A stretch of 62,314 bases of DNA, filler included, from Collodictyon triciliatum (Eukaryota), in assembly GCA_043381765.1 (NCBI GenBank). It is 7 parts of 7 records of this genome, joined end to end, with 100 filler letters (N's around TTAATTAATTAA, not from the genome) between each part and the next. Parts side by side here need not be neighbours in the genome. Positions count along the whole stretch, not along the records: positions 9,676 to 19,244 come from JBHJMP010002960.1; 6 more parts are not named here. One strand, given 5' to 3'. The position numbers and the translations under genes were made by a program. Positions within the stretch are counted from its first letter, which is position 1; the number at the start of each line of letters is the position of its first letter. This document shows, piece after piece, positions 1-62,314 of this stretch. The notes under the pieces were generated by a model. It saw only the letters and a program-made list of their open reading frames with translations, did no database searches and was not told the origin of the DNA.

Positions 1-123
1 TTATTTTTATTTTTATTTTTATTTTTATTTTTATTTTTATTTTTATTTTTATTTTTATTTTTATTTTTATTTTTATTTTTATTTTTATTTTTATTTTTAT
101 TTTTTGTGTGCACTTCTGGGCAG

Positions 124-2664
124 ATCTTCGAGAAGCGTGGGGTCCCTGTGGTTGTGCAGGACGTTGAGTTTGATGGACTGACCCGCACGCAGCCCGACTT
201 TCTGAGGCATTTGTTTCGAGCCACAATCGACTCAAAGACTGTTCTGGAGCTCTACGAGAATGCACGACGAGACATGGAGGTTTGGATTGTCTGCACTCGC
301 GGCTTAACGTGTCCCAAACGCGCTTGATGAGGGGCACACTCTACCTGCGGGCAAAACGAAACACCAATAATATACAACGCCAAAGCTTGTCATCTTGAAC
401 AAACCTTTTTATTTGTTTTTTTTTAATAAGAAGAATAATTACAGAAAAATTGGAAGATAAATCAAAACCACTGGAATAATTGAATATTAATGTTCTCGAA
501 AACAGCCTTTTTATTTCTTTTTGGCAACTTTTTGGTCATTGAAATAACACATGAGAATTTATGTATTTATGCCACAACAGAAATTGGAGGATTTGGACAT
601 ATTCCATAATACACACTTGACTTTTGCTGAGGGAACAGGCGCTGGCTCTGCTCGTATTCGGATTGCTGTTGCTGAGAAACGTATGGAGTCTGTCTCCATC
701 AGCCGTGAAAATAAGGCGGATACCTCTCGCCTTGTGAGTTTCAATAATGATATTGATAATACTACTAATATGAATAAATAAATAAATAAAAAGGCCTTTT
801 ATCTGTGTAAACTGTCCTACATGAATTTAAAGTTCTCGACATGAATCTTACTTCACCACCGATGGGTGTTTTGTATTCTATCTAATTTATTTTTCTAAAA
901 TGCATCCATGCTTTTCAATTTATCAGTGTCTGCAAGGAGAATTGTCCAACTTTACGGGACATGCTGATGATTTAACTTTGAAACTCAGTTGGTTTTCCAG
1001 AGCCCACAATTACATATCGGTCAGTTCTATCGCCAGAAACGCATTTTATATGCATTTTTCTTCAATTATTTGACTAGTCCTTTTTTTATCTCATATTTTA
1101 TTTCATAATTTCTGCTTCAAGGATATACATCAAGCAACATTTCATTACAGGGTTTTTATCGTAAACCGCTTCTGCTGTCTCATGGAATTATTGATGCAGA
1201 ATTTGAGGTATTATTTTAGAAAAATAGATATGATAATTCTAAACTTCGAAGCTTTTCGATTACAATAAATATTTGGTTTGAATGACCCGATGGATTTTGC
1301 TCACAGATCTTCCGAGATTTGCAAGACCGAATCAAACAGCAGGCGTTTGTGGAGGAAAATATCGGGACTATCATTCGCTTTAAGGCACAGGGCTTTGGAG
1401 GAAGACATACTGTCTCTTATGAAGCTAACTATCGTGAGATTCCCCACATACCTAGCTCCAAGTCTATCAAGTAAAATTTTAAGTCTTACCTATTCTCCTC
1501 ATTTCTATCCCTTCTTCTCTACATATATATTTTTTTATAAAGGACATCTTTTGATTAACATTTTTTTTTATTATTATTTTACGTTTGCGCAAACTCAAGT
1601 CTTTGCATACTTATTCTCACAGAGTTCGGGAGCATTGTGGATCATTCTTAAAGTCTTCCATTCGGCAGATATTTTTGTCCTCGTCTGTTGATTCGTCCAT
1701 TTTCCCAAAAACCGGCTCCATCATCCAGATTCATAATGTAAGATGTTAAACAAAAAGAAACTAGTGTGGTTTTCTGCTTTTCTTGCCCATGACCTCATTT
1801 ATGACGAGATTAAATCGTCACAACACGATTCAAGTACCATACTACCCTAGGAACTCGCTGGTATTGGAGGGAACGTCAGCTACGTAAAGCACGAGATTGA
1901 GGGATGTCGCTACTTTCAAGTTCGAGGGAGATTGGTGACTTTCACTCTCATACAAAATTAAAAATCCACTCATCTAGTTAATGGCATTCAAATTATAGGT
2001 TCTTGGTCTCCGTGCGCATGGCGGTGTGATGTACTCGCTTCAGGGAAACCCCCTGCCTCTAAGCGACCGATTCTACCTTGGTGGACACTCAGACCTCAAA
2101 GGCTTTTCCAAAAAAACAGTGGGCGAGCGCGATACACGTATGCATATGGATTCACAAACCTCCGTGGCATATATGCAATGATATAATATCTAGACATCTC
2201 TTTATTAATTCACGATGCGCTTTGCTTTGTGCTTCGTTTGTGGGGCGTAGGAGGATATGCACTGGGCGGTTCTGTTTCAGGCCACGTATCAGCGAAGCTC
2301 TATATTCCCGTCTCTGACGAAGATTCTCTTGGCAACCTCACCCGTGCTTTTGCATTTATCGGAGCTGGAAACAATCTTTTCCGAGAGAATGGTAGGGAAC
2401 CACAACATAGAAAACGTGAAACAATAGCAATAATAAATACAGTGATTGCTCGCTGTATAGATGCATACTCTAATATATTTTTCATCAACAGATTCTCGAC
2501 CGCAAGACACGGCAACCCGATTCGCCCGTGGCCTCCGTGTGTCTGCCGGCCTTGGTATTGCTTTCCAGACGCCACTTGGCTGTGTCGAAGCAAGCTATGC
2601 TATTCCCCTGCGAGCTCTCCGAGGCGATGGTCTTCATCCCTTCCAGATTGGTTTCAGTCTTTAA
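124..2664 (+). CDS. SAM50: SAM50/Omp85-family mitochondrial outer-membrane beta-barrel assembly protein (about 10 exons, 5' part missing)
   Basis: GT-AG exons splice in frame: POTRA-like start (VQDVEFDGLTRTQPDFL), VREHCGSFLKSSI, ELAGIGGNVSYVKHE, DRFYLGGHSDLKGF, ALGG, RVSAGLGIAFQTPLGCVEASYAIPL, C-terminal FQIGFSL stop at 2664. Confidence 0.9.
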
Positions 2665-3207
2665 ATAAATTTACATGCCGTTGCATCGCTTTCAACAAAA
2701 TCTCCTACGTCTTTTGGCATTTGTGAAAGTTATTGATACAACTCCCTGTGCAGATGAGAAACATGCAATATTCGCTATCCGTATGTCTTAATTCATCAAA
2801 GCATAGCCTTTGTTTCATTTAGTCCCGTCATCAGCTAACGACTGAAAATGCGACAGGTAGAATCATCATTTTACAGAATCATAACTCTTTTTTTTATTTA
2901 TTTTATAAGATATATGCATTCATTTTCAAATATTAGACAAATAAAAATTGGAAGTGGCTATCATCGGTTTATAATATATAACAAACTATATGCGAATCGT
3001 GCGTTATTTGTTGGAAATTATGCAAAGCTCGTTGTGGTAAAGGCGAGAGTCTGAAAGTGATTTCTGCGGCAAGGGATGAAAGAGAATGGAAAATTTCAGA
3101 TTAATAGAAAAAGACAGAAAGGAAGCATGAAATTAAAAAAAAACTAAGGGATATGTGGATACGCCACAATATTGAAAGATGGAATAGCAGCAAACATTGA
3201 GCGTTCA

Positions 3208-5390
3208 TTACCAAACCCCTTTGTGAGATAGATGGTTTGGATTACTGTTGGAGGCTGGATTTCGTGCGCTTGTGATTAGCAGAGGGGTTGTAGTTTGACA
3301 GTCTGTCGGAGGAGACCAAATCCCCGGGCCGTAAGAGGAGCCAGCTCCAAAGAACGAACCCCAATACCAGTCTGTTGCGGGAGGTTCTAAGCTGTCATCT
3401 GCCGAAGCCAAGGACTGGGATGCAAACATGGACTGCATCTGCTGAAGCGTTTCTTCGTGGCTCGGCCGTCTTGGCACGTGCATCCCATGGGTTGGCCTTG
3501 ATAATTGGAATCCAAGTCCAAAGTCCTCCCTGTCTGAGTACGACCCGAGAGAGCTCTCTGTGTAAACCTCCAAGGCAGACGCGGCGTCCAAATCAAATGC
3601 GTTAACCGTGTAATCTGGCGAGGCTCCAGAGGTACAATATCTTTGTTGTGAAGCCGCTCGTAAATTGCTGCTCTTATATCCCGTCATTCCCGTTCCTTCG
3701 CCAACTGGAGTTAGATTGCTATCCAGCGGCAGCGGTGAGGTAGACACTTGGCCCAAAGACCTCCGGTTCGGTGGCGAAAGATAAGCACTGTTTGCGGCTG
3801 TCCAGGACGGCAAAGGAGGTGTCGGGCTATAGTACGGAGTAGGAGGCGAGCCGAAGGAGGTATGTGAGTGTGTGTGGTGAGAGTCAGCGGCATAGTGATA
3901 AAATGCGCCATGGGTGAGGGAATTGTATCGGGCATGTCCAGTGCTTGGAGACAAGGATAAAGTTTGCTCAAGAGCAGGGCTCACACACGAAGGTCGGTGC
4001 ATCGGGCTCTGCGTGGGCGATTGTATCGGCTGTAGTCCAGTGCTTGTCGTGTTGGATGGAAACGACGGCCGTCGGCCCGTCTTGGCAGGGTTGATTTTCT
4101 GGAAGCTCCACGGAGACTTCATGGGAAGCTCACGTAGAGACTTTGTTGCAGTATTGAGTACAGCGTTTGGAGAAGACGAATGGGGAAGGAGGTTTGCATC
4201 CGTACACGTCAAATTGAGAGGAGATTCTCCAAGAGATACCGAAGGTGAAATAGGGGGCGGGAATAAGCTTGGCAAGATAGACTTTTCATTGCGTGTGTAT
4301 GTGTCTGTTGGAGGCTTCCTAGACTGGATGATATGGTCAGTGTTGCTGGAAATGGAGTTTCCCGAGATGTGTGTGTCTTTTGTACTGACGTCCCTGCTTT
4401 GTTCAGAGTCGCCCGCCAGAATTAAATGTGAAAGTGGCTGTTGCTCTTCCGAAATGATTTCCGATAATGTGAAGACTTGGCGGGCCAAATCTTCTGCCGA
4501 AAGGTCATGAATGTAGTGGCAGCGGGTCCCATACGGGCACTTCTGTGAGCGCGAAAAAGAGCGGCAAGGTCTGGTCTTGTAACGCCCACTTCTCACAATC
4601 GGCTTCAGTTCGTCTATTCCTGTGGGTAAAGCAAGAAATGTTGGGTAAAGCACATAAATAGTGTGTGATTTTTTCTCGAATAATGATTAGGATAAGATCG
4701 ATAATAACGATGATAGGTATCATTGATGTATATCGAACTCTATTCTATATTAAGAGAAATATGGATAAAGTTAAGATATGCATCCTGATACTCGTCTGAA
4801 TTAAAAGGATAATACATTTTGCGAAATATTCAATATCATTCTTACCATGCGCAAACCAGCAGTCATTGGAAAACTGGCAGCTATGATGGACAAGATGTAA
4901 ACGACAAAGCTCTAATATAATAATAGTAAGTTGAAGATCATAATTTTTTTCCTTGAAAGAATTTATAATTTAATAGGGTATGTCTTCTAACATGTGAAAT
5001 ATAGGAAGTTGCAAAAAATGGATACTTTCATAATCAACCTTTATATTTAATTATAAAACGACATACAACCAACTAGGTCAATCACTGGGTTGTAAGCAGC
5101 TTAATGATGACATCATTATGATATAAAAATATAAAAGAATTGCCTGTATGCCTGCGTTGTGTTCCAGAAGTATCGCCATTCGGCATGGCCTGTGTCTCTG
5201 GAATTACACGGAATCCATAAAGTTGCTCTCCATCACGAACGCCTCCAGCTATGCGCTGCACAACCCAGACCAAACTCTTATCAGAAACGGATGCTCGACG
5301 AATATGCCCAATACTCTCTTGGATAAAAGCATTGGTAGCATCAACTGCTACATTTTGCGATGCATGCGGTGGGAGGAGCAAATCAGACAT
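3208..5390 (-). CDS. TIS11/ZFP36-like tandem CCCH zinc-finger RNA-binding protein with long Ser/Pro-rich tail
   Basis: Small exon CQFSNDCWFAH(G) at about 4845-4880 splices onto IDELKP...RYKTRPCRSFSRSQKCPYGTRCHYIH (complete CCCH finger) in the large 3208-4620 exon. Probable start ATG at 5390; the 5' exon structure is not fully resolved. Confidence 0.75.
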
Positions 5391-6184
5391 GTTGGTGCCG
5401 AGAATCGTTCCTTCAATCTGATTGGCACGGGAGTTAATATTTACAATAGAAAAACGAACAAAAACAAAAACAAAAACAAAAACAAAAACAAAAACAAAAA
5501 CAAAAACAAAAACAAAAACAAAAACAAAATGATTTTGTTGTGTCCATGTACTTATTTTCATTCATTTAATTTTCAAGCGAACGAATCCGATCAACTCAGT
5601 ACCAAGGCACCCAGAAAGGCCGATCAAGAAAGCATGCGAGCTGGAGGCATTGTATGGGGGAAGGGAAAAGCTTGAGCGACGCACATTGCGGTCGACCTTG
5701 GAAGCCCAGCGCAGAGGGAAGATAAGGAAGGAAGATAAGGAAGGAAGGAAGGAAGGAAGGAAGGGAGGATCAAGGAGGATCGATCAAAAACACACGACTC
5801 GCCTGTCAAAGACGCGTTTGGGAAACAAGTTTGACAAACAGGACAAAGCAAAACGCAGCCTGAAATCCATCCGTGTTAATTCGATTGCCCTTTCAAAACA
5901 CACAAACTGGAAAAATCGGGGAAACAAAAGGATAACAGCAGACTTTGTCTCCGCCGACGAAAGAATTTCCTATATGTGGATCAATCCTTTCCTGGAAAAT
6001 ATACCACCCGGAGATGCACCTGTCAAACCCCCAGAACCACTTGCTTTTCACTGCCTGCTATCCGTTCTCTTTATCCCTCCGTTTTTTTTCCTTGGTTTTC
6101 TTTATCTGGTCGGCTGTGTGGCCATCCAGAAGCCGCAACATGGTGGATGCAAGGAATGCTGGCGCTCTCGTTTTGTTTCCTCGC

Positions 6185-9100
6185 TTAGATGACTTCCATG
6201 ACCTTTAAATTGATTGTCAATCATTAATTAAACCAAAAGAAAAACCAGAAATTATTAGGATGTTTCTCCAGAGTAGCTTCTTTTTTTAAAAAAAAATAAA
6301 ATAAAGAAGCTATTTGCAAGTTTTAAAACAAGAACAATTGGTATAAAGAACAAACGCTGCCGGCGGGGTCAGCGCGATTTCCGCAGCAACTCTTGGAGAA
6401 AATGCTCCCAGTCAGACTATTCCACAGGGACGTCACGCGAGTTCGGAGAGTCCTGCGCTCGATTCTGTACCCCTTGTACATCAAGAACTGGAGGGTGGCT
6501 CGGACGGTGTTCAGGTCGTTCTCACGCTGATTCAACTCCATCATGTAGTACGGTTGCATGTACTCCGTCTCCTTGCGGGCATCGGCTCCTTCGCCTGTCC
6601 CATACTTCCATCCCTCCAATTGGCGGCCCTTTTATGAATTGTGGCGTCAAGCACACACAAAGTGCAGTTTAATGGTATTGATAGGTGTCATGGCGCATTT
6701 CATTCAGCATATGGATTTCTATTTTACAGAAAGAGGTAAGAAGAACTATACTCTGGCCCATTCATCGTGTGCGTTTTCGGCCAGAATATCGGCAAGCTCG
6801 ACCACATCTCCGGCGAGAACAATTCTTGATAAGTCGGGCATCGACAGTGGGTAATCAGATGGCAGATTGTCCTACGCCGCAACCAGACGGGCATCGTCAT
6901 ATAATAAAAATTGAAGATGGTAGAAAGAACGATATAAAAGACGACCGCATCAAAAAAAAATATGAATATGAATATGAATATGAATATATTATGTTTTGTT
7001 TGAGCAACCTTGTATTGGGGATAGATTGTTTTGCGAACATCCTTCATTTCAGGTCCTGATTTGATATCATACCCAAAATAGATAATCAGCTTGATTGTCT
7101 GTAAAGGATATATTTGGGTTATAAAATGAATAAAGGGGGAAAAATGGGTTATAAAAATAATTCATGGAAAATATCCTCGCTAAATATCAGAGTATTTCTA
7201 TGTATTTACAAGCATTTTGCCTTCTTCCAGATGTTCTTTACTTCAAAAAAATGGGTGTGTGATTTGAAACCTTCTGAGCCATCTTGCGGTCGTACTCTTT
7301 ATCTCCGTCTGTGAGCTGGTTGTATGGCACCATGTTATGATGAATCTTTTCTGCGTTATTTCGCACAGGCCCATACCTAGTATCGAAAGTGTGGCGGTTA
7401 TACCCTACACAGGAGGGGAATATGCAAATATGTGCCAAGATATATATAAAAAATGGTGTGCGGGGAAAATTAAGTAAAGAAAAGAAAAGTAAAAGTAAAA
7501 GTAAAAGTAAAAGTAAAAGTAAAAGTAAAAGTAAAAGTAAAAGTAAAAGTAAAAGTAAAAGTAAAAGTAAAAGTAAAAGTAAAAGTAAAGAAAACAAAAC
7601 AAAACACAAAAGATAAAAGACCAAAGACGGAAGACAAAAGAAAATAATGGGCCAAAGTAGACTAGCTGTTCTTGAAATAATATCATGGAAAGCTGCATTG
7701 GTTGCGACAAAAAGCAAAGTACTTCCATCCTTGCTGTAACTTTGTGACAGTCCACTGGTCATGAATATGCTCTCCCATTTCATCCGTGAGGTGTTTGAAT
7801 CTTTCCAGACTAATCCCAGACGTGTTGATAGTTCGTGGTTTGTAGCGTTGGATAGCGAGTTCCTACGCGATATATAAAAGAACGGCATTTGTTCTCAAAA
7901 TGTGCTCATAATCTGACTACAAAAAGGGAGTATATGTTGGATGTAGCAAATGTATATTTAGGGATTGTTCCCTTGCTATTTGATGGATACCTTATTCATC
8001 GGAGCGAAGCATGACTGCGGGAACATTTTAAAGATACGATACACTTCCAGGGCAAGGTCTGACATAGTCTTTTCACTTGACGCGACTGGGTCCGACATGG
8101 ACAAATCACTAAGAGATAGATATTAAAATAGGATAAGGGAATCAATCCTTGTTCATGAAATTGCCTACATGACGTGAGTTGATAATCTTAGTACACATAA
8201 CAGGTGTCAAGAGTTAGTCGAGTGACTTTTTTTCGTTTATTCGATTCAAAGTAGTCGAGTGACTTTTTCAAAGATACATACATTTTCAGTTCTCGCACAA
8301 ATTCATCAAAACGTAAGTGAAGATGACCAGATGACTTTTGCTTTTCATCCATGAATTCTTGCACGATGGTGTCCACAGAGAGATTTTCCAGAGACATCAA
8401 TCCCTCTTCAATTGTTTTATCCTTTAGAAAATCAATTAGTTGTCGGCATGGAGCATACTAAAAGCTTAAGCATGAGCAATTTATGTGACCAACAGAAAAG
8501 GAATGAGAAAAGGTACTGCAATATATTTTCTTAGTGAAAATGCATTGATATCCTTGCTGATTTCATTCATCGAGCGCCGGTTGAATTCCTCCTGGGCAAT
8601 CACTTTAAGTAGAATCCTCTCAATCTATCAAGTAGCTCGGTTAAATGTCGAATTCTATAACTAACTGTCTGCGCACCATGAAATAAATTCGTGAATCACT
8701 CACTTGGGAGTCAGTGACAAATTTAGGAACATGGGCCTTTAGGGTCATTCGTTCAATCCATAAAGAGTCCAGGATTTCTTTCGTGAATTGGATATGGCGG
8801 TGTGTGTCCATATGAAGGAAAAGGGACTGGTCAACATTGAAATCATCGAGAGACCGATAGACGATGAACGAGTTCTTCTCCATTACCTCACGCACTTTCT
8901 CAACATCTCCCCAAGTGTCAGGCAACTATTGATATGTATAAATAAGGAGTTGCTTTGTACAGCATAATTATTTACGTATAAAATCAACATTTAGATTCTG
9001 CTGTCGTGATTATAATACAGAATGGAATGGAATGAAATACAACGATAAGTTCATCTGCAATTATCAAAATTTGTAATACGATTGGCCTAGTAAAAACCTC

Positions 9101-9498
9101 TTCTTTCAAATTATTCAAATCGACTTTCGCAAGACTGAGGACATATGGATATGGAGATGAAGATGGTGAAAATTTCTCAATTCTCTCACTGAGAACACTT
9201 AAGAGTCCTTTTGAGTCCACTCCATTTGATTTAAACAAAAGAAACTACATGAGTCCAGATGAGATTAAGTCAAAAAATTATACTATAAAACTTTTGGGTG
9301 ACACTAGCTTGACATTGGAATTCACGGCATAAATATACCATTAATATTGTAATGTGAGAGCTGGTCCAATTTATTATAGTTGAAATTAAATATTAACATA
9401 TCACGAACCTTAACAGAAGGAATCTCTTCAATTGCTTTTTCGATTTTCTCCAAGTTGGATGATGCTTTATCAACGTAAATAATAAAGACGGGGTCGTT
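6185..9498 (-). CDS. Multi-exon protein (5' truncated) ending in two RyR-domain (PF02026-like) repeats
   Basis: Spliced exons give YGPVRNNAEKIHHNMVPYNQLTDGDKEYDRKMAQK/TIKLIIYFGYDI and DYPLSMPDLSRIVLAGDVVELADILAENAHDEWAR/GRQLEGWKYG...MQPYYMM...NDLNTVRATLQFLMYKGYRI, matching the RyR repeat consensus. Probable last exon VMEVI-stop at 6185-6202. Confidence 0.75.
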
Positions 9499-9575
9499 CT
9501 AGACAGGTTGCCAGGGCAATCTAGTTAGTAGCTGGGTAGTAGTAATATATGTTTGCGATATAAATCGTACAGTGT

Positions 9576-9675
9576 NNNNNNNNNNNNNNNNNNNNNNNNN
9601 NNNNNNNNNNNNNNNNNNNTTAATTAATTAANNNNNNNNNNNNNNNNNNNNNNNNNNNNNNNNNNNNNNNNNNNN
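9576..9675. other. Artificial scaffold linker (N44-TTAATTAATTAA-N44)
   Basis: 100-bp N spacer with a six-frame stop motif; the same linker recurs six times in the window. Confidence 0.98.
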
Positions 9676-9775
<100 letters not shown>

Positions 9776-10420
9776 GAGGGGAATAAAAAACGTATCGAGC
9801 TTTAGCCATCGACCCACGGGTAGCAAGATTATTATGAATATAGTGCTCAGTATTAGTTGCTCTGATTCATTCATCCACTTCTTTCTTTTCTTTTTTTCTT
9901 TTTCTTCTTTCTCTTTTTTTCTTTTTTTGTTTTTCTTTTTTTGTTTTTCTTTTTTCTTTCTCTTTTCTTTTTTCTTTCTCTTTTCTTTTTTATTCGGTCT
10001 CATTCAGCCTGTAAATGGATAAACTTTATTACATAGGTTGTGACGAACTCGGTTTTATCCCTTTCGAGGCACAACACTTTTTATACAACGAAAGTGTACC
10101 TATATGCATAGCAATTTATTGCACAGACAGCCATCGAATTAGATCTGGATTGACAAAAGCAGGAGCTTTGATGAATCCAAGAAGCAACCTGAATAATATA
10201 ATAGTATAATTCATATATAATAAGGTTAAAACTACTTATTAATCTCATTCTCTTCATGTAATCAATTTTTTTTTATTTTTCATTTATGCAATTTTTTTTA
10301 TTCTTCCTTTCAACTTTTGTGCAGGACCGTGGGATTTTTCATTTATGCAATATTATATTTAAAATTCCAAGATTACAAACAAGCCCTTCCCTTGGCCCAG
10401 TGAAAACCCACCCCATAAAC

Positions 10421-11720
10421 CTGCCACCAAAAATGGACTATAATCCATTTCCATCATATCATTCCCAGCGACACTGTAAGTGGTATCGAATATGACGTCA
10501 AAGTCAATCCAAATAAGTACACTCCATCTCTGATTTACATGAATCGCATTTATGAGGACATTGAAACCAAACTGTTTCAACCAATCTCTATAAGAACTGC
10601 CAATATACCATGTCATATTACTCTAGATACTGCATGTTTGATAGATTTATTGGTATCAACTAGAAAAAAATCATTAATGAAGAATATATCAGGATGCAAA
10701 GAGACCCTATGGGACGAGTTCTTTGAAATGAAGAAAAGAGTCCTTCATCAAAGAGACTACAATTTTAAATACATGATACAAACAGACGGCTTGGCGGTGT
10801 CATTATTGTATGAAAAGAAAGGTATTCCTAATTCAAAAATCCAATAAATTAAAAAAAACCAAAGATTATGTTTATATATATATACTTTCCGAAGAGCATT
10901 TATCTTTATTAGCGAAAAAAATAGCTAGAGTTAGATTGGACGCAGGCAAGTATAATTTGGTTTACACGGTGAGTGAGACAGGTAAGAAATTACGTTACAC
11001 GACACACCAAAGAAGACATGATAGAAAATCTCTTAAAAATCACAAAATACTCTTGCGCGAGAAAAAGAAAGAAAAGTACAATGTTTCAGCGATATACATG
11101 GCAACAGGTTTACAAAGTGTTGTTTCTTTTGGTCTCAGGACTTTTGAAGAGAATCAGCAGTTTGAGACATCAAGAGTGTCTTTAATTGATTTAGAGACGA
11201 AACTGAGTAAACATAATTCATGCACGGTCGATTATGAAAAATTCGAAAATATGTAACTATAAAATCAAGTTACCAGATCTAACTATTCAGATTTTATGAG
11301 CAAGTAACTTTTCGAAAGATGAGATGGAGACAGTATGATAATACAAAAAGAAGTGGACAATTATTTATGGGCCGAATCGAAAAGACATTTGGCAAGGATG
11401 TTGTACTGGCGTATGGAGACTGGAGCAGAAAATCTCCGATGAAACATTCTATGGCAACAATCGGAAGACTATTACGAAAAAAAAATACTATCCAAACGTT
11501 TTGAAATAGTTATTGAAGATGAATTTAGAACCTCCAAGATGTGCTGCAACTGCGAAAAAGAGCTGGAATATATGAAACCGAAAGGAAATTCAAAAACGTG
11601 TTTAGATATCTCATATGTAAAGAATGCAATCGCTCAGAAAGCAAACAAAGTATATTCATGGCAAGGGACTTTAACAGCGCTTATAATATACTCAACCAAG
11701 TTCTTTTAATCCTTCAAAAA
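10421..11720 (+). pseudogene. Fanzor1-like (TnpB-derived) RNA-guided endonuclease, 5'-truncated and frameshifted
   Basis: Joined frames read YDVKVNPNKY...KLFQPISIRTANIPCHITLDT...IQTDGLAVSLL...RLDAGKYNLVY (RuvC-I D at 10939)...RYTTHQRR...LETKLSKHNSCT...FRKMRW...FGKDVVLAYGDWS...EDEFRTSKMCCNC (rearranged RuvC-II E at 11521)...CKEC...RDFNSAYNIL (RuvC-III D at 11667). About four frameshifts and an in-frame TAA at 11280-11282. Confidence 0.88.
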
Positions 11721-11754
11721 ATACATTCACCTTATTCTAAAAAACAAGAAGTGT

Positions 11755-11863
11755 TGGGTCTTTCCTGGCAGCCTTCACCACTACACGACCCCTTTGTGAA
11801 AAAAGTGGTGAGACCTTGGATACTAGCGAACCAGGTTTGCCAATCGAAAGATTGGTATAACCC
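11755..11863 (+). ncRNA. Putative Fanzor omegaRNA scaffold (structured 3' region of the element)
   Basis: Nested stems: GGTC 11757-60/GACC 11812-15; TCACCACT 11775-82/AGTGGTGA 11804-11; CACGA/TTGTG 11784-98; hairpin GCCAATC-GAAA-GATTGGT 11839-56 extended by GGTT/AACC. It lies immediately 3' of RuvC-III, as expected for TnpB/Fanzor. Boundaries uncertain. Confidence 0.6.
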
Positions 11864-12217
11864 TTTTAGTATTCATATAAATAAGAAACTAATAATTCCA
11901 TTCCGTTTGGACAGGCGATTTGCAACGGGTGGCAAAATGCGTGACAGCTTTCCCAAGCGCAACACAGCCGAAAGCGATGCACAATTCTGACAAAAACAAA
12001 AAAAAACAAAAACCATAACAAAACCAAACAAAAAAGCCAAAAAGCCAAAAAACCAAAAACCCAATAAAAAGCCAAAAAACCAAAAACCCAATAAAAACAA
12101 AACAAAACAAAACAAAACAAAACAAAACAATAAACAAAAACAAAACAAAGCAAAAAAACAAAAAAACAAACAAACAAACAAACAAACAACAGCCCAGCGA
12201 GCATCCCCGAGCAAGAG

Positions 12218-13685
12218 ATGCATTCTACCGCGGCCCACCGCCGGCTGCCCGCCCTCACGCGCCAGCGCCATCCCACAAAACCCGCTGCATCACCCACGCT
12301 GCACAGCCAAACACTCGTCGCACCAGACTTTGACGCAGCACAGCGACTCTCCATTTTGCGGCCCACACCCTCCGAGTTCCGTGCTTCAGGCCCACCAAAC
12401 AAACCCGGCCGCCTGAGAACAAACCCCACACATCCACCAAACTCAGCAAGTCCCACAAAGCCTGCAAATCCACCCAATCCCACAAAGCCTGCGAATCCAT
12501 CTAATCCCACAAAGCCTACGAATCCATCCCGCCTTCCGGCCTCGTCAGCTCGCTCGCAGAGGCTGCCAGCGGCAAACCCTGCATCGCATCGCATCAGCAT
12601 CCCAAACACACCAAAATCTGCACGACACAACCGCATTCTGGCCAACGTTTACGGCGTCTCTTTGGACGAGCCAAAGCCCGCCCGCTCGCAGCTCAGCTCA
12701 CGCACAAACTCGGCCCGCATTACCACAAGGATGGGCCTGAGTTCGCGGACCGCGGTACATCCGTCCGACCATGCGGACAGACGGTGCGTCCAGAAAACAT
12801 CGGAAGGGTCGTTGGCATCCGGGCGAATGCAGACGCGGCGCGATTTGCCTGCGCTTCCTTCGATGTCGTCGCGAGTCGCCCCAAAGTCCCAGCGGGATGG
12901 GCTGGTGCGGCCTGCTCTACTTGCTACCCAAACACGCGGGAGAAAGCTGGATCCGATACGGTCCCCGCCCCGTGCAAAGTACGTCTCTGATTTCATCTCC
13001 GCCAGGCGCAACTACGAGCATCAGCAGCATCGGGCCAGAGAAGGCGCTGCTTCGCTGCCGCAGTTGCAAGCTCGTGAAGAGAGGCACACACAGAAGGAAC
13101 TGCCGGGTCAGACAGCAGACAAGAACGAAGATGGTAGAGCAGGTCTGTTGCTGAGTCAAGCATCCAACTCGCTCGCTACAGGGAATGGCCCCTTGGTGTG
13201 TGTCGACATGGAGCGCACTGGAGAGCAGCAGATGGCAAAAACAACAGAAAGTATGAACTACTGCTCGCTTGTTGAATCGGTGGCGAATGACACAGATACA
13301 GAGAATGATGACACGGATGCGTTTGATGATGGAAATGATTCACAAAGTAAATATACCCATAATTGCTGTATACCTGTGTTTACGATGCTATTGGATGCCA
13401 TTCTTTATGTCTATAGTGTACATTTTTCTTGATATGTGAATTTATTAGTTCTATCGATCATTTCTCCATCCATGAATTGTTTAACCATATGTATCGTACA
13501 AACTTGCGTACTATTATATAGTTGGATCACAGAAAATGAAAGAGCACTCCTGGTGGCGTGATTTTATTTACCAAGCTCAGTGTGAACGTGGTATTTTTTT
13601 TCTTATGTTCACTATGCATGTTTAGCATTATGAATTGATACCACTTTATTACCTTAGTACTTTATAATTTTATTTTTATTTATTT

Positions 13686-13749
<64 letters not shown>

Positions 13750-16700
13750 TTTGTTCTTCCTTTCAATTTGTGTAAGATGATGGGGGTTGGTAGTACTTTT
13801 AATGCTTGTGACAAACAAAGAAGCAAAATATGTATATAAATGAAACCGAAAATGAAAGTGAAGAGAGAAAAAATAAGGGAAAATGCAACCACATTAAAAA
13901 ATAATAATTTGAACTATAGGCCGAGCCCTCATGGAAACATACTGTGGTACTTCAAATAGTAGCCTCCTCAATGCCTTAACCAGAAAAAATCGCTCGAGAA
14001 TGAGAAAGAATCCACAGGTTCACTTTTTTCTTATCCTTTTAAATCGGGGGAGTTGAGAAAATTTTAGTGCCAAAAAAAATGTTCGTTGGAACATGTGCGT
14101 AATTCGAAATGTTTTTGTTCGCGACATTGTATGTAAACAGCTCGTATTTCTTCTTTCTTTTCTCTTTAGTGTTCATGAGTTTCTTCGGTTTTTAATCGGT
14201 GATAATATCCATTCAATATCTAGGAAGAGAAAACAAAAGTGAACTATCGGCAAAGATATATTCGGTTTTTGGAAACAATCGCACACGAGTTCAAGAATCG
14301 TGAAGTTAATGTGGAGAAAGAGTCACAAAGTCTTACTGTAGAGAAAAAGAAGCTCAGAGAAAAGGTGAACAATCATCTCGAACGAAAGACTGCTTCACTT
14401 ATGATTCCTTTTTCGTTTACTATCCCTTCTCAGCATGCAAATGTTCAAAACAAAATATAACAGTCCATTCCGAACACTGTCAATTTTTTCTCACATCTCG
14501 CTAAAATCTACTAATTCGAAAACGTTCATACATATATTCCTCACTTTTGGGTAATTACAAAGTTCACTTATCATGATTTCCATCAGATGGGATTAGACAA
14601 AGTATCGAGTCGGTTTCAAAATATTCCGAAGGCACCGCCCAGAGAAGCTCTTGTCAGTGAAGAATTACAACAAAAATTGACGAATGAGGAGAGAGCTCGA
14701 ATTAATTATAGAATCATTCTGAGGCAGCAGAAGTATTTTTTTTTATCTTATAAAGTTTATGTGTACCAAGTAGAGGCAATCCTTTTAATTATATAAAATG
14801 TCTATAGCAAAAAATAAAAAAAATAATCGCCACATAAAGTCTTTTTTCTTTCTATATCTCTTGCACATAACTGAATAATTCACCCTAGGTATATGCTTGG
14901 AGTTTACCAAAATGGCTTGACAGCAAACGAAAAGTCAGAGTCTCCTTCCCCAACGAAAGAGTTTGTTGATGATACAGACCTTGTAAAATTTACGGCTCAG
15001 ATGTCGAATTTAGAGCCATTTGCCCCTGGTATGAAACCGAATAGTAGCAATAACTATAACAATAATAATCTTATATGAATCATCATACAGTACATGCATG
15101 TGATACCTCCTTCATGACATTTTTAGGGTCACATTCCACTTCTTTTTTTTTTAAAAAAAAAAACTTCCTAATTTTAAATGAGCCAATTTTAGATGAAAAT
15201 ATGCAGACTCAAAGACCGACAACTTCACTTCTTTCAGAAGACATGGTGTACTGGCGAAATCGGCATCAACTTGGTGATAACCTGAAAGTATTTTGACCGA
15301 TTCATTTTCGAGGCTTCTCAAATAACCTTTATAAGCAACACACTCTCATATTATTAAAAAAAGAAAAATCATTTTCGCCTTGATATTTTATTATGCAATT
15401 TAGTTCTCATTTATACTTGAGCAAAACTTAAAATATATGAGTAATAATAATAATAATAATATCCAAATAGATTTTTATCATATGTGGTACTTATGAAGAC
15501 ATTAGGAATGAGCTTCTTCGACGAGGGTGAAAATTATTTTAGTATTTCTTATATTTGCGTCTTTATTGATTTACTTTTTGATTTTTAATTTTTTAATTTT
15601 TTAATACCCCAATTCATGTTTTGAACATTCAACTTTGTTCTATTTACCTTTATCTTTCCCTTATTTCTTATTATTATTCACTTTTTTGTTGTTATTTACT
15701 CTACTTACCTGTATTCCACTCTTCTCTTTCATCGTTCTTGGAAAATACCTATTTTTTCTGTAATAATGATTTTCTCTCCAGATGGGTTGAAAATCCTGAC
15801 AACACCAGCTTTGTTTTTGACTTCAAATGGACAACCTACGCAAGTGATATTAACTTTCGAACGCTGTCGCGCCGTCAGATGGTTAATCACTTTGAGAACG
15901 TGGATATCTTGACAACCAAAGTATGTCTTCATATTTTTTTGAAAGCAATATGTGAATACTAGCACTTTGAAAAAAATATGAAACCTGTGTGTGTGGGGGG
16001 GAGGGGGTTTAAGTATTTGTATGAAAAATATGAAGCTCATTCCTTTCTATTTCTTTCTCTCCCCTGACACACAGCTGGGGCTATGTAAATCGTTGAGGCA
16101 AGTTAGTTGGTTAGAAAGTGAAGACTTTAATTCTTTTTATCCACGCTGCTACGACTTGAGTGATTCTGGCGATTTGAAAGAATTTATCAGTTTGTATAAA
16201 ATTGGAAAATCGTATATTTAAGATTACATATCTAAATATTCCTTCATTAATCCACGTTGGGAAAACATGCATGAGTAATATCATTTTGTTAATTGAAAAA
16301 ATTACCATTTCCTTTCTCCTATTCCCCTTCTTGTTTTGACAGACGATTACAGAACTACAATCGCATCTAATTTAATCAAGCTCTTTGTAAAATCGCGAGG
16401 AGATATCGACTGTGTTATTAAATTCGATCGGAGCATATCTGAAAGCCACAGTGAGTTATTTGTATGTTCCATAGGTCAAAGTGTAATAACTTAGCCTAGC
16501 TTTGCACTCGAAACAAAGACAAAGCCAAGAAGAATTCCTTTAACATAAATATGCCCTTTCCGCTTCCACAAAGTACAAAGTGAATTGAGAAAATAAAAAA
16601 ATGCTTCAAATTTTCTCTCAGTTTTGATATCCTCTAAACCATTACCCATGAAATATCGTTCTACAGTGAAGTCAACTCGAGGTCTAAAGATGAAGCGATA

Positions 16701-19129
16701 TCTCATTTCTCTTGCCTGCCGTGGGTGCGAATATGAAGTCGAGCGGAAAAGTGCGGACGAGTTATTTCCAGAGGTTTTTATTATTATTATTATTATGATT
16801 ATTATTAGTATTAGTATTATTATTATTTTATTATTATTATTATTTTATTATTATTATTATCATTATTATTATTGATATCCAAAAACAAGATTTTTCTATT
16901 ATTTTTGCACTGCCAATATCTACACTTGTTTTATATGGGCGTATCAGATATTGACTTTTAAATAGATTCCATTTTTACGTAATGTAATTCTTATGTACTT
17001 TCTTTTAAATATTTTCAATTCTGTTTGAATATTCTGTACTTGAAGATTTATAGTATGAACTGCTCAATGGAGGTGCTTTTCTTTTTATTTTTGTTATTAT
17101 TATTCGAAAATAATCGTTAGGATTTCGAATTTGATCTTGGGAAAGGGAACATATTGCCGTTGTCTGAAAAGGAATGGGACTCCCTCGTGTGTCTGTCATT
17201 GAAAGGATGGATAATAACAAATGAATTGTTTCAATCATTAACTGTCGACCAAGAAGTAGTGCGTACTCCATCTCGACGAGGTAGAACAACGTCTCGTCCA
17301 AACACGTCGCGTGATGACTTTGAGGATTCCATCACCAGTGAACGTGAGCTTTACGTCAGGAGTCTTGAGTTGTATGAAATACTTTCATGTCAGAAGCAGT
17401 TTGAAATGGATGGAACTCATGGAATCTGGGTTGTGAAACCTTCAGGGTCGTCCAAGGGATTTGGTGAAAAAAAAATTATTTTATTATTATTGTTATGAAT
17501 GGAAATTCAACACTATGTGACTTACTTTTTTCTTCCACTAAGATTCTTATATAATATGAGTCTAATCCAATTTTACATTCATGGTATTTTACTTTACCTC
17601 AACGTAGGTGTTCGATGTGCCACAGATCTGAAGACGATTTTAGTGGGGCGGAATGAAAATGCGCGTGTTGTGCAAAAATATATCGAGAATCCATGTCTTA
17701 TCCGTGGGCGAAAGTTCGATATTCGACAGTGGGTTTTGGTGACATCGTGGGATCCGCTTGTAGTGTGGTTTTACGAGGATGCCGTTCTTCGCTTTGCAAG
17801 CGAGTTATTTTCCTTCGACGAACCAGACAACAAGTATGGACAAAAAGTTTCTTTGAACGATTCCAATTATGTCCTCAAAGTACATTAAAGAAATGACTAT
17901 ACACCGTCGCAAATATAAAAAAAACTGATTTTTCTTCCCCCTCATTTGCCAAAGGTTCGTACATCTGTGCAATTATACAATACAAAAGCAGAGCGAGAAA
18001 GTTGGACCGCATGGCGATATCGAATTATCATGGACAACAGACGAATACAAAGCTTATCTTCGGTATGCCTTGACTTAGACACAACATCTCTCCTTTTTTT
18101 TTTTTATCAAGAAATTGTATTTAGGAGAATAATGCTACCCTCAATTTTTTTTTTGTTTGAAAGTCAATAGTTAGGAAAACATCAATAGTACTCATACCAC
18201 TATTTTATCTCCAGTGAGACGAAAGGAGATGACTCTGTATGGGAAACTTTCACCAAGCCAGCCATGAAGGAGATCGTCACACTTGCATTCCGCTCATGCC
18301 AGCCTTTCATCCGTGCACGACAGGCAATTATTACATCAATATCCGTACCTCTTTCGACATATGCACACATAAATCATCAATCAAAATATTAAATTAATTT
18401 TTTAAAATAAATAAATTGAATCACAAAAAATCACAACTACAGGGTTCATGTGAGCTGTATGGTGTGGACTTTATAGTGGACGAGAGTGGAAGGCCATGGA
18501 TTATCGAGGTGAACTCGTCGCCTGGTTTGCGTGCTTCCCCCACGTTGGCAGGTTCCATGTTGAGAGATCTGGTCAAAGGCAAGTAACTCTTTTTCATAAA
18601 ATTCACCTGTAATTTCAATCCCCTTTCAATCCCACAAAACTAACCCATTGTCCTTTTGCAGTCGTGGTTGACATGAATCCAGCCGGACTCGCAGATGGGC
18701 TGCCCAAGCCAGTTGTATCGGCACCACAGACAAAGAGTGCCATGTCCCTCAGTCAGAGCGGAGGTAATACCGAATTACAATCGACTGTGGAAAGTATCCC
18801 TGTATCGCCCATGCAAGACATTGAGAATGGGCGCAGTCCGGACTCTGGGCGATGGTCCATGATATTCAAAGAGGAGGTATTGCTTCGCTTTGTTTTGACT
18901 GTATTTGACTTCATTTCACTTGATGTGACGTGATGTAATGCGATGTGACGGGATTACACTTTATCTGAGTTGCCTCAATTATGCAGAGACACGAGGTTTC
19001 CAGCATGGCCGATGCAGTGGGGATAATGATAAGCGGCCACAGAATAACGATCGAGAAGCCCCGGGTAGCATCACACTCACCCGCTCGTACGGACTCGTCT
19101 CCACAAAAGAGAAATCCGACATCGGTTGT
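12218..19129 (+). CDS. Tubulin-tyrosine ligase-like protein, TTLL3/TTLL8 (glycylase)-type, with long low-complexity N-terminus (3' end missing)
   Basis: QMVNHFENVDILTTK/LGLCKSLRQVSWLESEDFNSFYPRCYDL, WVVKPSGSSKGFG, VVQKYIENPCLIRGRKFDIRQWVLVT, VHLCNYTIQK, ELYGVDFIVDESGRPWIIEVNSSPG. Confidence 0.88.
12451..12529 (+). repeat. 27-bp coding tandem repeat x3 (PTKPANP.N)
   Basis: tcccacaaagcctgc(a/g)aatcca(c/t)c(c/t)aa-like unit repeated three times in the first TTLL exon. Confidence 0.85.
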
Positions 19130-19244
19130 GTGAGTAGAGGGGTAAAGATGAGTGAAATCAAAAAAAAAAAAAAAAAAAAAAAAAAAGGGGAGGGAGAAAG
19201 GGGGGGGAAAAGAAGGGGAAAGAAAAAAAGGTGAGAATGAGGGG

Positions 19245-19344
19245 NNNNNNNNNNNNNNNNNNNNNNNNNNNNNNNNNNNNNNNNNNNNTTAATTAATTAA
19301 NNNNNNNNNNNNNNNNNNNNNNNNNNNNNNNNNNNNNNNNNNNN
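19245..19344. other. Artificial scaffold linker
   Basis: N-TTAATTAATTAA-N, 100 bp. Confidence 0.98.
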
Positions 19345-19345
19345 C

Positions 19346-19443
<98 letters not shown>

Positions 19444-19555
19444 GAATAAGAATAAGAATAAGAATAAGAATAAGAATAAGAATAAACAAAAAAAAGATAC
19501 CATATTTTCAGGTATGTTTAAGAGAACCCCTCATATGAGACAAACAACTAGAAAC

Positions 19556-19789
19556 TCACGCTTCACGGAATCCCTGTTGTGAAGGGTCTGTTGTGTTCCA
19601 ATAGACGTAATAGAACGGATCGCTCTGCTTGTAGGAAATACCCGCAATCAAAAGCCACACAAGCAACGAAGCCAACGCCGAGAAACAAAGAACAATGCAA
19701 AACAGTGTTGCTCGTGGGTTTTGGTAAAAGAGGACGTATCGGAAATGGCGACAACCAGGCGCGTTGAAACAGCTCTGCAGAAGGCCCAT
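19556..19789 (-). CDS. Probable first exon of a single-pass membrane protein of unknown family
   Basis: ORF with a hydrophobic segment (TLFCIVLCFSALASLLVWLLIAGI) and an N-glycosylation sequon NTT, ending at a GTGAGT donor; the remainder runs off the scaffold. Confidence 0.4.
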   Translation of the reverse strand: MGLLQSCFNAPGCRHFRYVLFYQNPRATLFCIVLCFSALASLLVWLLIAGISYKQSDPFYYVYWNTTDPSQQGFREA

Positions 19790-20896
19790 CAGTCGTGCCC
19801 TTGCGTTTCTTTGTCTATGCTTAACTTCTTACTTCCTCGAGATGTTGCTATTGCGGCTATGGCTCTGGTTAGCGGTTCTGTGCGAACGTTTTATTTTGCT
19901 TTTTTGCTTTTTTGCTTTTTTGCTTTTTTGCTTTTTTGCTTTTTGTTTTTTGCTTTTTGCTTTTTGCTTTTTGCTTTTTGCTTTTTGCTTTTTGCTTTTA
20001 GGTACGAGTTTTCAGTCTTTACAAGGGGTGTGCGAGTTAAAAGTGGGTGGGTCGTAGCTGCTTGTATGCCTCTCACGTATCAGAACATCAATTTGAATAA
20101 TTCATGTCACCCACATAATTCATACCGCGACACATTCATTTATTTACGGTGTTGGCTGTAAAAGATACGTCTTTCTGCCAGACTGATGAGGACGATAATT
20201 ATTTTATTATATTTTCCAGTATTGTTGAATATTGATTGATTGCCAATCCAATCTTTTCTTGGAATTATCGTGCGGTCAATTGTTTCGTTTTTTGTCTTTG
20301 AAACAAACTTTCGCCAGGCAGTCTTCGGAGCAGATTGTGGAGGCTTTCCGGGCGTGTCAATCGATCGTGCGATGAGTATTGACTCGAAGTGATTTTTGGG
20401 TCTATGTTCCCTGGAGAAGAAAAAAGAAAGAAGGAAAGAAAAAACAGGCGCAAAGTGGCTTTTATTTTCTCAGATACTCTGCGAAAAGTATATCAAGGGA
20501 TTTTTGATCAACTCTTTTTTTTCACAAACGCCTCTGACCAACATGAACACATTTTTTTTTATTTATTTATTCAAAAATAGTCCCTTTTTTTAACTTTATT
20601 CTCAATTCTAAATATCACATACTGCAAGACAAAAATTAAGTCACCGTGACCAGTTCCCTTTTTTCTCTTACTTGAAAGTTTGTGACTTAAACGCTAAAAA
20701 AAAAATAAAATGTGGGCGTCTAAAGTCGAAAGCCGCTATGTAATAATGAGATTGAAAATTACCTGTACCAACTTTCTCAACGATTATAGTTGAATTATGT
20801 GGACCCAAAAAAATCCCTCCAAAATAAGTTGTGCTCTGCTTTTGTAGGTTATCTACATATCTGCGGGCTCGGCCTTATTCCTACCACCCAGTCAGT

Positions 20897-21804
20897 ATGG
20901 TAAGTTACTTGTTTATCGATCCCTCAGGATAATAGCGCTTATATATAGAGATGTCCCATTATTTCATATTTAATCCTTTCATAATCTTGATACAAGTCAC
21001 AAGAGAAACGAATATAATATTGCTATTCCCTATATCGAACGAAGTGTTTAGAGTGAATATGGGCTCAGATTATCGCTTTGCTTATATGTTGGTCCATCCA
21101 CCAACAAAATTCCATCATGCTCTCCAGATTCGCTTCTTTCTAGTCCAAAATCGCCAAGGTAAGACCCGCCTTTCCAAATGGTATGTGCCCTACGAAGATG
21201 ATGAAAAGCGTCAGTTGGAGACTGAAGTCCATCGGCTGGTTGTGAAGCGTGATCGCAAATTCACAAACTTTGTGGAGGTAGGTTGAGATAGAGATACATC
21301 TTTGTATCTTATTTTACTTTATTCTTTCAGTAGTAGTGTATTGCTCGCTTAGAGAATAACCCTGGTTTCCCCTATGCAGTTTAACTTCTTATAACCTGCC
21401 ATCCTGCCTATTTTCATTTCTCAATCAACTAATAGCATCGTAACTACAAAGTCATCTATCGTCGCTACGCTGGTCTCTATTTTTCCATTTGTGTGGATCC
21501 TTCCGACAATGAGCTAGCGTACCTCGAACTGATCCATCTTTTTGTCGAAATCCTCGACCAGTTCTTTGGAAACGTCTGCGAGCTCGACCTCGTCTACAAC
21601 TTCTACAAGGTTGTTATTTTAAACTTTACCGACCCCAATGCTTAAATATAGCTGCTTCCTTCTGTATGCTCCACGATGTGAATTGAACATTCCTCCGCCC
21701 AGGTCTACTACGTTCTGGATGAAGTTGTCCTTGCTGGAGAAATCCAAGATACCAACCGCCAAGCTATCATCGGCCGCATGGAAGAACTCGAGCGTCTGGA
21801 ATAA
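20897..21804 (+). CDS. AP2S1: AP-2 complex subunit sigma
   Basis: ATG-only first exon, then [19 protein letters not shown]...[28 protein letters not shown]...[30 protein letters not shown]...LERLE stop. Confidence 0.93.
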
Positions 21805-22166
21805 CAGCCCCATCTCTTCAGCTGCGCCACTTTCCCTTTGTTCTTTGAGGGACCGGACACAGGCACAAGCAGAGAATAAATCCAATTTAAATATTTTCCA
21901 GATCTGTATTTGCTCGTCTGGCTTCGTTTTCCTTCGTGTTGCAGCCCTTTGGACGCGGCGGCAAGTGATTCGTGACTCGGACAGCCGATAACCCTCTTTT
22001 TCTGCTCTCTTTTATTTATTTTTTTTAATTGCTTTGAACTCCACGCACCAATCTTTTGGACAGGAAGAGAGTCTCATGAGAAAAGACAAAGATATGCGCA
22101 TAGAAAATAAAAAAACAGAAAAAAAAAGGCCTGGGTAAGTTTCTTTTCTCATACAGTAATCGTAGG

Positions 22167-25019
22167 ATGGACGACGACGAGTATGACATATACAGCGACA
22201 TTAAAGGGACCGATCCAACTTACGTCGCGCCGCAGCCCGCAGACAATGCAAGCCTTAGTCAAACTCCGTCTCTTGCCAATCCTCACCCTTCTTTTCAGTC
22301 CTACGGTCCAAGCTCGTCACTCCCACAAACGCAAACGCAAACCCAGTCTCAGTCCCAGCAAAACAGCTCGACCAGCCAAAAGACAAGTCTGTCTACAAAT
22401 ACTTTGCTACAACAGACTCAACGCAACAATACTTTGAAACCTAGCCTTGATGATGCGGCTCTGCTGTCTTCAGATAAACAGCGCATCCAAGGCACAAACA
22501 AAGCAGCCACTCCAAAAGTGGGTCAGGCCGAAACTCAGGATCATGACCAAAGTCCAAAGCTACCACAGCCATCACAAGACAAGCAGCTTCCTGAAAGCCA
22601 AAGTCTGAATGCGAACCCTGTGGAACTATTGCCCCAGAGCCAAGATCCCAACCAACCTTCTGTTGATGAAGCTTCAAAGATAATTTGCATATCGGGATTA
22701 ACTTGGGTTGGTCAAAACACATCCCTTTGTTTGCCTTCGGATAACTTATACACTTCATTTTTTTCATGCGCCTTATGCTCTAACAACTCTAAGATTCATA
22801 TATATTATACATGATATGTTATTTATTCACTCTTAAGTTTTTTTTCCTTATTCGACTCAAAGTGCCATAGGATTAACCATACTCACCCACAAGAGTATTT
22901 TAGTTTCGTATCTCAATTTTATTTACATTACAAATTAATAACTATTTAATAAAAAAAAACCTAGTACACCACAGATAAAGATATTAAAATCTTGCTAGAA
23001 CCTTACGGAAGAGTCAAAGATTTGAATTTTTCTTTTGAAAAGATTAGTGGGAGATCTTATGGGTGCTTTTCATCTAATATTTCTTTTTTTTTAAAAAAAA
23101 AAAAAAACACCCTCGTGATAATTTTTATCTCATTTGTTCTTTCATAAAATTATTTTCTGTGATTCAATAAATTACAACTAATGTTTCGTGATTTTATACC
23201 TTTCTTTCATCATAGCCGATTATTGTACTGGTAAATTTCAACAACTAAAACAAAGGAAACTATACAGAACCGTTTACGTTGATCTTGATTCCACAAGAAC
23301 TCTATCGAGTATAGTTGAAGTGCTTCATGAAAGGTAAAAGCAATCTCAGTGTCCCCCTTTAGCACCAAATCGTTACTTTCAAAACACTTTTCTGTTGAAA
23401 AATCCTAAATAACACCAAAAAAAAAAAACTGAAATTATCATTTGTAAAATACAATAGCAAGCTACATGAGAATTTAATTCAAGTGAAGATAGCCAATCCA
23501 CAAAAGCCTTCACAAGCTCATAAATATAATCATACTTTAACGGGACCACATCCAAAACGACCTACTGGAAAGAAAACAGAATATCAACAGCATAATTCAT
23601 CGACTGGGTCTCACCAACAACAGAATTCTTTACCACCAACAAATACCTTTCAGCCAAGTCATCCAAATTCGAAGCAAGTTATATACAAATCTGTCTTTTA
23701 TTTTTTCCTTTATTCGATTCAAATCAAATCTGTCTTTTATAGTTTTCCTTTATTCGATTTAAAAAATATGTCTTTTATATTGATATTATTTAAGCCATAA
23801 TTTACTTGTTTTGATTTCCCTCTATCCAAATATCAAAAAAAAAATGATGTTTTGGTTATAGTTCAACCAGATATTTGGTATGGATAATAGGAAGAGAAAA
23901 ATTAAAAAAAAAGACTCATATGACCACAGACCACCTCCTATACTGGGATCTTCTGTTCCAAATGGTATGATGAGCAATCCATTTGCTCCTATTCCTAGTT
24001 ACGTCCCCCAAGTGGTTTCATCGGTTTACGGGACTCCGTTCATTTCTATGCACCCTCAAGTGTTTGGTAACATTTTGCTACTGACAGACAAAATTATCAT
24101 TATATAGGATGACATGGTAATCTAATGGTCTGACTGCTTTAATCGCTTGATGCTCTCTTTTTCTCATATCTAATCTACCAACTTGTCTAATAGCACCTAT
24201 TGGAATGCCAGGACCTTATATGTACGCGAACATGGAAGGTATACTTAAAAAAAGTCTTAAGATCTAAAATGGTTATTACGCAAACTGATCGAGTTTCTTT
24301 CAAAATTGTGGGAAGGAGGCGTTATTTCATGAATCACATATATATAAAGAATGATATCTGTTTTCGATATTGTTAGAGCTATTCTTATTAGGTATTCATC
24401 CTGGAATGATGCCAGAAATGATGTCTATGGAAAAAAGGAGAAATGACCATGGAGGAGACTATAGAGATGAATGGCCGAGCAATATGCCTAATTTTGACCC
24501 TAGGCAATCAAATCGAAATCGTAGTCCGTCCCGAGAGCAGAGAATAGATCCCTCCAGCCCACCGAGAAAGAGGTCATTCCAATCATAAATTTTATGTCAA
24601 TATTTCAAAATGTAAATACCCAGAGCCTACCAAGATTACTAAATGTGCAATTTACTTTTTTCATTCTTTCTTGCCTTATGTTTTTTGTTTTATGAATTCT
24701 TTTATTCTTGTATATTCTTTACACATTCTTTTCTTTTGCTTTTGCTTTTGCTTTTGCTTTTTCATGACCTTATATCCAATTATTTGTCATTATACGTCAT
24801 GTTTTTAACCGAATTTTCAAAGTGATGAACAATTAACCTCAAAATAGGCATGGAAACGCAAACCACCAAATACAGCCTTTTCAACAATCTTCAATACAGA
24901 GGGACCATGAGCACGTTGAACAACGGTATCAAAATACACGACCTCGGGGTAATTCCAACGCAGGACCTCGACAGTTAGGTCCTGGTAATAGTGGTGGATC
25001 TAATCCCAACCGATACTAA
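22167..25019 (+). CDS. CPSF6/CPSF7 (CFIm large subunit)-like RRM protein
   Basis: N-terminal MDDDEYDIYSD; RRM IICISGLTW/YTTDKDIKILLEPYGRVKDLNFSFEKISGRSYG/TVYVDL resembles CFIm68 (LYIGNLTWWTTD...NGQSKG); Pro-rich middle and RSPSRE-containing tail; last exon ends at TAA 25017-19. Confidence 0.65.
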
Positions 25020-26524
25020 CCTTACACATACAACACGGTCACTCATCAAGGTATGTGGAGCCAAATATATTCCGTCATTGTAAATTCCTTTTTTTTATCC
25101 CATTTCGTATACACAAGAGATATAGACACATGATAAAAGGTTTTGAGATGTATAGAATCCATGATTATTTTTCCCATCTAGAATAGACACTATAATACAC
25201 TTTGAATCTAATAAAGGGGGGAAAAGAATAGAAACTATAATTTTAGATGTAAAAAAAAGTGATGCGAAAAAAAAATCTAGGGAATGCTAGCTGTGGATTA
25301 TTCGATATAGGACGAGATTCCTCATATAGTCAAGCTCTGGTTCCATAAGAGCTCATTCGGACAATAATTCATGCATAAATAAATACCTCTCTTTCGTTTT
25401 CTTTCCTGCGCACACAATCCTTGCCCATGTTATTTTGACTCCCACACTATCTTTAATATGCCTACAGTGACCCAAAGACAGGGCTGATATACTATCCTTT
25501 TAACTCCCCCCGTTTGCTCTAATATTTGACAACTTCACCCAACAAAGATGTACTCTACCTTTGCTTTGTATACTTTCGCGAATTCTTTTTGTGCTTCACA
25601 GTTTGAGGAGGAAAAAAATATTGGTAGGCAGATTCTTAAAAATGAGATAGATTGAGATAGAGAAAGAAGGAAAGAAAAATCTCATATAAAGTGAACTGCA
25701 CCTTGATTTACCTAGACCTCAGTGTGACAGTGTAGAGAGAGAAAATGAAAGACGAAGAAATGGTGATAAGTTAATGTCTCACCTGACCGTAAGGAATCAA
25801 AACTACAAGGACAAGTGCGTTGTGTGCTCGCCGACTTTATACTCTGTTGGGACTAGGATTCGGGCATGGCCATACACATTTCGTGCAGGAAGTGACAGTA
25901 AATCGCGTTCTGTAATAAAAATGCGCAACGGTGGCATTGCTTTTTGAATATAACATTGTAAATTCAAATATTTTGCTATTATGACTAATAAATAGGTCTT
26001 AAAAGGGAGCAATCAAGTCATGTTACATATACAATACTATTTATATTATATTTTCCGTAAATAGAAATATTAATTTAGATCTGGATCCAAAAATAACCAA
26101 ATATAGAAAATATCGAGAGCACAAAACACAGTCTAGGGGTTATTTAATATGGCTCCGAGCTTTCATCGGCAGTTAAGGAAGTTCGCGGGGCTCGTTAGAA
26201 TTTTTGAATTGGTTAGCCATGTGATCATAGCAAACAACTACACCGAAGGACAACAGCGACAGCCGCCTGAACAGCGAGTAAGTATGTTATCAACAATCGC
26301 ATGTAGCCCTCGAACATTTCCAATTCCCATGATGTGGCAACAAGACACCAAGGACTATAATACAAAGTAACAGCAAATGACGATATCTTTCCATTGAGAC
26401 ACTTGCAATCACGGTAACTCCCCAGTCATGGTTTTAACCGCGCAAACCCTCCAGCCTCACTGCCGACAGACAGACAGCACACGACAAGAGAAGACAAGAC
26501 AAGACAAGCCCAACCGCAGCAAAG

Positions 26525-26995
26525 ATGACCGGAAAGACCGCGAAAGTCGCCCGCGCAGGAACCATGCAGAACACAGTAGCGGAGGGCGAGGCCTTCCTGA
26601 ACCGCGGCAAAAGCGGGGTGAGCAAGGGCAGCTCGACCAGCCGGTCCAAGAAGGCAGGCCTGACCTTCCCGGTGGGGCGCGTGCACCGCTTCCTGCGCGA
26701 CAGCGGAGTTGCCGAGCGGATCGGAGCCGGAGCGCCGGTCTACCTGGCCGCAGTGCTGGAGTACCTCGCCGCAGAGATCCTGGAGCTTGCCGGCAACGCC
26801 TCGCGCGACAACAAGAAGAACCGCATTGTGCCGCGCCACATCCAGCTGGCCATCCGCAACGACGAGGAGCTCAACAAGCTGCTCTCCGGCGTGACCATCG
26901 CCAGCGGCGGCGTCCTGCCCAACATCCACGCCGTGCTGCTGCCCGCAAAGACAAAGAAGGACGGCAAGGACGCAGACGCCTCCCAGGAGCACTAA
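26525..26995 (+). CDS. H2A: Histone H2A, H2A.X-like (C-terminal SQEH), intronless
   Basis: [87 protein letters not shown]. Confidence 0.97.
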
Positions 26996-39579: not shown

Positions 39580-41469
39580 ATGGCAAAGAAGCGTAAGTCG
39601 CATAATATACCCATAATTCTACCACATCCATGCGCTGCGGCGAAAGCACAGCTGGCTGTACCGCATACCCACACGCACTTCCCTTACCCTATCTATCTTC
39701 ACAGAGAGCAACCCCAACTGGCAGCCTTTCTTCAGCGGCGCAGCCACTTCCATGCTCACAGCCATAGGTATTTGCTCACTCCACCATAGGCCTTTCGCTT
39801 GAAGCCACATTTGCCTTGCTGTGCCCGGTCAGGCCTAGATGTCTTTTTTTTTTCCCCCCTCTCTCCAAAGGGCGAAAGGAGTCTGCCAATAGAATTGCCC
39901 CAGGAAGAACTGCCATTTCCAAGCCAGTATTCACGTTCCTAACTTGCAGTTCTGCACCCGGCCGACCTCGTCAAAGTGAGGATGCAACTCAGTGGTGAGG
40001 GAGTTGGCATTAGCGTCACCCGCCCAGGAGCCCTGCAGACTCTCGCACAGGTCATCCGCTCCGAAGGTCTTACCGGCGTCTACAAAGGGTACGCATACAT
40101 CCGCACATGCGCTCAAAATAACATCATGTTGTCACGCCTTCCGTTCTTTGGACTGTTGATTGAAACCCAATTGTTGCGCAGACTTTCGGCCTCCTTGGTC
40201 CGCCAGGCTGCCTCTGCCTGTGTCCGCGTGGGCGTATACAACACTCTCGTCTCTGAGATGCGCAATGAAGAAGGTAAAGAATCCAGAGCTGTTGACAACT
40301 TGCCCTTTCCCCCTCGACTAAGCAACCTACTTTATCGCCCCTCTGAAGGCGTCATCCCGTTCCACAACCGCGTTGCTGCCGGGGTTATCGGCGGTGCCAC
40401 CGGTGCCTTCATTGGAACACCAGCCGACGTAGTTATGGTGAGTTAAAGCGTTGGAACTCACACACGAAACACTACCAGCATGCCACTCCCAGACTCTGTT
40501 CTCTTGCATCCCTCGCTTTTTCATCCAGTCGGGGCTCTCCCGCTGATGCTGACTCACTCGGCCTCAGGTTCGCATGCAAGCCGACGGAAGCCTGCCCCAC
40601 GAGCAGCGCCGCAACTACAAAAATGCCATGGACGGTCTTGTCAGACTTGTTCGTGAGGAGGGCTTCTCTGTCTTGTGGAAGGTAATGCCTCCCAGGACTC
40701 TCACTTCGCCTGGCCCTGCGGTGCATCAGACTCGACACTTCCCTCATTGTGCCCAATTCACTCACACATATCTCTCTCTCTCTCTCTTGTCATGACTCAG
40801 GGTTGCGGCCCCACCGTCATCCGCGCCGTTGTCGTGACAGCCTCCCAGCTGGTTACGTATGACGTTGTCAAGGACAACCTAATTCAGCACACAAGCTTGA
40901 GCGGCATTCCGCTACACTTCTCGTCCAGCATGGTTGCTGGGCTCTCTGCCGCCGTTCTAAGCTCCCCAGTGGACGTCATCAAAACCCGCCTGATGACCCA
41001 AACCGACGGGCACTACAAGAATGCCATAGATTGCCTCGTCAAGGTACTGCGTCCGTCTAACGCACAGACCAGCCATGTCATTTCATGCGGGTTATCATTC
41101 TATCATGTAATCCAGCCCCGCTGCCTGCCTGTTGAACATTTTCTCCCTCTCACTCAGACTGTTCGCTCCGAAGGGCCCCGCGCCCTGTACAAAGGTTTCC
41201 TCCCGAACTACCTTCGCATTGGCCCGCAAACAGTCCTCGTAAGTCTGCACCCAAAAAAAGAAACACGGCGCTCAACTTGTGTGCGATGCGGCCAGCACTG
41301 AACCCAGCACTACTAACCACACGTCCTGCATCCCCAGAACTTCCTGATCATCGAGCAGGTTAACAAGGCAGTCAAGTGGGCTATCAACACGCCCCAAACC
41401 AAGTCTCCCGAGCTGCCCGTCTCCGACAGCCACCGCCCAGCTGCCGCCTCACCTTCTAGCCAGTCATAA
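39580..41469 (+). CDS. Mitochondrial carrier, dicarboxylate/2-oxoglutarate (SLC25A10/A11-like) subfamily
   Basis: Three Px(D/E)xx(K/R) signatures (HPADLVKVRMQ, TPADVVMVRMQADG, SPVDVIKTRLM); RRNYKNAMDGLVR, TVIRAVVVTASQLVTYD, YKGFLPNYLRIGPQT. Confidence 0.92.
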
Positions 41470-41977
41470 ATCTATACTTCCCCCTTCGCCTCATCCTCCA
41501 ACCTTCTCCATCCACAAGTCTCTCCTACTAGACACCTTCTATCCAATCTCCCTTCCCCCCTTCTGAAGCCCACAGCGCATCCGCCGATATCTGTCAATGC
41601 CTTCATAGAGTAGAACCACCACAACATAAATCAACTCTGTAAACTGAGACTGGTAGGTGAATCACGTAGAACATTTTGCTTCACGTCAACAAGCCGCCCG
41701 GTGGTGTGTGCAAGACCGGAGCAGCTGTGACTCTGGCGCCCTGTCCCTGTCGCCTGTACCAAAGGTAGATAGCAGACTCTCTTTGTCAGTATTTATTGCA
41801 CTTTTGAGGAAGATTGCGCGTGTTCTCCCGCTGCATCTTTTGGCGTGGGGTGGCGATTTGAGAGTGGGGAGAAATAGAAAAGCGTAGCGCCCAAATCCGG
41901 GTTTCAAGTTTGAAAAAAAAAAAAAAGAGTTTGAGAGATAACGAAAGGAAGAAAACGGAAAAATCAAACAGTGCATA

Positions 41978-47444
<5,467 letters not shown>

Positions 47445-47718
47445 TCTAACAACTTCTGACCTTTGTGAGCCGCTCTCTCTTTCTCTCTTTCTCTCTTTCT
47501 CTCTTTCTCTCTTTCTCTCTTTCTATTTTGGATAAACAAAATGAAACATAATTGAAAAATAAAAAAAATGGTTTGAGGTTTTTTTTTCATTTGTATATGT
47601 GTATATATTCTTTTCTTCGGTTGTTCGTCGCTACCACTACGACTTTTGTTCAGGAGCCTTTCTGTTCAACGCCAATAAAAAAAAAAAAAAAAAAAGAAGG
47701 AAGAAAAGAAGGGAAGAA

Positions 47719-47818
47719 NNNNNNNNNNNNNNNNNNNNNNNNNNNNNNNNNNNNNNNNNNNNTTAATTAATTAANNNNNNNNNNNNNNNNNNNNNNNNNN
47801 NNNNNNNNNNNNNNNNNN
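47719..47818. other. Artificial scaffold linker
   Basis: N-TTAATTAATTAA-N, 100 bp. Confidence 0.98.
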
Positions 47819-47997
47819 TTTGTTTGTTTGTTTGTTTGTTTGTTTGTTTGTTTGTTTGTTTGTTTGTTTGTTTGTTTGTTTGTTTGTTTGTTTGTTTGTT
47901 TGTTTGTTTGTTTGCTTGTTTTTTTTATTTTTGTTTCTTTTTGGGGGGTTTTATTATGGCTTTTCTTGTTGTTGAAGACGAAGTGGCGAGAGCTCAG

Positions 47998-50900
47998 CTA
48001 TTTTGGATGGCCATTTCGACCCTGAGCTTTGCTTTGTGAAACCGAGTATTGTAGCTGCCGGCGCTGAAAATAGTTATCTGCTGTAATGTCACCTCGTTGT
48101 GCACTTAACTTAGATGATTTCGGGTTGTAGGTTTGGATTGTCGCAACCTTCGACCTCCATGGGCCTTCTGGGGTGGGATGGTTGGGTGATTTAGCATCTT
48201 CGGCTCGAGTTTCTGCGTCCGCTCGTTCCTTTTTCTTTTGAAGGAATTTCTGGGCATTCTTGAAAGACTTTTGCGCCTTTTCATCTCCCGGAAATTGTAC
48301 TAATGAACCCCTGTAGCTCGCGAGGTAGTGAGCAGCGTATAATTCTAAAAGCTCACCTTCTTTCGCTTTAGATGGCATGCCTGTGTTTTGGTATAATACG
48401 GGAACATAATCCATATCCAAGCACCCAACAATCCGAATCTTATCTTTGTCAAGGGTATTTTCCACCATCACCAAGAAATATTTTCCCTTTGAAAGCATAT
48501 CAGAATTGTCTGAAAAGCAAGAAATCTCGTTTCTAGAAATCTTAAAGCGTCCATCCCACGCACCGGCGCATCCTTTGATCTCAAAGTAACAGAAAGTATT
48601 CATAGAGTCACTAAATAGGCCCAGCGTATCGCAGATGCAAAAGTCATAACCTTTAGAATTATCAACAGTCGTTCCTTTTGACGGAAAAAATAAGAGCCTG
48701 GAAGAGGAAACCCAGTTATCCAACGGATTGTAAGATACATATTTTGATTTTAGGAACTTATGAAACAATTCTTCAGCTTGGATGCCAGATTCCTGAATTG
48801 AACGAATAAATTAATTAATAAATTAAATTATGATTTAAAAAAAAAAAGAGTCATATCTTAAAATAAGCCCTTGGCCTTAAAATAGTTGCGAAAAGAAACA
48901 GATGAGAAATAGTTATTGATTACTTCGTCTCCTTTGTAAAGAAGCACACGACTAATGTCGTCTACAGGTACGCCTTTAATATCTATGATGGAATCGGTGG
49001 ATAAGTCTCTAAAGGCAACAGTCTCTGAATTTTCGGGACATTCTCTTGTGGTAGGTGCTACACCCGCGCTGGTTGGGCTGATTTCTTCAGACTCCGATTC
49101 TTTTTTATCCTCGTTGTGTTTGAAAGCCTTCGACTGTATTGTTTCTAATACAGCGTTTGTCTCAGTGGATGAATTATCCTCCACTCCTTTATTCCCACCC
49201 AATACGCTAGCGGATTCACCTGTTGCTTTCGTGACCTTCGACTTAGATGTGCGAGGCTCCTGTTTTATATTTTTAAGTTCTAATTAAATCAAAGAATTTT
49301 TAAAATTCTTACCCTGCTAGACCTTTATTTCTAAAAGTAATAAAAATAAAAGTAATAAAAATAAAAGTTTCTGCTTTGATTTCGTACAGGTCTATTTTTT
49401 CCGTCACTGCCTTGCGAGTTGTATTTTGGTTCCGTGTTGAGTTCCTGCAATGGTATTTCGGTGAGGTCTGGTTCCTCCTCTATCAAACTAATCATGTTAT
49501 GTATTTCTAGCTCGGCTTCCTTGAAAATTTCTGCTGTGCTTCGCTCAAAGTTACTGTCACCGGAATCTTCACTAGATACATCCATTCTCATCCATTTTGA
49601 TTCTAGCTCGAAGCTTTCACTTGAAAAAACAACATTTTGCAACGATATTGTCTAGATCAAATAGTTTGAGTATTATGAATTATAATAAAAAAAAATAATC
49701 AGAGTTAAATACAAATGAAGTAGAAAGAAAAACTGTATTAATGAGATAAATTACCTCAATAGGAATTTCTTCAAATTCTCCTTCGAACATGCAATTTTCT
49801 TTGATTAAAGTATATGAAATTTCTTTGGCCTTTGTAGATTCAAATCCTTTGCTTATCAGATATCTAAATACTGCCCGTCTGGCTATAATTTCTTTTCTGG
49901 TTTTATCGTGAATAAATCCTATGGCCAGAACTATGATATCTGAAAAAATGAAGTAGGGGAGCTTACATTCAAAGTTCGAGGCAGTAAGTAACGGTTTTGA
50001 GTGATGTGATAATAAGTTTTGTACAATCACTGAGCTACTGATATAATTGCATGTGTAGATTGACGCATTTTCCAGTCTAGAAAGAATCCTTAGGCGACGG
50101 GATAAATTTTTTTCATGCCTTTCTGAAGCCTTTAAAGGGTGTGTTATCATGAGTTCCAACTCTTCAAGATAAGGAATTTTCATTAATCCAACAATGTAAG
50201 GGTAATTCTTGGACAGGCCATAATGAAGCACATGTTGAATATTGTTAAAGCTAGCTGACTCTTTCGCCCATCTCATTAAAGGAACGCATATCGAAGCCCT
50301 TGTAGTTTCCTTCCTCCAAGAAATAGTGATAGAATCGTCGCATAAGTACAGTGGTATGATTTGGCATAGGTCCGATTTTGTTGCTCCCCTAATTTCTAGC
50401 TTACTACCACAAAATCGGCTTGATGTCTCTCCACCATGATATTTGATCCACTTTTTGATGTTTCTATATACTTCTTTATATGTAGGGTAAATTGATTGTA
50501 AATCTTGTTGTTGATCTGCTAATACATCAAAAGCTTCCTCAGCCATATTCTCTCTTGATTGAGATGAATTTGATTCACTTATTACTTTTTCAATCATTAA
50601 TCGGGTCTGCAATTCAGCATTGAAACAGCTAATTCCTTTTTTACCCTCGAAAGAAATTCCCTCTACAATTTTCTCAATTAGTCCATTCATGTATTCATAG
50701 ACATGAAAAAAGAGAATTCTCCCATGCGGCTTTAAAAAAGCTGGGTTATCACCTCCATAAGAGCAAAACAATGAAAGGTCGTTGTGCATGCCGTGCAAAG
50801 CAACTATGCAATCACTTATCGTTGGTTTGCTCTTACTGCCCAAGATATTAAGGGTGCTTGTTAGTTTCTCATAAGGGTCATCGCGCCTACTTGGTATTAA

Positions 50901-53900
50901 GGTTTTCGATGTATACTTGCATATAGTTGTGAGCGCCTCAGAGTAATCGACAGACCGTGTTATGATATTTTTCAATCGAACAAAGTCTCCTCCATGTTTG
51001 TAAGGAACATCTGGTACGAATATTTCGATATTGCCTATTTCAAGAAAATCTCCTTTATTGCAAGTTCCTGAAGAGGTGACAAAGGCTTGTAATTGAGACA
51101 GCCAATCGATGTATTTCTTTTGGTCTTGTACGTTTCTATCTCTTAGTGATCTGAATATTTTTGAATATAATCCAACTGATTTATCGCACTGAATACCCAT
51201 CAATTTAGCCATATTCTCAATCTTTCTGGGCACTTGAACAGACCAAATGTCTTCATTACATAGAGCTTTTGATACAGCCTCTTCAATTGGCAGAAATATT
51301 GGCTCCTCTCCTTCCAAAGTAACTCTGATGAGTTGCTTTCTCATCCAATATTTTGCACTCGTTTCCATTTTTTGTAACACGTCCTCTAGATCTTCATGAA
51401 ATGGTGTCATAATCTCTAGAGCTGGTATTTTCTGAGGTTCAGGAAGAGGAGTTATAAAGTAAGGTAACTTAACTCCTATCTTAAGTAAGAAAGTCTCCCA
51501 CTTAATGCATTCATTTATATCAATATCTGTATCCGGATTGATCCAAAATGGAGAACAAAATTCTCGAAACTTAGCGTATCCTCTGTTTTGAATCGAAAGA
51601 GACAAAAAAGTGGGTAAAGAGGTCATTTCTGCTGGATTACATTTTGTCCAGCCTAATTTCAGTTTTGTTTTGCTCGAAACTGGAACCAGGATACGAGAAG
51701 TAAAATCACTGTTTCTGGATTGTATTAAAGCGGATACATTTTGATACAGGGGAAAATTCTCCCTTAGAAATTTGAGCTGGCTGCAAATACAACTCGTTTT
51801 TATATTTTCTTTTTTATCAAATATATCCATATGGTGGTAGACTATGTGCTCGACAACTGGTTTTTTCTCCAATCTAATTCCAATCATATCTAAAATGGCT
51901 CTCTCGTCTGATGCACCGTCATCAACCACCAGTATTGTCTCTTCAGAAAACAACAAGACAGAAGCACATTCTATAACATCAGAATCTCTAAGTTTTATCG
52001 ATGACTCGTTTGTCACGTAAACTCTACTTATTCCATGGAGCGATATTCGATCTTCCGTGAAAACTAATTGTCCCTCCGATTGTTGAAGGGTGATAAACAA
52101 AGGATAATTCTTCAAAGATTCCATGAAATCCAGGGGCTTGTTTCTCGATTCTTCCAGAATCAAAGAAAACAATATTTTCCACCACTCTTTATTACTCTTT
52201 TGTTTCTTTAATAGTCCCTGTCGTTTTCCACTTGGTTTGTGTTGTAAACATTCAAGTACATGAATTACACTTAGTTCAGGAAGGCACTGCAGTAGGTCTT
52301 TAGGTATCACTTTGACATCCTCTCCAGGTATAGGCTTGTCGTGATACAGAATGATTTTTTTGATATCTTTTAATTGAGACGGTTTAATAAGTGATGCTAT
52401 TGTTTCACTGTATTGGTGAGGTGAGTACACATCTTTACTTAATAAATTGGACGCGTTTTTCTTGTACCAATCTTTTATTTCCAACACAAATTCTTTCCAC
52501 CAAGGTGACATTTCACTTGTAGTTGACGGGAAATAACTACTGAAGTTTTCTTTAAGATAATCGCTGCGTTCGAGGGACAGTATGAACAAGTTATAAACTT
52601 CATTCCTAATGAATTTATTAAACTCGTTTTCTCTCACCGATTCTCTGTTCGTCACTAAAATCCAATCAGATTGTATGGCAAAAGGCAATCCTATATCCAT
52701 AACAGGCAAGAAAGCGAATATTGGATTGGATCTTTTTTCTGACTTTGAAGTTGAATTCTTTGGGAACATCAAAGATACCACTGCCCTCTTACTTCCCGAT
52801 CTTGATGGCTCTGAATCTACTATATAAGAGGGTAAGTCAACATGGCGACTAACAAAAAGAAATTCTGAATTCTTTTTGTGGGTTATTTTCAGTTTGATAT
52901 CTTCTACAGCTTCCTGAATTACTATATCTTTGAATAGTAATTTTGCAACTTCAGAACTATCACCGGCATCTGAATTTATGGGCAATACTACTTCAAATTG
53001 TGAACTGGATAAAAAAGAATACTTTGCTACAAATTCATGTGACTGAATCTCTATTGTGTGTAACTTATTCAAAAATACCAGAGTCAGGGGGTCAAATTTC
53101 TGCTTAATTGAATCAAAAAAATCCGATCTCTTGAAGCGTTCTTTTAATGGTAAAAAAATGATTGTATTCTCTGGATATTGAGACAGAATGTCGTCCAACT
53201 CTGGATTTAATGAATCAAGCCAGTGTGGTGTTACATATGAATCTACTTCATCTTTTCCTTTCTTAAAGCAGAATCTCCAGTCTCTCGATACGATGGTTGG
53301 ATTTTCAGTAATTGCAAAGACTGACTTGAAACCGAGTCCTTTCTGACCAATCGAAATTCCTCCTTCTTTTGTACTTTGTGAAAGGCTGCAGAGAGATAAA
53401 ACATTTTTCGCAGAGAATCCTTTTTCATTGTTGATGAATGCGATATAGTCATGTCTGAACCTCAATACAAGCCCGGGTTTGATGTCGTATTCGTACTCGT
53501 TGTCGTCACAATTTTGAATTATTTCGTTTATGAAATGTGCAGGTGAGGAATACAGCTCACTTCCTAGGTGCTTTAGAGAACCACATACTGATTTCCTCAT
53601 ATTTCTAAGCATGACACGCCGTTTCTGTATTCTTACAGTAAAATCCTTTGCTAAATGCAAGCTTGAAGAAACATTTATCTCAGACATTACTCTAGTTAAC
53701 TCAGAGTCTTCAAAGTCATCGCAGTCAAATTCATTTTTTGCGTCAGAGACGTCTGGGAATTTTAATGAAATTTGATCAGGAGAATTACTACGTAAAATTT
53801 CCAAATCCAATCTCCTGTAACTTTTCAGGGATTCCTCAACTTCCTTTATCTTTTCCTCCGCTTGTATTCTCATGTGCACTTCATTTGAGTAAATTTCATT

Positions 53901-56900
53901 CGACTTGCTTAGTTTTTTCTTGAGAAGTTCGATTTCTTTTTTCAGCCCATCAATTTCAGATTCCTTAGCTTCGATTTCTGACTTGTTTTCCTTAATAATA
54001 TCATTCTTCAGCTCTAGGTTTCGATTGGCTTCCTCTAGAGAGAGAGTTAGATATTCTTCATTACATTCCCGCGTTTCTTTGGCATATGATTTATTTCCTT
54101 TAAACCACGCCGTTTGATGTGTTTTTGTCGTCTTTTTTGCTTCTGTACCAAGAAACTGTAGTCTAGATCGGAAGACACGATTTCTAAAATGTAGGTATCG
54201 AAGGTCGTGTTCATTTTTCTCCAGTGATGCTGAATTCGCATCTTCAACACTTATATTGTCATTTTCTTCTTTCTCAATCAATGATACATTTTGGACTCTT
54301 TTTAATTGAATAATGTTGGAACTTTTCTTCGGAATTTTATCAATACTGGGGAGTATATCATCGTCAAATTCACCGCTATCGTGCCCATCATCACTATCAG
54401 AAGTCTCTGATGATGAATCATCCTCGGTATCTTTGAATCTATTATCATTAATGTGTAGTAATCCTACGTAAAGTTCACTAGGAAAAATGGTTTTTGCGAT
54501 AAATTCTCTGGCAATTAACTCTTTCTTAAAATCTAGTACGCTGTTCATAAGAGTATGTCTGAACTTGCGAATGAGAGCTTTTGATTCAAAAGGGCCTACA
54601 GATATTAGGGATACTAAAAGTTTGCATGCAAATAATGAAAAAGCCACTCTAATTTTTTTAATCATAATTTTGTAATCTTGTACAAGCGTCACGGAATAGG
54701 CTCTAAGTCTGATGAGTTCTTCTATATTAGATTCTCCCTGAGACGCTATTTGGTCCGTATATCCATTTTCTTCACTCTCGTTTGACTCTTTGCTTTCTTC
54801 TTCATCTCTACTATCTTCGGATATTTTTTGTGATTGGTTCCCAATATCTGTTTCCATATTTTCATCATCACTATCTCCATCAAGTCTTCGTGCTCTTGGT
54901 ATTTCATCACGCGTCAATATATCATGACTCCACATATCTTCAGCGTCTTCGGTCTGAGGTACTCTATACATACACTCGTAACCAGATAATGTTGAGCGTT
55001 GTATTACGTTAAAGCATAGTGTGGTGTCCTCGGCTCCAAAAAATATGCAAGTATGTGGGTAAGTTGAAAAAAGCTTGCTTATGGTGGCTAAATTAATCTT
55101 TTTCTTTGACTCAAATCCAAAAAAGGAAAACAAGACTTCGCTGATGGAGGATGACATGGACCTTGATTGATGTGAATTTGTATTGAATCTGTCAATCATT
55201 TCCAGGAAAAATACCATATAGCGAGAAAGGCCCTTCCATATCGATTCTATTAGAGATATTTCTTTGTGAGGGCGCTGAGTGTATTTACTGCGAAAAAAAT
55301 AGTTGTTTAACTCAATCATCTTTTTTGTATATGTGACACTATCAGCGTCCATTATCATTTCGACAAAAACGAGTCCTTGCATACTAAACACGTGGGGTAA
55401 ATTTGGAGCAAAAAGCTGATATATTAACTTATAAAGGGCATTCGAACTGGAAAATGCCATATGTCGAAAAATTGGATGAGATAAAATTTCTCTTAGGCAC
55501 CAACACAGATCCAAAATGTTAGATATCAGAGTGTCTTTTGTTGGGTCCTCACTCCCACCAAGAAATTCTTGTTCTTTTTTTGGAACGATTCTTGTATGCT
55601 TTGATAAAGTCCATCTGCTGATTCCTCCCTCAAGAAATTGGTTGGAACTTTTTTTAAGCTCCTCTTCCGAAGGAAAGTTCGCAATAAATTCCTGTCAATA
55701 AACGAATTTTTACGTTAGTATGTAATATTGTAATGTACGCGAAGATATTGCGATATACGAGAGATAGTATATCATGCGCCTATATTTTTTATGACTACAA
55801 AGTTACCTCGACATTTTTCATGACACACTCGCAAATGTCATCAACGACTTGAATATGGTTGTTTAATATAATATATCTCAATTTGTTTTTGGAATCCTTC
55901 GGTAGTCGCTGGAATATTTTTTCAAAATAATTGACAAACTCCTCAGTATAAATATTCCAGCACGGGGCATCCGGTTTAATGGCATAACTGATTGTTTGAG
56001 GTAAATTGTTCGATATATTTTCATGTCGATAAATGTGTGTCGACGTTATCAGATCGAAATTTCTAGGAACTCCAAAATCCGGTTTTCTTTTGAGAGTTTT
56101 CATTTGATGCGGGAAAAAGGTTGGTATAATCTTTGACTTGACAATATTCTTGACTAAATCGAAAAAAGGAATAAAAAATTCGTCAATTTTAGAAAACATA
56201 TCAGTATTCCATTGTAGTAACTTGCCCAAAAATTTTTCGTCGTAGAGGGTTGCTGTTTCAATTAGATGGACGTCTTTTTTAAGTTCAATCAATTTCCCGT
56301 AGAATTTATCCAAAAAGAAACTAATACTTTTCAAGTGTATTTTTGCATTCATGGTGTGCTCTGAGCGCTTTAGGACACTGAGGCGTGAATCAACAGACTT
56401 CGATAAAATGGTATGCATGGGTACCAAGACAAGGTCACTTATGGCCAAGACTCGAGGTTGTATGAAACAGCGATCACTCATCAAAATGATGTACCGGTGC
56501 GGAAGCTAGAGGAGATTTACACAGAATGAGCAAAAGTAGAATAGAAACTAGTGGTTCGATTAGAACTAACAACTGCTTTTGAAATATTTTGAGTATTTTT
56601 TTGATAAAATAGTGTCTATTGCCCCACTTTTCCATATTAGTTCTTTTAGAAATGGTCAATTCAAACTTTACATATAAACATAAATTATTACATACCAAGG
56701 TCTCGTCGTTGTAAGAGAAATTACTATATAATATAAGATCCAGCAGTTCGGTGTAAAAAGCATCAAAGTCGGAGAAGGTTGGTGAGTTGGAATCTCTTTC
56801 TGTTTCATGGATAAATCTCTGAACCTCACGCTCCCACACGTCCGAAAATATGCTTGTCTCATGTAAATCGGGGGAAACTGAATAACTAGTCTCATTTTGA

Positions 56901-57181
56901 CTTTTTGCTTCAAATTTGACCTGAATAACCTCTGGGCGCAAGGTTAAGTCGTCGGTATTTTCATGCTCCGCTTGCAAGGAAGTATGTGCATCCTCTATCA
57001 CTTTTTTTACTGAACGGAAGAACCGGTCTGCAAAATACATGTCAGTGCTAATACCGGTACAAATGATAGTGACTTTTGGATGTTTTAAATCACTCCATGA
57101 GAATTCTGATGCCGTTGATTCTGTCACATCTGAGTAGCCTTCCATCCCAACACAAAAAGACGGTGATTCTTTCTCTTTGTC
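47998..57181 (-). CDS. Giant (about 2,900 aa) sacsin/NO VEIN-like GHKL ATPase with C-terminal DUF3883-like PD-(D/E)XK nuclease domain
   Basis: ELYSSPAHFINEIIQNCDDNEY, NNEKGFSAKNVLSLCSLSQSTK, IGQKGLGFKSVF, FAFLPV...GLPFAIQSDWILVTNRE (sacsin/NOV ATPase module); last exon GYDF...YFEIKG...FKISRNE (DUF3883 pattern); coiled coil preceding the ATPase. Confidence 0.85.
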
Positions 57182-57262
57182 CTACTCGCCTTTCGTATTG
57201 TCTACAGAAGAAATGGATACTTTTAGCAAATGTCCGTAATGTTGTTGATTATTGGGTATCAG

Positions 57263-57363
57263 GCTCTTTTTTTATGCTCTTTTTTTATGCTCTTTTTTTA
57301 TGCTCTTTTTTATGCTCTTTTTTATGCTCTTTTTTATGCTCTTTTTTTATGCTCTTTTTTTAT
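57263..57363. repeat. About 12-bp tandem repeat (T-run + ATGCTC) at scaffold end
   Basis: ttttttatgctc units repeated about 8 times. Confidence 0.85.
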
Positions 57364-57463
57364 NNNNNNNNNNNNNNNNNNNNNNNNNNNNNNNNNNNNN
57401 NNNNNNNTTAATTAATTAANNNNNNNNNNNNNNNNNNNNNNNNNNNNNNNNNNNNNNNNNNNN
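57364..57463. other. Artificial scaffold linker
   Basis: N-TTAATTAATTAA-N, 100 bp. Confidence 0.98.
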
Positions 57464-57745
57464 AAACAAAAAAACAAAAAAACAAAAAAACAAAAAAACA
57501 AAAAAACAAAAAAACAAAAAAACAAAAAAACAAAAAAACAAAAAACATAAAACATAAAAACAAAAAAACAAAAAAAAACAAAAAACAAAAAAAAACAAAA
57601 AAAGGGATTAGTGAATAAGCGGATAACTAGCCAGCCTAAATATACGTACGATAAGAACAGCAGCTACACAAATCCCCACACAGTTGCGGCACTCTCCAAA
57701 GAAAACTAACGCAATACCATAAAATCAAAACATAGCAGCAACCAA

Positions 57746-60700
57746 ATGTCGGAGGAAGTCTCCTCACCTTCGTTGAAATCGGCCTTTGCCTCCAACATTC
57801 TCAGCTTCGAGCGCCGAGCACAGGCCTCTTCCCCACAGACACCAAGCAGCAGCAATGTCAGCAACAGCAGCTCACAAACGCAGGCACTGGTTTCCTCTCC
57901 GCGAAGCCGCGAATCCCGAGCGATCCGTCCGTTTGGACACAACCCGCAAAACACGGTGAAGCTGATTCCCGTGAACGTCTATGTGCCCGGATCGCCGCAA
58001 ATCACGCTCGAGTGTTCGCCGCAGGACACACTGCTGAAGATCAAGGAAGATGCGCTGGCAAAGGCTGCTGTTGAAAAGCCCGAAGAGTGGACGATCCGCC
58101 CGAGCTCCTGGACCGCAAATCTCTCTGTAGTCGAGTCTACGCCGCTGTATGACCTCTCTTGCTTACTTTACTTTATTTCTCGCATAGTTTTTTTTGTGTC
58201 TCCATTTTTCTTGTTTCTGTGTTCTCTATGTCTTCGTTGCTATCATTTTTCTTGATTCTATTATTTTTGTGTGTGTTTATCTATTATATTATTTTCCTTT
58301 TCTTTTTTGTGCATAGTATCATGTGTCTTCATTTTTCTCGTTTCTGTTGGATTCTACGTTTTCTATGTCATCACCGTTCTATTTGTTGACCATATATTTT
58401 CTTATTCGAGGAAATCTTATCTGTATTATCTTATTTATGCTAATATCATCCTGAATTATTATTTTCATGATGCCCGGTCGAGCTTTATTATGGATTAACA
58501 GATTATGATTTCTAAAATTTTGGAATGAATGTCACCATGTGGCTTTATTTATTTATTTTTATCACATCATTATTTATTCATACACGTGGAGTTTTCTTTC
58601 ACATGAATATCAAAATACACAGACGAGATATAAAATAAGGATTTTGTAGGGTTGAACATTCATACTACATTTCTTGCCAAGAAAAGGGGCATGAGCTTCA
58701 TTTTGTTATCCTCGAAAAAGCGCACGAAAAGCGGGTCCCTTATTTCTTCACTTCTTTGCTTTTTTATGATGGTTGCTTTCAAAATGTAAACGAGGCAGCG
58801 GGTTGAAGCAAAATCAGCTGGCCGAGATGAAATATCCTGCTATCTCCTACTACCAAGTGACTCAATATAATTGTAAAATTGATTCATAGGAAAAATTGTT
58901 GAGGAAACACATTGAATTGCTAATGGCGCGCCCACCTCGCTATGGATCTACCGACGAAGCAAATATTGCATTGAATCGCATGCAGAGGTTTTTATATGGG
59001 ATATTTTGATGCAAATCATTACGCATATCGGAATGTGGCAGTCTTTTTAACATATAGTTGAAGATATTTCCAATCAGAACTATTATCTTTCGCTACATCT
59101 CTTTTGTCTTTTGTCGTTTCCATTTTCAAACTTAATTTGGTCCTATCGTTAATGAGTAATTGTAGTTATGGGAAACATCCTTATATACTCAACGCACCTT
59201 AATAAGTCTTATCTGTCTTGTTCATATTTTGTCCAACGAATATTAGCTTCGTTCGAGAGATTGTTCCTACGGTGCGTGCTGGACTGATCAACATTAGCAT
59301 GAACCGCACCGAAGCACCATATCCTGAAAACCTCCCAGCCAAGTTCCCAGTGCGTGTTGCCTATGTAGATGAAGACGTTGGCTACAAGGGACTCTTTGCA
59401 GAAAGTGTGTTATATTCTCTTTGCTCTTTCAAATCAATTCCAATACTTTAATGTCTAATATATACGAAAACACTATGGCAACTGCTGTTCTTTACTTCAT
59501 CGCTATTCAACCTGATAAATCCTGTAGACTCGACCAAAATTTCCACTTTGATCTCCACGGCATACTCCAAATTCCCGGGCTCCACGATGTCTTCTAAAGA
59601 ACTCAAAGGAACACCCTCCGTTTGTGATTCTCCCAAATTGCACTCAACTCTATTCGCACTTTCTCAATAATGAAGAAAGCATGCCTTCAGCATTCACGGC
59701 TGCGTTGCATTATTTAGGGAACTTATCTTAACATTTAAAAATGTGTACCCTTTCTCCACGTGAAGGCTGTAGTGACAGGAAACGTTCACACACTAATTTT
59801 TTGGTTTAACCTTGTTACTTTGACAGGACTATTGCTTCAAGGTAATCGGCCGTGCAGAGTATTTAGACGGTGACTACGAACTTGGGTCCATCGAGTACAT
59901 CCGTCAATGTTTGAAGACCGAAGGAAAAATCATTCTTCGACTCATTCATAAGAGCACCCTCTCAGATTTGCCTGCGGTCGACGAAACCGTTGTTGATGTT
60001 GTACGTTTTTTTATTTTTATTTTTATGACTCTTGGTCATTCACACAAATATTTATCAACCAGAACTACTACCACAAGCATCGTTCACTCTAAAATCATCT
60101 CTTCAACACCAATTTGAATATTTGTGTAGAGTATGCCAGAACAGCGCGAATTCCGTGTAGAGCCAAATCTATCCTGGGACAGAATGGAGTGCATACAAAT
60201 GTCCGATATATCTCGACCATTCGGCCTCAAAATCATCGGCATCGACCATGTCAATTTCAATGTGTCCAACTTCACTGAGGCTTATGAAGCGGGACAGGCA
60301 GACGAACCCGAGTCGATTCCTCTATACGTGACAGCTGAATTGTACACCTATATCGATTATGATTTCATCTTTCCTCCTAAAACTTATGGCATTACTAATG
60401 CTTTATTTGTGGCCCATCATACCCTAATTTTGTTCTGTTGAGTTTGGTTCAATATTTATTTTTTACATGCCCACAGATATCACGGAGACCAACTTATAGG
60501 TCAACCTATCTCGACCAATCCAAGCTCAGATAATATCTACCCTCGTTGGAACTCGTGGCTTGAGTTCAACTTCCCCATTTGCAAACTACCACATGTACGT
60601 TAGAGATAAGAATCGCATTTAATTGATATTTTAATACCAAACCCGAAAGTTTGTGTCTTCATGTACACATTATAGTTTTCTTATATCCACATTCTGGCAG

Positions 60701-62196
60701 GCTACACGAATCTGCTTCACGCTCTACGCCAAAGGTTACAAAGAAGAAATCCCACTCGCCTGGGTAAACAGCCAATTGCTTGACTTTCGTCACCAGCTTC
60801 AATCTGGTGTGGTTAGCATGAAAATGTGGCTGAACGACCGCGCAAATCCCATCGGTGACCATTCAATTTTTGCACATAGACTCACTCCATGTACATCAAT
60901 CTTCATGGAAATACTATACTTCCCTTCCTTACCAGAAGTAGAAGAATAAACATATTTTATGCCAAAACGCCATGACTTGATCAATTTTTTTTTCATGAAT
61001 ATATTGTTTTCTTACGGCAAGTATCATTATTTTTTTCAGACTCTTACAAATTAGTCATTATTTAGGGACATGTGTCGGGAATCTGAGCGAAAAGCAGCCT
61101 CCTATCCTGACTGTAGAGTTTGAACAGTATGCATTGCCTGTTGTTCTCCTGCCCAAGGAGATTTCGGGTTCCGGTTTGTAATCATCAGCATTCCCTCCCA
61201 GATAAACCCGCCTTATATTTGTTTGTGTGTATGATAACTTCATCGTTAAAGACTCTGTGAATTCATATGACGATTTGTATCTCCAATGAAAATTGTTTTA
61301 TTTTCCTTCCTTAACGCGAAAGTATATTCCTTTTAAATCATATTGGATCAGGTCCAAAGTATGCTGGAAAAATTATTTCCCCCGAACACAGCCGCGCAAT
61401 CGAACGCATCATAAGTGAAGGTTTGAAATACTTTCCTTACACATAAGTGACCTCATATATATATATATGCTGCATCTCATCATTTGATTCTTATAATCGA
61501 GACATTCGCGATGGAAAGAAATTTTGCTGCGCGCTAACAAACTTACCCATGTAATAATCAATCCAAATGCAGATCCCTTATACAAACTCACGCCGGAAGA
61601 CCGCCAGCTCATTTGGGAATATCGAGAGCACTGTTCTCAGTACCCAAAGGCCCTTCCAAAGTTTCTTTCCTCCGTCGACTGGACCGACCCAGCACACGTC
61701 CAGGAGACCCATTTGTAAGAGCTTTGCTTATTTGCTCAAGACAATCTCAACATTCCCATCAAATCACCAACAAGCCAACGCAATTTATGTACAAACACCA
61801 TTTCAAGGAACCATAACATATATGGGGATTATAGATTTTCCTTTAAGATGTTTTTCAATTGTATCAAATTTTTGACATTTGGCTCCACCATTCATTACAC
61901 AGATGGCTTTATGCATGGGCGAAGCCTACAGCTCTCGAATCACTAGAGGTTTTGTTTGAACACTGCATAATAGATACTATCACGCATGAGTCTATTGTGC
62001 TAATCCACCGCTTTTGAATTGCGAGCTTGTAGCCATTATTTGGCAAGAATCTTCTTGAACCAAAATCAAAAAAAAAATTATTTTGTAGCTACTCGATGCC
62101 AAGTTCGCAGATGCGAGGGTCCGGGCTTACGCTGTTGAGCGTTTGGAAGATTTCACTGATAACGAAATCAACGACTACTTATTGCAGCTCGTTCAG
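57746..62196 (+). CDS. Class I-like phosphatidylinositol 3-kinase (N-terminal, RBD-like, C2 and helical domains; catalytic domain beyond the window)
   Basis: YCFKVIGRAEYLDG...IEYIRQCL (RBD-like); PRWNSWLEFNFPICKLPH/ATRICFTLY...PLAWVN...ANPIGT (PI3K C2); DPLYKLTPEDRQLIWEYR...PKALPKFL, LLDAKFADARVRAYAVERL...YLLQLVQ (helical domain). Confidence 0.9.
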
Positions 62197-62314
62197 GTAC
62201 AACCCTAATTTACCTTTCTTTTCTTTTCTTTTCTTTTCTTTTCTTTTCTTTTCTTTTCTTTTCTTTTCTTTTCTTTTCTTTTCTTTTCTTTTCTTTTCTT
62301 TTCTTTTCTTTTTT

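Follow-up and report, generated by a model that had tools for sequence, protein, structure and literature searches.

Results

A broken coding sequence among cellular genes

The window, by which we mean the whole 62,314-nucleotide stretch of Collodictyon triciliatum DNA that was analysed, holds a single decayed Fanzor1 coding sequence at positions 10425-11747 of the plus strand. It is contained in five stop-to-stop frames of that strand (10419-10847, 10777-11256, 11283-11504, 11443-11709 and 11529-11990) that cover the open reading frames from which the initial annotation had assembled a nuclease relic in five reading-frame segments. All five frames are real but when the in-frame TAA stops are counted the coding sequence consists of six segments. 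Segment 1 (10425-10847, frame 0) encodes the end of the REC domain and the WED domain with its TDG motif, segment 2 (10852-11238, frame 1) encodes RuvC-I and the subsequent helices, and segment 3 (11238-11282, frame 0) terminates at the TAA at 11280-11282. The RuvC core strand with the motif YGDWS lies in segment 4 (11283-11476, frame 0), the RuvC-II glutamate and the first CxxC in segment 5 (11479-11586, frame 1) and the second CxxC and RuvC-III in segment 6 (11589-11747, frame 0). The coding sequence is preceded by a T-rich stretch (10259-10424, plus strand) with stops at 10401 and 10416 and no match to the family profile described below.

The window resembles nuclear eukaryotic DNA, with frames belonging to cellular genes that include histone H2A, a tubulin-tyrosine ligase, a clathrin adaptor, a mitochondrial carrier and myo-inositol-1-phosphate synthase, along with pieces of sacsin, MIB/HERC2, RyR-domain and PI3K-C2 genes. 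A 2004-residue frame with a sacsin domain lies within 47998-57181 on the minus strand with further open frames on its flanks, one of which has a weak match to the NO VEIN C-terminal family that falls below the cut-off; the region is probably one giant sacsin-like gene. Directly 3' of the relic the sequence at 11990-13430 is GC-richer and of low complexity, with A/C-rich short repeats, no Pfam match and long open frames (432 and 260 residues) that overlap and occupy both strands. At 10038-10115 on the plus strand the Rfam C/D-box snoRNA model ceN70 scored 22.9 bits against a gathering threshold of 65 (E 0.059), which is probably a chance match.

Six identical 100-base spacers (9576-9675, 19245-19344, 28904-29003, 38062-38161, 47719-47818 and 57364-57463), each composed of 44 N, TTAATTAATTAA and 44 N, divide the window into blocks of 9058-9569 bases, and simple repeats flank most of them on one or both sides. 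They look like artificial joins because TTAATTAATTAA gives stops in all six frames, and the blocks may be non-neighbours in the genome. Runs of N also occur inside blocks at 27355-27887 (533 bases) and 30978-31317 (340 bases), and these are ordinary gaps or masked stretches.

Homology and family assignment

An exhaustive phmmer search of 1.84 billion representative proteins with the peptide of segment 2 (piece 2, 10867-11253) returned 35 proteins at E <= 0.001, 7 of them at E <= 1e-10; these relatives are given P numbers below. The longer ones (11 of the 35) were chosen for a profile HMM of 629 positions, which was then searched against the 2795 six-frame peptides of 12 or more residues in the 62 kb window. 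Exactly five window peptides matched, in collinear order over profile positions 199-598 of the 629 and at E-values from 1e-46 to 2e-10, while the next best peptide reached only E 0.81. The individual matches were 10419-10844 in segment 1 (profile 199-334, E 1.2e-46), 10777-11253 in segment 2 (342-444, E 5.3e-28), 11283-11501 in segment 4 (458-521, E 3.1e-24), 11443-11706 in segment 5 (520-556, E 2.4e-10) and 11529-11987 in segment 6 (551-598, E 3.3e-11). The match of piece 2 is circular since this piece was the search query, and as piece 2 alone had found the relatives the other four pieces serve as independent tests. As a sequence comparison the five-piece collinear match is far beyond chance. 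Segment 3 was recovered by tblastn with the relatives, those of P0005, P0009, P0011, P0012, P0017 and P0021 beginning in its frame at 11238. With the six pieces joined and an X placed at each break, positions 1-435 of the resulting 440 aligned to an intact viral open reading frame (locus L001) at 38% identity and E 4e-93. All tblastn matches of the 35 relatives fall within 10272-11732 on the plus strand and the window therefore holds one Fanzor1 copy.

Searched against the PDB, the profile retrieved three Fanzor1 structures, SpuFz1 (E 3.4e-73), PpFz1 (E 1.9e-65) and GtFz1 (E 6.9e-48), followed in fourth place by LaTranC at E 0.21, and no Fanzor2 or TnpB chain appeared at E 1 or better. The 634-residue relative P0009 behaved in the same way, with all three of its PDB matches at E <= 0.01 being Fanzor1 (SpuFz1 at 9.2e-37 over residues 14-607, PpFz1 at 7.2e-34 and GtFz1 at 7e-16). 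Direct searches with the window pieces are weak, and the assignment to Fanzor1 is thus a transitive step through the relatives. Piece 2 had no PDB match at E <= 10, and a word-based protein search for longer proteins gave 567 candidates with none at E <= 0.01. The segment 5 piece weakly matched residues 1156-1183 of the Parasitella parasitica Fanzor1 (PpFz1, 9cf0; E 0.024) and the segment 4 piece, again weakly, matched residues 1095-1137 of the same chain (E 0.36), the two matches being collinear. In Pfam the five pieces matched only PF07282 (Cas12f1-like TNB), on 11443-11709 and below its cut-off (E 0.0027, 18.2 bits against 26.3); this family was found in 5 of the 13 relatives scanned out of the 35, and above the cut-off in 1. 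PDB matches of 11586-11765 were rejected as zinc-finger noise only, and RecA matches of piece 4 were disregarded because they arise from concatenated RecA chains. The initial annotation had identified a Fanzor1 relic, and this is borne out since Fanzor1 proteins are the only solved structures that the profile matching all pieces hits at E below 0.2. Its statement that no ORF-based annotator would call the gene is likewise supported.

Conserved motifs and catalytic residues

Every motif reported by the initial annotation was found in its place when the coordinates were read off the window. The TDG of the WED domain is at 10782-10790, where QTDG (10779-10790) aligns with iqTDG of the profile, and LDAGK of RuvC-I is at 10936-10950 with its aspartate at 10939-10941 and aligns with DPGK of the profile. 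An alanine thus replaces the proline of the RuvC-I DPG in the window copy, as it does in P0003, P0006 and P0013. A 35-residue insertion in segment 2 after RuvC-I (11077-11181), common to P0001-P0005 and P0010 and absent in P0009, is by alignment specific to the close subfamily. YGDWS (11412-11426), which is conserved in the profile, stands at what we take to be the position of the canonical TnpB RuvC-II glutamate. The alternative RuvC-II glutamate (11521-11523) lies instead in DEFRTSK (11518-11538), six residues ahead of the first CxxC (E-FRTSKM-CCNC, 11521-11553), and the zinc finger formed by CCNC (11542-11553) and CKEC (11616-11627) is followed by RDFNSA of RuvC-III (11664-11681) with its aspartate at 11667-11669. 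Both the double CxxC finger and the RuvC-III aspartate are thus present in the copy. All of these motifs are on the plus strand.

Both the TDG motif, described as specific to Fanzor1, and the alternative glutamate six residues before CxxC (ExxxxxxCxxC) are reported by Yoon et al. (PMC10711439), and the alternative RuvC-II glutamate is also described by Jiang et al. (PMC10530073). Saito et al. 2023 (PMC10432273) identify D383, E541 and D606 of SpuFz1, together with N385, as metal ligands. Once the 394-residue offset of the MBP-fusion chain is taken into account, the alignment of P0009 to SpuFz1 places the D-E-D ligands on the aspartate of DPG, the glutamate of NEFRTSK and the aspartate of TRDLNS. 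Through this transitive alignment via P0009 and the profile the aspartate at 10939-10941, the glutamate at 11521-11523 and the aspartate at 11667-11669 of the window correspond to SpuFz1 D383, E541 and D606, so that the triad proposed in the initial annotation does align with RuvC-I, RuvC-II and RuvC-III.

Lesions, truncation and the possibility of introns

The coding sequence is interrupted by two in-frame TAA stops and four frame changes, all on the plus strand. The first TAA (10845-10847) closes segment 1 and is followed by a change from frame 0 to frame 1 in an A8 run (10851-10858), after which the reading returns to frame 0 in an A5 run (11237-11241) where P0005 and P0004 are uninterrupted. 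The second TAA (11280-11282) closes segment 3. A third change, again from frame 0 to frame 1, falls in an A9 run (11477-11485), and the fourth, back to frame 0 at 11587-11588, lies between KPKG and FKNV and not in a long homopolymer. Small indels, several in A-runs, had been described by the initial annotation and agree with the four frame changes of which three are in A-runs; the two in-frame stops were missing from its account. Three of the changes are in A-runs, and the sequencing runs compared did not include one from the same organism (best word share 0.12); assembly error is therefore possible at these sites and may explain the three A-run frame changes. That the two TAA codons are read as sense under another genetic code is unlikely, since the cellular genes of the window give long domain-complete frames under the standard code, and such a code would in any case leave the frame changes standing.

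Profile positions 1-198 have no counterpart in any frame of the window in the six-frame profile search, which means that about the first third of the protein is missing from the copy. Neither the profile nor tblastn gave reliable Fanzor homology upstream of about 10425; a tblastn extension of P0007 reached 10308 but shared few residues upstream of about 10430 and crossed two more stops. The long N-terminal region on which the initial annotation had relied is accordingly not present, the first 198 of the 629 profile positions being gone from the window copy. The missing part is a truncation of this copy, full-length relatives possessing an enlarged REC domain and N-terminus.

We considered whether the breaks could be very short spliceosomal introns combined with homopolymer assembly errors in a live Fanzor1 gene whose N-terminus is encoded by an upstream exon. 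GT-AG intervals of 43 nt (10822-10864) and 38 nt (11253-11290) do bridge two of the breaks in the right phase, three of the frame changes are contained in A-runs and introns are frequent in eukaryotic Fanzor genes as reported by Jiang et al. (PMC10530073). However, the first interval is coded through by P0007, P0013 and P0006 and the second by P0004 and P0005, with residues that align with the letters of the window, and because the relatives read straight across both intervals we rejected the two introns. The stops at 10845 and 11280 are moreover inside coding sequence aligned to relatives, no window peptide matches profile positions 1-198 and the fourth frame change is outside long homopolymers. 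A live gene of this kind is therefore highly improbable. Since the reading changes frame four times, meets two in-frame stops and is short of about 200 N-terminal residues, the copy would be unable to make the protein and, as far as its sequence can tell, is dead; 10425-11747 is very probably a non-functional, front-truncated Fanzor1 gene copy.

A dispersed repeat family

Contigs of four sequencing runs (X1-X4) were placed on the window at 80% likeness or more. None of the runs carries half of the sampled words of the window stretch, the best share being 0.12. On 10259-11850 we found 298 contigs from X1 and 330 from X2 at 80-100% likeness, and 10 and 72 contigs were placed from X3 and X4, respectively. 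In X1 and X2 the contigs of the family range from at least 99% down to less than 90% likeness. This picture looks like a dispersed, diverged multi-copy family in related organisms, and judging from the contigs the family is abundant in at least two of them. At 11280 contigs of all four runs differ from the window, and other letters are also read at 10401-10402. Four letters at 11477 are omitted in most contigs (5 in X1, 9 in X2 and 1 each in X3 and X4) and a single letter is missing at 10852 from one X1 contig and one X2 contig. As the contigs lack them, several of the lesions are private to the window copy or to a minority of copies.

The protein relatives give a similar impression of fragmentation. 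P0001-P0006, the highest in the exhaustive search, are 50-79% identical to the query and together with P0013 are fragments of 68-209 residues, all of which except P0003 were looked up and lie on contigs of 500-845 nt. P0007 has 291 residues and lies on an 11.1 kb contig. P0013 is partly read in the window's frame 2 and is therefore a broken copy too, and no full-length close relative was seen among the relatives from the protein collection.

Some contigs skip internal parts of the element and rejoin at 11752 or at 11799-11801, and they resemble deletion derivatives in which the 3' tail is preserved. This tail (11752-11857, plus strand) is common to the repeat family, whose depth reaches about 11850, and may be a candidate right end or the remnant of a guide-RNA scaffold. 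It folds as three hairpins and recalls the three-stemmed Fanzor1 RNAs described by Yoon et al. (PMC10711439), with the qualification that the fold is not significant since its z-score is only -1.64 and is equalled by 11 of 200 shuffles. A search for Rfam families in 11752-11857 found none. At the other end, a deep stretch at 10259-10376 was rejected as an element end as it is T-rich and matches other low-complexity places of the window; its T-rich core makes the very high X1 and X2 depth there probably promiscuous. Within 9676-12400 neither terminal inverted repeats nor a target-site duplication was found, the only pairs being of low complexity, so that the window copy is no more than a putative mobile element.

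Giant-virus relatives

Genes resembling P0009 are present on four IMG/VR giant-virus contigs at 80-88% identity and on one more at 49%. An alignment scan of the viral collection gave 389 pattern matches of which 305 encode a relative, and the best 80 of these 305 were kept, yielding 78 loci. Across 84 loci (L001-L084) 83 frames of at least 300 residues match the profile at E <= 1e-20, at least 71 of them distinct and 492-699 residues long. The nearest full-length relatives of the relic are intact open reading frames on giant-virus metagenome contigs with 35-40% identity over its whole length. The initial annotation had suggested that intact copies may exist in this genome or in its viruses; intact relatives do occur on giant-virus contigs, but at 35-40% identity only. 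P0007 was not found in the viral contigs; a weak match to it in metagenome locus L006 (31 residues, 42% identity) was not used. Some of the viral contigs or bins carry two intact Fanzor1 genes of this clade (L062 with L079 on one contig, L021 with L043 and L019 with L061), and this pairing suggests mobility within viral genomes.

A quick maximum-likelihood tree was built from 81 rows, namely the read-through of the window, 71 viral sequences and a choice of 9 P proteins, and did not include the remaining 26 P hits, most of which are short. In it the window groups with P0007 and P0004 (support 97) in a cluster which joins a group of L001, L002, L008, P0009 and P0021 with weak support (80% SH-aLRT), and the remaining 68 viral rows with P0016, P0019 and P0020 make up a separate group of 71 rows (98). 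The tree is unrooted and contains no Fanzor1 from a named eukaryote, and the direction of transfer is therefore unreadable from it. Within its group the end branch of the window is the longest (1.44 against 0.58 and 0.81), and with six lesions, the truncation and this branch the fairly recent inactivation proposed by the initial annotation is doubtful.

These affinities raise the question as to whether the relic is what is left of an integrated giant virus, that is an endogenous viral element, instead of a copy of a host-resident transposon. All 71 of 71 distinct full-length relatives recovered as DNA, from the best 80 of 305 kept, sit on IMG/VR giant-virus contigs, the relic is richer in AT than the window as a whole (GC 0.333 and 0.398) and a preprint describes Fanzor1 elements that an endogenous giant virus and the alga hosting it have in common (bioRxiv 10.1101/2024.09.03.611062). 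The viral bias is however partly one of sampling because the DNA scans covered viral and prokaryote collections only. The relic has no adjoining viral gene and lies in the same block as the tubulin-tyrosine ligase gene in a window of ordinary cellular genes, and the diverged contigs, of which X1 and X2 each have hundreds, resemble a dispersed repeat family. The window family is also a separate branch that is not nested among the viral rows, and its close relative P0007 was not recovered from viral contigs. We consider a viral integrant improbable and favour a decayed copy belonging to a repeat family.

Discussion

Fanzor1 is the TnpB relative of eukaryotes and giant viruses. This RuvC nuclease takes up an RNA transcribed at the 3' end of the mobile element that encodes it and cuts DNA matching the guide of that RNA. 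Dead Fanzor1 copies are common in eukaryote genomes. The window copy retains the WED domain, RuvC-I and RuvC-III, the helical insert, the zinc finger and the rearranged RuvC-II glutamate and has lost about 200 N-terminal residues including most of REC. It is one decayed member of a repeat family on a branch of its own whose nearest neighbours are giant-virus metagenome Fanzor1 genes. The searches establish the homology, the family assignment, the lesions and the multi-copy relatives, and we infer that the copy descends from an active RNA-guided nuclease carried by a mobile element.

Much of this is already in print, namely the Fanzor1 family itself, its rearranged active site, the multi-copy decay products and the presence in giant viruses. 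The relic is useful as annotation, as ORF-based callers would miss it, and is an extra data point on the traffic of elements between giant viruses and hosts. It also points to a high-copy Fanzor1 family marked by an insertion specific to the subfamily, any intact members of which could be tested as compact genome editors. A bolder reading, to which we give well under an even chance, is that the family constitutes an undescribed Fanzor1 lineage with hundreds of copies in a group of freshwater eukaryotes, sister to a Fanzor1 group of giant viruses, with virus-host exchange and possibly live copies. The marks of such a lineage would be DAG in place of DPG in part of its members, the 35-residue insertion and ghost-like derivatives with a three-hairpin tail of roughly 100 nt, and if true it would provide a fresh case of RNA-guided nuclease exchange between giant viruses and their hosts.

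Comparison with known systems

Among the solved Fanzor1 proteins SpuFz1 of Spizellomyces punctatus (PDB 8gkh) gives the strongest match, the family profile aligning over positions 4-608 at E 3.4e-73. The two share the places of the D-E-D triad, the TDG of the WED domain, GDW at the putative old RuvC-II place, the glutamate six residues ahead of CxxC and the double CxxC finger. Unlike SpuFz1, the window copy is dead, has lost the N-terminal third, reads DAG instead of DPN at RuvC-I and carries the 35-residue insertion after it. The two sequences share little identity, piece 2 gave no direct match in the PDB and 30-nt inverted repeats like those of SpuFz1 were not found at the window copy. SpuFz1 is also described as multi-copy, with partial copies and ORF-less 'ghost' derivatives (PMC10432273).

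The giant-virus Fanzor1 genes (L001-L084) are intact open reading frames on viral contigs, whereas the window copy is broken, lies among cellular genes and sits on a separate long branch. Another parallel is the endogenous giant virus of Chlamydomonas and its host (bioRxiv 10.1101/2024.09.03.611062), for which the preprint reports a Fanzor1 fragment on a host chromosome that is related to virus-borne families, along with Fanzor-only and degraded derivatives. There, however, a known viral family matches the host fragment at 80% DNA identity and a Tc1/Mariner transposase is part of the full elements, while for the window relic neither a close viral copy nor a transposase was found.

Fanzor2 and the TnpB proteins of IS607 and IS605 share the RuvC fold and the zinc finger with the window relic, and the rearranged glutamate is also reported in Fanzor2 and some TnpBs (PMC10711439, PMC10530073). 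What sets the window family apart from them is the size of its full-length relatives, at about 600-760 residues with a REC domain of the Fanzor1 type, and the TDG motif that the relic carries and that has been described as Fanzor1-specific (PMC10711439).

Follow-up and report, generated by a model that had tools for sequence, protein, structure and literature searches.

The right end of a decayed Fanzor1-like gene in Collodictyon triciliatum carries, on the strand of the gene, a compact and stably folding module (11752-11862), which is probably the omegaRNA-scaffold region of the Fanzor1 family to which this gene belongs, preserved in a dead copy. We put the probability of this reading at roughly 0.6. 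It is based on the position and strand of the module, on the coincidence of the end of the structure with the estimated boundary of the repeat family, on a recurrent joint at its start, on its stability and raised G+C content, and on the precedent of related elements. Here, in a copy that is frameshifted and cut on its 5' side, the module is most likely a relic. All positions refer to the window, i.e. the whole stretch of 62,314 bases that was analyzed, and the main features are the following.

9576-9675, 19245-19344, 28904-29003, 38062-38161, 47719-47818 and 57364-57463: linkers between the pieces of the window
10419-11709, plus strand: Fanzor1-like pseudogene, 5'-truncated, split into four or more frame pieces
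10419-10847, 10777-11256, 11283-11504 and 11443-11709, plus strand: frame pieces of the pseudogene, the last going on in frame 0 from about 11596
Within these frame pieces, plus strand: RuvC-I RLDAGKYNLVY, the FRKMRWRQY...AYGDWS block, RuvC-II EDEFRTSK, the CCNC...CKEC finger and RuvC-III
11664-11690, plus strand: RuvC-III motif RDFNSAYNI, placed by alignment to P0001 (a 639-aa metagenome protein) and L002 (a 694-aa giant-virus ORF)
11752-11862, plus strand: right-end module, putative omegaRNA scaffold, delimited by joints at 11752, the drop in contig depth and fold statistics
11775-11811, plus strand: 5' domain, an 8-bp stem around a 5-bp hairpin
11775-11782 with 11804-11811, plus strand: 8-bp stem, TCACCACT/AGTGGTGA, pair probability 0.90-1.00
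11784-11788 with 11794-11798, plus strand: nested 5-bp hairpin, CACGA/TTGTG, one G-U pair, probability 0.84-0.97
11834-11862, plus strand: terminal stem-loop with a 12-bp stem (one bulge) and GAAA as its loop, GGTTTGCCAATC-GAAA-GATTGGTA-T-AACC
11834-11837 (GGTT), 11839-11845 (GCCAATC), 11846-11849 (GAAA), 11850-11856 (GATTGGT) and 11859-11862 (AACC), plus strand: segments of the terminal stem-loop
11858-11866, no strand: approximate right boundary of the repeat family, from contig depth in runs X1, X2 and X4

The window consists of seven pieces joined by six linkers of the form N44-TTAATTAATTAA-N44, which stop all six frames. As the pieces are separate, only 9676-19244 is true context of the module, and neighbours across linkers are not genomic neighbours. 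Base composition is A+T-rich with G+C-rich islands, and two further runs of N (27355-27887 and 30978-31317) have the appearance of ordinary gaps. About 130 nt past the right boundary lies a long low-complexity tract rich in A and C (11991-12180; units AAAAC, AAACAAAC and CCAAAAA), and behind this tract a G+C-rich block (12180-13430) contains a 432-codon open frame that had no Pfam match. The other pieces contain eukaryote-type genes, including a CCCH finger and a RyR domain, and an uninterrupted 2,004-codon frame with a sacsin domain (49680-55694, minus strand) lies beside a frame with a NO VEIN C-terminal domain (47998-48810).

All three RuvC motifs of the pseudogene, as well as the CxxC...CxxC finger between the second and the third, align with P0001 and the L002 ORF. 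When the window was searched with L002 (tblastn), residues 256-676 were matched at 38-40% identity, and because the alignment begins at residue 256, the window copy has lost some 255 residues at the N-terminus. The identity of P0001 with one window fragment is 40%. In a Pfam test for the Cas12f1-like_TNB / OrfB zinc ribbon, a window fragment scored 18.2 bits against Cas12f1-like_TNB (E 0.0027), below the cut-off of 26.3, and P0001 scored above the cut-off with 28.8 bits. No intact ORF is present in the window copy, which is interrupted by in-frame stops and no fewer than four frame changes and has lost its 5' part. Since this part and everything upstream of it are missing, the copy has no evident promoter of its own. 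At 11080-11185 it has about 35 codons more than P0001 and L002, between the NHKILLREKK and ETKLSK blocks, which could be an insertion or a former intron. Searches for longer proteins with 10777-11256 gave one match, P0001 at 40%, and no full-length protein of the window's family; the same search with 11283-11504 gave no match. A search for near-relative proteins with 11529-11990 returned a single match, P0002, a broken 136-aa NCBI fragment.

A sequence-only reading of this DNA had described a multi-stem structure at 11755-11863, and every stem and motif that it named could be located there. The 8-bp stem, the nested hairpin and the GAAA stem-loop were stable in the predicted fold (0.76-1.00), whereas the proposed outer helix, GGTC 11757-60 with GACC 11812-15, had a probability of 0.01. 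Within the terminal stem-loop, the 7-bp GAAA hairpin had a pair probability of 0.97 and the GGUU/AACC closing helix one of 0.76-0.90; a U38-A57 pair joins the two, generating a 12-bp stem with one bulge. The energy of this stem-loop is -13.4 kcal/mol and its end coincides with the estimated repeat boundary. The same reading had suggested a pseudoknot between CCTGG (11764-68) and CCAGG (11831-35). These segments are complementary, but their pairing had a probability of 0.03-0.04, a value that counts nested CCUGG/CCAGG pairing, true pseudoknots being outside this scoring. Because CCAGG shares G11834-35 with the GGTT helix, the full pseudoknot and this helix are mutually exclusive. An alternative fold of CTTGG (11815-19) with CCAGG (11831-35) was likewise poorly supported (0.01-0.07).

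The segment 11755-11863 folded on the plus strand with -35.3 kcal/mol, compared with -24.4 +/- 3.2 kcal/mol for dinucleotide-shuffled sequences (z -3.43, with none of 200 shuffles as stable), in agreement with the expectation that it would fold better than shuffled DNA. The minus strand gave z -2.15, and five of 200 shuffles were equal or better; thus the strand of the gene is the one that folds better, and two G-U pairs occur within its stable helices. The same comparison had been proposed for the wider segment 11700-11950, which was unremarkable (z -1.58, 13 of 200 shuffles as good). G+C content is 0.49 in the module versus 0.345 across 10001-12000. As a control with natural DNA, we also compared the site with GC-matched 109-nt windows of the same record (step 15, both strands, G+C within 4 points, site excluded), and 7 of 1,228 (0.57%) folded equally well or better, i.e. 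the fold of the site is unusual but not unique. Rfam had no match at the site, and a tRNA scan found no tRNA.

To delimit the element, contigs of four public runs were mapped onto 10400-11990 at a likeness of at least 80%. The window's Fanzor element is a high-copy repeat, with 254 and 262 contigs from runs X1 and X2 (small runs, organisms A and B), 7 from a lake metagenome and 58 from a subsurface metagenome. Altogether 16 public runs matched the stretch, each with a small share (0.05-0.12), and no RNA run is on record among these 16. Contig cover was unbroken from about 10430 and fell to near zero in the bin 11858-11911. The right boundary was calculated as a simple proportion from the depth bins 11804-57 and 11858-11911, and is a rough estimate rather than a mapped end. 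On the left, loose contig ends at 10429-10433 indicate that other copies extend further in this direction.

These data place the module where the gene ends on its 3' side, in the orientation of the gene and finishing at the estimated right boundary of the repeat, which is the omegaRNA-like placement that had been proposed. The stretch 11755-11863 had been described as lying directly behind RuvC-III; it does lie behind this motif on the same strand, with a gap of 65 nt from the end of the motif at 11690, and the module, counted from 11752, starts 62 nt behind it. The final frame is indeed open to 11990 as had been read, but because the repeat family stops near 11860, the open part past about 11860 is not Fanzor. 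At the other end of the module, the match to the window resumes at precisely 11752 in four contigs with internal skips or replacements, and in three others it begins at this position. Such joints are the pattern expected of ORF-less derivatives that retain the end module. In three other contigs, approximately 11714-11800 is skipped or replaced, and therefore the 5' domain is not retained in every copy. A 4-letter indel at 11477 separates most contigs from the window, and the frame continues across 11596 in three contigs as well as in P0002, which is broken elsewhere. At least two frame breaks of the window are thus not common to other copies, and therefore less decayed copies exist. Among the 40 of 432 base differences listed, none was inside 11728-11863, in a list that favours well-covered sites and is no measure of conservation.

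Searches for further copies were carried out at several levels. No second copy was found within the window (blastn, word sizes 11 and 7), and neither an inverted copy of the right end nor the left end was present in the piece 9676-19244. The exact 22-nt hairpin pattern had no matches in viral contigs and none in genome contigs. A two-arm pattern of the 8-bp stem matched at least 120 stretches of viral contigs, and among the matches listed the only likeness was to the coding core of the giant-virus relatives described below. A metagenome scan with protein patterns gave 96 stretches, including nine relatives (48-63% identity in the best segment) and no member of the window's own family.

The nearest intact relatives found were Fanzor1 genes on giant-virus contigs and on matching metagenome contigs, with a protein identity of 38-40%. 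In these elements the last ~150 nt up to the element end are strongly conserved. RNAalifold applied to seven relatives gave 42 pairs, of which 16 were changed on both sides, and a covariance model built from these seven sequences (R1) found 11 more distant giant-virus 3' ends (E 4e-6 to 6e-14). When the 18 distinct relatives were aligned by fitting to the model, a procedure that favours the structure, 86.8% of cells were paired, compared with 73.7% in shuffled and 41-53% in slid alignments, and 28 of 42 pairs were changed on both sides, a count that none of 500 shuffles attained. The model-fitted alignment is needed for this result: a plain MAFFT alignment of the 18 sequences gave only five pairs in RNAalifold.

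The arrangement in the relatives is the same as in the window. Between RuvC-III and the right end there are 173-223 nt in 15 of 18 relatives (those with the motif within the available DNA) and about 172 nt in the window. In these 15 relatives, the stop codon lies 66-162 nt past RuvC-III; among the relatives, it lies 37-157 nt before the element end. Since the distance from motif to end holds while the stop shifts, the constraint is on RNA or DNA and not on protein. In two relatives (L008:810-954 and L009:468-612), the Fanzor frame stops 66 nt past RuvC-III, about 75 nt before the stop of their closest kin. The RNA structure is kept behind this early stop, and therefore bases that code for protein in some members are non-coding in other members. 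It should be noted that, as the stretch encodes a C-terminal tail in some relatives, constraint on the protein could account for some of any conservation. A 15-nt core pattern of the relatives' RNA matched at least 120 stretches; among the matches listed, four were in the relatives' family, and all of these were duplicate contigs.

The terminal repeat of the relatives, GGCGTTTTAAATGTYCAARGG, corresponds to the 3' strands of the last two helices, and an inner segment pairs with it. At least 134 stretches of giant-virus contigs (IMG/VR loci L134-L267) contain this 21-nt sequence with TGTAAAA behind it, mostly without an adjoining Fanzor end and often as inverted pairs a few hundred bases apart (e.g. 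L145, L161, L174 and L188), with very diverse interiors. It has the look of a highly successful terminal repeat, carried by small giant-virus elements that have no genes. One contig (L013:1688-1734, minus strand) also contains a lone right-end remnant, which consists of the last 33-36 nt of the RNA and the terminal repeat and lies, in inverted orientation, roughly 0.9 kb upstream of the point at which the RNA of a Fanzor gene on the same contig ends.

By eye, the window module resembles the right-end RNA of these relatives in layout. In both, a hairpin is nested in an outer stem, an A-rich joiner ends in AGU (GAGAAAGU vs AAAAAAGU), and a linker of about 16 nt is followed by a terminal helix that lies at the element end and encloses a hairpin. 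The spacing between RuvC-III and the right end is also similar, in addition to the protein identity given above. Unlike the relatives, the window has neither the conserved AUCAGUUGAUUUUAC core nor the terminal repeat ending ...GGCGTTTTAAATGTYCAARGGTGTAAAA, and its family is present in high copy in a eukaryotic genome. The giant-virus elements with the repeat ...GGCGTTTTAAATGTYCAARGGTGTAAAA have a putative likeness to the Mariner-type PGv-1 group described by Bao and Jurka 2013 (PMC3627910). In its +2 frame, the window encodes FTTTRPLCEKSGETLD..., which resembles the tails FTPTGEKVGQSVD of the relatives. However, both the likeness in layout and that of the +2-frame tail are analogies, and homology is not detectable.

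Searches with models of the relatives' RNA were consistent with this. An nhmmer profile, R1 and a broader model, R2 (filters off, E up to 10), found nothing at the site when applied to the whole window; the best whole-window matches of the RNA models fell elsewhere with E values of 1.6 or more, which is noise. One nhmmer match (43146-43174) was dismissed as weak and located in a low-complexity A-rich tract of a different piece. In a targeted search of 211 nt (11690-11900), the best match of both R1 and R2 was 11773-11811, with 2.1 and 4.5 bits and E values of about 0.1, which is not significant. This match puts the window 5' domain on the P1/P2 part of the models, on the expected strand and in the expected place. 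A by-eye alignment of the 5' domain to P1/P2 of the relatives was rejected as evidence, given that the models yield an E value of about 0.1. An equivalent of the relatives' stem A was sought upstream at 11727-11756, where the fold of 11700-11950 had only a 4-bp helix. As the models of the relatives' RNA miss the window module, the case rests on position, strand, boundary and stability.

This arrangement can be compared with known omegaRNA systems. According to Saito et al. 2023 (PMC10432273), the 3' inverted-repeat region is the source of Fanzor omegaRNAs, which can overlap with the ORF. Those of SpuFz1, GtFz1 and PpFz1 are, like the window module, located where the gene ends on its 3' side, share its strand and extend into the right end of the element (PMC10432273, PMC11423790); they have few stem-loops, the last of which is beside the presumed guide (Saito et al. 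2023, PMC10432273; Xu et al. 2024, PMC11423790), and they may overlap the ORF end, as the RNA of GtFz1 does by 17 aa (PMC10432273, PMC11423790). Their first stem-loop has 7 bp, whereas the first stable stem of the window module has 8 bp and a nested hairpin, a comparison made by the published descriptions only. The omegaRNA of TnpB (ISDra2 type) is also a right-end-derived guide RNA that overlaps the 3' end of the gene. It differs from the window module in that a pseudoknot is unsupported in the latter, which moreover has no Rfam family match. Saito et al. report the SpuFz1 omegaRNA to be without a pseudoknot, and TnpB and Cas12 scaffolds to have one (PMC10432273).

If the module is the scaffold region of the family, the equivalent of 11752-11862 would in working members be transcribed on the strand of the gene, across its 3' end. 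The transcript would fold into an omegaRNA scaffold of two parts, the 5' domain and the terminal GAAA-capped stem-loop, which would abut the element end, and the guide, if any, would be read from flanking DNA from about 11863. Such an RNA would presumably be bound by the Fanzor of the family and guide it.

It is conceivable, although in our view unlikely, that the window copy itself is a live "ghost" guide, i.e. that it is transcribed and that an intact Fanzor belonging to its family takes up the scaffold and the flanking guide in trans. ORF-less "ghost" omegaRNA loci are known in Spizellomyces punctatus, and Saito et al. 2023 (PMC10432273) report that their 75-nt RNAs supported SpuFz1 editing in trans. 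The ghost Spu-1 loci resemble the window copy in having an omegaRNA-like right end without a working ORF in cis, and copies of the window's family also retain the end module where the upstream part is absent or replaced, with joints at 11752. The core helices of the window copy have no visible defect, and the less decayed copies noted above, which lack at least two of its frameshifts (in P0002, the one at 11596), point to members in better condition. However, each ghost locus is a short but complete element that has both inverted repeats and keeps the omegaRNA region but not the ORF, whereas the copy in the window is a 5'-cut, decayed gene whose left end is missing. The loss of about 255 N-terminal codons and of everything upstream, hence of an evident promoter, also argues against this possibility, as does the fact that the protein searches found no intact nuclease of the family, the close relative P0002 also being broken.

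A second explanation, which we regard as similarly improbable, is that the module is a feature of DNA or of coding sequence only, namely a subterminal repeat recognised by a transposase and/or ancestral C-terminal codons, and has no RNA role. The identity of the relatives' terminal inverted repeat with the 3' strands of the last two helices, and its occurrence in so many stretches mostly without an adjoining Fanzor end, are consistent with this explanation, and so is the resemblance of the window's +2 frame to their C-terminal tails. On the other hand, the relatives keep the structure whether it is coding or wholly past the stop, and the two sides of its pairs change together. In the window the plus strand folds better than the minus strand, and the roles of transposon end and omegaRNA are compatible in known systems. 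A functionless chance fold in a locally G+C-richer patch is the least likely explanation, for although seven GC-matched windows fold equally well, the 251-nt context is unremarkable and the likeness to the relatives' RNA is non-significant, the site was set beforehand by the gene end, and the structure ends at the repeat boundary and starts at the recurrent joint at 11752.

The preferred reading thus remains that of an omegaRNA-scaffold region preserved in a dead copy. A broader scenario, which is speculative and rather doubtful, is that this is a eukaryotic high-copy Fanzor1 family sister to the giant-virus elements, in which a separable RNA module in gene-less or gene-dead copies would guide the remaining nucleases in trans, and in which the scaffold would have drifted while its two-domain layout was kept over C-terminal codons.

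As it stands, the window contains one more decayed Fanzor copy, with an RNA end that is plausible but putative, and relics of this kind are already known. If the module is a true scaffold, however, it would define the guide RNA for a branch of Fanzor1 that is as yet uncharacterised and connects the genome of a eukaryotic host with elements of giant viruses, and the many gene-less or broken copies of this family would be a natural place to ask about ghost guides acting in trans.
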